Positions 1 through 64,000 of a stretch of 64,000 nucleotides of DNA are shown here, one piece after another. The notes below the pieces were generated by a model. That model made no database searches. It was given only the letters and a program-made list of their open reading frames with translations, and was not told the origin of the DNA. Source of the stretch: Deltaproteobacteria bacterium (GTDB taxonomy: Bacteria; Myxococcota_A; UBA9160; SMWR01); assembly GCA_031405455.1 (NCBI GenBank), contig JANNIY010000130.1:974-64973 (forward strand). Reading direction: 5' to 3'. The position numbers and the translations under genes were made by a program. Position 1 is the stretch's first letter. The number at the start of each line of letters is the position of its first letter.

Positions 1-188
1 CGCGCGTCTCGCGCAGGCGGCTGCTGCGAACGGCACTCCAGGCGGGAGCGCTGCTCGCGCTCACGCCGGGTGTGGGACTTTCAATCGTTGCCGAAGTGCT
101 GACCCCGGACGAGCTGCGCGCCTTCGACCAGCTCGCCTTGCGCCTCACACGCCTGCGCGGCGATCCACTGGCCGCCGCCTCCGCTTGA
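1..188 (+). CDS. 3' end of a hypothetical protein (start outside window) with a twin-arginine-like signal
   Basis: Reading frame 3 gives RVSRRRLLRTALQAGALLALTPGVGLSIVAEVLTPDELRAFDQLALRLTRLRGDPLAAASA, then TGA at 186-188. SRRRLL plus a hydrophobic stretch looks Tat-signal-like. It is absent from the ORF track because the start is off-window. Confidence 0.35.
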   Translation, partial: RVSRRRLLRTALQAGALLALTPGVGLSIVAEVLTPDELRAFDQLALRLTRLRGDPLAAASA

Positions 189-251
189 TTTTCGGCATTC
201 CTTCCAGGCGCGAAGCCGGATCCTGCGGATGCAAACGCCTGCCGCGCAGGG

Positions 252-1667
252 CTAGGAAGCCTGCGCGGGCGGCGTCGAGCGGACGCTGCGCTCGGCGCGC
301 CGGTAGAGCGTCTTGCGATCGATGCCCAGGATGCGAGCGGCCCGCACCTTGTTGCCGCCCGTGAGTTGCAGGATTTCGTCGATGTAGCGCTCTTCCACCT
401 CGCGCAGCGAGAGGCGCTTCTCGCCGGCCGCGCGTAGGAAGGCAGCGACCGGAGGCGTGTCCGACACGGTCGCAACCGCTCCGAGCGGCAGGTCCGCCGC
501 GCCGAGTTCGACGCCATCGCAGAGCGCGAGCGAGCGCTCGATCACGTTCTCGAGCTCGCGCGCGTTGCCCTTCCACGCACACGCCGCCAGCCGCTGCATG
601 GCTTCCGGCGACACCGTCCGGCGGGCACCGTCTCCGTGCCGATGCAGGAAGTATTCGACCAGCGCCGGAATGTCCTCGGGACGCTCCCGCAGCGGTGGGA
701 TGTACAGCGGAATTACGTTCAATCGATAGAAGAGATCCTCGCGGAAGCGGCCCTCCTCGATCTCGACTGCCAGATCCTTGTTCGTCGCCGCGACGATTCG
801 CACGTCGACTTTCACCGACTGCGTGCTTCCTACGGCGCGGATTTCGCGGTCCTGGATCACGCGCAGCAGCTTGCCCTGGAGGCCGAGCCCCATGTCGCCG
901 ATCTCATCGAGGAAGAGTGTGCCTCCATTCGCCTTCTCGAACAGACCCTGCTTGGAAGCGTGGGCACCGGTGAACGCGCCGCGCACGTGCCCGAACAGCT
1001 CGCTCTCGAGCAGACCTTCCGGTATCGCCGTGCAGTTGATCGGAATGAAAGGCTTGTCGGCGCGGCTGCCATGGAAATGCAGGGTGCGCGCGACGACCTC
1101 CTTGCCGGTTCCGCTCTCGCCTGTGATCAGCACCGAGCTGCGACCGTGCGCGATCTTGCGGATCAACGCGAAGATCTCCTGCATCGCGGGACTCTTTCCG
1201 ATCAGGTCGCCAAACGCGCTCGTGCGATCGACGGCGCGGCGCAAGCGACGGTTCTCGTCCTCGAGCGCACGCTGCTGGAGCGCGCGATCGACCGCGAACA
1301 TCACGACTTCAGGCTCGAAGGGTTTGGCGATGTAATCGAAGGCGCCGGCGCGCATCGCCTCGACGGCAGAGTCGATGCTGCCGAAGGCCGTCATCACGAT
1401 CGCGGGGGTCTCCGGTCGCAGCCGGTGCAGCTCGCCGATCAGCTCGATGCCGCTGCGCCCGGGCATGCGCACGTCGGTCAGCACGATGCCGAAGTCCAGC
1501 TCGCGGGCCAGGTCGAGCGCCGCGCCTGCGGAAGCTGCCTCGCGCACGTCGAAGCCGCGGTCGCGGAACAGGGACGCGAGCATCTGCCGCATCGCGACGT
1601 CGTCGTCCACCACGAGAAGGGTTCGGTTGGGGTCCATTGCTCCAATCATGAGCACATGCCGTGCCAT
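252..1667 (-). CDS. Sigma-54-dependent response regulator (NtrC family: REC + AAA+ + Fis-type HTH)
   Basis: REC N-terminus LLVVDDD...VLTDVRMPG. Walker A is GESGTGKE and the sigma-54 contact loop is GAFTGA. The C-terminal HTH is GNKVRAARILGIDRKTLYRR. Start is ambiguous: ATG at 1667, 1646 or 1637 (MDPNRTLLVVDDD). Confidence 0.93.
   Translation of the reverse strand: MARHVLMIGAMDPNRTLLVVDDDVAMRQMLASLFRDRGFDVREAASAGAALDLARELDFGIVLTDVRMPGRSGIELIGELHRLRPETPAIVMTAFGSIDSAVEAMRAGAFDYIAKPFEPEVVMFAVDRALQQRALEDENRRLRRAVDRTSAFGDLIGKSPAMQEIFALIRKIAHGRSSVLITGESGTGKEVVARTLHFHGSRADKPFIPINCTAIPEGLLESELFGHVRGAFTGAHASKQGLFEKANGGTLFLDEIGDMGLGLQGKLLRVIQDREIRAVGSTQSVKVDVRIVAATNKDLAVEIEEGRFREDLFYRLNVIPLYIPPLRERPEDIPALVEYFLHRHGDGARRTVSPEAMQRLAACAWKGNARELENVIERSLALCDGVELGAADLPLGAVATVSDTPPVAAFLRAAGEKRLSLREVEERYIDEILQLTGGNKVRAARILGIDRKTLYRRAERSVRSTPPAQAS
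1651..1666 (-). promoter_or_regulatory. Sigma-54 type -24/-12 match (site A) at the 5' end of the activator gene
   Basis: The minus strand reads TGGCACGGCATGTGCT (GG and GC 10 nt apart, as in TGGCAC-N5-TTGCW). The -12 C lies 15 nt upstream of the ATG at 1637. The site would be intragenic if the ATG at 1667 is used. Confidence 0.35.
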
Positions 1668-1767
1668 CGGCGACGACGCCCGAGAAAGCCGTACAGCCTG
1701 TTTCTCTGCACCTTCAGGCAACAGCCAGGGTCATTATGCCACAGTTTTGATAACAGGCGGGCCCGCC

Positions 1768-2790
1768 TCAGAACCGGTAGCCGACCTCGAGCCACCCGAG
1801 AGCGGCCGGCCCAGCGTCGACCGTATCGGCGTCGCCGCCGTGCTCGGCCTCCACTCGCCACTGCTGATAGACGACCGAACCCGCGCCCGCGGCGATCCGC
1901 CAGCGCTTCGTGGGAGACCAACGCAAGCCGACCAGCACGGGAACCCGGCGCTGGCGAAGCGTCGGCGCGCCCAGCGCGGCGCCGCGATCGTCGAGGAGGT
2001 GGGAATTGGATTCGTAGCGAGCGCGCAGCTGAAGCTCCAGCTTGGGATGCAGATCCACTCCGAACAACAGGCCCGCACCGTTCGACTTGAGCCGCATGTC
2101 ATCGCGGATCTTCCAACGAAAGCCGAACACGGGCTGGATGCTCACGCCGCCCTTCGCGAGGCGCGATCCGACTTCGACGCCGAGCGCGAGCGAAAACCGC
2201 GGGTTGAGCTCGAATCCCACGCCGACGGCCCCGGAGCCCTTCGCAGCGTCCGCGACCTGCGCCCCCTCCTCCCAACTCAGCCTGGCGCGTCCCTCGCCAA
2301 AGACCGACCAGCGCGGGTCGATCTCGTAAACCCCCCCGAGCCCGACTTCGAAGCCGTATAGCTCCTCGAAGAGATCGCCTCCGCCGAGGTCCGCCGCCAG
2401 CTCGCTGCGATCGCCGTCGTAGCCATAGAACCAGGCCTGGCCCGCGGTGCTCAATCGCAGCGCGAACGCCCTGGAAACCGGCACCTCCACACTCAGCCCG
2501 AACTCGGAGCGCAGCTCGTTGGCATCCGCCGGCCCGAAATCGGCGAGCACCGACAAGGTCTCCTCGGTGTAGCTGCGCACCCGCGTCTTGGACAACCCGA
2601 TCGAAACGAGCTCCACGATGTCGTCGGGCAACGGTGCGTCCCGCTCGTCCGCGTCGGGTTCGCCGCCAGAAGCAGCCGCGCCGAATGGGAGCCATAGCCA
2701 CACGACGATCCATGCGGTCCACCGAACACGCAGGCGCCAGGTTCGAGCGAGCGGATGCGCTTGCGCTGGACGCTTCAGCAGGTCTCGCAT
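1768..2790 (-). CDS. Hypothetical outer-membrane beta-barrel protein
   Basis: N-terminal hydrophobic signal WIVVWLWLPFGAAASG. Alternating amphipathic strands rich in G/Y/R/E follow. The C-terminus EVGYRF ends in the aromatic residue typical of OMPs. Confidence 0.6.
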   Translation of the reverse strand: MRDLLKRPAQAHPLARTWRLRVRWTAWIVVWLWLPFGAAASGGEPDADERDAPLPDDIVELVSIGLSKTRVRSYTEETLSVLADFGPADANELRSEFGLSVEVPVSRAFALRLSTAGQAWFYGYDGDRSELAADLGGGDLFEELYGFEVGLGGVYEIDPRWSVFGEGRARLSWEEGAQVADAAKGSGAVGVGFELNPRFSLALGVEVGSRLAKGGVSIQPVFGFRWKIRDDMRLKSNGAGLLFGVDLHPKLELQLRARYESNSHLLDDRGAALGAPTLRQRRVPVLVGLRWSPTKRWRIAAGAGSVVYQQWRVEAEHGGDADTVDAGPAALGWLEVGYRF

Positions 2791-2947
2791 GGCTGCGACG
2801 CAGCCTCCCTGCCTGTCACGTTATCCTCTTCTCACTGCCCGAGTGCAAGCAGGCAGCGGCGTGGGCGCAGAGGAGCTCGCTCCGGCTACGCTGCAGATCG
2901 CAGTCGGCCCCATTCTCGAACGGCGTACACCCGCGGAGGCGATTCCG

Positions 2948-3418
2948 ATGAACCGATGCAGCATGGCCACATCCGATGGAACGCGCAGCCCGTCGGAGCC
3001 GGCCCGGATTCGACTCCAGGCGCCGCTGCGCCGCTCGCTCGCACTTGCCGCCAGCTTGCTCGCCATCGGGTGCTCGACCCGCCAGGTCGAGGAGCCGGCG
3101 GGACGCGAAGTCTATCTGCGCCACTGCGCCGCCTGTCACGGCGACGCCGGGAAAGGCGACGGGCCGGTGGCGATCTCCCTGCGACAGCCGCCGTCGGATC
3201 TGACCACGATCGCCCGCCGCAACGGCGGCAGCTTCGACGAGCGGCGCGTGATGCAGGTGATCGATGGGCGCTCGCTCGTCGCGGCGCATGGCACGCGAAG
3301 CATGCCCGTGTGGGGCATCGTCTTCGAAGACGAACTCGAGGGCGAGCCGTATTCTGGATACACCTCGCTCCTGCGCTCGCGCAATCTGACGGATTATCTG
3401 CGTTCGATTCAGCAGTAG
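2948..3418 (+). CDS. c-type cytochrome lipoprotein (monohaem)
   Basis: ATG at 2948, lipobox LLAIGC, haem motif CAACH and a distal MPVWG. It is a paralogue of the CDS at 48679-49098. Confidence 0.8.
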   Translation: MNRCSMATSDGTRSPSEPARIRLQAPLRRSLALAASLLAIGCSTRQVEEPAGREVYLRHCAACHGDAGKGDGPVAISLRQPPSDLTTIARRNGGSFDERRVMQVIDGRSLVAAHGTRSMPVWGIVFEDELEGEPYSGYTSLLRSRNLTDYLRSIQQ

Positions 3419-3547
3419 TCCGGGTGGGGCGCACGCATCGGCTCGGAGACTCCCCGCGCCTGGCGGGATTCCCGTTGCGCCCCGCACCGGTCTGGGGCGG
3501 TTGTCGTCAGTTCGCGCGCTGCGCGTGCATGCGCTGACACCGCACGG

Positions 3548-3563
3548 CGGTACGCTCGTTGCA
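3548..3563 (+). promoter_or_regulatory. Sigma-54 type -24/-12 match (site B, GGTAC variant)
   Basis: CGGTACGCTCGTTGCA has a perfect TTGCA -12 element and correct spacing. The -12 C is 15 nt upstream of the ATG at 3577. Confidence 0.4.
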
Positions 3564-3576
3564 GGGGTGAAGCGGC

Positions 3577-4725
3577 ATGCGCGACGCTTCTCCCCTGCGT
3601 CCCCGGGCGCTCCCCGAGTTCGCAGACGTGCGCTCCCTTGCCGACCCTCGTCGGGGCCCTCTCGTCTCGCTCTACCTGCCGTTGCTGCGCGGCTTTCCGC
3701 ACGTGCGGCAGAACGCAGCCGCCTACCAGGGCGCCGTCGCGGAAGCCGAACTCCGACTCCAAGCCGCTGGCCTGTCCCCAGGCGAGGCCGCAGCCTCCGG
3801 CGAACAGCTCGCCGCCGTCGAAACGGATCTCCGGCGCTTCGAGCGCCGCGCGGCAGGCGTCGCCGTCTTTCGCGACCGCGCAACCCTTCACGCCTATGGC
3901 CTTCAGCAGGAGCCCGCGCGCTGCGTGATGGTTGCGGACAACTTTGCCCTGCGTCCGCTGCTGGCGGCCGTGCACCGCGACCGGCGCTACCACGTACTCG
4001 CGCTGTCGACGAATCGCGTTGCACTGTTCAAGGGGGATGCCTTCGGGCTGGCGACGATCCTGGCGCAGGGTGTACCCGCAAGCTTGGAGGATGCACTGGG
4101 GACCGAGCTGACCGCCAAGGAGCTACGCGTCAGTGGAACCCAAGCGGGCGCTGCCTCGCCGCGCTACTTCAGCCACGACAGCGGCCGCGACGAGCGCAAG
4201 CTCGATCTCAAGCGCTTTCATCTGCGAATCGCGCGCGCGATCGAGGCAGAACTCGTGGGCTGCGATGAGCCCCTCATCCTGGTCGCGGCACAAGCTCACC
4301 ATTCGGGATTGCGCGCCGCGCTGCGCCTGCCGTGCCTGCTTCCCACGGGTGTGGAGACCAGCCCAGATCATCTTTCGACGAGCGACCTGCACGCGCGTAC
4401 CTGGCCGCTCGTCGACGACGCCAGCGACGCAGAAGACGCGGCACTGGCGAGCGAGTACGAGGGCTTCGTCGCTCGCGGCAAGGGTCTGCACCGCATCAGC
4501 GACGTCGCGGCGGCCTCCGCTGCCGGGCGCGTACACCGGCTCTGGGTGACTCGCGACGAACGTCTGCCGGGGGCGATCGATCCCGCGAGCGGCGTGCTCG
4601 TCGGAGGCCGCCCCGAGGAGGACGTGCTCGACGGCATCGTCAGCCTGGTGCTGCGCCACGGCGGCGACGTGATCGTCAGCCGCTGCGTCCCGTCCGGCTC
4701 GAGCGTCGCAGCGGAGCTGCGCTGA
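3577..4725 (+). CDS. baeRF3-like protein (bacterial archaeo-eukaryotic release-factor family)
   Basis: 382 aa. Recalled family hallmarks are present: GPLVSLYLP near the N-terminus, RRYHVLALSTNRVALFKG in the middle, PLILVAAQ, and an acidic C-terminal domain. No database search was possible, so the family assignment is from memory. Confidence 0.6.
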   Translation: MRDASPLRPRALPEFADVRSLADPRRGPLVSLYLPLLRGFPHVRQNAAAYQGAVAEAELRLQAAGLSPGEAAASGEQLAAVETDLRRFERRAAGVAVFRDRATLHAYGLQQEPARCVMVADNFALRPLLAAVHRDRRYHVLALSTNRVALFKGDAFGLATILAQGVPASLEDALGTELTAKELRVSGTQAGAASPRYFSHDSGRDERKLDLKRFHLRIARAIEAELVGCDEPLILVAAQAHHSGLRAALRLPCLLPTGVETSPDHLSTSDLHARTWPLVDDASDAEDAALASEYEGFVARGKGLHRISDVAAASAAGRVHRLWVTRDERLPGAIDPASGVLVGGRPEEDVLDGIVSLVLRHGGDVIVSRCVPSGSSVAAELR

Positions 4726-4807
4726 TCCCATCCGCCCCGCCGCGCCGCCAGCACGGGACCTTCTGTCTCGCTCCGGACTCCGTGCGTGCCGTGCGTTCAT
4801 CTCGAAA

Positions 4808-4823
4808 CGGCACGCGTCTTGCT
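4808..4823 (+). promoter_or_regulatory. Sigma-54 type -24/-12 match (site C)
   Basis: CGGCACGCGTCTTGCT lies 50 nt upstream of the ATG at 4872. A strong SD (GGAGGGGAGAG) sits between them. Confidence 0.6.
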
Positions 4824-4871
4824 CCTCTACGCGGAGAGCGCAGCCAATCGCCTGCGCCAGGAGGGGAGAGC

Positions 4872-5078
4872 ATGCATCGCTCCGAAAGCGACCAGGGAAC
4901 CTCTTGCGCGGACTGCGGAGCGGCAGTTCTTGCGGGTGCGGAGGCCGGCTTCGACTTCGCTGAGGATGCCACGCTGTGCGCGAGCTGCGCGGCAAGGCGC
5001 GGTGGCTCCTACGACGCCCATCAGGAGCGCTGGGTGCGTCCGCCGCGAATCGCTGACCTCCTCGACGAGCCGCGCTGA
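4872..5078 (+). CDS. Small hypothetical protein with a CxxC...CxxC (Zn-ribbon-like) motif
   Basis: 68 aa: MHRSESDQGTSCADCGAAV...LCASCAARRG. The SD GGAGGGGAGAG is upstream. It lies inside the longer track ORF 4332-5078. Confidence 0.5.
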   Translation: MHRSESDQGTSCADCGAAVLAGAEAGFDFAEDATLCASCAARRGGSYDAHQERWVRPPRIADLLDEPR

Positions 5079-5122
5079 GCTGCGGCGCAAGCCAACGGCT
5101 TGCTGGGAACTCACCGAAGCAG

Positions 5123-5401
5123 GTGCAATCGGTGATGTCGCCCGAAGTACACACCTACAGGCCCGGCGATTCCATCGAAGACGTCGAGGCGACCCTGCGT
5201 CGCGCCCGGATCCGCCGTCTGCCCGTGGTCGACGAAGCCAAGCAACTGGTCGGAATCGTCTCGCTATCGGATTTGGCGCGGGCCGCGGCCCACTGTCGCC
5301 AGCAGAAGAAGCCCGCGGTCGGCGAGGCTGCCGTCGCGGAGACGCTCGCAGCCATCTGCCAGCCGCGGGAAACGGCGCCCCCTGAAGGCGCTGGAGACTG
5401 A
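5123..5401 (+). CDS. CBS domain protein (only one clear CBS repeat)
   Basis: VMSPEVHTYRPGDSIEDVEATLRRARIRRLPVVDEAKQLVGIVSLSDLARAA is a canonical single CBS motif. At 92 aa it is about half the usual CBS pair. Confidence 0.7.
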   Translation: MQSVMSPEVHTYRPGDSIEDVEATLRRARIRRLPVVDEAKQLVGIVSLSDLARAAAHCRQQKKPAVGEAAVAETLAAICQPRETAPPEGAGD

Positions 5402-5475
5402 GTCCAGCCCTTGCAAAACGCCAGGGCGAAGAGCACGCTCCGGCCGGGTTTTTCAACCATTGGAGGGAGTTTTAG

Positions 5476-5742
5476 ATGCGACGAGAACTAATCGCCGGCG
5501 CTGTCGCGGTAGGGATGCTCGGATTGGCGGGCTGCGCGACCAATGGCGACGTGGAAAAGATCAACAGCCGGCTCGATGCGCTCGACCAGCGAGTCGCGGG
5601 CGTCGAGACCGCTGCGCGCAACGCCGAGAGCCGCGCCACCGCCGCCGAGCAGGCTGCGGCCGACGCGCGGCGTGCCGCGCAGGCCGCCGAGGACTCGGCC
5701 CGCAAGTCCGAAGCGATCTTCCAGAAGCGGATCTCGAAGTAG
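5476..5742 (+). CDS. Braun-lipoprotein-like (Lpp-like) alanine-zipper lipoprotein
   Basis: SD GGAGGGAG is followed by the ATG. The signal carries lipobox LAGC. An Ala/Gln/Arg-rich coiled coil follows and the protein ends in a C-terminal Lys (KRISK), parallel to E. coli Lpp (LAGC...YRK). Confidence 0.85.
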   Translation: MRRELIAGAVAVGMLGLAGCATNGDVEKINSRLDALDQRVAGVETAARNAESRATAAEQAAADARRAAQAAEDSARKSEAIFQKRISK

Positions 5743-6660
5743 CCGACCCATTGGAGCGGTCTCTGGCGGCGGCAGCGTGCCCACCCGGGTGGGCACGCCG
5801 TTCGCGCGCGCGATCACACGCCGCACGGCAGCGATGTCTACGCGCTCGCCAAGACCGAGCGCTCGAGGCGTTTCGAGCGCCGCCGCCAGGGGGTCGGAGA
5901 TCCGACTGTAGACGTCCGGGTGCGCCTCGAGGAGCAGCTGGTCGCCTTCGCGCCCCCATTTGTACGGCTGGTAGACCAGCTGTAGCCGGGTACCCTCGCG
6001 AACGCGATCGTAGAGTCGGACGATGTCCTCCTCGTAGAATCGGACACAGCCGTGCGTCGCAATGCGCCCGATCGACCAGCGGACGTTGGTGCCGTGGAGC
6101 CCGTAGCTCGACGTCCCGATCGTCATCCAACGACTGCCGAGCGGGTTGTCGGGCCCGGGTGGAACGACGGCGGGGAGTTCGGGCTTGACCGCGCGAATCG
6201 ACGCCGGCACCCGCCACTCCGGCTCGCTGCGCTTCGCTCCGACGCGGTATTCGCCGACGGGCGTCGGATCGTCGGCATCGCCGATCGCCACGGCGAACAC
6301 CTCGGGGCCGTCCTCGACGCCGAAATCGTAGAGACGCATTTCCGGGATGTTCACGACGAGGCCCGCGGGCACCGCCTGCGGCAGCAGATAGCGCGTGGGG
6401 AGCCGCACGACCGTGCCGGGGTCGGGGATCCACGGGTCGAGGCCGGGATTCAACCGCGACACCGCTTCGAAGCCGAGCCGATGGCGCGCGGCGACGTCGA
6501 GCAACGTATCGTCGGGCAGCACGAAATCCGTCTGCACGACGCCCAGCGGCGGACGCAGAGCCGCGTAGACGTCGACTTCGGTTTCGCCCGCCGGGGGCGC
6601 GGCGCTCGCGCGCGCGGCGATCAGCAGCAAGGCGAGCGCCAGCCCGGGCGCCTGCCTGCG
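5488..6660 (-). CDS. L,D-transpeptidase with LysM-like + YkuD domains (ErfK/YbiS/YcfS architecture)
   Basis: LysM-like segment DTLLDVAARHRLGFEAVSRLNPGLDPWIPDPGTVVRLP. The YkuD core is SYGLHGTNVRWSIGRIATHGCVRF. The signal-like segment is RRQAPGLALALLLIAARASA. The 5' end is unresolved because no ATG/GTG/TTG lies near the signal. The frame has no stop before 5488. Confidence 0.8.
   Translation of the reverse strand, partial: RRQAPGLALALLLIAARASAAPPAGETEVDVYAALRPPLGVVQTDFVLPDDTLLDVAARHRLGFEAVSRLNPGLDPWIPDPGTVVRLPTRYLLPQAVPAGLVVNIPEMRLYDFGVEDGPEVFAVAIGDADDPTPVGEYRVGAKRSEPEWRVPASIRAVKPELPAVVPPGPDNPLGSRWMTIGTSSYGLHGTNVRWSIGRIATHGCVRFYEEDIVRLYDRVREGTRLQLVYQPYKWGREGDQLLLEAHPDVYSRISDPLAAALETPRALGLGERVDIAAVRRVIARANGVPTRVGTLPPPETAPMGRLLRDPLLEDRFGLAGRVLGGLRGTPRVGRSLLGGGGAALGVARSGLDARDSLVERIEPAVDLFHVAIGRAARQSEHPYRDSAGD
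5774..5797. terminator. Perfect 24-nt palindrome between convergent lpp-like and ldt genes
   Basis: GCGTGCCCACCCGGGTGGGCACGC lies 32 nt after the lpp-like stop. There is no U-tract, so it could be a bidirectional hairpin terminator or a protein-binding palindrome. Confidence 0.5.
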
Positions 6661-7272
6661 CCCGCGGCCGCGCTGCTCCTCGGCCTCTGGCTGGCCGGCT
6701 GCGCAGCCACTGCGCCCGCGCCGCCAGTCGCTTCTGCGCCCGGCGCACTCGACGGCTCGACCCCGCTGACGAGCGACGTAGCGTGCCCGCGCATCCAGTA
6801 CATCCTGATCCGCAAGCGCGAGCACCAGCTCGTGGCACGTTGCGAATCGGGGACGATGATCGTGATGACCGTCGCCATCGGCCGCGATCCCATCGGGACG
6901 AAGCAGGCGCACGGCGATCAACGCACGCCCGAGGGCAATTACCGGGTTTCCGGGTCGGCTCGTCACAGTCGTTTCCACCGCCTGATCCCCATCGACTATC
7001 CGTCGCGGCGCGACGCCGACGCGGCGCTCGCACGCGGCACGCTCACCGTGAGCGAGCATGCACGCATCGTCGCTGCGCACGCGCAAACTCGCACACCGCC
7101 GCAGGATACCGCGCTCGGCGGGCACCTTGGGCTGCATGGCGAGGGTCGGGAGTGGCGCGGCGAATCAGCGGGACTCGACTGGACGTACGGCTGCGTAGCG
7201 GTGCGCGACCATGAGATCGAATTCCTCGCACGGCGGGTGAGCCGCGGAACGTCCGTCTGGATCCTGCCGTAG
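6652..7272 (+). CDS. YafK-like L,D-transpeptidase-fold lipoprotein
   Basis: Lipobox LWLAGC. Motifs IQYILIRKREHQLVARCESG, GDQRTPEGNYRV, IPIDYPSRRD and HGEG...TYGCVAV parallel E. coli YafK (DpaA)-type proteins. The start codon is unresolved: in-frame CTG at 6652 or ATG at 6481. Confidence 0.7.
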   Translation: MPAPAAALLLGLWLAGCAATAPAPPVASAPGALDGSTPLTSDVACPRIQYILIRKREHQLVARCESGTMIVMTVAIGRDPIGTKQAHGDQRTPEGNYRVSGSARHSRFHRLIPIDYPSRRDADAALARGTLTVSEHARIVAAHAQTRTPPQDTALGGHLGLHGEGREWRGESAGLDWTYGCVAVRDHEIEFLARRVSRGTSVWILP

Positions 7273-7314
7273 CCGAAAACCAGGCGGGTGTTCACGCGCG
7301 CGCCAGGCGAAAGC

Positions 7315-8580
7315 TCAACCGGCGGAGGGGCCAGGCGAGTCGGCCCCGGGAAAGGCGACACGAAATTCGGTGCTCTCGCCGGGGGTGCTCGTCGCAGCGA
7401 TCGTCCCGCCGTGATCGGTCACGATGCCTTGGGCCACCATCAACCCCAGACCGTTGCCCTCGCCAGCCGGCTTCGTGGTGAAAAAAGGCTCGAAGATGCG
7501 CGGCAGATCTTGCTCGGCGATACCGGCGCCGGTGTCGGCGACACACAGCTCGATGCGACCCTCGGAGCCCGGGTGCAGCGATACGTGCAGGGTGCCGCCA
7601 TTCGGCATCGCGTCGGCGGCGTTGAGGAACAGATTCAAGAAGAGCTGTTGTAGCCGCTCGGGATCCGCGATCAGGCTCGGCGTCGGTTCGAACGCGCGCT
7701 CGACCTCGATACCGCGCCGCTTGAGCTTCTCCGACACGAAGGACAACGTGGTCTCGAGCAGCGGCTCGAGCGCAATCGGCACCCGCCGCCGGCGCCCCGG
7801 CCGCGCCATGTTGAGCAGCGTCTGGATGATCTTCGAGATGCGGGCGATCTGCTCCTGGATCGTCCGCAGCCGCCAGCGCGCCTGCTCGCCCGTCACCTCG
7901 GGCTCGAGCAGCTTCGCGTGCCCCTGGATCACGCCCATGGGCGTGCCGATTTCGTGGGCGAGCCCGGCGACCAGCGTGGCGATCGAAGCCAGCTCTTCCG
8001 CGGCCTTCGCCCGCGAGGCGGTCTGACGCAGCTCGGAGCCCTGCTCCTCGAAATCGCGCGCGAGGCGACGACTCTGCGCCTCGAGTTCGTGGGTGAGATA
8101 CTCGAGCCCGCTGTCGTGATCCTCGATGTACGCCTCGAGCGCGATCTGGGCGTCGAGCATCAGGAGTTTCTGGAGCGCGACCACCGTGCGCATCGCTCGC
8201 TCCGGGTCGGCCGCGTAGGTATCGAAGATCAGGGGTGTGAGCAGGGAGAGGTAGCCGGCGTAGGCGCCGAGGTACCAACGCGGCTCGAGACCGATCTTCT
8301 GGTGCACCTCGCCGATGCGCCGGCGCTGGGCGACAAAATCCTCGTCGAAGGTCGGGTTCGCGAGGCTGAGCAGATACTCGCGCTGCTTGATGAGGAGGCG
8401 TTCCTTCACTCCCGGCTCGCGGAGCAGCTCGCGGGTCGGGCCAAAGGAGAGCAGATTGCGATAGAAGGCCGCCACGAAACTCGCGGCGTTGCGCTCGAGG
8501 GCAGGCCCGAGCGCAGCGAGCAACTCCACGTCCGCCGCTGTCATTCCCAGGTAGCTGAGCTGCTGCTGAAGCTTGTTCAC
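7315..8580 (-). CDS. Globin-coupled sensor histidine kinase
   Basis: The N-terminal protoglobin/GCS-like domain reads FVAAFYRNLLSF...RRRIGEVHQKIGLEPRWYLGAYAGYL, with a candidate proximal His. The H-box is LAHEIGTPMG, the N-box NLFLNAADAM and the G-boxes DTGAGI / GNGLGLMVA. Start is a GTG at 8580 or an ATG at 8544/8676. Confidence 0.85.
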   Translation of the reverse strand: MNKLQQQLSYLGMTAADVELLAALGPALERNAASFVAAFYRNLLSFGPTRELLREPGVKERLLIKQREYLLSLANPTFDEDFVAQRRRIGEVHQKIGLEPRWYLGAYAGYLSLLTPLIFDTYAADPERAMRTVVALQKLLMLDAQIALEAYIEDHDSGLEYLTHELEAQSRRLARDFEEQGSELRQTASRAKAAEELASIATLVAGLAHEIGTPMGVIQGHAKLLEPEVTGEQARWRLRTIQEQIARISKIIQTLLNMARPGRRRRVPIALEPLLETTLSFVSEKLKRRGIEVERAFEPTPSLIADPERLQQLFLNLFLNAADAMPNGGTLHVSLHPGSEGRIELCVADTGAGIAEQDLPRIFEPFFTTKPAGEGNGLGLMVAQGIVTDHGGTIAATSTPGESTEFRVAFPGADSPGPSAG

Positions 8581-8726
8581 TCCCCACAGGGTCGGCGTCA
8601 CAGCCGGCAGAGTCAATGGCGGCCGCCCCCCCTCGCCCCACTCCCCCCGCCTGCTCGCAGGGGCGCTTCGACTCACCAGAGCCGCCCGCAGCGACGCAAC
8701 GCGGCGCCTGGCGGGTCGCGACCGCT

Positions 8727-8742
8727 TGGCACATCGAATGCA
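8727..8742 (+). promoter_or_regulatory. Sigma-54 type -24/-12 match (site D)
   Basis: TGGCACATCGAATGCA. The -12 C is 16 nt upstream of the ATG at 8757. Confidence 0.5.
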
Positions 8743-8756
8743 CCGGGAGTCGGCTC

Positions 8757-9230
8757 ATGCAGCGGGTCCCTACGCCGGAACGCACCCCCACCGCAATTCG
8801 CGAGCCGCGAAGCCCGCGCGTGCGCGACGTCATGCGGCGCGACTTCATCACGATTTCGCAGCAGGAGAGCGTGCTCGAGGCCCTGGAGCTGATGCGGCTC
8901 GCGCGCCTGCGTCATCTGACGATCGCCGATCAAGGCGTGCTGATCGGAATCCTCAGCTACCGAGACCTTCAAGACGAGCTGCTCGCACAGATCGACCCGG
9001 CGGCGGGGTTCCAGGGCGAGCCCGCGGTCCAACATTCCGCGGCCGTCGAGCACGTCTCGGGCTCTCCCTACTCGATCAGCCCGGATGCGACGCTTGCCGA
9101 AGCGGCGGCCCGGCTCGAGCGACTCCGCGTCGGCTGTCTGCCGGTCGTCGAACCGGGGGAACAGGGTCTGCGGGTCGTGGGCCTGCTCACGGAGATGGAT
9201 CTGCTGCGCGCCGCCTTTCAGACGCCCTGA
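8757..9230 (+). CDS. CBS domain pair protein
   Basis: Two CBS repeats: VRDVMRRDFITISQQESVLEALELM...LIGILSYRDL and VSGSPYSISPDATLAEAAARLERLRVGCLPVV...VVGLLTEMDLL. Confidence 0.85.
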   Translation: MQRVPTPERTPTAIREPRSPRVRDVMRRDFITISQQESVLEALELMRLARLRHLTIADQGVLIGILSYRDLQDELLAQIDPAAGFQGEPAVQHSAAVEHVSGSPYSISPDATLAEAAARLERLRVGCLPVVEPGEQGLRVVGLLTEMDLLRAAFQTP

Positions 9231-9268
9231 GGCGAAGCCCGCAGGAACGCGGTACCCCCTCCGCGATC

Positions 9269-10705
9269 ATGGAATCGCTCGCCGCACAGTTCGTCGCAGG
9301 ACTCGCTCGCGGGGCGGCGGACCCCGCACTCCTGCGGAGCGCCGGCGAGCCCGAGCCCGAGGCCGCCGCGGCGGCGTTTCAACGCGCGGCGCGCGACCGC
9401 GACCTCGCGAATTCGCACGCGCAGTGGGCGCCCGTGCTCTTGCGCACCGCGCGCCCCGGTTTCGGCGCGCAGTGCCTCGAGGAGATCGCGCAACGCGCGC
9501 GCGAGCGAACCGGGGGGCGCCTCGACATTGCAGGCTGCCCGGCGCTGCCCCACGTGCTCGGCTCGAGCAGCTTTCTCGCGCGTTTGCTGCTGCGCCATCC
9601 GGAGTGGATCCGCGAGATTGCAGGCGCACTCCCCGACGCGCCTCCCCCTCGCGCAATCGATCCGGATTGGGACGCGATCCGCGCGGCGAAGTACACCGGG
9701 CTGTTGCGCATCGCCGCGCGCGATCTGCTCGCGCGTCCCTTCGCGAACAGCCTGCGCGAACTCTCGGACCTCGCCGATCGCTGTCTCGCCGCGGCGCTCG
9801 CGTGCGCCGCGCGGGAGACCGAGGTCGAGGCGCCGGCCCTGCTCGCGCTCGGAAAGCTCGGAGGCCACGAGCTCAACTTTTCCTCCGACGTCGATCTGCT
9901 CTTCGTCTACGAACCCCCGCCGACGGTCGACCCGCTCGAACACAATCACGCCGTCGCGCGCCTGATTCGACGTCTGAAGACGGCGCTCGAGGTGCGCAGC
10001 GAAGACGGCTTCGGCTATCGCGTCGATCTGGGGCTGCGCCCCGAAGCCGACACCGGTGTGCTCGCAAATCCGGTCGACGTCGCGATCGGATACTACGAGG
10101 GCTTTGGCGCGGAATGGGAACGTCAAATGCTGATCCGCTTGCGCCACGTCGCCGGACCGGCCGACGTGGGCGAAGGTTTTGCGCGGGAGATCGCGCCATT
10201 CGTATACCGGCGGCTGATCGACCCCGGGGTCATGCGCTCTGTGCGCGACATGAAGGCGCGCATCGAGGACGAGCGTCGCAGCGCGGGGCGGGACCTCGAA
10301 TTCGACCTGAAGGAGGGGCCCGGCGGGATCCGCGATGTCGAGTTCCTCGTGCAGTCGCTCCAGCTCTTCTTCGGCGGCCGCGATCTCGCGCTGCGCACGG
10401 GCAACGTGCTCGCAGCGCTGGCGGCCCTCGCGCAGCTCGGACACCTGCCGGAAGCGACCGCGGCTGCGCTGGTTTCGGCCTACACCTGGTTGCGACGCGC
10501 CGAGCATGCGCTGCAGCTCGCGGAGGAGCATCAGACGGCCCGCTTCCCGAGCGACCGCGCCGGCCAGATCGCGCTGGCGCGGCGCATGGGTTACCCGGAG
10601 GCGGAAGCCGAGGCGGCGCGGACCGGACTGCTCGAAGACCGGATGGCCGCGCGCAGCGAGGTGCGCGCGCACTTCGAGGCGCTGGTGCTGCGGGAAGGCG
10701 AGTGA
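9269..10705 (+). CDS. glnE: Glutamine synthetase adenylyltransferase, N-terminal (adenylyl-removing) half
   Basis: GlnE-type nucleotidyltransferase motif GKLGGHELNFSSDVDLLFVY plus GlnE-family helical regions. It ends in TGA at 10703-10705, at the position of the inter-domain linker of full-length GlnE. Confidence 0.85.
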   Translation: MESLAAQFVAGLARGAADPALLRSAGEPEPEAAAAAFQRAARDRDLANSHAQWAPVLLRTARPGFGAQCLEEIAQRARERTGGRLDIAGCPALPHVLGSSSFLARLLLRHPEWIREIAGALPDAPPPRAIDPDWDAIRAAKYTGLLRIAARDLLARPFANSLRELSDLADRCLAAALACAARETEVEAPALLALGKLGGHELNFSSDVDLLFVYEPPPTVDPLEHNHAVARLIRRLKTALEVRSEDGFGYRVDLGLRPEADTGVLANPVDVAIGYYEGFGAEWERQMLIRLRHVAGPADVGEGFAREIAPFVYRRLIDPGVMRSVRDMKARIEDERRSAGRDLEFDLKEGPGGIRDVEFLVQSLQLFFGGRDLALRTGNVLAALAALAQLGHLPEATAAALVSAYTWLRRAEHALQLAEEHQTARFPSDRAGQIALARRMGYPEAEAEAARTGLLEDRMAARSEVRAHFEALVLREGE

Positions 10706-12018
10706 CGGAGACCCTCGCGCAGCGGCTGCGCGGAGCGCTCGCGGGCTCGCCCCTCGCCGAGCGCCTCGCGACGGCAGCGGCGCCGTTGCTCGAGCGCCGT
10801 TCGGAAGACGCCGCCGTGCGACGTCTCGCAGGCCCTGCCCTCACCGGCCTCGCGCGCGGCGTCGCGACACAACCCGAATTCGCCGGCTTCCTATCGCATC
10901 GTCCGGAGCTGCTCGAGCGCATCGCGCAGGCGAACGCGGAAACGCTCGGCCGCCGCGCCAGCGAACTCGCTGCGAGCGCGCAGGCGGAAACGTCCGGCGA
11001 TCTCGAGAGCGAGCTCGATGCGCTGCGCCTGCTGCGTCGCGAGGAGACCGCGATCGCAGTCTGCTGCGATTTTGGCGGATTGGCGGCGTTCGAGCAGGTG
11101 TCGGCCTTTCTCTCGATCCTCGCCGAAACGATCACGGCGCGCGCCCTGCGGCTCGCGCGACGCGGCCCCGGCTTGTCGCGGCAGACCTTTGCGGCGATCG
11201 GAATGGGCAAGATCGCCGGGCGCGAGTTCACCCATCACTCGGATCTCGACTTGATTTTTCTCTACCAGGGGGGACCCGATGAAGTCGCGCTGGCTTCCAA
11301 GATCGGACAACGCCTGATCGCCTACCTCACGACGATGACGGGCGCCGGCATCGCCTACGCCGTCGACACGCGCTTGCGTCCCTCGGGCCAGAAGGGAATG
11401 CTCGTCACCTCGTTCGAGGGCTTCACGCGCTACCAGCGCGAGACCGCAGAAACCTGGGAGCATCTGGCACTGCTGCGCTCGCGCCCGATCGCAGGGGAGC
11501 TGACGATCGCGAACGAGGTCCTGGACGACGTGCGCCACTTCATCCTGCGCGGCGGGCAGAAGCCGTGGCCCTACCTCGCCGATCTGCGCGCGCGCGTCGA
11601 GCGCGAGCGTGCGAAGGAGGATGCCACGCAGCTCGCCTTCAAGACGGGTGCTGGCGGCCTGATGGACGTCGATTTTCTTGCCGGCGGCGGGCTGCTCGAA
11701 CGGGGCACCCGGAACTTTCCGGCGTTCCCGAGCGTCGCCGCGATGCTCGCCTGCACGCTCCCGGCGGCAGCAACGCAGAGATTGCTCGCCGACTACGGCT
11801 GGCTGCGCCGCAGCGAGGCGCGTGCGCGCTGGGTCGCGGGCCGGGCCGTCGAGGAGATCCCGGCGGGGGGCGAGTCGTTGGTCGCGATTGCGGAACTCAG
11901 CGAACCCGGCCTTGCCCCCGCGGCGCTGCTCGACCAGATCCGCGCCGTGCGCCGTCGGATCCGCGCCGCCTATCAGGCGGTCGTCGACGCCGAAACGATC
12001 ACCGCGTTCCCGGGTTGA
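10702..12018 (+). CDS. glnE: Glutamine synthetase adenylyltransferase, C-terminal (adenylyltransferase) half
   Basis: The GTG at 10702 overlaps the upstream stop (GTGA). A second NTase motif, GMGKIAGREFTHHSDLDLIFLY, and RLRPSGQKG are present. Confidence 0.8.
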   Translation: MTETLAQRLRGALAGSPLAERLATAAAPLLERRSEDAAVRRLAGPALTGLARGVATQPEFAGFLSHRPELLERIAQANAETLGRRASELAASAQAETSGDLESELDALRLLRREETAIAVCCDFGGLAAFEQVSAFLSILAETITARALRLARRGPGLSRQTFAAIGMGKIAGREFTHHSDLDLIFLYQGGPDEVALASKIGQRLIAYLTTMTGAGIAYAVDTRLRPSGQKGMLVTSFEGFTRYQRETAETWEHLALLRSRPIAGELTIANEVLDDVRHFILRGGQKPWPYLADLRARVERERAKEDATQLAFKTGAGGLMDVDFLAGGGLLERGTRNFPAFPSVAAMLACTLPAAATQRLLADYGWLRRSEARARWVAGRAVEEIPAGGESLVAIAELSEPGLAPAALLDQIRAVRRRIRAAYQAVVDAETITAFPG

Positions 12019-12068
12019 GCGACCGCGCGCCCGCTTCGGGTACCCTGAAACCCGACCCGGAGGAAAGC

Positions 12069-13253
12069 ATGACCGCGCGGCTCGCCTATCCCGCCTTCGA
12101 CTGCGACAACCACTACTACGAAGCGCTCGACGCCTTCACCCGCCACATGGACCCGCGGCTCGCGAAGCGCGCCGTCCAGTGGGCGGTGATCGACGGCCGC
12201 AAGCGGCTGTTGGTGGCAGAGCGCATCAATCGCTTCATCCCCAATCCCACCTTCGACCCCGTCGCAAAAGCCGGCTGCCTCGATCGCTTCTTTCGCGGCG
12301 ACAACCCCGAGGGTCTCGACATCCGCGCCGCCTTCGGCGAGCTCGAGCCGATCCGCCCGGCCTATCGCGACCGCGAGGCGCGGCTGGCGCTGATGGACGA
12401 GCAGGGGATCGAAGGCTGCCTCCTGTTTCCGACGCTCGGCGTCGGCATCGAGCACCCGTTGCGCCACGACGCCGAGTTGACGCACGCCACGCTGCACGCC
12501 TTCAACCAGTGGCTGGACGAAGATTGGGGCTTCGCCTGGCGCGAACGCATCTTCGCCGCGCCCATGCTCTCGCTGATGGACGTACAGCGGGCCGTGACGG
12601 AGCTCGAGTGGGTGCTCGCACGCGACGCGCGCGTGGTGCTACTGCGCGCGGCGCCGGTGCCCGGCGCCAGACGTCGCTCGCTCGGCGATCGCGCGTTCGA
12701 TCCCTTCTGGGCGCGCGTGAATGAAGCCGGCATCACGGTCGCCTTTCACGCCGGCGAGAGCGGCTATGGCGAGTACGCATCGCATTGGGGAGAGCCCGAG
12801 AACCTGGAAGCCTTCGGCGGCGGGCCGTTCCGGAGCGTCACGCAGACCGACCGCTCGATCTACGACGCGCTCGCGGCGCTGATCATCCACGGCGTCTTCC
12901 AGCGCTTCCCCAACGTGCGTGTCTGCAGCATCGAAAACGGCTCGGAATGGGTGCACAGCCTGCTCTCGAAGCTGAAGAAAGCCGAGCGCATGAATGTGCA
13001 CGCCTTCCTCCAGCCGCCGATCGAGACTTTTTGTCGCCACATCTCGGTGGCGCCCTACTATGAAGAAGACGTGCGTGCGCTCGCCGACACGATCGGCATC
13101 GACAAAGTCCTGCTCGGCTCGGACTTCCCACATGCCGAGGGCCTCGCCGACCCGCTCTCGTTTCTCGACGAGCTGAAGGCTTTCACGCCCGACGATGTCC
13201 GCCTCGTGATGCGCGAAAACGGCAAACGCCTGGTGACACACCAAAGGCCGTAG
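12069..13253 (+). CDS. Amidohydrolase-2 family metal-dependent hydrolase
   Basis: SD GGAGGAAAG precedes the ATG at 12069. DCDNHYY at the N-terminus and GSDFPHAEG near the C-terminus are typical of the TIM-barrel amidohydrolase_2 family. Confidence 0.75.
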   Translation: MTARLAYPAFDCDNHYYEALDAFTRHMDPRLAKRAVQWAVIDGRKRLLVAERINRFIPNPTFDPVAKAGCLDRFFRGDNPEGLDIRAAFGELEPIRPAYRDREARLALMDEQGIEGCLLFPTLGVGIEHPLRHDAELTHATLHAFNQWLDEDWGFAWRERIFAAPMLSLMDVQRAVTELEWVLARDARVVLLRAAPVPGARRRSLGDRAFDPFWARVNEAGITVAFHAGESGYGEYASHWGEPENLEAFGGGPFRSVTQTDRSIYDALAALIIHGVFQRFPNVRVCSIENGSEWVHSLLSKLKKAERMNVHAFLQPPIETFCRHISVAPYYEEDVRALADTIGIDKVLLGSDFPHAEGLADPLSFLDELKAFTPDDVRLVMRENGKRLVTHQRP

Positions 13254-13318
13254 TCGATTTCGCTCTCTTGTCTGCGCCGCGTGTATTCGCGTAATCGACG
13301 ATCGCCTTCGGCATGCCA

Positions 13319-13759
13319 TCACGCCGGGCCGGGGCGCTTTCCCTGCCCTGCTCGGCGCAGCGCGCCCATCACGTCCTCCCGCGCGATGATGCCCACGACG
13401 CGGCCTGCGTCCACCACCGGCAAGCTCTTGCTCCGCGTGTCCACCAGTTTCTGGAGCACCCGCGTGAGCGGCGTGCGCGGGCAAACGCTGAGCAGATCGC
13501 GCGACATCACCTCCGACACCGGCCGCTCGAAAACACGCTCGAACGCCGGCAGGATCACGTCCTCGGAGAAGGCAAACGCCTCGAGCAGATCGAGCGAGGT
13601 CACGAAGCCCACCGGTCGCTCCGCGGCATCGACCACCGGCAGCCCGTTCCAGCCGTGCTTCTCGAGCAGTGCCTCGGCCTCGGCGAGCGTCGTCTCCTCG
13701 CGAACGCAAACCGGGCGCGACATCACATCCTGGACCTGGTAGTCGAGAAATTCGTACAT
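13319..13759 (-). CDS. CBS domain pair protein
   Basis: 146 aa with two CBS repeats: VQDVMSRPVCVREETTLAEAEALL...GFVTSLDLL and VSEVMSRDLLSVCPRTPL...VVGIIAREDVM. Confidence 0.9.
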   Translation of the reverse strand: MYEFLDYQVQDVMSRPVCVREETTLAEAEALLEKHGWNGLPVVDAAERPVGFVTSLDLLEAFAFSEDVILPAFERVFERPVSEVMSRDLLSVCPRTPLTRVLQKLVDTRSKSLPVVDAGRVVGIIAREDVMGALRRAGQGKRPGPA

Positions 13760-13819
13760 GGCTCCGCCTCCCTCACGCGGCCGTCGCCGGCCCCAGTTTC
13801 CAAATCCGGATCTCGAACC

Positions 13820-15241
13820 TCAGGTCGCCCGGGCGACTCGCTCGATGCACACCCGCTCGCCGTGGCGTGCGACCACGGCCTCGAGCTGCAAGCGTTCGCT
13901 GAGTGTCACCCGCAACGCCTCGGCGGCCTGCGGCTCGGCGTGCACCACGAACGTCAGCCCCGGCCGTCCTTCGGCGCTGCCAACCCAGGCGACGATTTCC
14001 GGCTGGTCCGCGTGCACCGAGAACGCGCTCGCGTCGAACACTTCGGCGCGCACCGGAACGTAGCGTCCGAGCATCTTCAGGAACGGACGCCCCTCGAGCA
14101 GCTGCCGACCACGCGTCTCGGAGGGCTGGAAGCCGGTGAGGATCACGCTGTTACGGGGATCGGGGAGGCGCGCGGCGAGGTGGTGGAGCACGCGGCCACC
14201 CGTCGCCATCCCGGAAGCCGAGACGATGATGGCCGGACCCCGCTCCTGGTGAATCGCCTTCGAACTCGCGACATCGCGCGCTTCGCGCAGGTCGCCCGGT
14301 TCGAAGGGATCGTCGACGTCGTGCAGCTCGCTGCGAATCTCCGGATCGCCGCTCGCGATCGCTGCGCGATAGACCGCGAGCGCGGCGAGGGCCATCGGGC
14401 TGTCTACGTAGACGGGCACGCGCGGCACCGCCCCCGCTCGCATCAGGCGCCGCAGATGGAAGAGCACGACTTCGGTGCGATCGACGGCAAAGGCCGGAAT
14501 CACGGCGACCCCACCCCGTTCGGCCGTGCGCACCAGCGCCTGAGCGAAGCGCGCGAGCCCCGCCTCGTCGTCATGCGTGCGGTCTCCGTAGGTGGCTTCG
14601 ACGAGCAGCACGTCGCACGCCGGCGGCGGCGCGGGCGGCACGAGCAGCGGGTGCGCCGTCCGTCCGAGATCCCCGCTCACGACGAGCTTGCGCGGCTCGG
14701 GCCCCGCGATTTCGAGCACGATGCTCGCCGAACCCAGGATGTGCCCTGCCGTCCGGAAGCTCGCGCGAACGTCAGGCGCCACTTCGATGGGCGTGTCGTA
14801 GGCGACACCCCGGAAATTCTCGAGGATCGCGTCGGCGTCTTTTTCGGTAAAGAGAGACAGAGCGGGATCGTGCTTGGAGTAGCCCTTGCGGTTCGCGTAC
14901 GCCGCGTCTTCTTCTTGAAGCCGCCCGCTATCGGGCAGCACGATGCGGCAGAGCTCGAGCGTCCGCTGCGTCGCGAATACCGTGCCGCGAAATCCAGCGC
15001 GTCCCAGCGCTGGCAGATAACCCGAATGATCGACGTGGGCGTGCGTCAACACTACGGCATCGATCGTCTCGGGCGGCACCGGAAACGGCTCCCAGTTGCG
15101 CAGCCGCAGAGCCTTTTCGCCCTGGAATAGCCCACAGTCGACGAGCACGCGCGCACGGCCCGTCTCGACGAGAAACCGGCTGCCGGTCACGGTGCCCGCA
15201 GCGCCGAGAAACTGGATCACGGGTACGGACGGAGTCGACAT
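13820..15241 (-). CDS. MBL-fold beta-CASP family hydrolase (RNA-metabolising type)
   Basis: LGAAGTVTGS, the HAHVDHSG (HxHxDH) motif, and beta-CASP-style C-terminal motifs ending in FVVHAEP. Confidence 0.85.
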   Translation of the reverse strand: MSTPSVPVIQFLGAAGTVTGSRFLVETGRARVLVDCGLFQGEKALRLRNWEPFPVPPETIDAVVLTHAHVDHSGYLPALGRAGFRGTVFATQRTLELCRIVLPDSGRLQEEDAAYANRKGYSKHDPALSLFTEKDADAILENFRGVAYDTPIEVAPDVRASFRTAGHILGSASIVLEIAGPEPRKLVVSGDLGRTAHPLLVPPAPPPACDVLLVEATYGDRTHDDEAGLARFAQALVRTAERGGVAVIPAFAVDRTEVVLFHLRRLMRAGAVPRVPVYVDSPMALAALAVYRAAIASGDPEIRSELHDVDDPFEPGDLREARDVASSKAIHQERGPAIIVSASGMATGGRVLHHLAARLPDPRNSVILTGFQPSETRGRQLLEGRPFLKMLGRYVPVRAEVFDASAFSVHADQPEIVAWVGSAEGRPGLTFVVHAEPQAAEALRVTLSERLQLEAVVARHGERVCIERVARAT

Positions 15242-15253
15242 CGCGAATCGACC

Positions 15254-15979
15254 CTATAGCGCTTTTCGGATCCTGCGATATCCGTCGCGAATTTCGTCGA
15301 TCAGCAGGCGGGCGGCGTCGCGCACTTCGCGCAGAGGTTCCTCGCTGACCTGCGCGATCTGGCGACCCTTTCCCTCGAGGCGATGAAACTCGTGTTCGAG
15401 CTTCTCCCACTGATCCTTCGCGTCGGCCTTCGCCAGATGCACGCGCACGTTCAGCTCGTCGCGCACCCGGCGCAGCTCGTCGAACTCGCTCCGAAAACGT
15501 TCCTTCCACTCGGACATGATCGATTCCTCCTCCCGATTGTTGCTTCCACGGTCGCTTGCATCGGGCAACAGCGCGGCCGTGAGCAGATCTGTCTCGGTGA
15601 CGAGCCCTACGAAGGTCCCATCCGCCTTCACCACGGGGACGCAGCCGATCTTGTGCCGCACCATCAGCGCCGCCGCCTCGCGCAGCGTCGCGTCGCGTTT
15701 GACCGTGATCAGGTCTTGCGACATCACCTCGGCGACTTCGACCGAACGCAAAAGGCTCCGGTGCCCCGTCACTTCGTAACCGAGCGCACGCGACAGTGAA
15801 GCCGCCAGCAGATCCCGACTCGACACGATGCCCACGAGCTTTTCCCCGTCGAGGACGGGCATGTGCCGCACGCGGCCCAGCCGCATGACGTCTTCCGCCA
15901 GGTCGAGGCGGTCCTGAACGGTGAGCGTCGCCACCTCGGACTGCATCACCTCGCACACCTGCCGCGCCGCCGCGTCCAT
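15254..15979 (-). CDS. CBS pair fused to an 87-aa helical/coiled-coil tail
   Basis: SD GAGGAGGGCGAGG precedes the ATG at 15979, followed by two CBS repeats. With no intervening stop the frame continues into MSEWKERFRSEFDELRR..., which has its own SD (GGGAGGAGG) and ATG at 15517. Confidence 0.8.
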   Translation of the reverse strand: MDAAARQVCEVMQSEVATLTVQDRLDLAEDVMRLGRVRHMPVLDGEKLVGIVSSRDLLAASLSRALGYEVTGHRSLLRSVEVAEVMSQDLITVKRDATLREAAALMVRHKIGCVPVVKADGTFVGLVTETDLLTAALLPDASDRGSNNREEESIMSEWKERFRSEFDELRRVRDELNVRVHLAKADAKDQWEKLEHEFHRLEGKGRQIAQVSEEPLREVRDAARLLIDEIRDGYRRIRKAL

Positions 15980-16006
15980 CCTCGCCCTCCTCAGCCTCTT
16001 TGCAGG

Positions 16007-16022
16007 TGCAGAATCGGTGCCA
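16007..16022 (-). promoter_or_regulatory. Sigma-54 type -24/-12 match (site E)
   Basis: The minus strand reads TGGCACCGATTCTGCA. The -12 C is 29 nt upstream of the ATG at 15979. Confidence 0.6.
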
Positions 16023-16146
16023 GCGTTTGCGAGCCGCACGAGCCTCCGCAACGTCGTGTGTGCGGCGACCTGCCTCAGTCGAGGCCCCCTCCTACCCGGA
16101 TTCCCCTGGCTGGTGAGAACCCGTTCGGACGCGCGGTTCCCGCCGG

Positions 16147-17868
16147 TTACGCGAGTAGCTCCGCCGCGATCGCACGCAGCTCGCGCTTCCAACCGTCTCG
16201 GTCCGTGTGCACGACACGCTGCGCAACCGCGGGCCATTCCTGCGGCGGCTCGAAGCGCGCGGCGCTGTGCGCGTGAAACTCCGGTCCGGCATCGGAGGCG
16301 TCGTTGCCCGCAGCTTCGCGACGGGCGAGGCGTTCGCGGGCAATCGGAGCCGCGCAGCGTGTTTCGAGAAAGAACGCGCGCGCACCCCGCTCGTGCGCGA
16401 AGACGCGGGCTCGCTCGCGGTCGGCGGCGCGCGCCCACGTGGCGTCGAGCAAAACCGTCCGACCCGAAGCGAGCACCGGCGCAGCGCGTTCGAGCAGCCC
16501 CGCGTACACGCGGTCCTGGCGAGCCGGATCGTAGAGGCCCGAGTCGAGCCCGGCGCCCACGCGCGCCGTCGGGTCGAGGCCCGCCTGGCGCTTTCTCACC
16601 CGGTCGGAGGCGACGACGACTCCGGACAGGGCTTCTGCGAGCCCCGCCGCCGCGCTGCTCTTCCCGGATCCCACGATTCCCCCGACCAGCACGAGCGCAC
16701 CGGTCCCGCCCGGCGCGAGCACCTGCAACGCGAGGTCGAGGTGGCGCCGTGCGCTTTCGGCGGCGCGCGCGCGCTGCGCTGGATCGATGGCCGCATCCTG
16801 CGCTGCCAGCGAGGCCACCTTCGCTCGCACGCCGGCGCGGTAGCTCGTGAAGAAATCGACGAGCGCGTAGAGATCGAAATCATCGCTCTCGCGCGCATAG
16901 CTGCGCAAGAAATGCTCCGCCCTGGCCGCTGCATCCCGGTAGCGCAGGTCCATCGCGGGGAAAGCGACTTCGGCCGCGGCATCGATGCGGCGCAAGGCCT
17001 CCGAGAACTCGAGGCAATCGATCGCAATCGGCTCCGCGTCGTCGCGTTCGAACCACAGGTGCTGCAGGTGGAGATCGCCGTGGCCGTCGACGGCGCGGCC
17101 CGCGAGCCGGCGGCGCTCGAAGCGCTCGGCATGCGCCTCGGCAAAGGCGCGAGTTCGCGTCTCGAGTTCGCGCAGCACTTCGCTCGAGAGCAGCGCAGGC
17201 ACCGCCCCCGCGAGCAGGCGCAGATTGTCTTCCACCGGGCCGATGCAGCGCTGCCGCCACTGCTCGGGCGTGAAGGGCGCGGGCGTCCCCAGAGCGTGGC
17301 GCTCGTGGAAGCGCGCGATCAGCACCGCCGCGCTTTCGAGCTGGGCGTCCGAGAGCGCATCGCGCGCGAGCAGGGAGAGCGCGTCACGGCCCGCAGGCAG
17401 ACGGCGCATCACCACACAATGCTCGGGCCCGGAGCCTCCGGCCGCCGGCTGCGCGAGCGTTCCCCCGATGGGTCCGATCCGCACGGGCCCCTGCATCAGC
17501 GGAGCGACTCCGAGGTAGACGTCCGGGGCAAGACGACGGTTGAGCGTCACTTCTCGCAGGCAATCGGCGTTGCGCTCCGCGCGGGTCGTGAAACACACGA
17601 AGGAAAGATCCACGGCTTTGCGGAACTTGTAGACGCGATCGCCCGTCAGGAAGAGCTGGGAGAGATGCGTCTGCACGCGCTCGACGCCGGCCGCGGCGCT
17701 GGGATCGTCCGGGTAGGCGCCGGCTGCGGCGAGCGCGCCGAGATCTTCCGGCGAAAGCGAGGCCTCGGAGCGCGCGCCTTCCCCGAGCACTGCGTCGCGC
17801 TTGATGGGGGGCACGGGCAGCGCGACGGCTAGGCTTCGCCCGTCGCCTTCAGCGTGAGAACGGGGCAC
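16147..17868 (-). CDS. Bifunctional APH-like phosphotransferase / P-loop kinase-like protein
   Basis: The N-terminal half has the APH/choline-kinase-like catalytic motif GHGDLHLQHLW. The C-terminal half has the P-loop GGIVGSGKSS. The 5' end overlaps the USP 3' end by about 40 nt, so the start is uncertain. Confidence 0.75.
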   Translation of the reverse strand: MPRSHAEGDGRSLAVALPVPPIKRDAVLGEGARSEASLSPEDLGALAAAGAYPDDPSAAAGVERVQTHLSQLFLTGDRVYKFRKAVDLSFVCFTTRAERNADCLREVTLNRRLAPDVYLGVAPLMQGPVRIGPIGGTLAQPAAGGSGPEHCVVMRRLPAGRDALSLLARDALSDAQLESAAVLIARFHERHALGTPAPFTPEQWRQRCIGPVEDNLRLLAGAVPALLSSEVLRELETRTRAFAEAHAERFERRRLAGRAVDGHGDLHLQHLWFERDDAEPIAIDCLEFSEALRRIDAAAEVAFPAMDLRYRDAAARAEHFLRSYARESDDFDLYALVDFFTSYRAGVRAKVASLAAQDAAIDPAQRARAAESARRHLDLALQVLAPGGTGALVLVGGIVGSGKSSAAAGLAEALSGVVVASDRVRKRQAGLDPTARVGAGLDSGLYDPARQDRVYAGLLERAAPVLASGRTVLLDATWARAADRERARVFAHERGARAFFLETRCAAPIARERLARREAAGNDASDAGPEFHAHSAARFEPPQEWPAVAQRVVHTDRDGWKRELRAIAAELLA

Positions 17869-18278
17869 GGTGCGATCCGGACCGTGCGCTCAGCGACACT
17901 GCCGAGCAACACGTGCTTGAAGCCGGAGAGTCCGCGCGTTCCCATCACGATCAGGTCGGCGCCGATGCGCTCGGCCGTGGTCGCGATCGCTTCCGAGGGA
18001 AAGATCGGAGAGACTTCGGACTCCACGGCGATTTTCTGGCTCTCCACCTTCGCCCGCCATTCCTTCAGCTGCTTCGTCGCGGCTTCGCGGATGTCGCGAT
18101 CGAAGCTCTCGGGGATGACGAGGCCGTAGGGCGAAATCGCACCCACGTTGATCTGGTAGCAATGCAGAAGATGGAGTTTCGATCCGAACACCTTCGCGAG
18201 TTCGATCGCGGTCTCGAGCGCCCGCGAGGAGTGCGTCGAGAAGTCGACGGGAACGAGGATCTTGCGAAAGCCGGTCAT
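17829..18278 (-). CDS. Universal stress protein (UspA family)
   Basis: SD AAGGGAGGA precedes the ATG at 18278. KILVPVDFS at the N-terminus and the ATP-binding motif GTRGLSGFKHVLLGSVAERTV are present. Confidence 0.9.
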   Translation of the reverse strand: MTGFRKILVPVDFSTHSSRALETAIELAKVFGSKLHLLHCYQINVGAISPYGLVIPESFDRDIREAATKQLKEWRAKVESQKIAVESEVSPIFPSEAIATTAERIGADLIVMGTRGLSGFKHVLLGSVAERTVRIAPCPVLTLKATGEA

Positions 18279-18325
18279 GGGTCCTCCCTTGGCCAGGTCC
18301 AACCCGGCAACCTTCCCCTGGCTAA

Positions 18326-18341
18326 AGCAGATCACGTGCCA
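18326..18341 (-). promoter_or_regulatory. Sigma-54 type -24/-12 match (site F)
   Basis: The minus strand reads TGGCACGTGATCTGCT. It is intergenic, with the -12 C 49 nt upstream of the USP ATG. Confidence 0.65.
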
Positions 18342-18475
18342 AGCGGTCGCGGCGATGCAGGCGCCACCAACCTGAAATTCCATTCAGCGACTGGGTTGAT
18401 AGGGAACAGTCCTAGCCGAAAACGTAGCCCATTGCCACAGTTTTAGGTTCGCGCGAGCCAGCGAAATCAGATGGA

Positions 18476-18898
18476 TCACGCGCGTTCGGAGATCGCCGCC
18501 ACGAGGCCTTCCTCGCGTTTTTCGTGGTCGACCAGCACCGCGCACCAGTGCGCGAGCGCCTCCTGGGAGGCGGCGGCAGGCACCTGATCGAGCCGCTCGC
18601 CGAGTCGGCGCAGATCCGCGAGCAGGCTCGCATGCTCGCGCTCGAGCGCCTCGAGATCCGCCGACCGGGAAGGCGAAAGGCCGTGAAGCGCCGGAAAAAA
18701 GAAGCCTTGCTCGAGATCGAAGTGCGCAGCGAGGGCGACCTCGAAGCGATCCAGGGCGCTGCGCGCGTCGCTCAATGCACCGCGTCCGAGCGCGACTTCG
18801 ATCTCGCGCCGCAGCGCGGAAAGGTGGCGGTGTTGGTCCAAGGTCTGCTGTACGAGACGCTTCACCCGCAGCTGGAGACCCGTATCGAAGATCGGCAT
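18476..18898 (-). CDS. Hemerythrin-like (HHE cation-binding) domain protein
   Basis: 140 aa, all-helical. Spaced His/Glu/Asp ligand motifs are HRHL..., AAHFDLEQGFFFP, LEREH and LVDHEKRE. Confidence 0.7.
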   Translation of the reverse strand: MPIFDTGLQLRVKRLVQQTLDQHRHLSALRREIEVALGRGALSDARSALDRFEVALAAHFDLEQGFFFPALHGLSPSRSADLEALEREHASLLADLRRLGERLDQVPAAASQEALAHWCAVLVDHEKREEGLVAAISERA

Positions 18899-18957
18899 GC
18901 GGCGAGGTCACTCCTCTTCTTGCGCGCGGCGGGGCGCTTCCGCTGGCAAAGACTACC

Positions 18958-18973
18958 CGCAAACAGCGTGCCA
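18958..18973 (-). promoter_or_regulatory. Sigma-54 type -24/-12 match (site G)
   Basis: The minus strand reads TGGCACGCTGTTTGCG, an almost perfect TGGCACG-N4-TTGC. It lies 61 nt upstream of the hemerythrin ATG, with SD AGAGGAG in between. Confidence 0.65.
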
Positions 18974-19007
18974 GAAACCCCGGCGGATCGTTATCCCCTG
19001 CCCCGAC

Positions 19008-19355
19008 GTGGCCGAACGCATCCTGGTGATCGACGACGAGCCCGATCTGCTCGAGCTCGTGAGGGTGAACCTGCAACAGGCGGCTCTCTGGCTCGATTCC
19101 GGCCGCCACCGTTGCTTCGTCGCCGGCGTCGAAGTGATGCTCACGTCGGAAGAGTTCGGCCTGCTCGCCCGCTTGCTGGGCCCCCCCGGCCGCGTGATGA
19201 CGCGCGATTTTCTGATCCAGCACGTCTGGGGCGCCGACATCTCGGTCAAGGCCCGCACCATCGACACGCACCTCAAGCGCCTGCGCGAGAAACTGGGGCC
19301 GGCTGGCGACCTGATCGAGCCGGTGCGCGGGGCCGGCTATCGATTCGCAGAGTGA
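19008..19355 (+). CDS. Receiver-less OmpR/PhoB-type winged-helix protein (truncated paralogue of the 21332-22012 gene)
   Basis: The GTG start gives (M)AERILVIDDEPDLLELVRVNLQQA. This is joined directly to ...RHRCFVAGVEVMLTSEEF...RTIDTHLKRLREKLGPAGDLIEPVRGAGYRFAE. About 111 aa are absent, including the phospho-acceptor Asp region. Confidence 0.6.
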   Translation: MAERILVIDDEPDLLELVRVNLQQAALWLDSGRHRCFVAGVEVMLTSEEFGLLARLLGPPGRVMTRDFLIQHVWGADISVKARTIDTHLKRLREKLGPAGDLIEPVRGAGYRFAE

Positions 19356-19807
19356 GCGCTACGGCGGCTGACTCGCCGCGCGACACGCCCCTGGAAGCCG
19401 TGCCCGAAAGCCAACGCAAGCTCGTGGTCGCTCTCGCCGGGGATCGGCCCGCGTTGGCCTGGGCCGATCGCCGCGCCTGCGAGCAAATCCTCTCGAACCT
19501 TCTCGACAATGCGATCCAGTACACGGAGCCGGGCGGCAACATCGCGCTGCGGATCGCCAGCGACGATCGAGACTTGCGCATCGAAATACGTGATACCGGA
19601 ATCGGAATCTCCGAACGAAATCTCGCGCGGATCTTCGAGCGCTGCTACCGCGTCGACCAGGCGCGCTCGCGCGCCCAGGGCGGAACGGGGCTCGGCCTCG
19701 CCATCGTGAAGCACCAGGTGCAGAGCCTCGGCGGCACGATCCAGGTCGAAAGCCAGCTCGGGCGCGGCTCGACGTTTGCCTTCACGCTGCCGCGGCACGC
19801 GAGCTGA
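19352..19807 (+). CDS. HATPase_c-only remnant of a PhoR-like kinase (truncated paralogue of the 22009-23826 gene)
   Basis: The GTG overlaps the upstream stop (GTGA). The first ~30 aa match the PhoR-like N-terminus (SPRD...VP.SQR.LV.AL). The sequence then jumps to AWADRRACEQILSNLLDNAIQYTEPGG...DTGIGI...GGTGLGLAIV. TM, HAMP, PAS and HisKA are missing. Confidence 0.55.
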   Translation: MSATAADSPRDTPLEAVPESQRKLVVALAGDRPALAWADRRACEQILSNLLDNAIQYTEPGGNIALRIASDDRDLRIEIRDTGIGISERNLARIFERCYRVDQARSRAQGGTGLGLAIVKHQVQSLGGTIQVESQLGRGSTFAFTLPRHAS

Positions 19808-19927
19808 GCGGGACGTAAGGTTCCGGCTACAGCGCTACAGAGATTGGTCCCGATCCGGTAGCCTGTCTCGCCGCGAACCCCAGAAGGCTACGCTCGTCGC
19901 TGCTGGGCTCGCCGGAGGCTCATCCGC

Positions 19928-21124
19928 TTGCGAGCTCGACCGTTTCTAGCAGCGCTCATTGCAGCGAGCGTTTCCTTCGCGTCCTGTCTACTTCTCGCTG
20001 AGGTGGCGGTCCGCATCCTCAAGCGGGACTCGGCATTCCAGCCCGACCCGATGCAGTTTCGCTCCCTGCTGCCCGGGAAGGATCAACCCATCGCGACCTT
20101 CGAGACCGATGACAACCTGAACGGGCGTTCGAACGAGATTCCAGAGCGGGCGATCTCCGCCGGCACCCGTCACACGAACAACCTGGGCCTGCGAATGGCC
20201 GAGGATATCGGACCCAAGGCTCCAGACGAGCACCGCGTGCTGCTGCTGGGGGATTCCTATACCGAAGCACTCGACGTTTCCTTCGAACATCGCTTCGATG
20301 GCGTGGCGCAAACCCTCCTCACGCAGGCGAACCGCGCTGAATGGGTCGACTGGCGGATCGTCAACGCAGGCATCCAGAACGGCAGCCCTTCCCAGTACCT
20401 GCTGATGCTGCGCCGGCTGCTACCGCTCGTGAAGCCGAATCTCGTGATCGTCGTGGCGGGTTCGAACGACCTGGGCGACGACATCGAGTGGGAGAACCAA
20501 TACGGCTTCGAGCTGGATGCGGATGGCGTGCCGCTCCGCCCGGCTCGGCGCACTCAGCTATGGCTGCTCCAGAAATCCTATCTGCTGCGCTACCTGCAGG
20601 TCTTTCTCGCGCAATTCACGCCAGGCATACACTCATTCCTGTTCGCCACACGCGACGCGGCCGTTCCGCCGCCGAGCTGGCTGGCGGTGTCCTGCCGCCA
20701 GGCGGCCGATGTCCCCGCGCTCTTCGAGGACAAGACCGGTCGCTACCTGGTCGAGATCCAGGCGATGGCTGAGGCCGCAGGCGCGCGTTTCGGCGTGCTC
20801 GTGATCCACTACAGCTATTCCTTCGCGAACGAACCCTTCTACGAGCCGCGCTTCCCGGGAATCCAGACGACGCTCACGGAGGCGCGCTGTGCCGAAGTCA
20901 ACGCACGTCCCTACGTCGCGCTCATCGATGGCTTTCTCGAGCGTCGTGGCATTCCCTATCGCGACACCCACGCGGCCTTTTCTGCGGCGAAGCGCGAGAC
21001 GCCGAGTCGCAAGCTCTGGAACTTCTTCGACTACCATTTTTCGCCGGCTGGGCACGCGATCGCAGGCGCGGAACTCGCCGCGCTCTTGCAGGCGATGAGG
21101 GGCGATCCCGCCATCACGCCCTAG
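19928..21124 (+). CDS. SGNH/GDSL-family hydrolase-like membrane-anchored protein
   Basis: TTG start and an N-terminal TM segment. Block I is LLLGDSYTE, block III AGSNDLG and block V DYHFSPAGH (DxxH). Confidence 0.65.
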   Translation: MRARPFLAALIAASVSFASCLLLAEVAVRILKRDSAFQPDPMQFRSLLPGKDQPIATFETDDNLNGRSNEIPERAISAGTRHTNNLGLRMAEDIGPKAPDEHRVLLLGDSYTEALDVSFEHRFDGVAQTLLTQANRAEWVDWRIVNAGIQNGSPSQYLLMLRRLLPLVKPNLVIVVAGSNDLGDDIEWENQYGFELDADGVPLRPARRTQLWLLQKSYLLRYLQVFLAQFTPGIHSFLFATRDAAVPPPSWLAVSCRQAADVPALFEDKTGRYLVEIQAMAEAAGARFGVLVIHYSYSFANEPFYEPRFPGIQTTLTEARCAEVNARPYVALIDGFLERRGIPYRDTHAAFSAAKRETPSRKLWNFFDYHFSPAGHAIAGAELAALLQAMRGDPAITP

Positions 21125-21331
21125 CCCCTGGGGATTGGCAAGTCTTCCGAAAAGCGCGGGCAGCGGCACCAGGCCGAGATCTCCCAGTTCACCCGAGACA
21201 CGCGGGGCCGAGCCCAGGCGCTTTCCATGTGGCGAATGAGTGACGAATCCGGGGTGATTGGCAGACACCCGGTCGGATCGCCTGGCGAACGGATTCCCGC
21301 TGCGCGGCTCGACCGTTATTCTCTACCCCCA

Positions 21332-22012
21332 ATGGCAGAACGAATCCTGGTGATCGACGACGAGCCGGATCTTCTCGAGCTGGTGCGGGTAAACCTGCAT
21401 CAGGCCGGCTATCGCGTGGAAACGGCCGATTCGGGTCGCCGCGGCCTCGAGCAGATGCGCCGCAGCAAGCCAGACCTCGTCATCCTCGACCTGATGCTTC
21501 CGGACCTCTCGGGCACCGAATTGTGCCGGCAGGTGCGCGCCGACAGCGAGCTCTCCCGGATACCGATCATCATGCTCACCGCCCGGGCGGACGAGGTCGA
21601 TCGCGTCGTTGGATTCGAGATCGGCGCGGACGATTATGTGACCAAGCCGTTCAGCCCACGCGAGCTCACCCTGCGCGTTGCCGCCGTGCTGCGCCGCAAG
21701 CCAACGCGCGCCGGCGCCGCGGCGAAGCTCGAGCACGGCGCGGTCACGCTCGACCCTGAGCGCCACCGCTGCTTTGTCGCCGGGACCGAAGTGAAGCTCA
21801 CCGCGAAGGAGTTCGACCTGCTCGCGAGCCTGATGACACGCCCCGGCCGCGTGATGACGCGCGATTTCCTGCTCGAGCACGTCTGGGGCGCCGACATCTC
21901 GGTCACCGCGCGCACCATCGACACCCACCTCAAGCGCTTGCGCGAGAAGTTGGGGCCCGCCGGGGACCTGATTGAGACAGTGCGCGGAGTCGGCTATCGA
22001 TTCGCGGAATGA
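21332..22012 (+). CDS. phoB: OmpR/PhoB-family response regulator
   Basis: REC domain (ILVIDDEPD...DLVILDLMLPDLSG...KPF) plus Trans_reg_C (RTIDTHLKRLREKL...GYRF). It is translationally coupled (ATGA) to a PhoR-like kinase in a Pho-gene neighbourhood. The symbol is inferred from context. Confidence 0.85.
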   Translation: MAERILVIDDEPDLLELVRVNLHQAGYRVETADSGRRGLEQMRRSKPDLVILDLMLPDLSGTELCRQVRADSELSRIPIIMLTARADEVDRVVGFEIGADDYVTKPFSPRELTLRVAAVLRRKPTRAGAAAKLEHGAVTLDPERHRCFVAGTEVKLTAKEFDLLASLMTRPGRVMTRDFLLEHVWGADISVTARTIDTHLKRLREKLGPAGDLIETVRGVGYRFAE

Positions 22013-23826
22013 GCGCTGCGGCGACGGGCTCGCCGCGCGACGCGATCCGAGGGGCCGTGCCCAAGAGCCAACGCAATCTCGTGGCCGCGCTCGTGGGGCT
22101 CGCGCTCTTCGTCGTCGCCGTGACGGGCGCCCTCGTCGAGCATGGGCTGCGAGGCGAGCAGGCTGCACGCGTGCAGCGCGAGCTCGAGCAGGAGGCTCGC
22201 GCGCTCGCCAACCAGGCGCAGGGGCTGGGCTTCGAACCTGCCTCGCGCCCCACGCTCGATGCGCTGGCCGATCGGATTTCGGCGGCGACGGGTGCGCGTG
22301 TCACGTGGATCGCCCGCGATGGAACGGTGCTCGGCGATTCCGACGCACGCATCGAAAAGCTTCCCGACCTCGGTGATCACGCGGCGCGCCCGGAAATCCG
22401 GGACGCCTTCGCGGGTCGAACCGGCGTCGCGCGACGCCGCAGCGTGAGCGTCGGCCGCGAGCTTTTCTACGTGGCCGTCCCGGTCGGAGAGGACGCGCGC
22501 GGCGTCGTTCGTCTCGCGGTCGACGCGGCGCAGCTCACGCCGGATCTCACTGCGCACGCCAGCTGGTTCCTCGCCGCCGCGGGCATCGGGCTCGTCGCCG
22601 CGTGCCTCCTGGTTGCAGCGCTTTCCGGCAGCACCCTGCGTCCAATTCGCGAGATGCGCCGCATGGCTGCGGCAATCGCTGCCGGAGATCACGGCTATCG
22701 CTTGCCGCTGCGTTTCGGCGAGGAACTCGGCGATATTGCAACGGCCTTGCAGCAGATGGCCGAGCAGCTGCGCGAGCGCGCGGCGCACGCGATGCGCGAG
22801 AAGGACCAGCTCCAGGCGGTCTTGAACGGCATGATCGAGGGCGTGCTCGTGGTCGACCCGGATCAACAGGTTCTGCTCGGAAACCAGCGCATGCTCGAAT
22901 TCTTCGGCCTGACCTCCGCGCCGCCCGGGCGCACCACGCTGGAAACATTCCGGCACGCGGATCTCGTGGGCGTTCTGAAGGCCGCCGCGGACACCGACGA
23001 GCCGGTTTCGCAGGCGATCGAGGTGGCGCACCCGACCCACCGCACGCTTCGCGTGCACGCGGTGCGCTTCCCTCCCGGCCGCGCCTCGCGCGCGGGCACG
23101 GTCGCGGTGCTGCACGACGTGACCGAGTTGATGCAGCTCGAAAAAATGCGGCGCGATTTCGTGGCGAACGCCTCGCACGAGCTGCGTACACCGCTCGCCG
23201 CAATTCATGGCTTCGCAGAAACGTTGCTCTCGAATCCCTCGCTCAGCGATGCCGACCGGCGCGCCTATCTCGAGGTGATCGATCGTCACGCCAAGCGGCT
23301 GGGCGCGATCGTGACCGATCTGCTCGAGCTCTCGAAGATCGAGAGCCGCGAAACGGTCTTTGCGCTCGCCTCCATCGACACGGGCCATTTGATCGAGACG
23401 CTGCTCCGCGAGTGGCGCCCGCGCATCGAGGAGAAACGCCTGAATGTCTCGCTCGCGAGCGAGCGCCCCGGAATCGCCTGGGCCGATCCCCAGGCTTGTG
23501 AGCAGATCCTCTCGAACCTGCTCGACAACGCCATCAAGTACACGGAGCCGGGCGGCAAGATCGAGGTGCGGGTCGGCGGAAACGAGCGCAATCTGCGCGT
23601 CGATGTGAGCGACACCGGAATGGGGATCCCCGAACGCGATCTTGCGCGGATCTTCGAGCGCTTCTACCGGGTCGATCAGGCGCGCTCGCGCGCCCAGGGC
23701 GGCACGGGCCTCGGCCTCGCAATCGTGAAGCATCTGGTGCAGAGCCTGGGCGGGACGATCCATGTCGAGAGCCAGCTCGGACGCGGCTCGAAATTCACGT
23801 TCACGCTGCCGCGCCACATGGATTGA
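22009..23826 (+). CDS. phoR: PhoR-like sensor histidine kinase (TM-HAMP-PAS-HisKA-HATPase)
   Basis: Two TM segments, then HAMP (IREMRRMAAAIAAGD) and PAS domains. The H-box is FVANASHELRTPLAAIHGF. N/G boxes are NLLDNAIKYT, DTGMGI and GGTGLGLAIV. Confidence 0.85.
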   Translation: MSAAATGSPRDAIRGAVPKSQRNLVAALVGLALFVVAVTGALVEHGLRGEQAARVQRELEQEARALANQAQGLGFEPASRPTLDALADRISAATGARVTWIARDGTVLGDSDARIEKLPDLGDHAARPEIRDAFAGRTGVARRRSVSVGRELFYVAVPVGEDARGVVRLAVDAAQLTPDLTAHASWFLAAAGIGLVAACLLVAALSGSTLRPIREMRRMAAAIAAGDHGYRLPLRFGEELGDIATALQQMAEQLRERAAHAMREKDQLQAVLNGMIEGVLVVDPDQQVLLGNQRMLEFFGLTSAPPGRTTLETFRHADLVGVLKAAADTDEPVSQAIEVAHPTHRTLRVHAVRFPPGRASRAGTVAVLHDVTELMQLEKMRRDFVANASHELRTPLAAIHGFAETLLSNPSLSDADRRAYLEVIDRHAKRLGAIVTDLLELSKIESRETVFALASIDTGHLIETLLREWRPRIEEKRLNVSLASERPGIAWADPQACEQILSNLLDNAIKYTEPGGKIEVRVGGNERNLRVDVSDTGMGIPERDLARIFERFYRVDQARSRAQGGTGLGLAIVKHLVQSLGGTIHVESQLGRGSKFTFTLPRHMD

Positions 23827-23889
23827 GGCGCCTGCTCCAGGCAATCTCGCTCCGGTCAGCTCCGCAATCGAAGGCCCAACGCGAGCCGA

Positions 23890-26028
23890 TCACGGGCGAA
23901 GCAGAGAACTCGCGCTCGCGGAAGAACTCTCGGCAGCGTCTGCTCGTCGCGCGCGCAGTTCGGCTCGCTCGAGCAGGAAGCGATGCGCATCGATGCCCGT
24001 ACAGCGCGCCGCGCGTGTCCAGCTTCCCTCGGGTCCGAGCTCCCAAGCGAGCACGTCGTCGGCGAGGTTCGCGGCGAGGACTTCCTCGAGGCGAGCGCGC
24101 AGTTCCGGGGCTTCGATCGGCGTGACGACCTCGACGCGCCGATCCAGGTTGCGGGTCATCAGATCCGCAGAGCCGATGAAGTAGCGCCGGCCGCGCCGCT
24201 CGCTGCCGAAACGGAAGATGCGCGAGTGCTCGAGAAAGCGTCCCAGCAGCGAACGCACGCGGATGCGCTCCGAAAGCCCCGGCACACCCGGCCGCAGGCA
24301 GCAGATTCCGCGCACGATGAGATCGATTTCGACACCCGCTGCCGACGCCGCGTACAAGGCTTCGATGATCTCGGGATCCTCGAGGCTGTTCACCTTGACG
24401 ACGATCTCGCCATCGCGCGCGGCCACTTCCTCGTTGATGTGAGCCAGCAGCGACGAGCGCAGCCCCTCGGGCGCAACCAGAAGCTTGCGGTAACGCCGCG
24501 GCCGCCCACAACCCGTCAGGTAGTTGAACAGCTCCGTGAGATCGGCTCCGAGCTCGGGCGATGCCGAGAGCAATCCCAGATCCTCGTAGCTGGTGGCGGT
24601 GGTCGGGTTGTAGTTTCCGGTCCCGATGTGACAGTAGCGGCGGATGCCCCCGCCCTCGCGGCGCACGACGAGCGCGATCTTTCCGTGCGCCTTCAATCCC
24701 ACGAGGCCGTAGACGACGTGCACGCCCGCCCGCTCGAGCGTGCGCGCCCACTCGATGTTCGCCTCCTCGTCGAAGCGTGCCTTCAGCTCCACGAGCGTCA
24801 CGACCTGCTTGCCAGCCTCTGCCGCCCGCGCCAGCGTGAGGGCGACGGGATTCGCGGGACCCGATGTTCGGTAGAGGGTGTGTTTGATCGCGAGCACGTC
24901 CGGATCCGCTGCCGCCTGACCTAGAAAGCCCTCGACCGACGATCGAAACGATTCGTAGGGATGGTGCACGAGCACGTCGCCACGCTTGAGCACTTCGAAG
25001 AAGTCGGGGCTGGCTCCCGTCGGGCCGGGAGCCAGCCGCGCAGGTGTCCAAGCCGTCGCCGGCTCGTGTTTCAGATCCGGCCTCGGCAGTGCAGCGATCT
25101 CCGCGAGGCACGAGAGGTCGAGCGGGTCACGCACCCGGAAGACGGCGTCTTGCTCGAGTTCGAGCTCGGCGCTGAGCAGATCGCGCACCTGCGTCGAAAT
25201 CGAATCCGATACCTCGAGACGAATCGGCGGGCTGCCGCGCCGGCGCCGCTTGATGCCGGATTCGATTGCGGCGAGCAGGTCGTCGGCCTCGTCCTCAGTG
25301 ATTCCGATCTCCGCATCTCGCGTCACGCGGAAGGGGCCGCACGAAACGATCTCCATACCCGGAAACAGCGCGCCGATGTGAGCGGTGATCACCTCTTCGA
25401 TCGGAACGAAGCGAGACGCCGAAAGCGCGAGCCAGCGCGGGAAAACGGGCGGCACCTTCACGCGCGCAAAACGGTGCTCGCCCGTTCCCGCGTCGCTGAC
25501 GACGATGGCCAGCGACAGAGAGAGACTCGAGACGTACGGAAATGGATGGGCGGGATCGACAGAAAGTGGCGTCAACACGGGAAAGATCTTCTCGTCGAAG
25601 AGGCTGGATCCGCGAGCCTGCTCTTCGACCGTCAACTCCCCGAACGCGCACAAGTCGATGCCCGCCGCGCTGAGCGCCGGCACGAGCGTCTTGGCGAACA
25701 ACTCGACCTGGCGTTCGATCAGGGATTCGACCTCGCCCCGAATCCGCTGCAGCTGCTCGCCTGCGATGAGCCCGTCGGGAGACGGGATGGCCACGCCCGA
25801 GTCGAGCTGGACGGTGAGGCCTGCGACCCGCACCTGGAAGAACTCGTCGAGATTGTGGGCGGAGATGGCGAGGTACCGCACCCGCTCGAGCAGCGGGCAG
25901 GCCGGATCCTCGGCGAGCGCGAGCACCCTCCGATTGAACCCGAGCCAGGAAAGCTCGCGATTCAGGAAGCGCGCTGGTCCCCGCACCGACCCCGCGGGCG
26001 CACCTGCCCTACTCTCGGCTCCCGGCAT
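23890..26028 (-). CDS. ppk: Polyphosphate kinase 1
   Basis: 712 aa. The N-terminus is RFLNRELSWLGFNRRVL...NLDEFFQVRV. The autophosphorylated-His region is THYCHIGTGNYN-like (RRYCHIGTGNYNP). Two PLD-like C-terminal domains follow. Confidence 0.93.
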   Translation of the reverse strand: MPGAESRAGAPAGSVRGPARFLNRELSWLGFNRRVLALAEDPACPLLERVRYLAISAHNLDEFFQVRVAGLTVQLDSGVAIPSPDGLIAGEQLQRIRGEVESLIERQVELFAKTLVPALSAAGIDLCAFGELTVEEQARGSSLFDEKIFPVLTPLSVDPAHPFPYVSSLSLSLAIVVSDAGTGEHRFARVKVPPVFPRWLALSASRFVPIEEVITAHIGALFPGMEIVSCGPFRVTRDAEIGITEDEADDLLAAIESGIKRRRRGSPPIRLEVSDSISTQVRDLLSAELELEQDAVFRVRDPLDLSCLAEIAALPRPDLKHEPATAWTPARLAPGPTGASPDFFEVLKRGDVLVHHPYESFRSSVEGFLGQAAADPDVLAIKHTLYRTSGPANPVALTLARAAEAGKQVVTLVELKARFDEEANIEWARTLERAGVHVVYGLVGLKAHGKIALVVRREGGGIRRYCHIGTGNYNPTTATSYEDLGLLSASPELGADLTELFNYLTGCGRPRRYRKLLVAPEGLRSSLLAHINEEVAARDGEIVVKVNSLEDPEIIEALYAASAAGVEIDLIVRGICCLRPGVPGLSERIRVRSLLGRFLEHSRIFRFGSERRGRRYFIGSADLMTRNLDRRVEVVTPIEAPELRARLEEVLAANLADDVLAWELGPEGSWTRAARCTGIDAHRFLLERAELRARRADAAESSSASASSLLRP

Positions 26029-26118
26029 CGAGAATCCGATCCTCCCCCAAAAGGGGGTTCACGGTACTACGAGGATCCGCCTCGCATTGTGAACTTCTCG
26101 AGAAGATGGGCGACTCGT

Positions 26119-26817
26119 CTATTGCTCGTCGCCGTCCGAGAAGCGGTAGCCGACACCCCGCACCGTCTCCAGACAATCGCGCGCGGGGCCGAGCTTGCGG
26201 CGGATCGCCTTGATATGCGCATCGACAGCGCGGTCCGAATGGAAAGCGTTCTCGCCCCAAACCTGCTCGATCAACGCTCTCCGGCGCACGACCCGCCCGG
26301 CTTGCGAGACGAGCGCGGCGAGCAGCTGGAACTCGGTGGGGGTGAGATCGATACGCGTGCCCGAAACCTCGGCACGGGCGCGTTCCCGATCGACGCTGAC
26401 GAGCCCCGCGATCTGGCTCGCGGGGCTCGCATCGGCGCCAGCAAATCCACGCAGAACCGCCGCCACGCGCGCCGCCAGCTCGGGTGCGTAGAAAGGCTTC
26501 GACAGGAAATCGTCCGCCCCCGCCTCGAAGGCCAGCACCCGATCGATCTCGGTCGCTTGCGCCGACACCAGGATTACCGGCGTGCGCGCGAGCGCCGGAG
26601 TTTCGCGAATCAGACGGCACAACCCCAATCCGGAGAGGTCGGCCAGATAGCTGTCGAGCAGGATCACGTCCGGGCGCTCGCGGGTGGCCTGGTGCAGCGC
26701 ATCGCGCGCTGATTGTGCCTCGCGACAATCGAAGCGCGGCGGCGAGAGGATCGCGGCGATCCGCCGCCGCGAGTCGGGGTCGCCATCGACCAGCAACACC
26801 CGCTTCGAAGCTTCCAT
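26119..26817 (-). CDS. Orphan OmpR-family response regulator
   Basis: REC domain (VLLVDGDPD...DVILLDSYLADLSG...KPF) plus winged helix (LTPTEFQLLAAL...VDAHIKAIRRKL...GYRF). Confidence 0.88.
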   Translation of the reverse strand: MEASKRVLLVDGDPDSRRRIAAILSPPRFDCREAQSARDALHQATRERPDVILLDSYLADLSGLGLCRLIRETPALARTPVILVSAQATEIDRVLAFEAGADDFLSKPFYAPELAARVAAVLRGFAGADASPASQIAGLVSVDRERARAEVSGTRIDLTPTEFQLLAALVSQAGRVVRRRALIEQVWGENAFHSDRAVDAHIKAIRRKLGPARDCLETVRGVGYRFSDGDEQ

Positions 26818-27042
26818 ATCGGCCGATCTCCCCGCGGTTCTATTCCCCGCCCCCCGCTCCGCCAGCGAACCAATTCCTCGTCACGGGAGCATGACGCATG
26901 GGTGGGGATTGCGAGGCAAACCGGCGGCGAACCCTCCCCAGGGAGGTCGCCTGATCTTCTCCGAATCGTTGGCCGCCTGCCTCGGCCACGAACCACCCTG
27001 CGAACGTCGAGCGACGCATTTCTACGCTTGCGAGGAGGAGGC

Positions 27043-27363
27043 ATGACACACCGAGCTGATATCGAATTGGCGCGACTGGCCGCGGAGGCGGCCCCCTGGG
27101 CCTTTGATGCGTTTTTTGACGATACGATCGCCCGCGTGTACGCGTTCGTTCAGCGCCGATCCTCATCGGCGGAAGCTGCGCAACGAGTGACCGAGCGCGT
27201 GCTCACACACGTTTTTCGAGAGCTTCCCGATTACGACGGCAGCGTCCCCCTTTCCGTCTGGGTGCTGGCGATCCTGAAGCGCGAACTGCGTGGCGAGCAC
27301 CGCGCATCGCAGGCGCGCCCGCGGTCGCTCGCAATCCCGCCGCCGCCGGCCTCGGGAGGCTGA
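27043..27363 (+). CDS. Sigma-70 region-2-only protein (ECF-like, no region 4)
   Basis: SD GAGGAGGAGG precedes the ATG. AFDAFFDDTIARVYAFVQRR...AEAAQRVTERVL...LSVWVLAILKRELRGE follows the sigma-70 r2 pattern. It is only 106 aa, and its 3' end overlaps the convergent AraC gene. Confidence 0.5.
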   Translation: MTHRADIELARLAAEAAPWAFDAFFDDTIARVYAFVQRRSSSAEAAQRVTERVLTHVFRELPDYDGSVPLSVWVLAILKRELRGEHRASQARPRSLAIPPPPASGG

Positions 27364-28184
27364 ACCGGAGCAGCGGCAGCCCGCCGCGCACCCCTGCGAA
27401 AGGCGCTGGGAGTGTCCCCGGTATGCGAACGAAACACGTGATTGAAGTGCCCGAGCGAGCCGAAACCAGCTTCCTCGGCCACGTCGATCACCGCCAGGTC
27501 GCTTTCCAGCAGCAAACTCTTTGCGCGCGCGATTCGCAGCGCGGACAAATGCCCGCCGAGGCTGATCCCGAGCCGCTCGTGCACGAGACGCGAAGTCTGC
27601 CGCTCGGAAAGACCCAGGCGCCTGGCGAGCCGCGAGAGTGTCAGGCTGCAACTCGGATCGCGCGCGAGCGTGTCGAGCTCGTGCGCGAGTACGGCATGCG
27701 CTGGGCTTCGCCGTTGCCGCGGCGGATCGGGCGACTCTCCAGGGCTAGCGGAGATGGCGATTCCGAACAGTTCGAGTGCGCGCGCAGTTCGCGCGAGCCG
27801 GACATCTGCGGCCAGCTCGCGCGTGCTGGAGGCGAGATCGCGCAGGCATAGCGCCGCGTGGCGCGCCGCGCGCGTTCCAGCGCGCAGGGTGGCGGCCCGC
27901 ATCGGCGCGGATCCGAGGTCGAGGCCCGCCAGTGCCAGCGCGTGCGTGAGCCACACACCCTTCGCGCGGAAGACGATCCCCTGCGCCCCGCCCTGACGGG
28001 CCAGAACGCGGACGCTCTCACCGGGCCCGATCGAGAGCACATCGCCGTCGAAGAGCCGCGTCGGCTCGCCCGGCTCGAGGTAGGTGCGCAGCTCGCCGCG
28101 CTCGAGCAGCACGATGGCGATCCCCGCGCAGCTCCGTGCTTCGGGTCCGAATGCGCAGCGTTCGAGCTGGAAACCGACGTCCAC
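27231..28184 (-). CDS. AraC-family transcriptional regulator (cupin-like N-terminus + HTH_18)
   Basis: C-terminal double HTH: LSRLARRLGLSERQTSRLVHERLG...IARAKSLLLESDLAVIDVAEEAGFGSLGHFNHVFRSHTGDTPSAFRR. A long low-complexity tail runs to the stop. Confidence 0.85.
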   Translation of the reverse strand: MDVGFQLERCAFGPEARSCAGIAIVLLERGELRTYLEPGEPTRLFDGDVLSIGPGESVRVLARQGGAQGIVFRAKGVWLTHALALAGLDLGSAPMRAATLRAGTRAARHAALCLRDLASSTRELAADVRLARTARALELFGIAISASPGESPDPPRQRRSPAHAVLAHELDTLARDPSCSLTLSRLARRLGLSERQTSRLVHERLGISLGGHLSALRIARAKSLLLESDLAVIDVAEEAGFGSLGHFNHVFRSHTGDTPSAFRRGARRAAAAPVQPPEAGGGGIASDRGRACDARCSPRSSRFRIASTQTERGTLPS

Positions 28185-28324
28185 GCTTGCACGCTACGCG
28201 CTCCCTGTGACGGCATACGGTCCGTCGCATGCGAGACCGGCAAAGTCTTGGCGACGAGGCGGAGAAGGCGCGGCGCAGCGAACCCTCAGCGGGGTCGGTA
28301 CCGTCGCCGGCCTGCGGGTGCCCG

Positions 28325-28990
28325 CTAGCGCGCGAACTTCGCCGCGTGCTTCACGTTGCGCGCTTCGGCGACCAGGATCACGTCTTCGGCGATGTTCGTG
28401 GCGTGATCTCCGACCCGCTCGAGATTCTTGGCGATGAAGATGATGTCGACCGCCGGCGAAGCCATGTCCGGATGGGAGGCGATCTGCTCGAGCTCCTCGA
28501 GAATCACCTCGTCCTGCGCGTCGTCGATCTCGTCGTCCGACCCGAGCACAGCGTGCGCGGCGCGCGGATCCACGCGGCTGAAAGCATCGAGCGCGCTGCG
28601 CAACATGCCCTGCGCCGAAGCCGCAAGGCGCGCGAGAATGGGCGGAATCGGCGCGTCCGGCCGGCGACCCAGGCGCAGCGCGCTCTTCGCGATGTTGCGG
28701 GCGAGATCCCCGACCCGTTCGAGATCGGTCGCAATCATCTTGATCGCGACCACCTCGCGCAAATCGGCGGCTACGGGCGCTTGCAGCGCCAGCGCCTTCA
28801 GCACGGCCTCGTCGATGCGCACATCGAGGCGATCAATCTCGATATCGTCCTCCGCGATCTCGCTGGCAAGCGCGACGTCGCGCTCGAGCACCGCGCGCAC
28901 CGCCTTGTCGAGGATCGCCTCCGCGCGCCCCCCCATCAGAAGCAGGCTCTCGCGCAAGTCCCGAAGCACCGGGTCGAAGAACCGGCTCAT
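28325..28990 (-). CDS. phoU: Phosphate signalling complex protein PhoU
   Basis: 221 aa with duplicated PhoU repeats: DLERVGDLARNIAK and NLERVGDHATNIAE. Confidence 0.93.
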   Translation of the reverse strand: MSRFFDPVLRDLRESLLLMGGRAEAILDKAVRAVLERDVALASEIAEDDIEIDRLDVRIDEAVLKALALQAPVAADLREVVAIKMIATDLERVGDLARNIAKSALRLGRRPDAPIPPILARLAASAQGMLRSALDAFSRVDPRAAHAVLGSDDEIDDAQDEVILEELEQIASHPDMASPAVDIIFIAKNLERVGDHATNIAEDVILVAEARNVKHAAKFAR

Positions 28991-29003
28991 CTTCGTCTCC
29001 CCA

Positions 29004-29828
29004 TCATCCGTAGCGTCCGGTGATGTAATCGCTCGTCCGTTGCTGCCGCGGATTCGTGAAGATATCGGCCGTCGCCCCGTATTCCACGAGTTCTCCGAGG
29101 TGAAAGAACGCCGTGCGCTGCGAAACCCGCGCGGCCTGCTGCATGTTGTGGGTCACGATCGCGATCGCGTAGCGGCCGCGCAGGTCGTAGATCAGCTCCT
29201 CGATACGCGCGGTGGCGATCGGATCGAGCGCCGAACACGGTTCGTCCATCAGGATCACCTCGGGATCGACGGCGATCGCACGCGCGATGCACAGACGCTG
29301 CTGTTGGCCGCCCGAAAGCGCCGTGCCCGGTTCGTCGAGGCGATCCTTGATCTCCTCCCACAGGCCGGCTCTCTGGAGGCTCACGCTCACGATCTCATCG
29401 AGCTCCGGACCCTTGCGGGCGAGCCCATGGATGCGCGGACCATAGGCGACATTGTCATACACCGACTTCGGGAAGGGGTTCGGCTTCTGGAACACCATGC
29501 CGACTCGCGCGCGCAGCTGCACCACGTCGAGTGAGCCGCCATACACCGGCTCGTTCTCGAGCAGGATGTCTCCCGTCACCCGGCAACCCGCGATCGTGTC
29601 GTTCATGCGATTGAAGCAGCGCAGAAGGGTCGATTTGCCGCAACCCGAGGGCCCGATCAGGGCCGTCACCTCGTCGGCGTAGATGTCGAGATCGACGGAA
29701 CGCACGGCGTGGACATCGCCGTACCAGACGTCGACGCCCTTTGCCTTCATCTTCGGCGACTTCTCGACCGCCAACACGGGTCTGGATTCCATACCGCCGG
29801 GAAGCTTAGCTGCGCGATGGGCCGGCAT
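29004..29828 (-). CDS. pstB: Phosphate ABC transporter ATP-binding protein
   Basis: Walker A is GPSGCGKST, the signature LSGGQQQR and Walker B ILMDEP. Possible starts are the ATG at 29828 (3 nt after the pstA stop), the GTG at 29831 or the ATG at 29792. Confidence 0.93.
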
Positions 29829-29831
29829 CAC

Positions 29832-31145
29832 TCACCACCGCCGTTCGAAGCGTTGCCGCAGCCAGATCGCGAACCCGTTCATCGCGATCAGGAACACGAT
29901 CAACACCAGGATCGCACCCGATGTCTTCTCGACGAATCCACGCTCCGGACTGTCCGCCCACAGGAAGATCTGCACGGGCAGCACGGTGGCAGCGTCGCGG
30001 AAGCCGCCCGGAATGTCGACGATGAACGCCACCATTCCGATCATCAAGAGCGGCGCGGTCTCGCCGAGCGCTCGCGCCATGCCGAGAATCGTGCCCGTCA
30101 GGATTCCCGGCAACGCCAGCGGCAGTACGTGATGACCCATCACCTGGAGCGGCGACGCCCCGAGCCCGCGCGCCGCCTCGCGAACCCCCGGCGGCACCGC
30201 CTTGATCGCCGATCGCCCGGCAATGATCAATGTCGGCAGCGTCATCAGCGCGAGCGTGAGCCCCCCCACGAGCGGCGCCGAGCGCGGCAACGACAGAAAG
30301 CCGAGAAAGACCGAAAGACCGAGCAGACCGAAGACGATCGAGGGCACGGCGGCGAGATTGTTGATGTTGACCTCGATCCACTCCGTCCAGCGATTCTCGG
30401 GCGCGAACTCCTCGAGATAGATCGAAGCCGCCACCCCGAGCGGCAGCGCGATCGCGAGGGTCACGACCAGCGTCAGGAGGGAGCCCATCAATGCCCCCAG
30501 GATCCCCGCCTGCTCGGGCTCGCGCGAGTCACCGGATGTGAGGAACGTGGTGTTCAGCGTCCGGCGTATCCGGCCCTCCGATTCGAGCTGCGCGAGCCAA
30601 CCGAGCTGTTCGGGCGAAAGTCGGCGTGCGCCCTCCGGCAGATCGCGCGGGACGCTTCCTTTCACGACCAGGTCGACCTCGTCGTCGGCCGTCAGCCAGA
30701 TGGAGATACTGCGGCCGAGGAGAGAAGGATCCCTTTCCACGCGGTCGGCGATCTCGCGGGGCGCACCGGAAGAGAGCAGCGCCGCGAGCTGGCGCAGCTG
30801 GGCACGCTCGGTTGTTTCCGGAAACAGCCGCATCAGCGCCTCGCGAGCCGGCGCCGCCCAGTCTGCTTCTCGTATCGCCTGTCCGCGCGTGCTCGCATCG
30901 ACATCCGGCGGCAACGATACGAGCGCAGCGTCGAGCATCACGTCCAGCCGGACTTCCGTGGTCACGAAAGCGCCCCACCCCCGCGCGACCACGCTCACCA
31001 GCAACAGCACGAGCGCAGCGAGCGCGAGCCCGATCGCGGCGAGACCGAGCGTGCGGAACACGCGCTCGCCACGATGCCGCCGCCGCAGGCGCGATTGCAT
31101 CGCGGGCGAGGACCAGCGCGCGGCGACGAACGCCGGCTCAGTCAT
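29832..31145 (-). CDS. pstA: Phosphate ABC transporter permease PstA (long form)
   Basis: 437 aa. An N-terminal TM and large periplasmic loop are followed by a BPD-transporter core containing an EAA-like motif (REAARGLGASPLQV). Confidence 0.9.
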   Translation of the reverse strand: MTEPAFVAARWSSPAMQSRLRRRHRGERVFRTLGLAAIGLALAALVLLLVSVVARGWGAFVTTEVRLDVMLDAALVSLPPDVDASTRGQAIREADWAAPAREALMRLFPETTERAQLRQLAALLSSGAPREIADRVERDPSLLGRSISIWLTADDEVDLVVKGSVPRDLPEGARRLSPEQLGWLAQLESEGRIRRTLNTTFLTSGDSREPEQAGILGALMGSLLTLVVTLAIALPLGVAASIYLEEFAPENRWTEWIEVNINNLAAVPSIVFGLLGLSVFLGFLSLPRSAPLVGGLTLALMTLPTLIIAGRSAIKAVPPGVREAARGLGASPLQVMGHHVLPLALPGILTGTILGMARALGETAPLLMIGMVAFIVDIPGGFRDAATVLPVQIFLWADSPERGFVEKTSGAILVLIVFLIAMNGFAIWLRQRFERRW

Positions 31146-32520
31146 ACTTCTCCCGATAGCGCTGCACCATGCGCAGCGCGATCATGTTCAGCACGAGCGT
31201 CACGCAGAAAAGCACGAGGCCGAGCGCAAAGGCCGAGAGCGTCTTGGCGCTGTCGAACTCCTGGTCCCCCGTGAGAAGCGTCACGATCTGCACCGTCACG
31301 GTGGTGACGGCGGCGAGCGGATTCGCGGTGAGATTCGCGGCCAAGCCCGCCGCCATCACCACGATCATCGTCTCGCCCACCGCGCGCGAGACGGCGAGCA
31401 GGCACGCACCGGCGATCCCGGGAAGCGCGGCAGGCAGGATCACGAGCCGGATCGTCTCCGAACGCGTGGCGCCGAGCCCGAAGGAACCCTCGCGAAGCGA
31501 CTGCGGCACGGCCGTGATCGCATCGTCGGACAGCGACGACACGAACGGGATGATCATGACTCCCATCACGAGCCCGGCAGCGAGCGCGCTCTCCGACGCG
31601 ACGTCGAGTCCCAGCGACAAGCCGGCTTCGCGCAGCCACGGCGCCACCATCAGCGCCGCGAAGAAGCCGTAGACCACCGTCGGCACACCGGCCAGGATCT
31701 CGAGCGCGGGCTTCACGACCGCGCGTACCCGCGAGTCCGCGTAGAAGCTCATGTAGATGGCCGAGAACAGACCGATCGGCACCGCCACGAACATCGCGAT
31801 CAGCGTGACGAGCAGGGTACCTGCAAAAATCGGGACGGCGCCGAAGGATCCCGAACTTCCCACTTGATCCGCACGCAGAGCGGTCTGGGGACTCCAATGA
31901 AGGCCGAAGAGAAACTCCCGGATGGAGACCCGCTCGAAGAAGCGTCCCGACTCGAATACGAGCGACAAGACGATTCCAACCGTCACGAACACCGCGAGAG
32001 TCGCGCACAGCATCAAGCCGACACTCACCGCCCTTTCCACATTCGCTCGCGCGGCCAATTCCGGGCGGATCGCGCGCAACGCGAGCGCCCCGCCCAGGCC
32101 GCTGAAAACGAGGCTCGCGGCCAACGCGAGGCGCAAACCGAGAGCACGCAGCGAGACCCAACGCTCGGAAAGAGCCGCCACGATCGGATCGTCCGCGCGC
32201 AGCGTGGCGTGCCCCAGCGCCAGGTTGCGGGCGTCGTTGAGCAGCATCGAGATCTCTGCTGGCTCACGTCCCACGATTTCGTCGGACACGGATGCGAGGG
32301 CCATGCGATCGATGCCCCCCTCGAAACCGATCATGAAAATGAACACGACCGCGAGACCCGGGAGACCGCAACCCAGCGCAGCGAACCACCCGTAATAACC
32401 CGGGAGCGAGCGCAGCGCAGATGCCCGGCCGGCAACCGCCGCGAGCGCGCGGCGCCGGCCGAGCGCGTAGTACATGGCCGCGAGTGCGGCCACGAGCAGC
32501 GTCAGGGCGGAGAGGCCCAT
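31138..32520 (-). CDS. pstC: Phosphate ABC transporter permease PstC (long form)
   Basis: The ATG at 32520 gives MGLSALTLLVAALAAMYY.... The EAA-like motif is REGSFGLGATRSETI. It overlaps the pstA start by 8 nt. Confidence 0.9.
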   Translation of the reverse strand: MGLSALTLLVAALAAMYYALGRRRALAAVAGRASALRSLPGYYGWFAALGCGLPGLAVVFIFMIGFEGGIDRMALASVSDEIVGREPAEISMLLNDARNLALGHATLRADDPIVAALSERWVSLRALGLRLALAASLVFSGLGGALALRAIRPELAARANVERAVSVGLMLCATLAVFVTVGIVLSLVFESGRFFERVSIREFLFGLHWSPQTALRADQVGSSGSFGAVPIFAGTLLVTLIAMFVAVPIGLFSAIYMSFYADSRVRAVVKPALEILAGVPTVVYGFFAALMVAPWLREAGLSLGLDVASESALAAGLVMGVMIIPFVSSLSDDAITAVPQSLREGSFGLGATRSETIRLVILPAALPGIAGACLLAVSRAVGETMIVVMAAGLAANLTANPLAAVTTVTVQIVTLLTGDQEFDSAKTLSAFALGLVLFCVTLVLNMIALRMVQRYREKYD

Positions 32521-32525
32521 CGCGC

Positions 32526-33575
32526 CTACGGCTTCGTGAGATCGAGCGGGGTCAGCTTCGTAGCATCCGCGCGAAACTTCTCGCGCTCCGCCTTCGGCGA
32601 GGGGATCAACCCCTTGTCGACGAGATAGCCGAAGTCGCCAACCGCCTTTTCGCTCACGAACTCGATCACGTACTCGCGGATGCCGGGAATCGAGGACGCG
32701 TGCGCGTTCTTCACGTAGATGTAGAGCGGACGCGACAGGGGGTACTTCCCCGATGCGATGTCCTCGAAATCGGGTTCGACTCCCTCGATGGTGTCCCCCG
32801 CGATCACATCCGTGTTCTGGCTGAGGAAGCTGTATCCAAACACGCCCACGGCCTTCGGATTGGCCACCAGCTTCTGGACGATCAGGTTGTCGTTCTCGCC
32901 CGCCTCGACGTAGGCGCCGTCTTCCCGAATCGACAGACAAACCTTCTTGAAGCGAGCGTTATCACTCGCCTCGAGCGCCGCCAGCTCGGGAAACGTCTTG
33001 CAGCCAGCCTCGATCGCGAGCTCGTTGAAGGCATCGCGCGTGCCCGACGTTGGCGGCGGGCCGAGCACTTCGATCTTCTGGTCGGGGAGCTTGGAATTCA
33101 CGTCCCTCCAGCTCTTGTTTGGATTCGCGACGAGCGCGCCGTTCGCGGCGGGGATCTCCTTCGCGAGCGCGAGATAGAGCTCGCGACGCGTGAGTGGCAT
33201 GGCCTGCGCCTGCTTCGAGTGGGCGACCACGATGCCGTCGTAGCCGATCTTCACTTCCGTGATCGAAGTGACGCCGTTCTTCGCGCACAGTTCGACTTCG
33301 GAGGCTTTGATGCGCCGCGAGGCCGTCGCGATGTCTGGACCCTGGACGCCCACGCCCGCACACAAGAGCTTGAGGCCGCCGCCCGTGCCCGTGCTCTCGA
33401 CAATTGGCGTCTTGAACGCCCCGCCGCGCCCGAACGTCTCGGCCACGACGGTCGCGAACGGATATACGGTGGAAGAGCCCACGATGCGAATCTGGTCGCG
33501 TGCGCCGGCACTCACCGGCAACGCAAGCGCCAGGACCAGCAGCGCCCAGGCAAATCGAAAATCTCGCTTCAGCAT
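32526..33575 (-). CDS. pstS: Phosphate ABC transporter substrate-binding protein
   Basis: SD GGGAGGA precedes the ATG at 33575. The signal peptide is followed by IRIVGSSTVYPF...TGTGGG...SGTRDAF, the PstS/PBP-like-2 pattern. Confidence 0.9.
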   Translation of the reverse strand: MLKRDFRFAWALLVLALALPVSAGARDQIRIVGSSTVYPFATVVAETFGRGGAFKTPIVESTGTGGGLKLLCAGVGVQGPDIATASRRIKASEVELCAKNGVTSITEVKIGYDGIVVAHSKQAQAMPLTRRELYLALAKEIPAANGALVANPNKSWRDVNSKLPDQKIEVLGPPPTSGTRDAFNELAIEAGCKTFPELAALEASDNARFKKVCLSIREDGAYVEAGENDNLIVQKLVANPKAVGVFGYSFLSQNTDVIAGDTIEGVEPDFEDIASGKYPLSRPLYIYVKNAHASSIPGIREYVIEFVSEKAVGDFGYLVDKGLIPSPKAEREKFRADATKLTPLDLTKP

Positions 33576-33653
33576 GTCAATCCTCCCAATCGTTCGGTTC
33601 GGTTCTCTCCGCGCGGAGGCTAGGGCCACCTCGTGTCCGCTCGGCTGAGTTCG

Positions 33654-33671
33654 TGTGACGGATGTGTGAAT
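33654..33671 (-). promoter_or_regulatory. Pho-box-like direct repeat upstream of pstS
   Basis: The minus strand reads aTTCACAcatcCGTCACAc: two hexamers 11 bp apart, 79-96 nt upstream of the pstS ATG. The same TTCAC-N6-GTCAC arrangement occurs upstream of the porin gene. Confidence 0.5.
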
Positions 33672-33687
33672 ACGTCCCGATCGCAGC

Positions 33688-35040
33688 TCAGAACTTCACG
33701 AGCAGATCCGCCTGTAGACGCAGCCGGTGCGCTCCAGACAGGGAGTCCTCGTAGGCCGGCAGCGCATTGTCGATGGCCTTGCTGAGGAACGCCGTGACGT
33801 TCAGATCCGTGTTCTCGAAGAGCTGGCGCGAGCCATACACGAGCCAGCCCTTCCGGTTGGTCTGCCCATCGTAGAGATCGCTCTCCACGAACATCGACGG
33901 GAAGGCATTCGCCTCGAGGTAGGCATAGCCGGTGCCGACCTGCACATATTTCTTCTTGTCGCCGAGTTCGACCCCCAGCATCCACGCGATGTTCTCCTTC
34001 CCGGCGGGCGGGAACAGCGCGGAGGCTTCGGCCGAGAGGTTGTCCGAAAAGCTTCCATACAGAGTGATGGGCACACTCTCGAAATACGTCGAGCGCAGAT
34101 AGACCGCTGTCGCCAGAATGCCCAGCGTTCCGCCATCCGCGTCGCCCGTCAGGCCGTCGAGGATGTTGCCGCCGCCGCTCGAAACCGACGGGCCATTCGA
34201 ACTGCTGGCCCCGCGTTCGACGAACGCCTCGTTCAGCGACACGAACTGGAAGAAGCTGACGCGCCCCCCGAACGAAAGCGTCTCGAGCGCGCGAGCATTG
34301 GCGCCGATCTGCGCGCCGAACAGCCCTGGATCCTTCGAACCCGAGTTCTCGTCGTCGACGAAGTAGCCGGTATTCGCGAATAGCTCGACCGAGTCGCCCG
34401 GTTTCGCGGTGAGCCGCATGTCCGCACCCTCGAAATTGATGTCGTTGTCCCAGAGCATCACGTCCCGCCCGTTCTTCCACAGAAACGGATTGGGGACGCG
34501 ACCGGCATCGAGCACCAGCGTGCCGTTGAGCGGAACCTGTCCCTCATCGGGAAATGGCGTGAGCTGGACGTAGGCCAGATCGACTTCGATCAGGTCCTTG
34601 CCCCAATCGAGATTGCCGCCGAACGTCTGGTTCGCGCTGCGGTTGTCGCCGCCGCCGGTCGCGAGCTGGAGAATCGCGGCTACGCGCTTGTTGACGTCGG
34701 CGCGCATGCCGACCCGCAAGCGGTAGCGCCCGCGCTGCTGTGAATCTTCGCGAGTGCCGTCGGGGTTGTTCTGGTACCAGAAGCCTTCGTAGCGCGCGCG
34801 AAAGTCGCCCCAGACGGAAATCCTCTCCCACCATCCGGGGGCTTCCTCCGCCTGCCTCGCCGCGGCCTTGGCGCTGATCTCCGTATATTGCTCCTCGTCG
34901 AGCACGCCGCGTTCGTGCAGCGCCTGAACGAGCGCCGTTAGCGCGGGATCGCTCGCATTGTCTTCGCCTCGCGCGGTCGCGGCGCCGATCAGCAGCGCCA
35001 GGATCACGGCGAGCCCCAGGCCATTCTTTCCTTCCTTCAC
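33688..35040 (-). CDS. Phosphate-regulon putative porin (OprO/P-like or 'putative porin' family)
   Basis: The signal is KNGLGLAVILALLIGAATARG. An N-terminal helical segment and a beta-barrel body follow, with C-terminus LLVKF. It heads the pst operon. Preferred start is the GTG at 35040 behind AAAAAAGGGGGGGG; the alternative is the GTG at 35064. Confidence 0.7.
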   Translation of the reverse strand: MKEGKNGLGLAVILALLIGAATARGEDNASDPALTALVQALHERGVLDEEQYTEISAKAAARQAEEAPGWWERISVWGDFRARYEGFWYQNNPDGTREDSQQRGRYRLRVGMRADVNKRVAAILQLATGGGDNRSANQTFGGNLDWGKDLIEVDLAYVQLTPFPDEGQVPLNGTLVLDAGRVPNPFLWKNGRDVMLWDNDINFEGADMRLTAKPGDSVELFANTGYFVDDENSGSKDPGLFGAQIGANARALETLSFGGRVSFFQFVSLNEAFVERGASSSNGPSVSSGGGNILDGLTGDADGGTLGILATAVYLRSTYFESVPITLYGSFSDNLSAEASALFPPAGKENIAWMLGVELGDKKKYVQVGTGYAYLEANAFPSMFVESDLYDGQTNRKGWLVYGSRQLFENTDLNVTAFLSKAIDNALPAYEDSLSGAHRLRLQADLLVKF

Positions 35041-35104
35041 GGATCCCCCCCCTTTTTTCAGCACTCGCCGGAGTCTCGCCGCCGGCGTAGCGCACGCTAT
35101 GAGG

Positions 35105-35164
35105 GATTTGTGAACGTCAGGTTCCGGGAATGTGACGAATTCGTGAAGTCACGATCGCGTGAAG
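35105..35164 (-). promoter_or_regulatory. Array of Pho-box-like 11-bp phased repeats upstream of the porin-pst operon
   Basis: The minus strand reads CTTCACgcgatcgtgaCTTCACgaattCGTCACattccCGGAACctgacGTTCACaaatc. Four units sit on an exact 11-bp register, with one extra unit upstream. Confidence 0.5.
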
Positions 35165-35320
35165 ACCGCCCAACGCGACCTGAAAAGCCGCTCGGATCAC
35201 CCAACGAAAGGCTTCACGCCATCGTCACGACAGCGCAGCGCGACCGCCACCACCGCCCCCGATTCTCGCGTGTCAGATGGGGCCACGGTCGAACTCGCAT
35301 CCGATTCGCGGTGATGGGAA

Positions 35321-36163
35321 ATGATGAACAAGGCGATCCGGCTGGGATTGGCACTCTTGTGGACGCTTGTGCTCACAGCGGGCGAGGTCGCCGCGGAAGA
35401 CTCCCTCGGCACCCAATCACCCGCTGCGGCGGCAGCGACCGCCGAACCTGCACAGCGATCCACTACAACGTACGACAGGATCGTGCGCAAACAGCTCGAC
35501 ACGGACGAGGAGGCGCGAGCCTCGCAGCAACGCATCGACGCTCTCGATGACGCGACGCTAAAGATGCTCTCCGAGTACCGCAAGGCGATCGCTGATTCCG
35601 AAAGCTACGAGGCCTACGCCGCACAACTCGAGGCGCAGGTCGCCGCTCAGGACGGGGAAACCGCAGCCATCCACAAGCAACTCCTCGAGATCGAGACCAC
35701 CTCGCGGGAGGTGCTGCCCTTGATGCAACGGATGCTCGCCACGCTCGCGCAGTTCGTAGCCCTCGACGTTCCATTCCTGGCCGAGGAACGTCGGAACCGC
35801 GTCGCCACGCTCGAGGAGATGATGCCTCGCGCGGACGTAACGCTCTCCGAAAAATATCGCCGGATCGTCGAAGCCTATCAAGTCGAGATGGACTATGGCC
35901 GCACGCTCGACGCCTACGAGGCCAAGCTCGGCGATGGCGACGACGCCCGTGCCGTCCACTTCTTGCGAATCGGCCGGGTCGCCCTGCTCTACCAGACTCT
36001 CGACGGCAGGGAGACAGGCTACTGGGACGCGGCCAACAGGACCTGGGTGATCGACGACGATTACAGGCACGCGTTCAAGGAAGGCATCGCGGTCGCCAAG
36101 AAGTTGAGCGCGCCCGAGATGCTGATTCTTCCCGTACCCACTCCAACCAAGGCGAAGTCGTGA
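35321..36163 (+). CDS. DUF3450-type periplasmic coiled-coil protein of TonB2-type systems (TtpB-like)
   Basis: A signal peptide and long coiled coil are followed by the conserved C-terminus VALLYQTLDGRETGYWD...W. It lies immediately upstream of a large MotA/ExbB protein, as in Vibrio TonB2 loci. Confidence 0.7.
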   Translation: MMNKAIRLGLALLWTLVLTAGEVAAEDSLGTQSPAAAAATAEPAQRSTTTYDRIVRKQLDTDEEARASQQRIDALDDATLKMLSEYRKAIADSESYEAYAAQLEAQVAAQDGETAAIHKQLLEIETTSREVLPLMQRMLATLAQFVALDVPFLAEERRNRVATLEEMMPRADVTLSEKYRRIVEAYQVEMDYGRTLDAYEAKLGDGDDARAVHFLRIGRVALLYQTLDGRETGYWDAANRTWVIDDDYRHAFKEGIAVAKKLSAPEMLILPVPTPTKAKS

Positions 36164-37578
36164 TGCGCGCGCGGGCCCCGATGATCCTTCTCGCACTCGT
36201 TGCCCTGCTGCTCGTCGCACGCGGCGCGTTCGCCAGTACGAGCCTGGACGACCTGCTCGAGCAGACCCTCCAAGGCCGCGCCGTCGAGGCGCAGGCAAAC
36301 GCCGAACGCGAGAAGGTGTTTCTTGCGAAGAAGGAACAGCAGGCCGGCCTGCTTGCCGACGCGCAGGAGAGGAGCAGAGTTGCCGAAGCACGCAGCCAAC
36401 AGCTTTCTGCGAAGTTCGACGCAAGCGAGCTGGAGCTCGCGCGCCTCGAAGACCTGACGACGCAACGTCTCGGCACGCTCGGAGAGCTCTTCGGCGTGGT
36501 CCGGCAGGTCGCGGGAGATGGCTCCTCGATCCTCTACAACTCGCTGATCAGCGCGCAGTTCCCCAATCGCGACCAGTTCTTCTCGAGCCTGGCGAAGGCC
36601 AAGGCGCTGCCGTCGATCGAGCAGCTCGAGCGTCTCTGGTTCGAGATGCAGCGGGAGATGACGGAGAGCGGCAAGGTCGTCCGTTTCGATGGCACGATCG
36701 TCGAATCGGACGGGAGCCCCAAGCACGTCGAGATCGTCCGCATCGGTGGCTTTCTCGCGGTGTCGGAAGGCCGCTATTTGAACTACCTCCCCAGCGTCGG
36801 CACGTTGGGTGTGTTGTCCAGGCAGCCGTCCGCGGAACTGACGCGCATTGCGAGCGAACTCCAGGCATCCAGCGGCGGCCATGTTTCTGCGGCCATCGAC
36901 CCGTCGCGGGGCGTGTTGCTCTCGATGATCGTGCAGCGACCGAGCGTGTTGGAGCGCATCGAGAAGGGTGAAGCGGTCGGGTACGTGATCATTGCGGTCG
37001 GCGTCGTCGCCATGCTGCTCTCCATCTACCAGATCTTCTTCCTATTGCGGATCCGCATGGCGGTCCGCAGCCAGCTCGCCGACATCGATCACCCTCGCAC
37101 GGACAACCCGCTCGGTCGCGTTTTGAGCTCGATCCAGATCGACCCTGGGAATTCGGAGAAGAATGCGGAGGTCGTCGAGCTCCGGATCTCCGAAGCCGTG
37201 CTGCGGGAAGTGCCACGGCTCGAGCGCTTTCAGGCCTTCCTTCGGCTCGCCGTCGCAGCCGGCCCGCTGCTCGGATTGATCGGAACCGTCATCGGCATGA
37301 TCATCACCTTTCAGAGCATCACCGAATCGGGCTCGAGCGATCCCCGATTGATGGCCAACGGCATCGGTCAGGCCATGATCGCGACGGTTCTCGGTCTCGG
37401 TATCGCCGTGCCCCTGCTCTTCATCAACGCCGGCCTCGCGTCGATGTCGCGACAGGTCGTGCAGATCCTCGACGAGCAGAGCACGGGGATCCTGGCAGAG
37501 AGTCTCGAGCGACAACTCGAAACCGAAGCAAGCGGCGTCTTCGGCGGAACTGGCCGTCAGGCTGCGCCGAATGCTTGA
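36160..37578 (+). CDS. Large MotA/TolQ/ExbB-family proton channel protein (TtpC-like)
   Basis: 472 aa. A signal/TM and large periplasmic domain precede the C-terminal ExbB core GPLLGLIGTVIGMI...GIGQAMIATVLGLGIAVP. Confidence 0.85.
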   Translation: MMRARAPMILLALVALLLVARGAFASTSLDDLLEQTLQGRAVEAQANAEREKVFLAKKEQQAGLLADAQERSRVAEARSQQLSAKFDASELELARLEDLTTQRLGTLGELFGVVRQVAGDGSSILYNSLISAQFPNRDQFFSSLAKAKALPSIEQLERLWFEMQREMTESGKVVRFDGTIVESDGSPKHVEIVRIGGFLAVSEGRYLNYLPSVGTLGVLSRQPSAELTRIASELQASSGGHVSAAIDPSRGVLLSMIVQRPSVLERIEKGEAVGYVIIAVGVVAMLLSIYQIFFLLRIRMAVRSQLADIDHPRTDNPLGRVLSSIQIDPGNSEKNAEVVELRISEAVLREVPRLERFQAFLRLAVAAGPLLGLIGTVIGMIITFQSITESGSSDPRLMANGIGQAMIATVLGLGIAVPLLFINAGLASMSRQVVQILDEQSTGILAESLERQLETEASGVFGGTGRQAAPNA

Positions 37579-38107
37579 AGCGATGCTCGAATGGCTGCTG
37601 TGGCCGGTGGCGGCCGTCGCGGATCTCGTCGACGAGGGCGGCCCCTTCGTGTTCTGGATCTTCATTTGCGGCTTTGTGATGTGGACGCTCGTGATCGAGC
37701 GACTCTGGTATTTCTCCCGCGTTCTACCGGAGCAGGCGCGCGCGACGCAGGCGAGTTGGCAGGCGCGCCGGGAACACGGATCCTGGTATGCACGGCAAAT
37801 TCGCCGGGCCATGATCTCGCGGGTTCAGACCGCGATGAGCGCGAACCTGCTGCTTTTGCGCGTGCTGGTTCCGCTCTCTCCCCTGCTCGGCCTGGTAGGA
37901 ACCGTGAGCGGCATGCTCGAGGTGTTCGATTCGATGGCCCTGCGCGGCTCGGCCGACGCCCGCGCGATGGCCAGCGGTGTGTCGCACGCCATGATCTGCA
38001 CGCTTACGGGTCTCGCCGTGAGCATCACGGGGCTGTATCCCGTCTACTACTTCCAGTCCCGCACCCGCCTGGAGACCGAGCTCCTGGCCGACAAGCTCGG
38101 CTATTGA
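37571..38107 (+). CDS. exbB: MotA/TolQ/ExbB proton channel protein
   Basis: 178 aa, three TM segments, with SPLLGLVGTVSGML...GVSHAMICTLTGLAVSI. Confidence 0.85.
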   Translation: MLEAMLEWLLWPVAAVADLVDEGGPFVFWIFICGFVMWTLVIERLWYFSRVLPEQARATQASWQARREHGSWYARQIRRAMISRVQTAMSANLLLLRVLVPLSPLLGLVGTVSGMLEVFDSMALRGSADARAMASGVSHAMICTLTGLAVSITGLYPVYYFQSRTRLETELLADKLGY

Positions 38108-38108
38108 C

Positions 38109-38522
38109 GTGCGCCTCCGGCGACACTTTGACACGACGGACGCGACCGGAATCGACCTCGCCCCGATGCTCGATTTCGTCCTCAATCTGCTGATTTTCTT
38201 CATCATCACCGCGGTCTTCGTGAAGGAACTCGGGATGGACGTCGCGCGCCACGGCGGCGCTGCGGGCGGCCCCGCCACGGGCAAGGACACCGGCAGCATC
38301 TCCGTCGTGGTCAAGAATGGAGGCGAGGTCCTGGTCGACAACCGCGTGGTGGACGTCCGCGCGGTGCGAGCCAACGTCGAGCGCCTCCATGCGCAGAAGC
38401 CCGAATGGGGCGTGATGGTCACCGCCGATCAGAGCGCGGATGCGGGCCTGCTCGTCTTGGTCATCGACCAGGTGCGGCAGGGCGGTGTCGAGAACGTCTC
38501 GTTTGGGACTTCTTCGAGGTGA
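38109..38522 (+). CDS. exbD: ExbD/TolR biopolymer transport protein (copy 1)
   Basis: GTG start. IDLAPMLDFVLNLLIFFIIT is the ExbD TM signature with the conserved Asp. Confidence 0.88.
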   Translation: MRLRRHFDTTDATGIDLAPMLDFVLNLLIFFIITAVFVKELGMDVARHGGAAGGPATGKDTGSISVVVKNGGEVLVDNRVVDVRAVRANVERLHAQKPEWGVMVTADQSADAGLLVLVIDQVRQGGVENVSFGTSSR

Positions 38523-38525
38523 AGC

Positions 38526-38942
38526 ATGCGCTCGCGCCGCCACCTCGATCACAGCGGCGAGGATCACGGCATCGATCTCGCGCCGATGCTCGATTTCGTC
38601 CTGAACCTGCTGATCTTCTTCATCATCACCACCTCGTTCGTGCGCGAGGCCGGAGTCAGCGTCAACCGCCCCGAAGCGGTGACGGCCGTGGAGGAATCGA
38701 ACGGGAACATCCTGATCGCGATCCGATCCAACGGAGAGGTCTGGATGGATCGGCGCCAGGTCGACCTGCGTGAGGTGAGGCCAGTGATCGAGCGACTCCA
38801 CCTCGAGCGCCCCGAGGACACGGTGATCGTGATTGCCGACAAGTCGGCGAAGACAGGGCTGCTCGCCCAGGTGATGGACGAGGTCGCGCTCGGGGGTATC
38901 CGAGAAGTCGCGATTGGCGCCGGGACGACCGGGAGCCGATAG
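38526..38942 (+). CDS. exbD: ExbD/TolR biopolymer transport protein (copy 2)
   Basis: IDLAPMLDFVLNLLIFFIIT is identical to the TM segment of copy 1. The periplasmic domain has diverged. Confidence 0.88.
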   Translation: MRSRRHLDHSGEDHGIDLAPMLDFVLNLLIFFIITTSFVREAGVSVNRPEAVTAVEESNGNILIAIRSNGEVWMDRRQVDLREVRPVIERLHLERPEDTVIVIADKSAKTGLLAQVMDEVALGGIREVAIGAGTTGSR

Positions 38943-38945
38943 CCC

Positions 38946-39590
38946 GTGTCGAAGTTTCGAATGCCGATCGCCGCTCTGCTCTCGGCCCTGCTCACGGCCG
39001 GCCTTTTCGCCACGCTGCGGGCGCTGACCGACTCGAGAAGTACGGTCGAGGACGCCGCGGCGGTCACGAAGGTGGAGTTTGTGCGGTTGCGACGCGAGGT
39101 CGAGATCGAGGAGAAGAAGCGCGAGAAGCCTGAGCGCGAGAAGCCCGAGCAGACGCCTGTGACGCCGACACTCGCCGTCGCCAAGGACGAAGGCCTCGAC
39201 CTCGGGCTCGACGTACAGGCGATTGCGGCGGGGCTCGGCGCGGATTTCGGCTCCGCCGCCGGAGCCGGCGGAGACGGCACCGGACGCGGCAGCCTCACGC
39301 TCAGCTCCGGGCTCTCCGACCGCGATCCCCTGCCACTCGTGCGGGTCGAACCCCAGTACCCGGCTCAAGCGGCGCGCCGCGGACTCGAGGGCTGGGTGCG
39401 CGTCCGCTTCACGATCTCGACGGCCGGCTCGATCAAGGATGCCGCGGTCGTCAACTCGAGCAATACGGTGTTCGAACGAGCCGCGATAACCGCCGTCAAC
39501 AAATGGAAGTATCAGCCCCAGATGGCAGATGGAAAGCCGGTGGAAACTTCCGGCATCCAGGTGGTGCTGCGCTTCCGGATGGAGAGCTAG
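38946..39590 (+). CDS. tonB: TonB family energy transducer
   Basis: An N-terminal TM and Glu/Lys/Pro-rich spacer (EEKKREKPEREKPEQTPV) are followed by the TonB C-terminal domain PQYPAQAARRGLEGWVRVRF...AVNKWKYQP. Confidence 0.88.
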   Translation: MSKFRMPIAALLSALLTAGLFATLRALTDSRSTVEDAAAVTKVEFVRLRREVEIEEKKREKPEREKPEQTPVTPTLAVAKDEGLDLGLDVQAIAAGLGADFGSAAGAGGDGTGRGSLTLSSGLSDRDPLPLVRVEPQYPAQAARRGLEGWVRVRFTISTAGSIKDAAVVNSSNTVFERAAITAVNKWKYQPQMADGKPVETSGIQVVLRFRMES

Positions 39591-39593
39591 ACC

Positions 39594-40916
39594 ATGAACC
39601 GATCGAACGGACTTTCGCGCATCCCCCGCCGCGTCCTCGCGGTGCTCGCCTGCTTCGCGCTCGTCGGCGCATCGGCCGCCATCGGCGCCGAGCGTAAAGA
39701 GGATGTCAAGGCCGATTCAGGGCGCGAAAAGCGGGCCGTCGGGCTGAACCGTCAGGTTGCGGAGAAGCTCGGCAAGGCGATCGAGCTCTTCGAGGTCGAC
39801 CGCTTCGACGAAGCGCTCGAGATTGTCGATCAGCTCGCACAGCGCCGGAGGCTGCGCCCGCCGGACATCGCGCAGATCCACCGCTTTCGCGGCTACATCT
39901 TCGTTTCGAAGGGCAAGAGTGAAGCCGCCGCGGAAGAATTCCGACAGGCGCTCGCAGAGAACGCCCTCGATCGCGTCGCCGAGCAGCAGACGACCTACTC
40001 GCTCGCGCAGATCTACACCCAGCTCGGTCAGTACGCTTCCGCGCTCGAGCTGATCGAGACCTGGTTCGCGAGCGCAGAGAATCCGAAGCCAGACGCCTAC
40101 TTCTTGAAGGCGATGATCCTGGTGCAGCAGGAACAATTCGAGGTCGCACTCGAACCCGCCAGAATCGCCGTCGGAATGACGGATACCCCGCGCGAGAGCT
40201 GGGTGCAGCTGCTCGTGGCGATCTACATCCAGCTCCAGGATTACCCGAACGTGGCGGCCAATCTCGAACGTCTGATCAGCATCGCACCCCAGAAGAAGCA
40301 GTACTGGGTTCAGCTCGCGGCGGTGCAGAACCACCTGCAGCAGGATGCGAAGGCGCTCGCGACGCTGCGGCTGGCGGATCAGGCCGCGCTTCTGAGCGAT
40401 GATCGCGATTTCCGCCAGCTCGCGCGCTTGTTGTTCCTGCGCGACCTGCCCTTCCAGTGCGCGCAGGAGATCGACCAGGCGATCGCTTCGGGCGTCGTAA
40501 AGGCCGACGCCGATTCCTATCGCATGTTGTCGAACTGCTACATCGCCGCGCGCGAGCTCGATCTCGCTCTCGAACCCCTCGCCAGGGCGGGGGAGCTCGC
40601 GCCCGATGGTGAGATGTACATGCTGCTCGGACAGATGCATCTGCAGCGCGAACGCTTCGACGCGGCTCTCGAGGTGCTCCAAAAGGCGTTCGCCAAATCG
40701 AAGCCCGAGCAGCGCGGATCCGTGCAGCTCCTGATCGGCGTGGCGCAGCTGGGATCGAACCACTTCGATGCCGCCGAGCGCGCGTTCCGCGCGGCTTCGG
40801 GCGATGCCAAGGTCGGTGACGCCGCCAAGAGCTACCTGAAGTTCGTGGAAGAGCAGCGCCTTCGGAAGGAACAACTCGGCCAGCGCCAGCAGACGCAGAC
40901 GGTCGCAATGGAATGA
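39594..40916 (+). CDS. TPR-repeat lipoprotein/periplasmic protein (TtpD-like terminal gene of TonB2 loci)
   Basis: A signal peptide is followed by multiple TPR-like helical repeats (ALEIVDQL..., YSLAQIYTQLGQYASALE..., MLLGQMHLQRERFDAALE). Confidence 0.7.
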   Translation: MNRSNGLSRIPRRVLAVLACFALVGASAAIGAERKEDVKADSGREKRAVGLNRQVAEKLGKAIELFEVDRFDEALEIVDQLAQRRRLRPPDIAQIHRFRGYIFVSKGKSEAAAEEFRQALAENALDRVAEQQTTYSLAQIYTQLGQYASALELIETWFASAENPKPDAYFLKAMILVQQEQFEVALEPARIAVGMTDTPRESWVQLLVAIYIQLQDYPNVAANLERLISIAPQKKQYWVQLAAVQNHLQQDAKALATLRLADQAALLSDDRDFRQLARLLFLRDLPFQCAQEIDQAIASGVVKADADSYRMLSNCYIAARELDLALEPLARAGELAPDGEMYMLLGQMHLQRERFDAALEVLQKAFAKSKPEQRGSVQLLIGVAQLGSNHFDAAERAFRAASGDAKVGDAAKSYLKFVEEQRLRKEQLGQRQQTQTVAME

Positions 40917-41070
40917 CGTTCGAGGCGGGTCGCGACGCGAGTGGCATGGCGCTCGCCCCGGTGTTGCTTCCCGATTCTTCACGTTCTCGTCATCGCATCG
41001 TGACGGTTCCGGTCGCTGGGCTCGCCAGACTCGTTCAGCGCTCGAGAATCCGAGCCGCGGGGTTCCCTCC

Positions 41071-44000
41071 ATGTCCGGTCCGCAGCGCCCGGCGCGCTCG
41101 CTCTGCCGAATTTTGTGCCTCGGCTTCGCGCTCGGCGTGCTGTGTTCCGCGGCGCGGGCGGAGGAACCCGCCGTGGAATGGCGGGGCACGATCCGCGGCC
41201 AGGTCTTCGACAGCAAGAAGGAAACTCCGGTCGGATACGCAACGGTCACGCTGATCTGGCCCGCGCCGGAGGATGGCAGCCCGGCGCGGCGCGCCGTCGC
41301 GATCAGCGATCCCAACGGGGCATTCGAGTTCGAAGCGATCCCGGCCGGAAGCTACAACCTCGAATTCAGCCGCTCGGGCTACCAGGCCTCCACGTTGCTG
41401 AATTTTAGCGTGAAGCCCGACCAGCTCGATCGCGCGGACTTCCGCATGCCGCCGCTCGCGGCCACAACGTCCGAAAGCGCCCCAGGCGGGAGCCCGGAGC
41501 CGCCGCTCGAAGACGCGTCCGATGTCGAAGAGTTCGTCGTCCTCGGCGCACGGGTCGAAGCTCTCGAGGCATCGCGGGCGGAATCGGATCAATTGATCAA
41601 CACCCTGAGCGCGGAGGAGTTCTCGAAGTTCGCCGCCTCCGACGTCGGCGACGCGATCAAGCGGATTGCTGGCATCAACGTCGTCGAAGGCCAGTTCGCG
41701 ATCATCCGGGGGCTCGAGGATCGCTACAGCAGCACGCTCTACAACTCGGCCCCGATTCCGAGCCCGGATCCCAACAGTCAATCCGTCCAGCTCGACCTGT
41801 TCCCCTCCGAAGTCGTGAGCAATCTCGTCGTCGCCAAGACCTTCGCACCCGATCTGCCCAGCAATTCGGCCGGTGGATCGATCAACATCGTCACGCACGC
41901 CTATCCCGAGGAATTCGAGATGGGAGTGAAGGGCGGCACCGGCTTCAACACCAATGCCAGCAACCGCTTCATCGAGTTCGAAAATGGCTCCCCTGTGGGA
42001 CACGACGTCGGCGCCAGCGACACCATCGAGAGCGAGGTCGGCGCGTGGCTCGGGGGACGTGGCGAAATCGCGGGTCGCGAGTACCGCTACAAAGCCGTCG
42101 GGAACTGGGAAGTCAACTATGCCACCGCCGAGGGCTTCCAGGAGGCCCGCGAGCCTCGAGCCGCCCAGATCCGGAATTTCCCGAGGCCGCCCACGATCAT
42201 CCAATCCGGCGATCTCTCGCTCGGGCAGCTCGGCCTGAGCGGAGGCCGATTCGACCTGACCGAAAGCGGCCGGGAGGAGCAGGCAACCGGCTATGCCGGT
42301 CTTGGCATCGACATCGACCCGGAGGGCAGCCATAAACTCGATGGCTCCATCTTCTACACCCACAAGACCGACGAGATCGTGCAGCTCGAGGAGAACGGCT
42401 ACCTGCCGAATTTCGACTACGGCAGCATCGACCCGTCGGACGTCAACCCCAACGCCGACTTCGACGGTTTCGCAACCCCGAGCGCCTGGATCGCGCGTTC
42501 TGTCCGCAGCAATTCCAACGACGCAGCGAGCCGGGGACCCCTCTGGTTCGCGAGCTTCTACCAGAGCGCGTCGTACAAGATCGAGCGAGACCTGCTGGTG
42601 ACCCAGCTCAATGGAGATCACCACATCGATCAGCTCGAGGGATTGCACTTCAGCTGGGCGGCGAACTACGCGCACACCAGCGAGACGGAGGCTGCGCTCG
42701 GAGCGCGTTACTTCTACGAACCAGACGACACCACACAGGTTCCGACCCGCTTCCCCACCACACCCGAAGCGCTCGGCTCCGGGCGATACGCAGCGAACAA
42801 CGGAATCTTCACCAACGACAACGACGTCACGGAGGATCAGGGCTTCGGGCGGCTCGATCTGGACTACGAGAGGCCTCTCACCGAGCATGTCACGGTCTCG
42901 CTGATGACCGGCGGCTGGTACGAGCATGCGACCCGCAACGTCGACTCGAGCTTCCTCGAGAGCCCGTCGGTGGATGGCAGCTCCCAGTTCGTGATTTTCG
43001 GTGACACCCCCCAGCAGCTCGGCGATTCGATCTTCGCCGAGCTCGACCAGGGCCCCGATGGCGAGCCCTCCTTCAACCGTGCGACGGCGAACGACGCGAT
43101 GCGCCAGATCGGGGCCTGGAATCTCGGCAGCAAGACCACGTTGTGGGACGATCTCGATCTGCTCAGTGGCTTCCGCGTCGAGAGCATCCTGATCGAGTCG
43201 AACAACGACCCGTTCATCGGCGAAGACCGTTTCGGCGCGCCGGAGATCTTCCCATCGCGCTACCTGTTCTTCGATCGGCTCGACAACCCGGCCCGGGGTG
43301 AAGTGAGCGCCCCGCCACCGACGGGGACGACGTTCAATGATCAGCTGCTCGGCATCGACGTTCCGGTCGACCCGGTCACCGGGCTGGTCGACCTGAACGA
43401 CGCGGCCAGCATCGAGGAGTTCGTCAACGGCAAGATCAACGAACTTCACGTGCTACCGGCCGTCGGGTTCACCTATCGGCCCCTCGAAGGGTTGGCCCTG
43501 CGCGGCGCCTACTCGCAGACGATCGCGCGGCCGTCGTTCCGCGAGATGGGCTTCTACGTCTCCGTCGAGCCCGCCACGGACGATCTGATCGTCGGCAATC
43601 CGCAGCTCGGACTCTCCGACGTCGAGAGTTGGGATGGTCGCCTGGAGTACAACTGGGGCGAACTCGGGGATCTCTTCGCCCTCAGCGGCTTCTACAAGAC
43701 GATCCAGGACCCGATCGAAAGCATCGTCATCCGCAACCCGCTCAACTTCGAGGGCTCGTCCAGCGCGCTCTACCGCACGTTCTTCAACAATCCGAATCAG
43801 GCTTCGCTATGGGGCATCGAGGTCGAAGCCCGCAAGAACCTGGGCTTTCTGGGCCCTGATTTCATGGAGTACCTCTCGGTCGGCGGAAACTACACCTACA
43901 TCAATGCCAAGGTGAATCGCACCGAGATCGAACTGGCTCGCTCGCTGGCGTTCTTCGGAACGGCGGCCGGCGACGAGGAGCGCTTCTCCGAGCTGTCGCA

Positions 44001-44394
44001 GAGCCGGCGCCTTTTCGGTCAGCCCGAGTGGATCGCAAACACCGACATCACCTTCGATCATCCGGACTGGGGAACCAAGGCCACGCTCGCATTCTTTGCA
44101 ATCAGCGATGTGCTGGATGCCGCGGGCAGTGCCACGATCTCGCCCAACGGATCGGTCATCTCCTACACCCTCGATCGCTACATCGACAGCTTCTCGCAAT
44201 TGGATCTGATCCTCAGTCAGACCTGGCACGTCGATCTGCTTCGCGGAGATCTGACCTTCAGGCTCAGCGCCAAGAACCTCACGGATAGTACGCGCAGGAT
44301 TGTGTACGACCCGTACCAGACGAGCGGCAAGATTCCCGAACGCTCATACAAAGTGGGCCGCGACTTCAAGTTCTCGATCTCCTACACGTTCTGA
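41071..44394 (+). CDS. TonB-dependent receptor with N-terminal carboxypeptidase-regulatory-like domain
   Basis: 1107 aa. After the signal peptide comes a CarboxypepD_reg-like domain (IRGQVFDSKKETPVGYATVTL...NGAFEFEAIPAGSYNLEFSRSGY). The plug is DAIKRIAGINVVEGQFAIIRGL. The 22-strand barrel ends in FKFSISYTF. Confidence 0.9.
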   Translation: MSGPQRPARSLCRILCLGFALGVLCSAARAEEPAVEWRGTIRGQVFDSKKETPVGYATVTLIWPAPEDGSPARRAVAISDPNGAFEFEAIPAGSYNLEFSRSGYQASTLLNFSVKPDQLDRADFRMPPLAATTSESAPGGSPEPPLEDASDVEEFVVLGARVEALEASRAESDQLINTLSAEEFSKFAASDVGDAIKRIAGINVVEGQFAIIRGLEDRYSSTLYNSAPIPSPDPNSQSVQLDLFPSEVVSNLVVAKTFAPDLPSNSAGGSINIVTHAYPEEFEMGVKGGTGFNTNASNRFIEFENGSPVGHDVGASDTIESEVGAWLGGRGEIAGREYRYKAVGNWEVNYATAEGFQEAREPRAAQIRNFPRPPTIIQSGDLSLGQLGLSGGRFDLTESGREEQATGYAGLGIDIDPEGSHKLDGSIFYTHKTDEIVQLEENGYLPNFDYGSIDPSDVNPNADFDGFATPSAWIARSVRSNSNDAASRGPLWFASFYQSASYKIERDLLVTQLNGDHHIDQLEGLHFSWAANYAHTSETEAALGARYFYEPDDTTQVPTRFPTTPEALGSGRYAANNGIFTNDNDVTEDQGFGRLDLDYERPLTEHVTVSLMTGGWYEHATRNVDSSFLESPSVDGSSQFVIFGDTPQQLGDSIFAELDQGPDGEPSFNRATANDAMRQIGAWNLGSKTTLWDDLDLLSGFRVESILIESNNDPFIGEDRFGAPEIFPSRYLFFDRLDNPARGEVSAPPPTGTTFNDQLLGIDVPVDPVTGLVDLNDAASIEEFVNGKINELHVLPAVGFTYRPLEGLALRGAYSQTIARPSFREMGFYVSVEPATDDLIVGNPQLGLSDVESWDGRLEYNWGELGDLFALSGFYKTIQDPIESIVIRNPLNFEGSSSALYRTFFNNPNQASLWGIEVEARKNLGFLGPDFMEYLSVGGNYTYINAKVNRTEIELARSLAFFGTAAGDEERFSELSQSRRLFGQPEWIANTDITFDHPDWGTKATLAFFAISDVLDAAGSATISPNGSVISYTLDRYIDSFSQLDLILSQTWHVDLLRGDLTFRLSAKNLTDSTRRIVYDPYQTSGKIPERSYKVGRDFKFSISYTF

Positions 44395-44766
44395 GAATTG
44401 CCGTCTCCCCTCCGATCGCGCGCCGCCCGTAGCCGCGCGCATCGACGGAAACGGGACCCGCGCGGCCGCGTTCGGCGGCATTTGCGTCATCCCGCTGCCA
44501 TTTCCGTGACGATTGGATGAACCGCGCCACTGCGGCGGAACAGACGCCACGTTCTACTGCAGAGAGGCAAATGGATCGGACGCGCGTCGTGCATTCCTCG
44601 CACAGTCGTAACCCAAGCTTCCCGGCTGAATGTCCGGATCGCCGAACGATATGGCCGAACACCGAAAGAAACCGTTCGCGACGGCGAGTAGCCTGCCATC
44701 CGCCGCTCCGAGCTTCGTCTCGACACGGCTGACATCAAGCAACCAGAACACCCAAGAAGGGGTCAA

Positions 44767-46488
44767 TTGAAAATGCTGCAGAAATGGATCCATACACTCG
44801 TGTTTGCTCTCGCTCTCGTCGGCAGCGCCGGCGTCGCGGGCGCACAGATTTCGTGGAACACCGACATCACGACCAACACGACCTGGAACGGCGAGTACGT
44901 GCTCGAGAAGCCGATTTTCGTGAAGAACAACGCGACGCTCACGATCGTCGCGGGCTCGCTCGTACGCGGTCAACCGCGATCGGGAGCCGTCGTGGCTGGA
45001 TCGACCGTGGGCAGCCCCGGCGCGATCATCGTCACGCAAGCCGGTCGGATCGTGGCCGAGGGCACCAAGGGCAACGGCGTGACGCCGGGCCTTCCGATCA
45101 TCATGACGACGGCGGCGGTCGACAACAACCTCGACGGCATCGCCGATGACGACGACCTCAATGGCTTCGAGGATGCGTGGGTCTCGGGGGACCTGTTCCT
45201 CGACAGCGATCCGAAGAACGCGCCCCTCGCGCCGCTCAACAAGGCCGGCAAGGCCAACGTCGCCCTCTGGGGCGGCCTGGTGATCCTGGGCAACGCGCCC
45301 ACGAACGACGCAGACAAGGCGGGGCTCGGCTTCGGCAAGGCGACCGTCGAAGGTCTCACCGTTCCCGGCTTCCCGGTCGCGGACGTGACCTACGGCGGTC
45401 TGCTGCCGCACGACAACTCGGGCCGCCTTCGATACGTCTCGATCCGACACGCGGGGGACGAGATCGGCGAAGGCAACGAGCTGAACGGCCTCTCGCTCGG
45501 CGGCGTCGGCGACGGGACGGTGATCGACAACGTCGAGATCTACTGCAACTTCGATGACGGCATCGAGTGGTTCGGCGGAACGGTCAACGGCAGCCATCTC
45601 GCCGTCTTCTTCGTCGGCGACGACATGTTCGACCTCGACGAAGGCTACACCGGTGTCAACCAGTTCATGTTTGGCATCATGCCGTTCTTCAACGAGAACG
45701 ACGGCGCAGCCTACGGGTCGGCATCGGGCGACAAGGCCGGCGAGAACGACGGCGACAATTATCGCCCGGACAACGTAGCTCTCAACAACAACGTGACCGT
45801 TCGCATCAACATCGACCAGAGCGTGGTCAACACGACTCCGTGGCCCCTGTCCAATCCGATCGAATACAACATGACGGTGATCGGCTCGACGCCGGACGCC
45901 GGGCAGGAGTTCACGCCGGCTTCGCCTGCGGCGACGAACCGCGGCATCCAGTTCCGCAACGGCTTCGCCGGTGAGGTCTGGAACAGCATCATCGTCAACA
46001 CGGGCGCCGAGACCGGCATCGAGATCGGCTCGGGAACGGGCGCGCCGGGCTTCAGCGTGGTCGAGAACGCGAACCCGGCGGCGGCGCTGATCTCGCTGGT
46101 CTGCTCGACACTCGACGACGGCGCTGCGCTCGCCGCCGACGAGCTCAACGTCGTCGGCAACGGCAACGCCCTTGCCGTGACGGACGGCGCCACCGCGCCG
46201 GGAAGCAACAATGTGGTCAATAGCGCCGCCTTCCCGAACCTCGTGAAGGAAGACGCGACCTTCAATCCGACCGGCAATGGGGCAGGCAAGCTGGACGCCT
46301 CGCTCAAGGTCTCTCCGATCAACCCCCGCCCGAACGCAGGCCTCACCGGCGTGGCGGGCTGCCCGGGACCGCGCGGCCCCGGACTCGACGCGACCGCGAC
46401 GTACCGCGGTGCGTTCCTGCGCACGGCGCCGGAACTTTGGACGACAGGCTGGACGGCCCTGAATCTGGCCGGCCTGCTGGCGGACTGA
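44767..46488 (+). CDS. Secreted hypothetical protein with beta-helix-like repeats
   Basis: The signal is LVFALALVGSAGVAGAQ (TTG at 44767 or ATG at 44773). Recurring G-D-D/N-G turns appear, e.g. NVEIYCNFDDGIEWFGGTVNGSHLAVFFVGDDMFDLDEGYTG. The conserved-looking C-terminus is TYRGAFLRTAPELWTTGWTALN. Confidence 0.6.
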   Translation: MKMLQKWIHTLVFALALVGSAGVAGAQISWNTDITTNTTWNGEYVLEKPIFVKNNATLTIVAGSLVRGQPRSGAVVAGSTVGSPGAIIVTQAGRIVAEGTKGNGVTPGLPIIMTTAAVDNNLDGIADDDDLNGFEDAWVSGDLFLDSDPKNAPLAPLNKAGKANVALWGGLVILGNAPTNDADKAGLGFGKATVEGLTVPGFPVADVTYGGLLPHDNSGRLRYVSIRHAGDEIGEGNELNGLSLGGVGDGTVIDNVEIYCNFDDGIEWFGGTVNGSHLAVFFVGDDMFDLDEGYTGVNQFMFGIMPFFNENDGAAYGSASGDKAGENDGDNYRPDNVALNNNVTVRINIDQSVVNTTPWPLSNPIEYNMTVIGSTPDAGQEFTPASPAATNRGIQFRNGFAGEVWNSIIVNTGAETGIEIGSGTGAPGFSVVENANPAAALISLVCSTLDDGAALAADELNVVGNGNALAVTDGATAPGSNNVVNSAAFPNLVKEDATFNPTGNGAGKLDASLKVSPINPRPNAGLTGVAGCPGPRGPGLDATATYRGAFLRTAPELWTTGWTALNLAGLLAD

Positions 46489-46508
46489 TCGGAACTCGTA
46501 CGGAAAAC

Positions 46509-46550
46509 CAGGGTGCTGCCCGCCCGCAGCGGCGGACAGGCAGCACCCTG
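46509..46550 (+). terminator. 12-bp perfect stem hairpin after the 44767-46488 gene
   Basis: CAGGGTGCTGCC-(18 nt)-GGCAGCACCCTG lies 21 nt after the stop. There is no clear U-tract on the plus strand. Confidence 0.55.
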
Positions 46551-46583
46551 AAACCTGAAACACCAGAGGAAGAATCAAGCACC

Positions 46584-47420
46584 ATGAAGACGAAACTTTT
46601 CACGATTGCGTCGCTGCTCGCGTCCATCACCCTGAGCTTGTTCAGCGCCAACCCGGCGCGCGCCGCGATGGTCGCGGGCTGGGACTTCTCCCAGTACTTC
46701 GCCGACGGACTGCTCTCGATCGATGGCGCCTCGTATACGGATACGCTCAGCGCCAATTACTCGGATCTCGACCCGACGCAGGGCGCGGGAACCGAGTCGG
46801 CTGCGTTCGGAACGATGTATCTGAATGGGCAGTTCGGGTCGACCAACGTGAACGCCGGATCGGGCAGCGAGCCCATTCTTCCGTCGGGCGCGTTGGGCGG
46901 CTCGCTCAGCTCGAACCTCGGTGCGCCGGGCGGTCTCGGGGGTTCACTGGACTTCGATACGTTCTCGATTCTCGCTTTCGAAGGCCAGGAGTATACGAAC
47001 GCCCTCGCCCTGACGGCGGCCGACGCTGCGAGCGCCGTGTTCGCGGCAAACCTGAGCTCGGTTCCCGAGATCGGCAGTGACTGGTCGATCAGCTTCGGCG
47101 CCAGGACGTTCAGCGGCGCCGGATCGGTGGGGATCGCGTTCTCCACCGACGGCACCAGCTACGCGAGCATTGGATCGGTGATCCTCAGTGCCCTGGATAC
47201 GCTCTACAGCGTGAACCTGGGCGCAATCGCCACCGATACCGCGTTCGTCAAGCTCAGCTTCGATGCTCCCGCCGCGGGCGGGGTGGGCCAGGCCTTCATC
47301 GACAACGTGGCCGTCAACGCGACCGTGAGCGCGATCCCCGAGCCGGGCACCGCGCTTCTCTTCGGTCTCGGAATGCTCGGCCTCGGCGTCGCAGGCCGCC
47401 GGCGCACGCCGCGCGCGTGA
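46584..47420 (+). CDS. PEP-CTERM sorting-domain protein
   Basis: ATG at 46584 with signal peptide SITLSLFSANPARA. The C-terminus IPEPGTALLFGLGMLGLGVAGRRR combines the PEP motif, a TM segment and an Arg cluster. Confidence 0.85.
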   Translation: MKTKLFTIASLLASITLSLFSANPARAAMVAGWDFSQYFADGLLSIDGASYTDTLSANYSDLDPTQGAGTESAAFGTMYLNGQFGSTNVNAGSGSEPILPSGALGGSLSSNLGAPGGLGGSLDFDTFSILAFEGQEYTNALALTAADAASAVFAANLSSVPEIGSDWSISFGARTFSGAGSVGIAFSTDGTSYASIGSVILSALDTLYSVNLGAIATDTAFVKLSFDAPAAGGVGQAFIDNVAVNATVSAIPEPGTALLFGLGMLGLGVAGRRRTPRA

Positions 47421-47445
47421 TCGGCGCATCGCCGCGGTGAACTCC

Positions 47446-47484
47446 GGAACCGCCACCCCTTGCGGGGTGGCGGTTCCCATTTTC
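47446..47484 (+). terminator. Rho-independent terminator
   Basis: GGAACCGCCACCCC-TTGC-GGGGTGGCGGTTCC (14-bp perfect stem, 4-nt loop) is followed by CATTTTC. It lies 26 nt after the PEP-CTERM gene stop. Confidence 0.85.
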
Positions 47485-47496
47485 AGGGGAGCGCCC

Positions 47497-48348
47497 ATGT
47501 CTCGTCTTCTCTGCCTCGTGTTGTTGCTCGCAGCGTCGGCGCGAGCGGACGTCTCCGAGGGGACCCTCACGAGCAGCCTGCCCGAGTATCACGCGCAAGA
47601 CGCGAACGCAGCCGTCGTGACGGACGCAAACCTGCTCGACAGCGAACGCTTCTGGCCGTATCAGGTCGCACTGACCCGTGACTGGCGGCCTTCGGGCCGC
47701 GCTCAACCCCTGGGCCCGGATGCATCCGGCGTGTTGGTCCGCGTCGAAGCCTCCGGAATGGCGCGCGTCGATTTCGGACGCGACGGGCTCTACGAAGTCC
47801 CGGTCGCGGCTACGGATCTCGTGAGCCGCGCCAATCGCATCCGCCTCGGCGAGCTCGCGAAGCTCGCACCGAACTTCCTGCTGGCGATCGCTCCGAGACT
47901 GGTCGACTCCGCGTCCGATTCGCTGCGCCCATATGCATTCGCGTCTGCGACGGAGGGAAGCGGCTTCCTTTGCGTCTTCGCTGATCCAGATTCGAAGGGC
48001 TTCGCCAGCCTGGCCGCCGCCCTGGCTCCGCTCCACGGCCAGCACGGCGTCTTGACGATCCTGTTTCCGCAGGGCACACATCCCGACGCGCAGGTGCGAG
48101 AGAGACTGCGTTCCCTGAAATGGCCCGTACCGTTCGTCTACGACCATCTATCGGAAGCCTACACCCGGTCGCTGCTGAACGAGGCGAACTCGCCGCCGAC
48201 CCTCCTCCTGCAGACGAAGGATGGCCGCGTTCTCTTCCAGGCCCCAGCGCGAATAGCTGCCGTGCGCGAGCTGACTGCGAAGCTAGCCGAAGAATTCGGA
48301 GCCGGGACGGCGCCGACCCCCGTCGCGGACCGCAGAAACCAACGCTAG
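47497..48348 (+). CDS. Secreted hypothetical protein, C-terminal thioredoxin-fold-like region without CxxC
   Basis: ATG at 47497 with signal LLCLVLLLAASARA. The C-terminal part, GFLCVFADPDSKGF...LTILFPQG...TLLLQTKDGRVLFQ, resembles the TlpA/AhpC fold topology but lacks the redox cysteines. Confidence 0.5.
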   Translation: MSRLLCLVLLLAASARADVSEGTLTSSLPEYHAQDANAAVVTDANLLDSERFWPYQVALTRDWRPSGRAQPLGPDASGVLVRVEASGMARVDFGRDGLYEVPVAATDLVSRANRIRLGELAKLAPNFLLAIAPRLVDSASDSLRPYAFASATEGSGFLCVFADPDSKGFASLAAALAPLHGQHGVLTILFPQGTHPDAQVRERLRSLKWPVPFVYDHLSEAYTRSLLNEANSPPTLLLQTKDGRVLFQAPARIAAVRELTAKLAEEFGAGTAPTPVADRRNQR

Positions 48349-48364
48349 CCGGAGTTCGCGGGCC

Positions 48365-48682
48365 TCACGCGCCTGGGATGCCAGCCGGTTCGGCCGTGAT
48401 CGAGACGATGATCCCGTCAGCCTTCTGCGCCCGCAGAACCCAGCCGGACAGATCAGGTCGCTTCGCGGCGTACGCCGTGAACTCGCGGAAGATGCCGAAA
48501 GGCATGCCGACATGCGTGTGGGTTCGCAGCCCGCGCGGAACACCCGCATCGAATGTGAGGATGGCGTGGCGATCCGTTCTCGATTCCGCGACGAAAGCAG
48601 CGCTTCGTGCGGTCGTCGCGAATGAGACCCATCGGGCAATCGTCGCCCGATCGAAACCGATGGTTTGCACAGACGCGATCAA
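48365..48682 (-). CDS. Small hypothetical protein, last gene of the 50974-48365 operon
   Basis: The in-frame TTG at 48682 overlaps the cytochrome c stop (TTGA); a GTG lies 4 codons later. The sequence WVSFATTARSAAFVAESRTDRHAILTFDAGVPRGLRTHTHVGMPFGIFREFTAYAAK... has ordinary globular composition, unlike the shadow ORFs. Confidence 0.45.
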   Translation of the reverse strand: MIASVQTIGFDRATIARWVSFATTARSAAFVAESRTDRHAILTFDAGVPRGLRTHTHVGMPFGIFREFTAYAAKRPDLSGWVLRAQKADGIIVSITAEPAGIPGA

Positions 48683-49098
48683 TCCTTGCGCTGAATCGAC
48701 TTGAGGTACTCGACGAGCACCGCGATCCGACCGCGCGAGATTTCCTCGGCGACGCCCGAATCCGGGATCGCGTCGCCGAAGCGATCGCCCCAGATCGGCA
48801 TCTCGCGGTTTCCGTGCGCCGGAAGATCGAAGCGTCCGTCGATCTTGCGCGCGACTTCGCCGTCCGGGAAGGCGCCCCCACGCCGCGCAGCGATGCGGGT
48901 GAGATCGGCCGGCCGCACGAGCAATGCCGCGGCGGCGGGACCATTGCCCTGTGCGCCCAGACCGTGGCAGCTGGCGCAGTAGCGCGGAAACGCCTCGGCC
49001 CCGAGCTCCGCGAGGACGGGGTCGTACGCCGGCTCGGCGCGGGTGATCCCGGCAGGCAACAGCGAACCGAACAGACAGACGATCACGAACCAGCGCAT
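48679..49098 (-). CDS. c-type cytochrome (monohaem), paralogue of 2948-3418
   Basis: The ATG at 49098 lies 2 nt after the upstream stop, with AAGGAGG inside the upstream gene. The signal is VCLFGSLLPAGITRA and the haem motif is CASCH. Shared motifs with the paralogue are DLTRIAARRGGAFPD, REMPIWG and YLKSIQ. Confidence 0.85.
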   Translation of the reverse strand: MRWFVIVCLFGSLLPAGITRAEPAYDPVLAELGAEAFPRYCASCHGLGAQGNGPAAAALLVRPADLTRIAARRGGAFPDGEVARKIDGRFDLPAHGNREMPIWGDRFGDAIPDSGVAEEISRGRIAVLVEYLKSIQRKD

Positions 49099-49100
49099 CC

Positions 49101-50405
49101 TCAGCCTCCTTTGGGGTTGGGCTCCTCGCGGCCAGCGCAGAGTGCCTCGCGAAAATCGGGGTGAGCAATTGCAGCGAGCCGCTCGGCGCGCTCCTCGACG
49201 CTGCGCCCAGCGAGCTCCGCCGCGCCGAACTCCGTGACGACGACATCCACCTGGTGGCGCGGCGTCGTCACGATCGAGCCCGGCGCGAGCGTGCGTACGA
49301 TGCGAGAAACGCGCTGGCCGGACACGAGCACGCTCGAGGGCAGGCACAACAGCGAGCGATCGTCGTCGCCGAGCGCGGCGCCAGCGACGAAATCCTCGTG
49401 ACCGCCGATCCCCGAGTACTGCGCGCCGTGGATCGTGTCGGCGACGACCTGTCCGTGAAGGTCGATCTCGAGCGCGCCGTTCAGCGAGCGCATTCGTCGG
49501 TTGCGGCCGATGGTGGTTGGATCGTTGACGACGTCGACGGGCAGGAAGCGCACGTCGCTGCGATCGTTCAGCCAGTCGTAGAGTTCGCGCGTACCCATCG
49601 CGAAGGTCGCCACCGAAAAACCATCGAAGAGGCCCTTGCGGCGGTTGCTCACCTTGCCGGCCTGATGGAGCCGCATCAGCCCGGTCGTGAACATCTCCGA
49701 GTGGATACCATAGTCACCGCCCGCGCCCGAGGCGAGCCGCGTGACCACCTGGCTTGGAATCGCCCCGATGCCGGTCTGGAGGGTCGCCGCCTCGGGGATG
49801 AACCGCAGCGCGTGCTCGGCGATCGCGGCGGCGACCTCGTTCGGCTCTTCATCGGGTAGCTCCCGCGGCGCGCGATCGCTGTGCACGAGCACGTCGATCT
49901 CGCTCGACGCGAGCGCGTGTGGATGCTCGGGCGGGAGCCCGAGCGTGCGCGGGAACCGCGGGCTCGCCTCGACGACCAGCAGGCGCTGCGGGTCGGCTCC
50001 GCAGCGATGCAGTTCCGAAACCATCGCGCCGGCGTGCAGCGAGAGACTCATGCCTCCCCCCTCCCCCGCCGGCGCCACACTCGTCGCCATCACGCGCGGC
50101 GCGAGCTGGCGTGCGATCTTCGCAAAGCGGCGGAAATCGCCCGGAACGAAGCGTACGTCGTGTCCCGCCTTGCGCAGCACGCGCTCGATGGGCCCGAAGA
50201 ATCCCGAGAGCAGGCGTACACCCGGGCGTGTGAAGAGCCGGTGGGGACTGGTGAGCAGCGCTGCGAAGACGGTCAGCTGCTGCCAATCGTCGCGTTCGCC
50301 GAGCGCGTCGAGGAACGCGGCCGGAATGCCCGGGCCGAGCGGCAGCGCCAGCGAGTCGATCGGCCGTAGGCGGGCGGCAGCTTCGGCCGCGCTGCAGATC
50401 TTCAA
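49101..50405 (-). CDS. Acetyl-CoA hydrolase/transferase family protein (4-hydroxybutyrate CoA-transferase-like)
   Basis: 434 aa. Motifs TLQTGIGAIPSQV, GIHSEMFTTGL and GGHEDFVAGA are characteristic of the AcetylCoA_hydro/transf family. The TTG start overlaps the upstream stop. Confidence 0.8.
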   Translation of the reverse strand: MKICSAAEAAARLRPIDSLALPLGPGIPAAFLDALGERDDWQQLTVFAALLTSPHRLFTRPGVRLLSGFFGPIERVLRKAGHDVRFVPGDFRRFAKIARQLAPRVMATSVAPAGEGGGMSLSLHAGAMVSELHRCGADPQRLLVVEASPRFPRTLGLPPEHPHALASSEIDVLVHSDRAPRELPDEEPNEVAAAIAEHALRFIPEAATLQTGIGAIPSQVVTRLASGAGGDYGIHSEMFTTGLMRLHQAGKVSNRRKGLFDGFSVATFAMGTRELYDWLNDRSDVRFLPVDVVNDPTTIGRNRRMRSLNGALEIDLHGQVVADTIHGAQYSGIGGHEDFVAGAALGDDDRSLLCLPSSVLVSGQRVSRIVRTLAPGSIVTTPRHQVDVVVTEFGAAELAGRSVEERAERLAAIAHPDFREALCAGREEPNPKGG

Positions 50406-50974
50406 GGCGCTCTCCTGCGCCGCCGCGCTGGGCGGGCCGACCCGGTCGCGGGATCCTGCGGCATCCGCGCCGCTCGCGACACCCCGTCCCGCCGGCGCGC
50501 GCGGGCGATCCAGCTGCGCAGCTCGCCGAGGCTGCGCACGCCGTGCGCAGCCCCCCAGGCGAGCACGTGCGGGCCGCCGGCCACGAGCAGCCGCAAATAG
50601 CCCCGGCGCACGAGCGTGAGGAACGGAGACAGGATCCGGAGTTCGACATGCAGCGACGGGTCGGGCTCGACCGCGAGATCAAAAAGTGACACGGCGAAGT
50701 CAGCGATTCCGCCGCGGGCCGCGGCCAGGCGGTCGATCGCAGCCGGCGGAAAGCCGAATTCGAGATCCGCGTCCGCGCGCGCCCCCTGCTCGAGCCGGGT
50801 TTTTCCAGCGACCCTCGCGAGATGCCAGACCTCCCCCGGGCGATGCAGGAAGCGCACGTTGCTGCAGGCGTCCTGCGAGAGCAGCGCCGCGGCGCGCGTC
50901 CAGGCCGGGTGCGAGCCGAAAAGCCCTGCGAGGCGTCTCACGTGCGGATCAGCCTCGCTGCGGGTCTCGCGCAT
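50402..50974 (-). CDS. Hypothetical protein (first gene of the operon)
   Basis: The ATG at 50974 gives MRETRSEADPHVRRLAGLFGSHPAW.... I recognise no motif. Coding is supported by its position behind a -24/-12 match and by coupling to the next gene. Confidence 0.45.
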   Translation of the reverse strand: MRETRSEADPHVRRLAGLFGSHPAWTRAAALLSQDACSNVRFLHRPGEVWHLARVAGKTRLEQGARADADLEFGFPPAAIDRLAAARGGIADFAVSLFDLAVEPDPSLHVELRILSPFLTLVRRGYLRLLVAGGPHVLAWGAAHGVRSLGELRSWIARARRRDGVSRAARMPQDPATGSARPARRRRRAP

Positions 50975-51018
50975 GCAACCTCTCGCGCGCGGCTTCGCGC
51001 TGCGCCCTGCCCAGCGGG

Positions 51019-51034
51019 TGCACACGGCGTGCCG
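51019..51034 (-). promoter_or_regulatory. Sigma-54 type -24/-12 match (site H)
   Basis: The minus strand reads CGGCACGCCGTGTGCA. The -12 C is 46 nt upstream of the ATG at 50974. Confidence 0.5.
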
Positions 51035-51137
51035 AGCCCTGCCGGCTCCCCCGCGCGACCGCCGGGGCGAAGCGCCCCGCAACGGTTCCACGCGCCCCAG
51101 TCCGGGGCAGGGAACCACGCCTGGGCTCTCTGGAGGA

Positions 51138-51153
51138 TGGTACGGATACTGCT
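51138..51153 (+). promoter_or_regulatory. Sigma-54 type -24/-12 match (site I, GGTAC variant)
   Basis: TGGTACGGATACTGCT. The -12 C is 45 nt upstream of the ATG at 51197, and the SD AAGGGGGGG lies in between. Confidence 0.45.
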
Positions 51154-51196
51154 CGTGCTAGAAACTCGCAGCGCGTTCGCGCGCAAGGGGGGGTCC

Positions 51197-52399
51197 ATGC
51201 GTCAAGGCTCGATCATCCTGCTGAGCAGCCTGCTCGCGATCGGCGCCGCGCACGCGGCGTCGGAGAACACGGCGCCGCAGGAGCCGCGTGCGACGATGGG
51301 TGAGATCTTCCGCGCCCTCGCCGAAGTGCTGCCGGCGAGCCTCGATGAGCAGCGCTATTCCGATCCGGCCCGGCGGGACGAGATTCTCGCAGCGCTGACG
51401 AAACTCGCCGCTGCCGGCTCGAAGCTCGAAACACACGGCCGCAGCCGGGACGCGGGCTTCAGCTTTCTCTCGCGCTCGCTCGCACGCGACACCGAAGAGA
51501 TCCGGCTCCGTTACGCCGATGGCCGCAGGGACGAATCACGCTTCCTGTTGCACGAACTCACGCAAGATTGCGTCGCGTGCCATTCGCGTCTGCCGAGCCA
51601 GAAGGATGCATCGCTCGGTCGCAGGCTGATGTCCGAGGAACACGTCGCGGCCCTGCCCCTCGACGAGCGCGCGCGCCTCGAGTTCGCCACCCGCCAATTC
51701 GCGAGCGCGCAAAAGACGAGCGAGGCACTGCTCGCATCACCGGACTACAGCGCGATGGATCTCGATCTGACCGGCGCTCTCGATGAGTATCTCGAACTCA
51801 GCTTGCGCGTGCGGCGGGATTTCGAGCGCGCAGCCAGCACGCTCGAGCGCTTCGCGACGCGCGCCGACGTGTCCGCGCGGCTGCGCGTGCGGGTCGGACG
51901 CTGGGTCGCGTCGTTGCGCGAGATCGCCGCCCGCAAGCCGGCGCCGACGCCCCTCGCGGAAGCGCAGGCCCTGCTCGCCGTGGCGCAGGATCGCGCGCGC
52001 TTTCCCGATGAACGCGACGCACTCGTCTACGACCTCGCGGCCTCGAGCGAGCTGCACCGTTTCATCGACACCACAAAGCCGGGACCGGACGCCGCGTTCG
52101 CCTTCTTCCAACTGGGCGGAATCGAAGCGCGCGTCGGCCGCTCCTTCTGGCTTTCGCAGACCGAGGTCTACCTGGAAACCTCCATCCGCATGGCGCCCGG
52201 AGAGCCCTTCGCGCCGCAGGCGCTCGCGGAGCTTCGGGAGTTCCTGGTGTCGGGCTACACGGGGTCCGGGGGCCGGCAGGTGCCTGCGGACGTGCAGCGG
52301 CGCCTCGCGGAGCTGAGCGTCCTCGTCGAGCAGGCCCGCACGCCCGCGCCTGCGGCCTCCACCCCCGAGCGTCAAGTCGAGCCGTCGATGCCCCGATGA
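51197..52399 (+). CDS. Secreted hypothetical protein with a single CxxCH haem-binding motif
   Basis: The signal is IILLSSLLAIGAAHA. The only Cys pair is in LTQDCVACHSRLP. The rest is helical and Ala/Leu/Arg-rich. Confidence 0.6.
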   Translation: MRQGSIILLSSLLAIGAAHAASENTAPQEPRATMGEIFRALAEVLPASLDEQRYSDPARRDEILAALTKLAAAGSKLETHGRSRDAGFSFLSRSLARDTEEIRLRYADGRRDESRFLLHELTQDCVACHSRLPSQKDASLGRRLMSEEHVAALPLDERARLEFATRQFASAQKTSEALLASPDYSAMDLDLTGALDEYLELSLRVRRDFERAASTLERFATRADVSARLRVRVGRWVASLREIAARKPAPTPLAEAQALLAVAQDRARFPDERDALVYDLAASSELHRFIDTTKPGPDAAFAFFQLGGIEARVGRSFWLSQTEVYLETSIRMAPGEPFAPQALAELREFLVSGYTGSGGRQVPADVQRRLAELSVLVEQARTPAPAASTPERQVEPSMPR

Positions 52400-52417
52400 C
52401 CCTGCGGGCCGGCTCGC

Positions 52418-53317
52418 GTGCCGGCAGGGGAGCTGGACGGCGTGCGGCTGATCGCCTGCGAGACCTGCCATGCCCAGTACGACGTCAGTGACGTCGCGGC
52501 GGCGACGATCGAGTGCCGCTGCGGAGGCGTGCTCGAGAACCGCGCGCTGGTGCCGGTCGACGCGAAGATCCACCGCTGTGCCGCCTGCGGCGCCGCGGTC
52601 GGCGAGCGCGCGAAGGGCTGCGATTTCTGCGGCGCGGCGATCGTACGCGAGGGCGATCCGCGCAAGCTCTCGCTGATCTGCCCCGAATGCTGCGCGCGCA
52701 ACGCGAACGACGCGCGCTTCTGCACCGCCTGCGGTGTCGCATTCAGCCCCGAGCCGATTCAGCAGCTCGGCGTCGAGATCGCCTGTCCCCTCTGCGAGGC
52801 GCTGATGCCCGCGCAGACGGTGGCCGGAATCTCCGTAAACGAATGCACGAGCTGCGGCGGACTTTGGGTGCCCGGCGAGCACTTCGAGCAACTGATCAGC
52901 CGTGCGATCGAGATGCGCAAGCAGCGCGACCCGGCAGCGGCGTTGGCGGCGCCGCCGCGCGTCAAGGGCGCCAACCCGGCCGCGCAGCGCGTCGCGTACC
53001 GGCGCTGTCCAAGCTGCAACCTGCACATGCTGCGGCGCAATTTTCGCCGATCGTCGGGAGTGATTCTCGACGTCTGCGGAGATCACGGCACCTGGCTCGA
53101 CGCCGACGAGCTCGAGCAGATCACCGGATTCATCCTTTCGGGCGGAACCACTTCGGCCGTGCTCGCCGAGGGTCCGCCGGCATCCCGCGCCGACGCTCGC
53201 GCGATCGCCGAGTTTGCGCGCGTGCGGGCGCAATTCGAACCGGAGCGCCAACGCGAATTCACGCCCGGCATCCTCGGGATGGGGCTCGTGAAGCTGATCA
53301 AACTGCTTCTCGGTTGA
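52418..53317 (+). CDS. Multi-zinc-ribbon protein (two TFIIB-type Zn-fingers plus three further ribbons) with a C-terminal amphipathic/TM helix
   Basis: Five CxxC...CxxC units. Two have the pattern CPxC...M...C..CGG.W....E (IACPLCEALM...CTSCGGLWVPGEHFEQL and RRCPSCNLHML...DVCGDHGTWLDADELEQI). The C-terminus is GILGMGLVKLIKLLLG. Confidence 0.7.
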   Translation: MPAGELDGVRLIACETCHAQYDVSDVAAATIECRCGGVLENRALVPVDAKIHRCAACGAAVGERAKGCDFCGAAIVREGDPRKLSLICPECCARNANDARFCTACGVAFSPEPIQQLGVEIACPLCEALMPAQTVAGISVNECTSCGGLWVPGEHFEQLISRAIEMRKQRDPAAALAAPPRVKGANPAAQRVAYRRCPSCNLHMLRRNFRRSSGVILDVCGDHGTWLDADELEQITGFILSGGTTSAVLAEGPPASRADARAIAEFARVRAQFEPERQREFTPGILGMGLVKLIKLLLG

Positions 53318-53337
53318 GAAGCGCTAGGAGGAATGCC

Positions 53338-54405
53338 ATGGGTCTTCTGGACAAGCTGCGGGGAGAATTCGTCGACATCATCGAGTGGGTCGACGACAGC
53401 CGACATACCCTCGTGTGGCGCTTTCCGCGCTATCACAACCAGATCAAGAACGGAGCCCAGCTGATCGTGCGCCCCGGCCAGCTCGCGGTGCTCGTGCGCG
53501 AGGGTCGGCTCGCCGACGTCTTCGCGCCCGGCCAGCACCGGCTCGAGACCCGCAACCTGCCCATCCTTTCGACGCTCGCGGGCTGGCCCTACGGCCTCGA
53601 CAGCCCCTTCAAGGCCGAGGTCTACTTCGTCAGCACCCGGCTGATCACGGATCTCAAATGGGGAACCCCCTCACCGGTGCTGCTGCGCGACCCCGATTTC
53701 GGGCCGCTGCGCGTGCGCGCCTTCGGCACCTACACCCTGCGCGCGCTCGACCCGAAGCGCCTGCTCACGCAGCTCGTCGGGGCCGACTCCTCGTTCGAGG
53801 CCGACGAGATCGGGGAACTCCTGCGTTCGATCATCGCGACCGCCTTCGCCGATCTCGTGGCGAAAGCCGAGATTGCGCTGGTCGACCTCTCGAAGAACTA
53901 CCAGTCGCTCTCGGATCGCCTGCAGGATCTGGTGCGCACGCGCATCGATGACGAATACGGGCTCGAGATTCCGCAGCTCTACATCGTGAATATCTCGGCG
54001 CCGGCCGAAGTCGAGCAGGCGCTCGATGCGCGCAGCAGCATGAACGTGATCGGTGATGCCGCCGCCTACCAGGCCTATCAGCTCGGACGCTCGATGCCCG
54101 TTGCGGCGGCCAATCCCGCCGGTGGGCTCGCGGGCGCGGGCGTCGGCGTCGGCATGGGCATGGCGATCGCATCGCCCCTGCTGGCAGGGACTGCGCCCGC
54201 CGCGCCGCCGCATCCCGCGCCGCCTTCGGCCTGGTGGATCGCCGAGGGCGGCCAATCGCAGGGCCCCTTCACCCCCGCACAGCTCGCGAGTTCTGGGCGA
54301 CTGCGCCCCGACACGCTGGTGTGGACGGCCGGCATGGCGGACTGGCAGCCCGCCGCGCAGGTCGCGGCGCTGGCCGCGGTCGTACCGCCGCCGCTGCCGC
54401 GCTGA
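53338..54405 (+). CDS. SPFH-domain protein (virion-core-protein-like, COG4260 type) with a C-terminal GYF_2-like domain
   Basis: SD AGGAGGAA precedes the ATG. The N-terminus MGLLDKLRGEFVDIIEW and the band-7-like body match the type. After a Gly/Ala/Pro linker comes WWIAEGGQSQGPFTPAQLASSGRLRPDTLVWTAGMADWQPA. Confidence 0.75.
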   Translation: MGLLDKLRGEFVDIIEWVDDSRHTLVWRFPRYHNQIKNGAQLIVRPGQLAVLVREGRLADVFAPGQHRLETRNLPILSTLAGWPYGLDSPFKAEVYFVSTRLITDLKWGTPSPVLLRDPDFGPLRVRAFGTYTLRALDPKRLLTQLVGADSSFEADEIGELLRSIIATAFADLVAKAEIALVDLSKNYQSLSDRLQDLVRTRIDDEYGLEIPQLYIVNISAPAEVEQALDARSSMNVIGDAAAYQAYQLGRSMPVAAANPAGGLAGAGVGVGMGMAIASPLLAGTAPAAPPHPAPPSAWWIAEGGQSQGPFTPAQLASSGRLRPDTLVWTAGMADWQPAAQVAALAAVVPPPLPR

Positions 54406-55131
54406 TCAGAAGAAGGGATAGCTCGAGCGCCAGAGCCGGGGCACCTTCAGCCCGAGCTTTTCGATCACCGGCTCGGTGGCCGCGCGAAATGCCTGCCGGC
54501 GGTCTTCGTTGCTGCGGTACTTGAGGCCGAGTTTCAAGTAGAGCGGCGTGCGGCGCGTGCTCGGCGGCCCGAACATGTTGAGGCCGACGCGCCACCACTT
54601 GTTCAGCGCGCGCTGAACACGCGCGCGTCCGAGCCGCTCCACCTGCGCCGCGAGGAAGCGCACACCGAACTCGGGGTGGCCCACCTCCTCTTCGAGGATC
54701 TCGTGCGCCACCTTGCACCACGGCGCGTAGCTGCTCTGCGCGAAATCTTCCACCAGGAAGTAGGCGCCCTGGTCGATCAGGAAGCTCATCATCAGGACGT
54801 CGATCCAGCGCAGGCGCCCGGTCAAGACGTTCATCACCGGAATGAACCAATCGTTGCCGGCGTATTGCGTCACCTGGTCGGCGGGAATGCCGAGCTCTTC
54901 GAGCAGCTTCACGGTCCGGTACCAGTGCTCGGTCTCTTCCTTGGCGAGTTCGGCCACGCGCATCTTCTCTTCGGGGCCGGGAGCCTTGCGCACCCACTTC
55001 GAATACATGTGCGCGGCGAAGAGTTCCGCGCGGGCCTGATCGGCGAGCAGACGCACGAGGGTCTTGCGGTAGCGCGGGCTCATGGCGCTGTCCGCATGCA
55101 CGCTCGCGACGGCAAGCTCGCGTTGTACCAT
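54406..55131 (-). CDS. Ferritin-like di-iron protein of the PaaA/phenylacetate-catabolic family
   Basis: SD CAGGAGGA precedes the ATG at 55131. ExxH motifs are KEETEHW and EEEVGHPEFG. Confidence 0.65.
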   Translation of the reverse strand: MVQRELAVASVHADSAMSPRYRKTLVRLLADQARAELFAAHMYSKWVRKAPGPEEKMRVAELAKEETEHWYRTVKLLEELGIPADQVTQYAGNDWFIPVMNVLTGRLRWIDVLMMSFLIDQGAYFLVEDFAQSSYAPWCKVAHEILEEEVGHPEFGVRFLAAQVERLGRARVQRALNKWWRVGLNMFGPPSTRRTPLYLKLGLKYRSNEDRRQAFRAATEPVIEKLGLKVPRLWRSSYPFF

Positions 55132-55164
55132 GGGAAGTCCTCCTGACCGGCGGGAGCTTGGCGC

Positions 55165-56349
55165 ATGACGGAACCCTGGTGCAACTGGTCGCGCAGCGTG
55201 CGCTGCACGCCGCAGCGCCGCGAGCGGCCGGAGAGCGAGGCCCAACTCGCAGCGCTCCTGCGCGGCGCCGCGGCCGAGGGGCTCGGCGTGCGCGTCGCCG
55301 GCCGGGGACACTCCCACACCCCGCTCGTCGCGACGGAAGGCCTGTTGATCGAACTCGACGGGTTCGCCGGGATCGAAAGCTGTGACGCTTCGGCCTGCGA
55401 AGCGACTCTGCTCGGCGGCACGCAGCTCGCCGAGATCGGCGCACCGTTGCGCGAACACGGACTCGCCATGGAGAACCTCGGCGACGTCGACGTGCAGGCG
55501 CTCGCCGGAGCGATCGCGACCGGAACGCACGGCACCGGACGCCGACTGCGCAGCCTCTCAAACCAGGTCGTGGGCCTGCGCCTCTACACCGCGAGTGGCG
55601 AGCGACTCGAGTGTTCGGAGACGAGCGCTCCGCGCACGTTCGAGGCGGCCCGCGTAGCGCTCGGCACGTTCGGCGTGATCGCCGCCGTGCGTTTGCGGCT
55701 CGTCCCCGCCTACCAGCTGCACGAGCGCATCTGGCGCGAAGACGTGCAGCCCGCGCTCGACGCGCTTCCCGAGCGGATCGCGTCGAACCGCCATTGCGAG
55801 TTCTTCTGGCTGCCCCAGAAAGACCGCCTCGAGCTGAAGACGCTCAACCCGAGCACGCTCGCGACGGGAGTACGCACGGACCGGCCCCGCGAGCGCGTCG
55901 CGCCCGCCCACGAGATCTTGCCCTCGCTGCGCGATGTCCGGCACGTCGAGATGGAATACGCGGTGCCGGCCGAGCACGGCATCGCGTGTTTTCTCGAACT
56001 GCGCGAATGTATGCGCCGCCGCCATCCGGACGTCTTCTGGCCGGTCGAGTTTCGCACCCTCGCGGCCGACGGGATTCCGCTCTCACCGGCGTACGCACGC
56101 GAGACGGTGACGCTCTCGCTCCATCAGGGAGCCGACCTCCCCTACCAGGCGTTCTTTGCGGATGGCGAGGCGATTTTCCGAAATGTCGGCGGGCGGCCGC
56201 ATTGGGGGAAGTTGCACTCGCGCAGCGCGAACGAGTTGCGCGATCTCTATCCGCGCTGGGATGACTTCCACGCCGTGCGCCGCGAACTCGACCCGCACGG
56301 CCGCTTCCTGAATGCCTACTTGCGGGAGTTGTTCGGGGACGCCGCGTGA
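55165..56349 (+). CDS. FAD-linked D-arabinono-1,4-lactone / L-gulonolactone oxidase family oxidoreductase
   Basis: An FAD_binding_4 N-terminus (VRVAGRGHSHTPL, GTHGTG) and an ALO C-terminal domain with GRPHWGK. Confidence 0.8.
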   Translation: MTEPWCNWSRSVRCTPQRRERPESEAQLAALLRGAAAEGLGVRVAGRGHSHTPLVATEGLLIELDGFAGIESCDASACEATLLGGTQLAEIGAPLREHGLAMENLGDVDVQALAGAIATGTHGTGRRLRSLSNQVVGLRLYTASGERLECSETSAPRTFEAARVALGTFGVIAAVRLRLVPAYQLHERIWREDVQPALDALPERIASNRHCEFFWLPQKDRLELKTLNPSTLATGVRTDRPRERVAPAHEILPSLRDVRHVEMEYAVPAEHGIACFLELRECMRRRHPDVFWPVEFRTLAADGIPLSPAYARETVTLSLHQGADLPYQAFFADGEAIFRNVGGRPHWGKLHSRSANELRDLYPRWDDFHAVRRELDPHGRFLNAYLRELFGDAA

Positions 56350-56353
56350 GGGC

Positions 56354-56629
56354 TCAGCGCGCGTTGCGCTCGTGAACCCACCGGCAATCGACCCACAGAT
56401 CCTTCACGATCAGCGCCCGGTCGCGCACAGCGACGCGGCAGCGCTTCTTGTCCGGAGAAACCTCGAGCAGCATGCCCTCGCCGGACCAGAACGTCCCCGC
56501 GCGCATGTCGACGAAGACGGCCGTGCCCTGCCCCGGCATCAGGCAGCCACCGAGAGCCAGCAGCAGGAGACACGACGCGATGCGGGTTCGCAGCGACATG
56601 CGGAGCCCATCGGCCGATCGACGTGACAT
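56354..56629 (-). CDS. Small hypothetical lipoprotein
   Basis: Lipobox LLLALGGC. Size is 91 aa, or 81 aa from the second ATG. Confidence 0.55.
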   Translation of the reverse strand: MSRRSADGLRMSLRTRIASCLLLLALGGCLMPGQGTAVFVDMRAGTFWSGEGMLLEVSPDKKRCRVAVRDRALIVKDLWVDCRWVHERNAR

Positions 56630-56695
56630 CTGAAGACCCGGAATCGCGGCACGGCCGACGCGCAGATCTCGCTGCGGCGCGCCAGGGCGCCGCGC

Positions 56696-57523
56696 CTACA
56701 CGAACGTGAAGCGTCCCTGATCGATCACGACCTCGCCGCGCTGCGTGGCGGTCTGGAAGCGCGCCTCGCTGCCGTCGACCCAGATCGAAACCGTGAGCGC
56801 GTCGCCCGGCAGCACGGGCTTCGAGAAGCGCGCTTCCATGGAACGGAAACGCGCGGGATCGCCCCCGCACAGACCGCTCAGCAGCGCTCGCCCCGTGAAG
56901 CCGTAACTGCACAGTCCGTGCAGAATCGGCTTTTCGAAGCCCGCGCGCTTCGCGAATTCCGGATCCGAGTGCAGCGGGTTGCGGTCGCCCGAGAGCCGGT
57001 AGAGAAGCGCCTGATCGGGCCGCGTCTCGTAACGGACTTCGAGATCCGCGGCGCGCTTGGGCGGCTCGTTGCGCGGGCCGGAGGGTCCGCGCTCGCCACC
57101 GAAGCCGCCTTCCCCCCGGATGAAGGCCGCCATCCGCGTGCGAAAGCGCGGTTCGCCGGTGACGGCGTCGACCGATTCCGACTCCATCACGACGACGGCG
57201 CCGGAACGCTTGTCCCAGACATGCGCGATCCGGCCCGTGCTACGCACCTTGCCCTCGACGGGGATCGGACCGAAGACTTCGATCGCCTGCTCGCCATGCA
57301 CGAGCATCGCCGGATTGAATTGACCGATCGAGCCGAACGGAATTCCGCCGCCACCGACGATCACGGCGAAGGTCGGGAGCACGCGCTGGTCCTTCTCGGT
57401 CGAGAATGCGAGTTCGTCTGTGCCCGACCCGACACCCAGCGCGTAGAGCAGGCAATCTTTCGAAGTCCAACTGCGTTCGACGGGGTCGCCCGTGGTGCCT
57501 GCGGCGTTCGGATTGATCGGCAT
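56696..57523 (-). CDS. MaoC-like (R)-specific enoyl-CoA hydratase, double hot-dog
   Basis: ATG at 57523. The hydratase-2 motif YRLSGDRNPLHSDPEFA sits in the C-terminal hot-dog domain. Confidence 0.85.
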   Translation of the reverse strand: MPINPNAAGTTGDPVERSWTSKDCLLYALGVGSGTDELAFSTEKDQRVLPTFAVIVGGGGIPFGSIGQFNPAMLVHGEQAIEVFGPIPVEGKVRSTGRIAHVWDKRSGAVVVMESESVDAVTGEPRFRTRMAAFIRGEGGFGGERGPSGPRNEPPKRAADLEVRYETRPDQALLYRLSGDRNPLHSDPEFAKRAGFEKPILHGLCSYGFTGRALLSGLCGGDPARFRSMEARFSKPVLPGDALTVSIWVDGSEARFQTATQRGEVVIDQGRFTFV

Positions 57524-57620
57524 GCGCGCTCCTGCGGTGGTTGGCCGGACGCCGCAGCTTACCGTGCGAAGCGGGCGCGTGGTAGCTTTGCGGCCACGGC
57601 AGCAAACCTGGGGGATTGCG

Positions 57621-58184
57621 ATGCGCGCTCCGCTTCCGCATCCCTTCGAGCGCTTCTCGGCGCGAGCCCGCCGCGGCGCCCTGCTGGCTTTCGTCGGCAT
57701 CAGCATCGCGATGATGCTCGTGCTCTCCTCGCTCGATGCGCGCCTGCGCACTCCAGCTTCGCCGCACGGCATCCTTTCCTTCGAGTTCGCGGGAGACGAC
57801 GAACGCGCCATGCGCATGCTCGAGGCCTGGGGCAGCGAGGGGCGCGCTCGCGCCGCGCTGAGTCTGAAACTCGATTTCATCTTTCTCGCTGCCTATGCGC
57901 CGGCTCTCGCGTTGCTCTGCGCGGGCGTCGCCGATCGCCGACGCAGCCTCGGGGCTGGGCTCGCGAACGGCGGCGCTGCACTCGCCTGGGCCCAGCTCGC
58001 CGCGGGTGGCCTCGATGCGATCGAAAACCTCGCGCTCCTGCGCGTGCTCGGCCCAACCCCGACCGGCGGGTCCGCCGGCGCCGCGGCTTGCGCGTCGGCG
58101 AAATTTGCTCTCGTCGCCGCCGGGTTGCTCTACGTGGTCTCGTCAATCGCTTGCAGGCGTTTTCGACGAGCGAATCCGGCGTGA
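57621..58184 (+). CDS. Hypothetical integral membrane protein
   Basis: ATG at 57621. About 4 hydrophobic segments (LLAFVGISIAMMLVLSSL, FIFLAAYAPALALLCAGV, etc.). Confidence 0.5.
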   Translation: MRAPLPHPFERFSARARRGALLAFVGISIAMMLVLSSLDARLRTPASPHGILSFEFAGDDERAMRMLEAWGSEGRARAALSLKLDFIFLAAYAPALALLCAGVADRRRSLGAGLANGGAALAWAQLAAGGLDAIENLALLRVLGPTPTGGSAGAAACASAKFALVAAGLLYVVSSIACRRFRRANPA

Positions 58185-58227
58185 CCCCTCGCGATCGCTG
58201 CATGAAGCAGCCTGAATTTGTCTATTT

Positions 58228-58243
58228 TGTGATTTCAGTCACA
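58228..58243. promoter_or_regulatory. Perfect CRP-type palindrome TGTGA-N6-TCACA
   Basis: TGTGATTTCAGTCACA lies inside the only markedly AT-rich stretch I noticed (about 58210-58260). Its centre is about 116 nt upstream of the ATG at 58352. Confidence 0.5.
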
Positions 58244-58351
58244 TTACGACGTATGTTCGAAGCGCACGCTGATGTCGCGCCCACTGCTCGCGCGGATGCG
58301 CGAGAGAAGGAGAAAGCCCGAAGGCCGCTCGTTTGATAGGGGGGAACCAGC

Positions 58352-58528
58352 ATGGGCATTCTGATCGGAATCCTTGTTTACGGATTTGGCGTTCTGTTCT
58401 TCTGCGCGCTCGCCCGGGCGAACGGACCGGATCTCCAGGATCTCTTCGCGAATTCGAAGCCTGCCGATGAGCGTTTCGAATCGATGCCCGCACGCGGCGT
58501 GGTACACGCGCCAGAAGCGCGTTTCTGA
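58352..58528 (+). CDS. 58-aa hypothetical small membrane protein (below the ORF-track cut-off)
   Basis: My own translation is MGILIGILVYGFGVLFFCALARANGPDLQDLFANSKPADERFESMPARGVVHAPEARF, then TGA at 58526-58528. The SD-like AGGGGGGAA lies upstream. Confidence 0.4.
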   Translation: MGILIGILVYGFGVLFFCALARANGPDLQDLFANSKPADERFESMPARGVVHAPEARF

Positions 58529-58578
58529 GCCGCCGCGCAGCGCACGCCCAACCGCAGACGCAATCCGGGTGCGCGTGG

Positions 58579-60393
58579 TCAGCGCTTTGGAAGGTAGAGA
58601 TCCGTGATCGTGCCCTCGGCGATCTCCGCTGCAAACGCGAGCGTCTCGGAGAGCGTCGGGTGCGGGTGGATCGATAGCGCGAGATCTGCGGCGTCGGCGC
58701 CCATTTCGAGCGCCAGCACGAGCTCGGCGATCAACTCGCCCGCGTTGCGCCCAACGATTCCCGCACCGACCAGGCGCCGGCTCCCCGCTTCGAACAACAG
58801 CTTCGTGACGCCCTCCTCGCGGCCGATGCCGAGGGCGCGCCCGCTCGCGAGCCACGGGAATACCGCTTTCTCCAGCGTCAGGCCGCGCTCCACAGCCTGC
58901 GCCTCGGAGAGTCCCATCCAGGCGACTTCGGGATCCGTGTAGGCCACGGACGGGATCGTGCGCGCGTCGAACGCGACTTTGTGTCCGGCGATCACCTCGG
59001 CGGCAACCCTGCCTTCGTGCGTCGCCTTGTGCGCGAGCATCGGCTCCCCCACCACGTCGCCGATCGCGAATACGTGGGGAACGTTCGTGCGCTGTTGCGC
59101 ATCGACCGGCACGAACCCCCGTTCGTCGACGTGTACGCCAGCGGCCGCGGCGTCGATGTCCCCGCCATTCGGGCGGCGTCCGATCGCGACGAGCACGCGC
59201 GCAAACACGTCCGAGTGCGGCGCCTTCGGACCTTCGAAAGTGACGTGCAGCCCGTCCTGGAGCGGCTCGATCGAGGTGACCTTCGTCGCGAGAAAGATGT
59301 TCTCGTACTGCTTTTCGATACGGCGCTGAAGCGGCTTCACCAGCTCGCGGTCGACGCCGGCGAGCAACTCCGGAAGCTGCTCGACGATCGTCACCCGCGA
59401 GCCCAGGGCCGAGAAGACCGCCGCCAGCTCGAGCCCGATGATCCCGCCGCCGATGACCAACAGGCGCTTCGGGATCTCCTCGAGTTGCAGAGCCGCGGTT
59501 GCATCCATGATGCGCGGATCGTCCGGGCTGCCGGGGAGGCGCAGCGCGTGCGAGCCCGCGGCGATGATCGCGTGCTCGAAAGCAACGCTCGTGGAACCTG
59601 CGGCGGTCTCGACGGCGAGTTCATGCGGCCCGACGAAGCGCCCGACGCCGCGCACGACCTTCACACCGCGACGTTTGGCGAGCCCGCTGAGTCCCGTCGT
59701 GAGACGCTGTACGACGGAATCCTTGCGCGAGCGCAGCTTCGCGAGATCGAGCCGCGGGGGCCCGAACTCGATGCCAGCGAGCGAGAGATCAGCCGCTTCT
59801 CGGATCACCTCGGCGAAATGCAGGAGCGTCTTCGAGGGAATGCAACCGACGTTCAGGCACACGCCGCCGAGATTCTCGTATCGCTCGACCAGCACCACGT
59901 CGAGCCCGAGATCGGCGGCTCGAAATGCGGCGGTGTAGCCGCCGGGACCCGCGCCCAGCACGACGACTCCCGTACGCCCAGCGCCCGCCGAGGCCGGGCG
60001 CGCAGGCTGCGACGCCCTCGGGGGGGCGGCCGCCCGCGACGACGCCGCCACGGCAAGCGATGCCGGCGGCGGAGCTGTCGCCTCCGGCGCCGTCGCGCGC
60101 TCGGGCGCCGCCGGCCCGCCCGCAGGCGCCGCCGGCTCGAGTCGCAGGATCAGCGAGCCCTGAGAAACGCGCCCGCCGACCGCGACGGCGAGCTCACGCA
60201 CGATGCCGGCACGCGGCGCCGGAATTTCCATCGTCGCCTTGTCGCTCTCGAGCGTGATCAGGGACTGATCGGCCGCCACGGCAGCGCCTGGCGAGACCAG
60301 CACCTCGATCACCTCGACGTCGCTGAAATCTCCGATGTCGGGAACCCGCACCTCGACCCACTCGTTCATGCGCACGTCCCCGGGCTGCGTCAC
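58579..60393 (-). CDS. lpdA: Dihydrolipoyl dehydrogenase (E3) with N-terminal lipoyl domain
   Basis: The lipoyl domain carries [11 protein letters not shown]. The FAD motif is [10 protein letters not shown], the redox disulfide [13 protein letters not shown] and the C-terminus HPHPTLSE. The GTG start overlaps the aceF stop (GTGA). Confidence 0.93.
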
Positions 60394-61721
60394 AGGATCA
60401 GATTGCGGATGTCGGCGAGGACGGCGCGCAGCCGGGTCGTGAAGCGCGCCGCCTCCGCTCCGTCGATCACGCGATGATCGTAGGAAAGCGAGAGCGGCAG
60501 CATCAGCCGCGGCTGGAAGGAGCCGTCGATCCAGACGGGTCGCTGTTGCGCGCGCGAGACGCCCAATACCGCGACCTCGGGCGCATTCACGATGGGCGTA
60601 AACGCCGTACCGCCGATGCCACCCAGGCTCGAGATCGAGAAGCAGCCGCCCGCGAGATCCTCGGGCCGTAGCCGTCGCGCGCGCGCCCGGCCACTCACCT
60701 CGGCGAGTTCGGCGGCGAGCGCGAGCAGCCCCTTGCGATCGACCTCGCGGATCACCGGGACGACCAGTCCGTGCTCGGTATCGACCGCGACACCGATGTG
60801 AAAGTACTTCTTGAGGATCAGGGCCTCGCCGCTGCGATCGAGCGAGCTGTTGAAGCGCGGAAACTCCTCGAGAGTCACCGCCACGGCTTTCAACAAGAAC
60901 GCCAGCAGCGTGAGCTTCACGGCCTTCGGGTTCGACTCCTGCGACTTCGACTGACGGAACGCCTCGAGATCCGTGACGTCGGCTTCGTCGAACTGGGTGA
61001 CGTGGGGGACGGTCACCCAGGAGCGGTGCAGGTTGCGCCCGGCAATGCGCCGGATGTTCGGCAGCTCGAGCACCTCGATCGGTCCGAACTTCGCGAAATC
61101 GATGTCGGGCGGCGGCGCGACCTGGAGCCCCAGCGGCGCCGGCGACGCGCCCCCTGCCAGCGCGGATTTCACGTACGCCTGCACGTCCTCGCTGCGAACG
61201 CGATGCTTGCGACCCGTTCCGGTGACACGCGAGAGATCGACGCCGAGTTCGCGCGCCAGCCGCCGAACCGAGGGGCTGGCGTGGGCGAGCGCGGCGCCCG
61301 GGGCCGCCTGCGCGGGCGCGTCCACGGCTTCCGCAGTGGCTTCGCGTGCGGGCGGCGGAACCGCCACTTCGCGCTGCTCGCGCGCTTGCGCGTCCGGAGG
61401 CGTCGGCACGGAAGCCGGAGACGGCCCCACGGCGCTTGCGATCGACGCCTGCGACGCAGGCGCGACGGCGGCTGCACTTTCGTCCACCTCGAGCGTCGCG
61501 ATCAGCGATCCCTCGTTCAGCTTGTCCCCGAGCGCGACGGCGAGCGCCTTCACCACGCCCGCCGTGGGAGACGGAATCTCCATCGTCGCCTTCTCGCTCT
61601 CGAGCGTGATGAGCGTCTGATCGACGCTCACGCGATCGCCGACGGCGACCAGCACCTCGATCACCTCCACGTCGTGGAAGTCGCCGATGTCGGGAACATT
61701 GACCTGTCGTTCGCTCGCCAC
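60390..61721 (-). CDS. aceF: Dihydrolipoyllysine-residue acetyltransferase (E2 of pyruvate dehydrogenase)
   Basis: Lipoyl domain [11 protein letters not shown] and E3-binding domain [15 protein letters not shown]. The catalytic domain contains [10 protein letters not shown]. Confidence 0.92.
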
Positions 61722-61749
61722 GGGATCCTCTGCGGGAACCGGGATCGGA

Positions 61750-64000
61750 CTACACCGTCACCGGGTTCGGCTTCTTCGGGTCGAGGCCATAGCGCGCCAT
61801 CGCCGCGGTCACGCTCGCCGCCGGAATCTCACCTTCGTCCGCGAGCGCCTTCAGCGCCGCGAGCACGATCCAATGCCGGTCGACCTCGAAAAAATCCCGC
61901 AGCCGGCTGCGGGTATCGCTGCGGCCGAAGCCGTCCGTGCCGAGCACCTTGTAGCGCTGTGCGATGAAGGGGCGGATCTGGTCGGCGTGGGCGCGCATGT
62001 AGTCGGTCGCCGCGATCACCGGGCCGGGCCGTCCCGCGAGGCAGCGTTCGACCCAGCCCTGACGTGGCGCCTCTTCCGGGTGGAGCAGATTCCAGCGCTC
62101 ACAATCGAGGCCATCGCGGCGCAGCTCGTTCAGGCTCGTGCAGCTCCAGACGTCGGCCGCCACTTCCCAGTCGCTCTCGAGCAGCTCCGCCGCGGCGAGC
62201 ACCTCGCGCAGGATGGCGCCCGAGCCGAGCAGCTGGGTGCGGAGCTTCGGCCCGCCGCCGCGCCGGATTTCGTACATGCCGCGCACGATGCCTTCGCGCA
62301 CGCCTTCGGGCATCGGCGGGTGCACATAGTTCTCGTTCATCACGGTGACGTAGTAATAAACGTTCTCGTGATCGCGAACCATGCGCAGCAGCCCCTCGTG
62401 CAGGATCACCGCCAGCTCGTATGCGAACGTCGGGTCGTAGGCGCGGCAGTTCGGAATCGTCGACGCCAGGATGAAGCTGTGCCCATCCTGGTGCTGCAAA
62501 CCCTCTCCCGCGAGTGTCGTGCGCCCCGAGGTGCCGCCCAGCAGGAAGCCGCGCGCCTGGTTGTCGCCCGCAGCCCACGCGAGATCGCCGACGCGCTGGA
62601 AGCCGAACATCGAATAGAAGATGTAGAAGGGAATCATCTGCACGCCGTGGTTCGAATACGACGTGCCCGCGGCAATGAACGACGACATCGAGCCGGCCTC
62701 GGACAGACCTTCCTGAAGGATCTGACCTTCCCGGTGTTCGTGGTAGTACATCACCTGGTCGGCATCGACGGGATCGTAGAGCTGCCCGATCGAGGAGTAG
62801 ATGCCGAGCGTTCGAAAGAGCCCTTCCATCCCGAAGGTGCGCGCTTCGTCGGGAACGATCGGCACGACGTGCGGTCCGAGCTGCTTGTCGCGCGTGAGCG
62901 CCGTCAGCAGACGCACGAAGGCCATCGTGGTCGAAATCTCGCGTTCGCCCGAACCCTTCGCCTGCGCCTCGAAGATTTCGAAGCCGGGAACCTCGAGCGC
63001 GGGCGCGGAGCGGCGCCGGGCCGGCAGGTAGCCCCCAAGCGCTTCGCGCCGCTCGCGCATGTAGACCATCTCCGCGCTGTCCTCGGGCGGCTTGTAGAAG
63101 GGTGCGTCCATCAGCTTCGCGTCCGAGATCGGCAGCCGGTAGCGGTCGCGGAACTCGCGCAGCTCGTCCTCACTCATCTTCTTCATCTGGTGCGAGATGT
63201 TCACGCTCTCGCCGGACTTGCCGAGCCCGTAGCCCTTCACCGTCTTCGCGAGGATCACGGAAGGCTGGCCCGTGTGCTTCACCGCCGCCGCGTAGGCCGC
63301 GTAGACCTTCTGCGGGTCATGCCCGCCGCGGTTGAGCCCCCAGATGTCGTCGTCGCTCATGTTCGCGACCAGCTCGCGCAGCTGTGGATATTTTCCGAAG
63401 AAATGCTCGCGCGTGTAGGCGCCGCCCTTGGCCTTGTAGTTCTGGTAGTCGCCGTCGAGCGCCTCCTCCATGCGCTTGAGCAGCAGACCATGCTTGTCGC
63501 GCGCGAGCAGCGCGTCCCAGCCTCCCCCCCAGATCACCTTGATCACGTTCCAGCCGGCGCCGCGGAAGACGCCCTCGAGCTCCTGGATGATCTTGCCATT
63601 GCCGCGCACGGGGCCATCGAGGCGTTGCAGGTTGCAGTTCACGACGAAGATCAGATTGTCGAGCCGCTCGCGCCCGGCAAGCGAGATCGCGCCCAGCGAT
63701 TCCGGTTCGTCCATCTCGCCGTCGCCGCAGTAGCACCACACCTTGCGGCCTTCGGTGTCGACCGTACCGCGGCCTTGCAGGTAGCGCATGAAGCGCGCCT
63801 GGTAGATCGCCATATGGGGTCCCAGCCCCATCGACACCGTCGGGAACTGCCAGAAATCCGGCATCAGCCACGGGTGTGGATAAGAAGACAGCCCCTTGCC
63901 GCCGACTTCCTGGCGGAAGTTGTTCATCTGCTCCTCGGTGATACGGCCCTCGAGGTAGGCACGCGCATAGATGCCAGGCGCGGAATGCCCCTGGAAGTAA
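61750..64000 (-). CDS. aceE: Pyruvate dehydrogenase E1 component, homodimeric type (N-terminus beyond window edge)
   Basis: AceE-type sequence runs throughout (SSYPHPWLMPDFWQFPTVSMGLGP...). The frame stays open upstream of the track's ATG at 63927 to the window end (..YFQGHSAPGIYARAYLEGRITEEQMNNF..). Confidence 0.92.
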   Translation of the reverse strand, partial: YFQGHSAPGIYARAYLEGRITEEQMNNFRQEVGGKGLSSYPHPWLMPDFWQFPTVSMGLGPHMAIYQARFMRYLQGRGTVDTEGRKVWCYCGDGEMDEPESLGAISLAGRERLDNLIFVVNCNLQRLDGPVRGNGKIIQELEGVFRGAGWNVIKVIWGGGWDALLARDKHGLLLKRMEEALDGDYQNYKAKGGAYTREHFFGKYPQLRELVANMSDDDIWGLNRGGHDPQKVYAAYAAAVKHTGQPSVILAKTVKGYGLGKSGESVNISHQMKKMSEDELREFRDRYRLPISDAKLMDAPFYKPPEDSAEMVYMRERREALGGYLPARRRSAPALEVPGFEIFEAQAKGSGEREISTTMAFVRLLTALTRDKQLGPHVVPIVPDEARTFGMEGLFRTLGIYSSIGQLYDPVDADQVMYYHEHREGQILQEGLSEAGSMSSFIAAGTSYSNHGVQMIPFYIFYSMFGFQRVGDLAWAAGDNQARGFLLGGTSGRTTLAGEGLQHQDGHSFILASTIPNCRAYDPTFAYELAVILHEGLLRMVRDHENVYYYVTVMNENYVHPPMPEGVREGIVRGMYEIRRGGGPKLRTQLLGSGAILREVLAAAELLESDWEVAADVWSCTSLNELRRDGLDCERWNLLHPEEAPRQGWVERCLAGRPGPVIAATDYMRAHADQIRPFIAQRYKVLGTDGFGRSDTRSRLRDFFEVDRHWIVLAALKALADEGEIPAASVTAAMARYGLDPKKPNPVTV

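Follow-up and report, generated by a model that had tools for sequence, protein, structure and literature searches.

Covalent tethering of the outer membrane to peptidoglycan by a small lipoprotein has been described for two organisms that matter here. In Pseudomonas aeruginosa, the lipoprotein OprI is anchored by the L,D-transpeptidase LdtPae2, and LdtPae3 is a YafK-like enzyme; the same study reported that anchoring L,D-transpeptidases are not set apart as a clade from cross-linking ones (Hugonnet et al. 2023, PMC10434034). In Escherichia coli K-12, lpp is convergent with ldtE at a distance of 63 nt, LdtE being assigned to 3-3 cross-linking and not to Lpp anchoring, and ldtB and dpaA are located elsewhere in the genome. 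YkuD enzymes are also known to attach beta-barrel outer membrane proteins (OMPs) in Alphaproteobacteria and the lipoprotein LimB in Coxiella to mDAP, and DpaA-like proteins have been proposed as detachers in these attachment systems. Two widely cited surveys, in which PF04728 was the sole search, restricted Braun-type covalent tethering to a subset of the Gammaproteobacteria, and a recent study reported a model myxobacterium to be without Lpp-like proteins. The gamma-only view of Lpp tethering, which the initial annotation of the present DNA had taken over, goes back to the use of PF04728 alone in those surveys.

The window, by which we mean the whole stretch of 64,000 nucleotides analysed (assembly GCA_031405455.1, contig JANNIY010000130.1), carries at 5476-7272 three neighbouring genes on the plus, minus and plus strands, encoding a lipoprotein, an L,D-transpeptidase and a DpaA/YafK-like protein. 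All three ORFs were recovered in an ORF check of the window where the initial annotation had placed them. The closest relatives are MAGs labelled Myxococcota, uncultured delta proteobacterium or Deltaproteobacteria bacterium; the host is an uncultured Myxococcota-like soil bacterium and, as had been suspected, its lineage is not enterobacterial. While the kit of an Lpp/OprI lipoprotein, an Ldt and a DpaA is already known, its presence in a Myxococcota-like lineage is previously undescribed.

Like OprI of P. aeruginosa, the window lipoprotein belongs to the PF11839/NF040598 family and has a C-terminal Lys; the YkuD transpeptidase that is the candidate for anchoring shares the Arg motif of LdtPae2 (SxGChR), and the third, YafK-like YkuD enzyme shares the Ala motif of LdtPae3 (SxGChA). 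Unlike P. aeruginosa, a gammaproteobacterium, the host is a Myxococcota-like MAG. Further differences are that the window genes form one contiguous trio, the locus tags of the three ldt genes in P. aeruginosa being far apart, that a lipobox is found on the eraser candidate, unlike on LdtPae3 and E. coli DpaA, and that the lipoprotein ends in Ser-Lys, whereas Lpp and OprI end in Arg-Lys. With E. coli Lpp it shares the layout of a Lys-terminated coiled-coil lipoprotein, which is trimeric in E. coli, the mature part having 69 residues in the window and 58 in Lpp. The window genes are adjacent, unlike E. coli ldtB and dpaA; the earlier statement that these genes are scattered in E. coli holds for those two, but not for lpp and ldtE. 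The head-on orientation of lpp and an ldt gene, with a short shared 3' region that includes a terminator or, in the window, a likely one, is common to both loci; unlike in E. coli, the gap has collapsed in the window clade, where the ldt ORF crosses the hairpin and the entire lpp gene. The beta-barrel OMPs and LimB, which are joined via an N-terminal Gly or Ala or an internal Lys, are no alanine-zipper lipoproteins, unlike the putative substrate in the window with its C-terminal Lys.

Results

The lipoprotein gene (5476-5742, plus strand) starts with ATG and encodes 88 aa; a Shine-Dalgarno-like element read from the sequence (GGAGGGAG, 5462-5469, plus strand) ends 6 nt before this ATG. The product has a lipoprotein signal peptide (...GMLGLAGC-ATNG) with the lipobox LAGC, Cys20 of which is invariant in the alignment, and a lipobox-like motif was present in 136 of the 150 best family representatives (of 435 cluster representatives). 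The mature protein is a coiled coil of 69 residues with the C-terminus ...FQKRISK, Lys88 being the last residue. Its heptad a/d positions, as read from the sequence, are taken by I29, L33, L36, V40, V43, A47, A50 and A54 in the first half and by A57, A61, A64, A68, A71, A75, S78 and F82 in the second; the 3-4 spacing is unbroken from I29 to F82, nine successive Ala residues occupy the a/d positions from A47 to A75, and the alignment shows no variation at A47, A57, A64, A68 and A71. The terminal Lys, on whose conservation in orthologues the initial annotation had staked its claim, is retained: K88 is invariant among 11 aligned homologues, a C-terminal Lys is found in 144 of the 150 best of the 435 family cluster representatives, and every full-length homologue checked as well as all loci inspected have it.

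Profile searches placed the protein above the cut-offs of Pfam PF11839 (Alanine_zipper; 32.8 bits, cut-off 23.1) and NCBIfam NF040598 ('Lpp/OprI family alanine-zipper lipoprotein'; 55 bits, cut-off 43), which confirms the small lipoprotein with LAGC lipobox, Ala zipper and C-terminal Lys that had been described initially. The PF04728-like membership expected at that time was not found, as the Pfam scan returned no match of PF04728 (LPP) to the lipoprotein at E<=1. Against the E. coli Lpp model PRK15396 the score was below cut-off (25.7 bits vs 108), and hhalign with E. coli Lpp yielded a probability of 94.7% with 31% identity over 67 columns. Judged by these profiles, the small protein is a member of the Lpp/OprI family of the OprI type (PF11839) and not of the PF04728 type.

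A collection of 15 billion proteins does not contain the 88-aa sequence in its exact form, and Logan, ENA, NCBI and JGI call only one long ORF of 549 aa (5488-7137) in this clade. That ORF is the transpeptidase frame, which is stop-less until 5488; its run-on tail (5488-5763, minus strand) comprises about 91 codons and a stop codon (5488-5490) and lies opposite the entire lpp gene, in antisense and codon-aligned with it. The tail occurs in all close homologues, three of which use another frame; it matched no Pfam family in the Pfam scan, and in the AlphaFold model its pLDDT is about 30, without secondary structure. In relatives further removed, the transpeptidase ends at an ordinary stop codon and the small gene is called on its own. 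We conclude that no selection acts on the tail, for which disorder is predicted. A 10-bp GC-rich hairpin was computed (GCGTGCCCAC-CCGG-GTGGGCACGC, 5775-5798), which begins 32 nt past the lpp stop codon and lies within the transpeptidase codons for GVPTRVGT. Its stems are identical in six related loci, wobble positions included, and its loop varies; it has no T-tract and was not reported by a simple terminator scan. It is likely the shared terminator of the convergent pair. The transpeptidase ORF of this clade has lost its own stop and now reads through the shared hairpin into lpp in antisense, and it is because of this run-on that lpp was missed by annotation pipelines.

That the 88-aa ORF is no gene, but merely the antisense shadow of the 549-aa transpeptidase ORF, would agree with public gene calls that contain the long ORF only, with the absence of the 88-aa sequence from the protein collection and with a GC content of 69%, at which a codon-aligned antisense frame is open nearly always. 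We consider this hardly conceivable, since substitutions among the six related loci pile up on the third codon position of lpp (7, 6 and 36 variable sites on positions 1, 2 and 3), the codon differences being 232 synonymous and 80 non-synonymous in the lpp frame vs 27 and 285 in the frame of the antisense tail. Selection acts on the lpp frame, and on the lipoprotein it is purifying. The curated family cut-offs that the ORF exceeds, its strong Shine-Dalgarno element, the change of tail frame in three relatives together with the predicted disorder of the tail, and the ordinary transpeptidase stop beside a separately called small gene in distant relatives all speak against a shadow as well. The stop-less ORF might conversely be a functional design, with the tail as a real domain or with the hairpin yielding a non-stop ldt mRNA, in which case tmRNA would couple the level of the writer to lpp transcription. 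Stop loss and run-on, which all close relatives from independent samples share, would be explained in this way, as would stems that are identical, six wobble positions included, in six loci that differ at roughly half of the third codon positions of lpp. Such a design is nevertheless very improbable: the tail shows no purifying selection, differs in frame in three relatives, is predicted to be disordered and matches no family, an open frame is expected at a GC3 of 0.88, and preferred GC-rich codons could account for the conserved wobble positions.

With the lipoprotein gene established, we turn to the convergent L,D-transpeptidase, whose homologous part (5764-6642, minus strand) comprises a signal peptide with its hydrophobic core at about 6603-6642, a LysM-like domain, a YkuD domain and a C-terminal domain ending in ...GVPTRVGTLPPP. 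The YkuD search proposed in the initial annotation bore out both enzymes, with PF03734 matching the transpeptidase at E=6.6e-22 and YkuD the plus-strand gene at E=1.4e-15. The active site of the transpeptidase, His...THGCVR with the Cys codon at 6046-6048 (HGTNVRWSIGRIATHGCVR), fits (S/T)xGChR, and 24 homologues all keep H199, H213, G214, C215 and R217. Pfam LysM covered its N-terminal part from profile position 4 to 43 of 43 at E=0.033 with 14.6 bits, below the cut-off of 20.9; in the same Pfam scan, E. coli LdtB gave no LysM match. The segment matches the LysM chains 4uz2 (1e-6) and 4xcm (5e-6) and forms a beta-alpha-alpha-beta unit with pLDDT >90 in the AlphaFold model, the pLDDT of which is above 90 over residues ~10-280. 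Matches in the PDB were 9tyw_A at 1e-48, aligned through the C-terminal domain, and 4lzh_A at 4.5e-35; on the latter, a K. pneumoniae Ldt, the model superposes in 277 of 278 columns with a TM of 0.78. Pfam PF17969 (Ldt_C) was undetected in the window enzyme, though detected in E. coli LdtB in the same scan. Of the LdtA/B/C domain architecture claimed initially, the YkuD domain with its Arg motif stands; the LysM-like domain is suggested by the two LysM chains and the model, and the overall layout by the fold of the enterobacterial Ldt 4lzh, whereas Pfam LysM stays below its cut-off and Ldt_C is undetected.

The best NCBIfam matches of the transpeptidase were the E. coli Ldt equivalog models PRK10190 (127 bits, cut-off 517) and PRK10260 (122 bits, cut-off 583), followed by LdtE (115 bits, cut-off 480), all of them below cut-off, and the LdtA, LdtB and LdtE models score the protein similarly (127, 122 and 115 bits). 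Pairwise, it showed 38% identity to E. coli LdtB (130 bits) and 35% to LdtE (110 bits). The enzyme is, as far as such scores can tell, a homologue and not an equivalog of LdtA/LdtB/LdtC, and the scores do not separate anchoring from cross-linking paralogues. Start candidates are CTG at 6642, TTG at 6630 or GTG at 6825; within the window, no canonical start codon is found beside the signal peptide of either YkuD gene.

The divergent third gene (6652-7272, plus strand) encodes a DpaA/YafK-like YkuD protein and predicted lipoprotein, with the lipobox LAGC (Cys codon 6700-6702) and the active site HG...WTYGCVA (Cys codon 7192-7194). Its start candidates are CTG at 6652 or 6673, the sole canonical in-frame start being ATG at 6481. 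WTYGCVA of the window recurs as WT.GC[IV]A in 14/14 other loci with a DpaA-like gene, and Ala stands two residues past the catalytic Cys in every locus, a feature tied to DpaA-type hydrolases by Winkle et al. and Hugonnet et al. (PMC10434034). The resemblance to YafK noted initially is supported by this Ala and by hhalign, which aligned the protein with E. coli DpaA at a probability of 93% (E=3.6e-7) over 109 columns spanning the DpaA catalytic domain (DpaA 44-158), and with LdtB at 77% over 43 columns only. It is, however, distant: NF040599 (LdtF_DpaA_YafK) matched at positions 51-127 with 20.3 bits (E=2.4e-4) against an equivalog cut-off of 365, and phmmer against the PDB gave no sequence match. 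Counterparts of DpaA K83 (invariant), R108, H135, C143 and A145 are conserved; the cleft residues Y109 and Y131 are changed to F and H, respectively, and K130 to G, M133, which aligns to the D-Ala-pocket Trp of carboxypeptidases, is replaced by Gly, and two insertions of 28 and 11 residues are present relative to DpaA. The model (pLDDT 86.9) has a YkuD fold, and among YkuD structures in Foldseek, DpaA 8ikr_A had the top TM-score (0.51/0.50) and the top identity (20%), ranking 12th by E-value. JGI names the homologues 'murein L,D-transpeptidase YafK'. On these comparisons we class the third protein as a distant DpaA/YafK relative.

The cluster recurs beyond this contig. The full trio was found in several Myxococcota or 'delta' MAGs, in one Pseudogulbenkiania MAG (betaproteobacterial) and in a metagenome lineage without taxonomic assignment. 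The pair of lipoprotein and transpeptidase occurs in one further Myxococcota MAG and one Desulfobacterales MAG, and that of lipoprotein and short YkuD protein in two alphaproteobacterial MAGs. On metagenome contigs, bona fide lipoprotein loci with enough flank adjoin a YkuD gene, except L036 and L037. Across distant lineages the convergent lipoprotein/transpeptidase pair is kept, with 3' ends that overlap or abut. The trio is a conserved module rather than a chance neighbourhood, and it recurs across several phyla. We count the reality of the genes, family membership, the catalytic motifs and the linkage conserved across lineages as established.

Discussion

We think it probable, judging from the genes and their products as predicted, that this uncultured Myxococcota-affiliated bacterium has in the locus a three-gene Lpp/OprI-type module tethering its outer membrane to peptidoglycan; what we infer in this is where the proteins are located, what the substrate is and which reaction each of the two enzymes carries out. 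The 88-aa prolipoprotein would be exported and lipidated on Cys20, the Ala at +2 predicting Lol sorting to the outer membrane, and its coiled coil of 69 residues would assemble as a trimeric alanine zipper. The LysM-like/YkuD transpeptidase would draw on a tetrapeptide stem as its donor; its Cys would form a thioester with the carbonyl of mDAP3, and the epsilon-amine of Lys88 would resolve this, so that the outer membrane would become covalently joined to the sacculus. The divergent YkuD lipoprotein, which lacks the transpeptidase Arg (TYGCVA) and is therefore most likely a hydrolase of the mDAP-Lys amide, would act in a DpaA-like manner and make the tether reversible.

Attachment of the lipoprotein to the tripeptide by the window transpeptidase is suggested by a single line of evidence, genomic linkage. 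We counted against the tether reading that the E. coli paralogue adjoining lpp is LdtE, an enzyme assigned to 3-3 cross-linking, and likewise the distance of the DpaA relation, the Ser-Lys end and the missing canonical starts by the YkuD signal peptides.

Two other readings of the enzymes have to be weighed. The transpeptidase could be an LdtE-like 3-3 cross-linker and the lipoprotein a non-covalent or free coiled coil, periplasmic or in the outer membrane and without an enzyme-substrate relation to its neighbour, so that adjacency would be inherited synteny. The cross-linking role of ldtE beside E. coli lpp would suit this, and so would the lack of separate clades for anchoring and cross-linking enzymes and the like scores of the LdtA, LdtB and LdtE models. 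We hold it to be unlikely: the terminal Lys is nearly universal in the family and has no obvious rationale except cross-linking, the convergent pair is kept across distant lineages, a hydrolase-type YkuD gene travels with it, and the window enzyme is slightly nearer to LdtB than to LdtE (130 vs 110 bits). Somewhat less doubtful, yet still rather unlikely, is that the short YkuD protein is no eraser of the Lpp link, but trims tetrapeptides as a Csd6/Pgp2-type L,D-carboxypeptidase or acts as an amidase on other proteins bound to peptidoglycan. The transpeptidase Arg is missing from DpaA-like proteins and from L,D-carboxypeptidases alike, two closely related groups, DpaA homologues are common among bacteria without Lpp, and the similarity to DpaA is weak, Foldseek not singling it out. 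Set against this, the short YkuD gene is linked to the gene of a Lys-terminated lipoprotein in many lineages, and two alphaproteobacterial MAG contigs, which end shortly after the lipoprotein gene, show no other YkuD gene; moreover, the hhalign alignment extends over the entire catalytic domain of DpaA, K83 being among the conserved residues, and Gly stands at the position of DpaA M133 that aligns to the D-Ala-pocket Trp.

Beyond the window, the chances seem to us evenly balanced that Lpp-type tethering is no gammaproteobacterial speciality, a compact cassette of an OprI-type, Lys-ending alanine-zipper lipoprotein, its own L,D-transpeptidase as writer and a DpaA-like eraser spanning Myxococcota, Desulfobacterota, Alpha- and Betaproteobacteria, of which E. 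coli lpp-ldtE would be a remnant. If so, the cassette was overlooked because surveys used PF04728 only and because antisense ORF calls swallow lpp in high-GC clades.

The locus is also a clean example of annotation failure: a convergent ORF without a stop masks the gene of a conserved and probably abundant envelope protein, which is therefore missing from protein databases throughout the clade. The genomic linkage of enzyme and putative substrate suits heterologous reconstitution, and the locus and its relatives provide a concrete candidate for Lpp-type chemistry in Myxococcota-like bacteria and beyond.

The lipoprotein gene and its family

All three open reading frames described in the initial annotation for window positions 5476-7272 were recovered. 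The first, an lpp-like gene at 5476-5742 on the plus strand, encodes an 88-aa product (MRRELIAGAVAVGMLGLAGC followed by ATNGDVEKINSRLDALDQRVAGVETAARNAESRATAAEQAAADARRAAQAAEDSARKSEAIFQKRISK) and is preceded by a strong Shine-Dalgarno sequence, GGAGGGAG, with 6 nt between its end and the ATG. The product scored above the gathering cut-off of Pfam PF11839 (Alanine_zipper, the OprI family; 32.8 bits against 23.1) and above the cut-off of NCBIfam NF040598, “Lpp/OprI family alanine-zipper lipoprotein” (55 bits against 43), a name which shows that curators already group Lpp with OprI in a single broad family. In the Pfam search it fell outside PF04728, the family through which the Lpp assignment was to be checked, so that this assignment had to be changed to PF11839/NF040598; the E. 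coli Lpp model PRK15396 likewise remained below its cut-off (25.7 bits against 108). Compared by hhalign, a homologue profile of the product aligned with E. coli Lpp at a probability of 94.7%, with 31% identity and 67 of 78 residues aligned. From I29 to F82, hydrophobic and Ala residues follow a 3-4 register without a break, forming an alanine zipper about eight heptads long, and the mature protein comprises 69 residues compared with 58 in E. coli Lpp. When the Lpp-like profile was used for a full HMMER scan, 435 clusters (50% identity) were obtained at E ≤ 1e-3; among the best 150 of these, a C-terminal Lys was present in 144 and a lipobox in 136. Surveys restricting Lpp to a gammaproteobacterial subclade searched PF04728 only, and a 2025 preprint describes M. 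xanthus as being without an Lpp-like protein; in the literature searched, nothing was found on OprI-type lipoproteins or the trio cassette outside the Gammaproteobacteria.

Selection on the lipoprotein frame and the antisense tail

The convergent transpeptidase gene on the minus strand reaches its first in-frame stop only at 5488, and its run-on tail of about 91 codons (5488-5763) covers the whole of lpp in a codon-aligned antisense frame, as in every close relative. Public gene calls choose this 549-aa minus-strand ORF (database homologue P0008), gene callers from four sources call a 370-550-aa protein in the clade of the window and leave lpp out, and the 88-aa sequence was not found in a collection of 15 billion proteins. 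On these calls the small ORF would be an antisense shadow of the 549-aa ORF, a reading ruled out by codon-position analysis of six related loci (the window, L003, L004, L020, L021, and L022). Variable sites at lpp codon positions 1, 2, and 3 numbered 7, 6, and 36, and codon differences were 232 synonymous versus 80 non-synonymous in the lpp frame, compared with 27 versus 285 in the antisense frame. Because of this substitution pattern and synonymous excess, it is the lpp frame on which purifying selection acts.

Several features show that the tail does not form a functional domain. In three relatives (P0021, P0024, and P0029) it lies in a different frame; it has no Pfam family match and is modeled by AlphaFold at a pLDDT of about 30 without secondary structure, while residues ~10-280 of the same model exceed 90. 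Moreover, an open antisense frame is expected, since the GC3 of lpp is 0.88 and antisense stops need the rare codons TTA, CTA, or TCA. The distant relatives L001, L002, L009, and L011 have a normal transpeptidase stop 15-20 codons past the conserved G.P..VG motif. In L009 and L011 this stop lies just past that of lpp; in L001 and L002 it falls within lpp, about 22 nt from the 3' end. The clade of the window has thus lost a stop that distant relatives kept, and gene callers omit lpp because the stop-less ORF spans it. In Logan contigs identical to the window, the YafK-like gene is also missing from the gene calls.

The two YkuD proteins

The homologous part of the transpeptidase (~5764-6642, minus strand) matched YkuD with E = 6.6e-22 and, in the PDB, 9tyw_A (1e-48) and the K. 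pneumoniae Ldt 4lzh_A (4.5e-35). It is 38% identical to E. coli LdtB and 35% to LdtE; its top NCBIfam matches were the E. coli Ldt models PRK10190 and PRK10260, followed by LdtE, all far under their equivalog cut-offs. The active site, HGTN...ATHGCVR, carries the Arg typical of transpeptidases. The architecture of enterobacterial LdtA/B/C, which had been proposed for this protein, is supported structurally, its model superposing on 4lzh with a TM-score of 0.78 over 277 of 278 columns and including an N-terminal beta-alpha-alpha-beta unit. Profile HMMs support it weakly, since LysM on the N-terminal segment was sub-threshold (E = 0.033), though E. coli LdtB gave no LysM match in the same scan either; Ldt_C was not detected by the Pfam scan.

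The third gene, on the plus strand and ending at 7272, encodes a protein with a YkuD match (E = 1.4e-15) and the active-site motif HGEGREWRGESAGLDWTYGCVA. In DpaA-type hydrolases, Ala or Asn replaces the Arg two residues after the Cys (Winkle et al.; Hugonnet et al., PMC10434034), and this replacement is found in the window and in all 14 other loci carrying the gene. Aligned with DpaA by hhalign, the protein gave a probability of 93% (E = 3.6e-7); this alignment spans the entire catalytic domain and includes two insertions (28 and 11 residues), whereas only 43 columns aligned with LdtB. Of the residues whose importance the DpaA structure paper demonstrated, equivalents of K83, R108, H135, C143, and A145 are retained, with Y109 changed to F and Y131 to H. 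The AlphaFold model (pLDDT 86.9) has a YkuD fold, and a Foldseek search of the PDB gave DpaA (8ikr) no clear lead, as it ranked top by TM-score and identity, but not by E-value. The NF040599 score was 20 bits (cut-off 365), and phmmer found no match in the PDB. The resemblance to DpaA is therefore real but distant: the proposed YafK (DpaA) homology stands, close membership does not. A lipobox, LAGC, lies at 6691-6702 and is present in most relatives too; the presumed eraser would therefore be membrane-anchored, whereas the N-terminus of E. coli DpaA (MRKIALILAMLLIPCVSFAG...) does not resemble a canonical lipobox.

Putative terminator and translation starts

A perfect 10-bp GC hairpin (5775-5798) begins 32 nt past the lpp stop, inside the transpeptidase codons for GVPTRVGT. 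Its stems are identical in the six loci, including wobble bases, while the loop varies; in more distant relatives this position is taken by other hairpins of equal strength. The hairpin probably serves the two convergent genes as a common terminator, one through which the ldt ribosome has to read; a promoter/terminator scan and Rfam detected nothing relevant. At ~6600-6702, the divergent signal-peptide regions of the transpeptidase and the YafK-like protein abut each other in a stretch of about 100 nt. In the window, neither YkuD gene has a canonical start codon near its signal peptide, only CTG being present where relatives have GTG or ATG; the starts of the relatives are not conserved in position and are without Shine-Dalgarno sequences. 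The two divergent start codons of L001 share 2 nt, and a Shine-Dalgarno sequence was not seen there. These features point to leaderless or otherwise unusual initiation for both YkuD genes, with promoters inside the opposite gene.

Distribution and genomic context

The window has a GC content of 64-71% and no rRNA or tRNA match in an Rfam scan of its 64 kb; all three proteins have their nearest relatives in MAGs that carry the labels Myxococcota, delta proteobacterium, or Deltaproteobacteria bacterium. Synteny with related MAGs reaches the flanks, comprising a baeRF-family protein (3577-4725, plus), a 68-aa Cys-rich ORF (4872-5078, plus), a small CBS-domain protein (5135-5401, plus), a protoglobin-coupled histidine kinase (7315-8676, minus), and, up to 12018, another CBS protein and GlnE, as well as cytochrome c. 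No functional tie between the flanking genes (3577-5401 and 7315-12018) and the trio is evident.

The implied uniqueness of the locus did not hold, as the trio or a pair recurs in many MAGs of several lineages. The whole trio is present in CP070734.1, “Deltaproteobacteria bacterium” (L001), one ENA contig (L002), the Myxococcota MAGs DATBRV01 (L003/L005), DATFWW01 (L009), and JBNLVK01 (L011), an “uncultured delta proteobacterium” MAG (L004), which is closest with 85% Lpp identity, three more close relatives (L020-L022), and a Pseudogulbenkiania (Betaproteobacteria) MAG (L013). In the latter (4386-5963), the active site of the long transpeptidase, whose gene adjoins the Lpp/OprI-like gene, reads ASHGCLH, with His at Cys+2, where Arg or Asn is usual. 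A metagenome lineage with 59% GC (L015-L017) shows the order short YkuD, lpp, and convergent Ldt. Lipoprotein and Ldt are paired in Myxococcota OZ245015.1 (L006) and a Desulfobacterales MAG (L012), lipoprotein and short YkuD in Geminicoccaceae and Rhodospirillales MAGs (L010 and L014). Across 26 metagenome loci, bona fide homologues with enough flank had a YkuD neighbour, except L036 and L037. These two are counter-examples to a universal lipoprotein-YkuD linkage: an 85-aa lipoprotein ending in ...LLQKAAQK (L036 3001-3258, and L037) resembles the family at 36% identity, yet no YkuD gene lies nearer to it than 3 kb.

Relation to known systems and implications

E. coli has the established Lpp-LdtA/B/C-DpaA system; in P. 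aeruginosa, anchoring of OprI by LdtPae2 was shown, and an OprI-releasing role of LdtPae3 is tentative (Hugonnet et al., PMC10434034). The view that these genes are scattered in E. coli holds only in part, since in K-12 (NC_000913.3 1757421-1758725) lpp is convergent with ldtE across a gap of 63 nt, in the same orientation as lipoprotein and transpeptidase here; the convergent pair is therefore not confined to this contig. Nothing was found on oprI-ldt adjacency in Pseudomonas in the literature searched; oprI (PA2853) presumably adjoins PA2854 in P. aeruginosa.

Taken together, the observation made in the initial annotation is confirmed, and its interpretation is partly supported, with family assignment, E. 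coli comparison, and uniqueness corrected. It is reasonably likely that the trio, as predicted, provides a reversible covalent outer-membrane-to-peptidoglycan tether, with writer and eraser encoded alongside their substrate. The omission of lpp from gene calls exposes a systematic annotation blind spot, and the recurrence of the trio and pairs hints at a widespread cassette. The trio is a compact locus on which Lpp-type tethering can be tested in Myxococcota-like bacteria.

Follow-up and report, generated by a model that had tools for sequence, protein, structure and literature searches.

A collapsed second phoB-phoR copy with open reading frames, probably a non-functional or vestigial remnant

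Described PhoB-PhoR systems and the collapsed copy

The isolated output domain of Escherichia coli PhoB was reportedly engineered by Ellison and McCleary in 2000 and by Makino in 1996, and 1GXP, 1GXQ and 3T72 are structures of this DNA-binding domain. PMC3264566, citing Ellison and McCleary 2000, gives binding of the isolated domain to the pho box at 63 nM as compared with 440 nM for unphosphorylated PhoB. In the 64,000-nucleotide stretch of DNA analysed here (the window), a truncated PhoB (mini-R) is followed by a truncated PhoR (mini-K). Mini-R covered the same residues as the crystallised domain, but it also carried a 25-residue stub of the receiver and changes at positions that are invariant among close relatives. 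The mini pair resembled a PhoB-PhoR two-component system in gene order, stop/start overlap, winged helix and nucleotide-binding motifs, whereas it lacked the receiver with its Asp, the TM, HAMP, PAS and HisKA modules and the phospho-acceptor His. As the modules with the acceptor Asp and His are missing, phosphotransfer is impossible and the defining features of a two-component system are absent.

The pair was also compared with decaying bacterial duplicates and pseudogenes that arise by deletion bias. An intact parent located 2.3 kb away, deletions at microhomology, loss of the upstream region, faster non-synonymous change including that at invariant residues, and occurrence in one lineage only were common to both. 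In contrast to such decaying genes, the mini pair has neither a frameshift nor a stop yet and its averaged omega is well below 1, so that it looks "alive" to gene callers. Two PhoB-like ORFs from metagenomes, P0210 (97 aa) and P0125 (196 aa), likewise have internal in-frame deletions and are still called as genes, but they differ from the mini pair in their junctions and organisms and have no kinase remnant. P0210, which adjoins a PhoU-like gene on 6 contigs, is the opposite of mini-R, as it keeps the N-terminus of the receiver and has lost most of the winged helix.

On its left, the locus is flanked by a hemerythrin-domain gene (18476-18898, minus strand; Pfam Hemerythrin, E=9.6e-14). Alignment and Pfam searches delimited mini-R (19008-19355, plus strand; 115 aa, GTG start, winged helix only) and mini-K (19352-19807, plus strand; 151 aa, HATPase_c only), the GTG start of the latter overlapping the mini-R stop. 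An orphan GDSL/SGNH hydrolase gene (19928-21124, plus strand; Pfam Lipase_GDSL_2) lies between this pair and an intact pair, which consists of phoB (21332-22012, plus strand; 226 aa, Pfam Response_reg and Trans_reg_C) and phoR (22009-23826, plus strand; 605 aa, Pfam HAMP, PAS, HisKA and HATPase_c), with 93% and 81% amino acid identity, respectively, to PhoB and PhoR of the relative L005. Both mini ORFs were called as genes in all assemblies. A 616-aa antisense ORF was observed across phoR. No Rfam family was detected anywhere in the window, and the repeat search found no flanking repeats hinting at a mobile element.

Local alignment of the mini pair with the intact phoB and phoR gave approximately 83.6% nucleotide identity overall in three colinear blocks, namely 19008-19083 with 21332-21407 (66/76), 19091-19441 with 21748-22098 (289/351; BLAST E of about 1e-86 for this block alone) and 19457-19798 with 23476-23817 (287/342), and another 18 bp of leader could be aligned. 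The repeat search returned the same three blocks; their spacings of 2324, 2657 and 4019 nt increase by 333 nt (111 codons) and 1362 nt (454 codons), the lengths of the two gaps. These results confirmed the proposal of an earlier note on this DNA that the segment is a collapsed second phoB-phoR copy with two in-frame deletions and a preserved stop/start overlap. The overlap itself was retained as stated, although GTGA is the reading of the mini pair and the full pair has ATGA. The same note described an end-to-end alignment, leader included, that was interrupted by two deletions only. Both coding deletions were found, but the hemerythrin-side copy carries three deletions, of approximately 185 bp upstream, 333 bp in phoB and 1362 bp in phoR, and only about 33 bp of leader is common to the two copies.

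Domain content of the truncated regulator and kinase

Residues 1-25 of mini-R correspond to PhoB 1-25 (23/25 identical) and residues 26-115 to PhoB 137-226 (72/90), the junction being located near 19083-19090. The only Pfam match was Trans_reg_C (E=5e-22, profile positions 3-77 of 77); Response_reg was not matched, and parent residues 26-136, including the LDL region with the acceptor Asp, are gone. Alignment and Pfam thus agreed with the earlier description of a regulator that has lost about 111 codons, comprising the receiver beyond its first 25 or so residues together with the acceptor Asp, and has kept its winged helix. Mini-R was aligned with residues 9-103 of 1GXP and spans the whole crystallised DNA-binding domain with an identical recognition helix, and the stretch RTIDTHLKRLREKLGPAGDLIE is identical between the two copies. 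Eight mini-R-specific replacements (T105P, T81K, R59P, L70I, A47S, K48E, M57L and V109A) were located at near-invariant positions, at least 83% conserved among 90 homologues. T105P affects the residue that corresponds in the alignment to the Thr of the QTVRG wing strand.

Mini-K residues 1-30 correspond to PhoR 1-30 (18/30 identical) and residues 31-151 to PhoR 485-605 (92/121), with a junction near 19441-19457. Its only Pfam match was a full-length one to HATPase_c (E=5e-32), and HisKA, HAMP and PAS were not matched. The deleted parent residues 31-484 include HisKA (380-446) with the His of the H box, and about 8 residues of TM1 are left. Of the kinase copy as first described, the loss of about 454 codons (TM, HAMP, PAS and HisKA) and the retention of the first 30 or so residues held, whereas Pfam boundaries alone make the ATP-binding domain complete. 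It has kept the N, G1, F and G2 regions; however, in the AlphaFold model of PhoR 436-605 the catalytic beta1, alpha1 and beta2 elements are formed by residues 454-484, inside the deletion, and the F-box Phe, invariant in 119 homologues, is replaced in mini-K (F98C). Further replacements were K56Q, V79I, P87S and L122Q. The model of mini-K could be superposed on the CA domains of WalK and HK853, and the rest of mini-K was modelled confidently by AlphaFold (pLDDT 80), a value not taken as evidence of stability since it reflects the family alignment.

Upstream region, relatives and history of the locus

Before the hemerythrin gene, pattern search detected a sigma-54-type -24/-12 element, TGGCACGCTGTTTGCG (18958-18973, minus strand), and the mini copy indeed stands back to back with it, as had been pointed out. 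The window contains 4 matches to this pattern where 0.5 would be expected, and the element is conserved in the intergenic alignment with L005, representing a surviving part of the ancestral intergenic region. The hemerythrin-phoB intergenic region, 293 bp long in L005, is reduced here to 109 bp. Intergenic alignments of the window with L005 and two further relatives, L085 and L086, placed the junction of the third deletion at 18977-18985. The deletion has removed every conserved block upstream of phoB. The blocks conserved in the four intact loci are the Pho-box-like direct repeat TGGCGAAtgagTGACGAA with 11-bp spacing, located upstream of intact phoB in the window (21230-21247, plus strand) and conserved in L005, L085 and L086, and the sequences gATgTTTGGCAGACA and GCTTCCCG; all of these are deleted upstream of mini-R. 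Of the ancestral upstream DNA, about 33 bp remain in the mini copy. The residual leader beside the phoB start (18985-19007, plus strand), delimited by a five-way alignment, keeps the conserved GTTATCC just before the start codon. A repeat similar to that at 21230-21247, with a GTCAC core, precedes a pstS-like gene. As the Pho-box-like pattern was not enriched across the window (8 matches versus 4.5 expected), only the positional conservation in four genomes was used.

In each of the three closest relatives (L005, L085 and L086), a single intact phoBR occupies exactly the place of the mini pair, immediately next to hemerythrin, usp and AAA_33 genes, and its phoB stands back to back with the hemerythrin gene. 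The Ppk of L005 is 81% identical to that of the window. Neither the mini pair nor a match to the GDSL gene was present at the locus in these genomes. The absence of the pair from all relatives examined is an outcome that the earlier note itself had named as speaking against its functional reading. Searches of a protein database of 5.8 billion clusters gave no diverged orthologue of mini-R or mini-K, and neither junction occurred in another protein among the matches. The exact mini-K and mini-R proteins were singleton clusters, and the next-best matches were ordinary PhoR and PhoB sequences or fragments with at most 77% identity. The mini pair is confined to one uncultured bacterial population. 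The ancestral layout is hemerythrin, then phoB-phoR, then ppk, and this lineage has two phoBR copies with the orphan GDSL gene between them.

The synonymous distance between the mini and full copies (dS of approximately 0.48) equals in depth the divergence from L005, the nearest relative. At synonymous sites, mini, full and L005 form a star-like pattern (0.48, 0.53 and 0.49), and quartet counts of 12:6:9 weakly favoured the grouping of mini with full. Judged from these sequences, the two copies may have arisen by tandem duplication or by displacement through an incoming GDSL-phoBR segment, and either fits. The GDSL protein was also used as an anchor for a rearranged locus, with nothing found in genome and metagenome contigs; its nearest homologues (73% and 63%) occur in unrelated surroundings and are therefore uninformative on how the locus came about. 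Recent gene conversion between the copies was considered and rejected, as the longest identical run was 30 nt and runs of equal length were seen against L005 too. No relatives closer than dS of approximately 0.5 were found, and with all three relatives compared at this distance or farther, the deletions are placed in time by inference rather than by observation.

Substitution rates, open frames and the standing of the pair

The earlier note regarded the pair as retained under selection. Accordingly worded, mini-R would be an expressed phosphorylation-independent PhoB domain, acting as a constitutive activator or a competitor at Pho boxes, and mini-K a free ATP-binding module, both of them selected. 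The open frames, the in-frame deletions, the kept GTGA overlap, the complete winged helix with its identical recognition helix and the GTTATCC kept before the start codon agree with this explanation, as does the E. coli precedent of an active isolated PhoB output domain reported in PMC3264566, citing Ellison and McCleary 2000. The dN/dS check on the two copies that had been suggested also gave values below 1, the pairwise estimates of mini versus full being 0.19 for the regulator and 0.35 for the kinase, and a likelihood ratio test rejected omega_mini=1 (p=2.5e-7). As neutrality is rejected for the mini branch as a whole, constraint after the deletions could still have acted. A pairwise dN/dS, however, averages the history since the copies split, so that a long intact phase followed by recent deletions explains it equally well.

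Omega of the mini branch ranged from 0.14 to 0.46 depending on the method and was 2-3 times that of the intact lineages. Maximum likelihood gave 0.14 versus a background of 0.06 (p=0.02), the Nei-Gojobori method gave 0.34 versus 0.19 for the full copy and 0.11 for L005, and parsimony counts gave 0.46. In the retained domains, 30 amino acid changes were mini-specific versus 12 specific to the full copy; the N-terminal parts of the family alignments used were misaligned and were disregarded. The ratio of non-synonymous to synonymous changes in the DNA-binding domain was 15:7 in mini versus 5:14 in four intact lineages (Fisher p=0.012). On the mini branch, the 25-codon receiver remnant, for which a protein lacking the receiver would have no use, showed 3 synonymous changes and no non-synonymous one, with the replacement H23Q left unassigned as its codon differs in all three sequences, whereas the supposedly retained DNA-binding domain had 17 non-synonymous and 13 synonymous changes. 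A conserved receiver stub together with a relaxed DNA-binding domain is the reverse of what early deletion and subsequent selection on the domain would produce.

The open frames and the in-frame deletions are close to chance expectation in this DNA of 67% GC. Approximately 2% of random substitutions here create a stop, and the probability of no stop is thus 0.23 even if all of the approximately 75 substitutions on the mini branch were neutral. Of the short direct repeats in these genes, 54-76% are in phase, and short in-phase microhomology is found at both coding junctions. The absence of stops and the phase of both deletions, which had been offered as arguments for selection, therefore carry little weight. 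Together with the averaging of dN/dS, the absence of both junctions from databases and of the pair from the three closest relatives, the loss of all other upstream blocks, the radical changes at near-invariant residues (T105P in the wing strand, T81K, R59P and F98C in the F box), and the loss from mini-K of three secondary-structure elements and of a DHp partner, these results make it unlikely that the pair is retained as working mini-proteins.

A different selective explanation is that the frames are kept open for translated read-through into the orphan GDSL gene, which lacks an obvious promoter and on which a stop or frameshift would exert Rho-dependent polarity. The GDSL gene, on the same strand, begins 120 bp past the stop of mini-K, neither deletion breaks the frame, and no sigma-70-like promoter was seen in 18300-21500, in a consensus scan that is a weak test for this organism and was not used as evidence. 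The idea is purely inferential and very unlikely, since the promoter region upstream of the mini pair is itself deleted and chance accounts for the open frames. An assembly artefact can be dismissed, because, even though a metagenome-assembled genome is the source of the window and repeats are easily misassembled, the locus is 100% identical in four Logan contigs (L001-L004), separately assembled from four sequencing runs, across both junctions into both unique flanks, and the mini copy, with 17% divergence, cannot be collapsed reads of the full copy.

The mini pair is most probably what is left of a lineage-specific second phoB-phoR copy, without function or vestigial at most. The marks of a remnant found here are the loss of essential parts relative to the intact parent, absence in relatives and relaxed constraint; a stop or frameshift was not seen, both ORFs being open, and the deleted conserved upstream blocks speak indirectly for a lack of expression. 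Under this explanation, both copies would have been intact together for a long time, or the hemerythrin-side copy would have been resident until an incoming GDSL-phoBR segment displaced it. The intact phase would represent most of the divergence (dS of approximately 0.24 per branch), owing to which the mini sequence still looks constrained. Redundancy would then have relaxed selection on the hemerythrin-side copy, and its promoter region and signalling modules would have been deleted recently. The remaining frames would be open only because GC-rich DNA seldom yields stops, and the Pho response would proceed via the intact pair at 21332-23826.

A residual role for mini-R within such a remnant is quite unlikely. 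The protein might still be made, either leaderless from GTTATCC or by read-through, and provide phosphorylation-independent basal occupancy or competition at Pho boxes, which we consider just as doubtful. In that case, the protein would be a naturally occurring counterpart of the constitutive PhoB output domain known from engineering, observed shortly after it arose from a redundant duplicate. If this minority reading were true, it would provide a natural case of a two-component regulator freed from phosphorylation control by domain loss, which would be relevant to work on how signalling evolves, although limited to one population.

As a probable remnant, the mini pair calls for caution in GC-rich genomes, where remnants may keep open, in-frame, domain-positive ORFs with pairwise dN/dS well below 1, and automatic annotation calls such a remnant as two genes. 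The distinction between "constrained in the past" and "functional now" here needed outgroups, branch rates, upstream conservation and null expectations for both the stops and the phase of the deletions.

Structure and distribution of the truncated phoB-phoR copy

The GC content of the window was 67%, and genes were placed with a mechanical ORF list filtered on third-position GC. Next to the minus-strand genes usp (17829-18383) and a hemerythrin-domain gene (18476-18898), the plus strand carried two short ORFs, mini-R (115 aa, 19008-19355) and mini-K (151 aa, 19352-19807), in which Pfam detected only Trans_reg_C and only HATPase_c, respectively. The start codon of mini-R was GTG at 19008, correcting the earlier note. 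A GDSL/SGNH hydrolase gene (19928-21124, plus strand), intact phoB (21332-22012, plus), intact phoR (22009-23826, plus) and ppk (23890-26028, minus) followed. A second OmpR/PhoB-family response regulator (26119-26817, minus), 44% identical to PhoB and without an adjacent kinase, adjoined ppk; it was kept at the same place in the related contigs L005, L085 and L086.

Local alignment of 19008-19798 with 21332-23817 gave three colinear blocks, 87%, 82% and 84% identical, and a repeat search of the window detected the same blocks with spacing differences of exactly 333 and 1362 nt. In protein alignments, mini-R corresponded to PhoB residues 1-25 fused to 137-226, and mini-K to PhoR residues 1-30 fused to 485-605. 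The colinear blocks, the two gaps and the Pfam domains confirmed the collapsed phoB-phoR copy with two in-frame deletions described earlier. The upstream leader said to be shared by both copies was confirmed for merely ~33 bp, and the GTGA stop/start overlap was found in the mini pair, while the full pair has ATGA.

Mini-R aligned with residues 9-103 of 1GXP, the crystal structure of the E. coli PhoB DNA-binding domain, so that this domain is complete; at its junction, LQQAAL coincidentally stands in the place of the parental LEHGAV. The ATP-binding domain of the mini copy, also claimed to be complete, was so only by Pfam boundaries. In the AlphaFold model of PhoR 436-605 (pLDDT 90), beta1 (454-457), alpha1 (458-475) and beta2 (479-484) all precede the N-box helix and lie within the kinase deletion. 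The mini-K model (pLDDT 80, with low scores for the N-terminal 30 residues) begins at the N-box helix and superposed on the WalK and HK853 catalytic domains. HisKA kinases need the DHp domain to dimerise and phosphorylate; mini-K lacks it, and so can do neither in the manner of a kinase. Having neither the acceptor Asp nor the H box, the mini pair lacks the features that define a two-component system.

The exact mini-K protein was encoded on separately assembled contigs from four sequencing runs, and the four contigs were 100% identical to the window over both junctions and into both flanks. Misassembly was thus excluded, and an assembly artefact can be dismissed for practical purposes. The mini pair is real DNA, but was seen in one population only. 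Among 15 billion collected proteins, each of the two formed a singleton cluster, and protein searches with mini-R and with mini-K found no other sequence with either junction. The next best matches were ordinary PhoR/PhoB or fragments thereof, at no more than 77% identity.

Ancestral order and the upstream region

A scan with Ppk identified L005, a MAG named 'uncultured delta proteobacterium', with a Ppk 81% identical, followed by other Myxococcota at about 60%. PhoB fragments led to L085 and L086, two long-read contigs affected by frameshift noise. All three carried one intact phoBR directly back to back with hemerythrin, usp and AAA_33, and neither the mini pair nor the GDSL gene was present at the locus in any of them. 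The mini pair therefore sits at the ancestral phoBR position, and the GDSL gene and second phoBR copy are specific to the window's lineage. The nearest homologues of the GDSL gene (73% and 63% identity) lay in unrelated neighbourhoods. This gene is an orphan inserted between the phoBR copies without a visible promoter of its own; its 73%-identity homologues belong to a polysaccharide-modification cluster, where they adjoin MBOAT and ALGX genes (contigs L087 and L088). In L005, phoR and ppk are separated by a ppx/GppA-like ORF (12119-13835) about 1.75 kb long, and a Ppx-GppA gene follows phoR in L085 and L086. As the window has just 63 bp there (23827-23889) and no ppx, this gene was lost or moved in its lineage; with GDSL gained on one side and the ppx-like gene missing on the other, the locus has undergone rearrangement to either side of the intact phoBR.

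The intergenic regions 5' of phoB were aligned for the four intact loci and the mini copy. Common to the four intact loci were a direct repeat with 11-bp spacing (TGGCGAAtgagTGACGAA, 21230-21247, plus, in the window), two more conserved blocks, and GTTATCC ~13 nt before the phoB start codon. The hemerythrin to mini-R intergenic region was 109 bp, compared with 293 bp in L005. It kept the hemerythrin-side part, including the sigma-54-type element TGGCACGCTGTTTGCG (18958-18973, minus), which is also kept in L005, and the last ~33 bp with GTTATCC; all in between was gone, making this a third deletion. The mini copy thus lost every conserved upstream block but the last, and any activator site upstream of TGGCACGCTGTTTGCG would therefore have to fall within mini-R. 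Sigma-54-type -24/-12 matches preceded both hemerythrin (TGGCACGCTGTTTGCG) and usp (TGGCACGTGATCTGCT, 18326-18341, minus), and the window contained four such matches against 0.5 expected.

The 21230-21247 repeat is a candidate Pho box, because a similar repeat with a GTCAC core (TCACACatccgTCACAC, about 33655-33676, minus) lies upstream of a pstS-like gene. The two differ in orientation relative to the downstream gene. Another candidate with the 11-bp period and GTGAC/GTCAC core was located at 35133-35150 (plus). No Shine-Dalgarno sequence was found before any of the five phoB copies (21300-21331 and 18985-19007 in the window, and the equivalents in L005, L085 and L086), which, along with the position of GTTATCC, suggests that the phoB message of this clade has no leader or almost none.

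Divergence of the copies and the chance expectation for open frames

Pairwise Nei-Gojobori dN/dS between mini and full copies was 0.19 for R and 0.35 for K, hence not near 1, although such a measure averages over both branches and over the entire period after their divergence. When L005 was added as third sequence, dS was star-like (mini-full 0.48, mini-L005 0.53, full-L005 0.49; flanking orthologues 0.61-0.75), which puts the age of the copies close to that of the L005 split. Quartets that included L085 and L086 did not resolve the branching order, and no patch of unusually high identity indicative of recent gene conversion was found between the copies. Omega for mini, full and L005 was 0.34, 0.19 and 0.11 by Nei-Gojobori, and 0.14, 0.09 and 0.04 by codon ML (own model, F3x4). 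The ML analysis rejected omega of 1 on the mini branch (p=2.5e-7), which differed from a single shared background omega of 0.06 at p=0.02. Parsimony assigned it 43 non-synonymous and 33 synonymous changes (omega about 0.46). The mini branch was thus largely constrained, yet it evolved at 2-3 times the rate of the intact lineages. If all excess is assigned to a terminal neutral phase, this would take up about 9-22% of the branch, corresponding by our own arithmetic to roughly 18-45 substitutions.

The lack of stops and the in-frame deletions had been taken as signs of selection. About 2% of random substitutions in the mini ORFs create a stop, and with 18, 50 and 75 neutral substitutions the probability of none is 0.70, 0.38 and 0.23, respectively. 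DNA as GC-rich as this readily yields long open frames: a 616-aa ORF runs antisense to phoR (21994-23844, minus), and the mini-K frame is open back to 18524, giving a 427-aa ORF (18524-19807, plus) that crosses the antisense strand of the hemerythrin gene, then mini-R in a different frame, and mini-K. Both junctions lay at short in-phase similarities, CGCTCG in K and AAsCTs.A.CA.G.C in R. Owing to codon periodicity, 76% of the direct 6-mer repeat pairs in phoB were in phase, as were 54% in phoR and 57% over 21 genes, versus a naive 33%; the chance of both deletions being in frame, if formed at microhomology, is about 0.4, not 0.11. Open, in-frame mini ORFs are unsurprising here and count for little as an argument for selection.

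Remnant or functional pair

In the retained domains, 30 amino-acid changes were mini-specific and 12 full-specific. Mini-R had eight changes (T105P, T81K, L70I, R59P, A47S, M57L, K48E and V109A) at positions with 83-100% conservation among about 90 homologues; neither the full copy nor L005 had any at positions of this kind. Mini-K carried F98C at the F-box Phe, invariant in 119 homologues, besides K56Q, V79I, P87S and L122Q. A strict five-taxon count in the DNA-binding domain gave 15 non-synonymous and 7 synonymous changes for mini, against 5 and 14 in the four intact lineages pooled (Fisher p=0.012). A receiver stub is expected to be useless in a receiver-less protein. The 25-codon stub had 0 non-synonymous and 3 synonymous changes on the mini branch (P=0.018 under neutrality), leaving out H23Q, whose codon differs in all three sequences and was unassigned. 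Had the deletion come early, with selection then acting on the winged helix, the opposite would be expected; this conservation fits a deletion recent relative to the branch length, as supporting evidence only, given the small numbers.

We consider it probable that the mini pair is a lineage-specific remnant, in which a duplicated or displaced phoBR copy would have collapsed recently through three deletions at microhomology. It shows most features of a gene remnant, except a broken reading frame. The earlier note had instead proposed a functional receiver-less PhoB, competing or activating at Pho boxes independently of phosphorylation, accompanied by a free ATPase module. In its favour, mini-R has an intact winged helix and recognition helix, constraint after the deletions is conceivable, and the affinity for the pho box is reported as 63 nM for the isolated E. 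coli PhoB domain, whereas unphosphorylated PhoB binds at 440 nM (PMC3264566, citing Ellison and McCleary 2000); against the conserved stub and the changes in the retained domains, we regard this as unlikely. That the frames were kept to allow read-through into the downstream GDSL gene, sparing it from polarity, is speculative and highly improbable.

Other in-frame collapsed PhoB-like ORFs were found in unrelated metagenomes. P0210 (97 aa; contig L091, 1652-1945), present on 6 contigs and adjoining a PhoU-like gene, has receiver residues 1-53 fused to the winged-helix end, and in P0125 (196 aa) some 30 residues are missing around the linker. Their finding suggests that collapsed PhoB-like remnants are not rare, and the main value of the mini pair is methodological.
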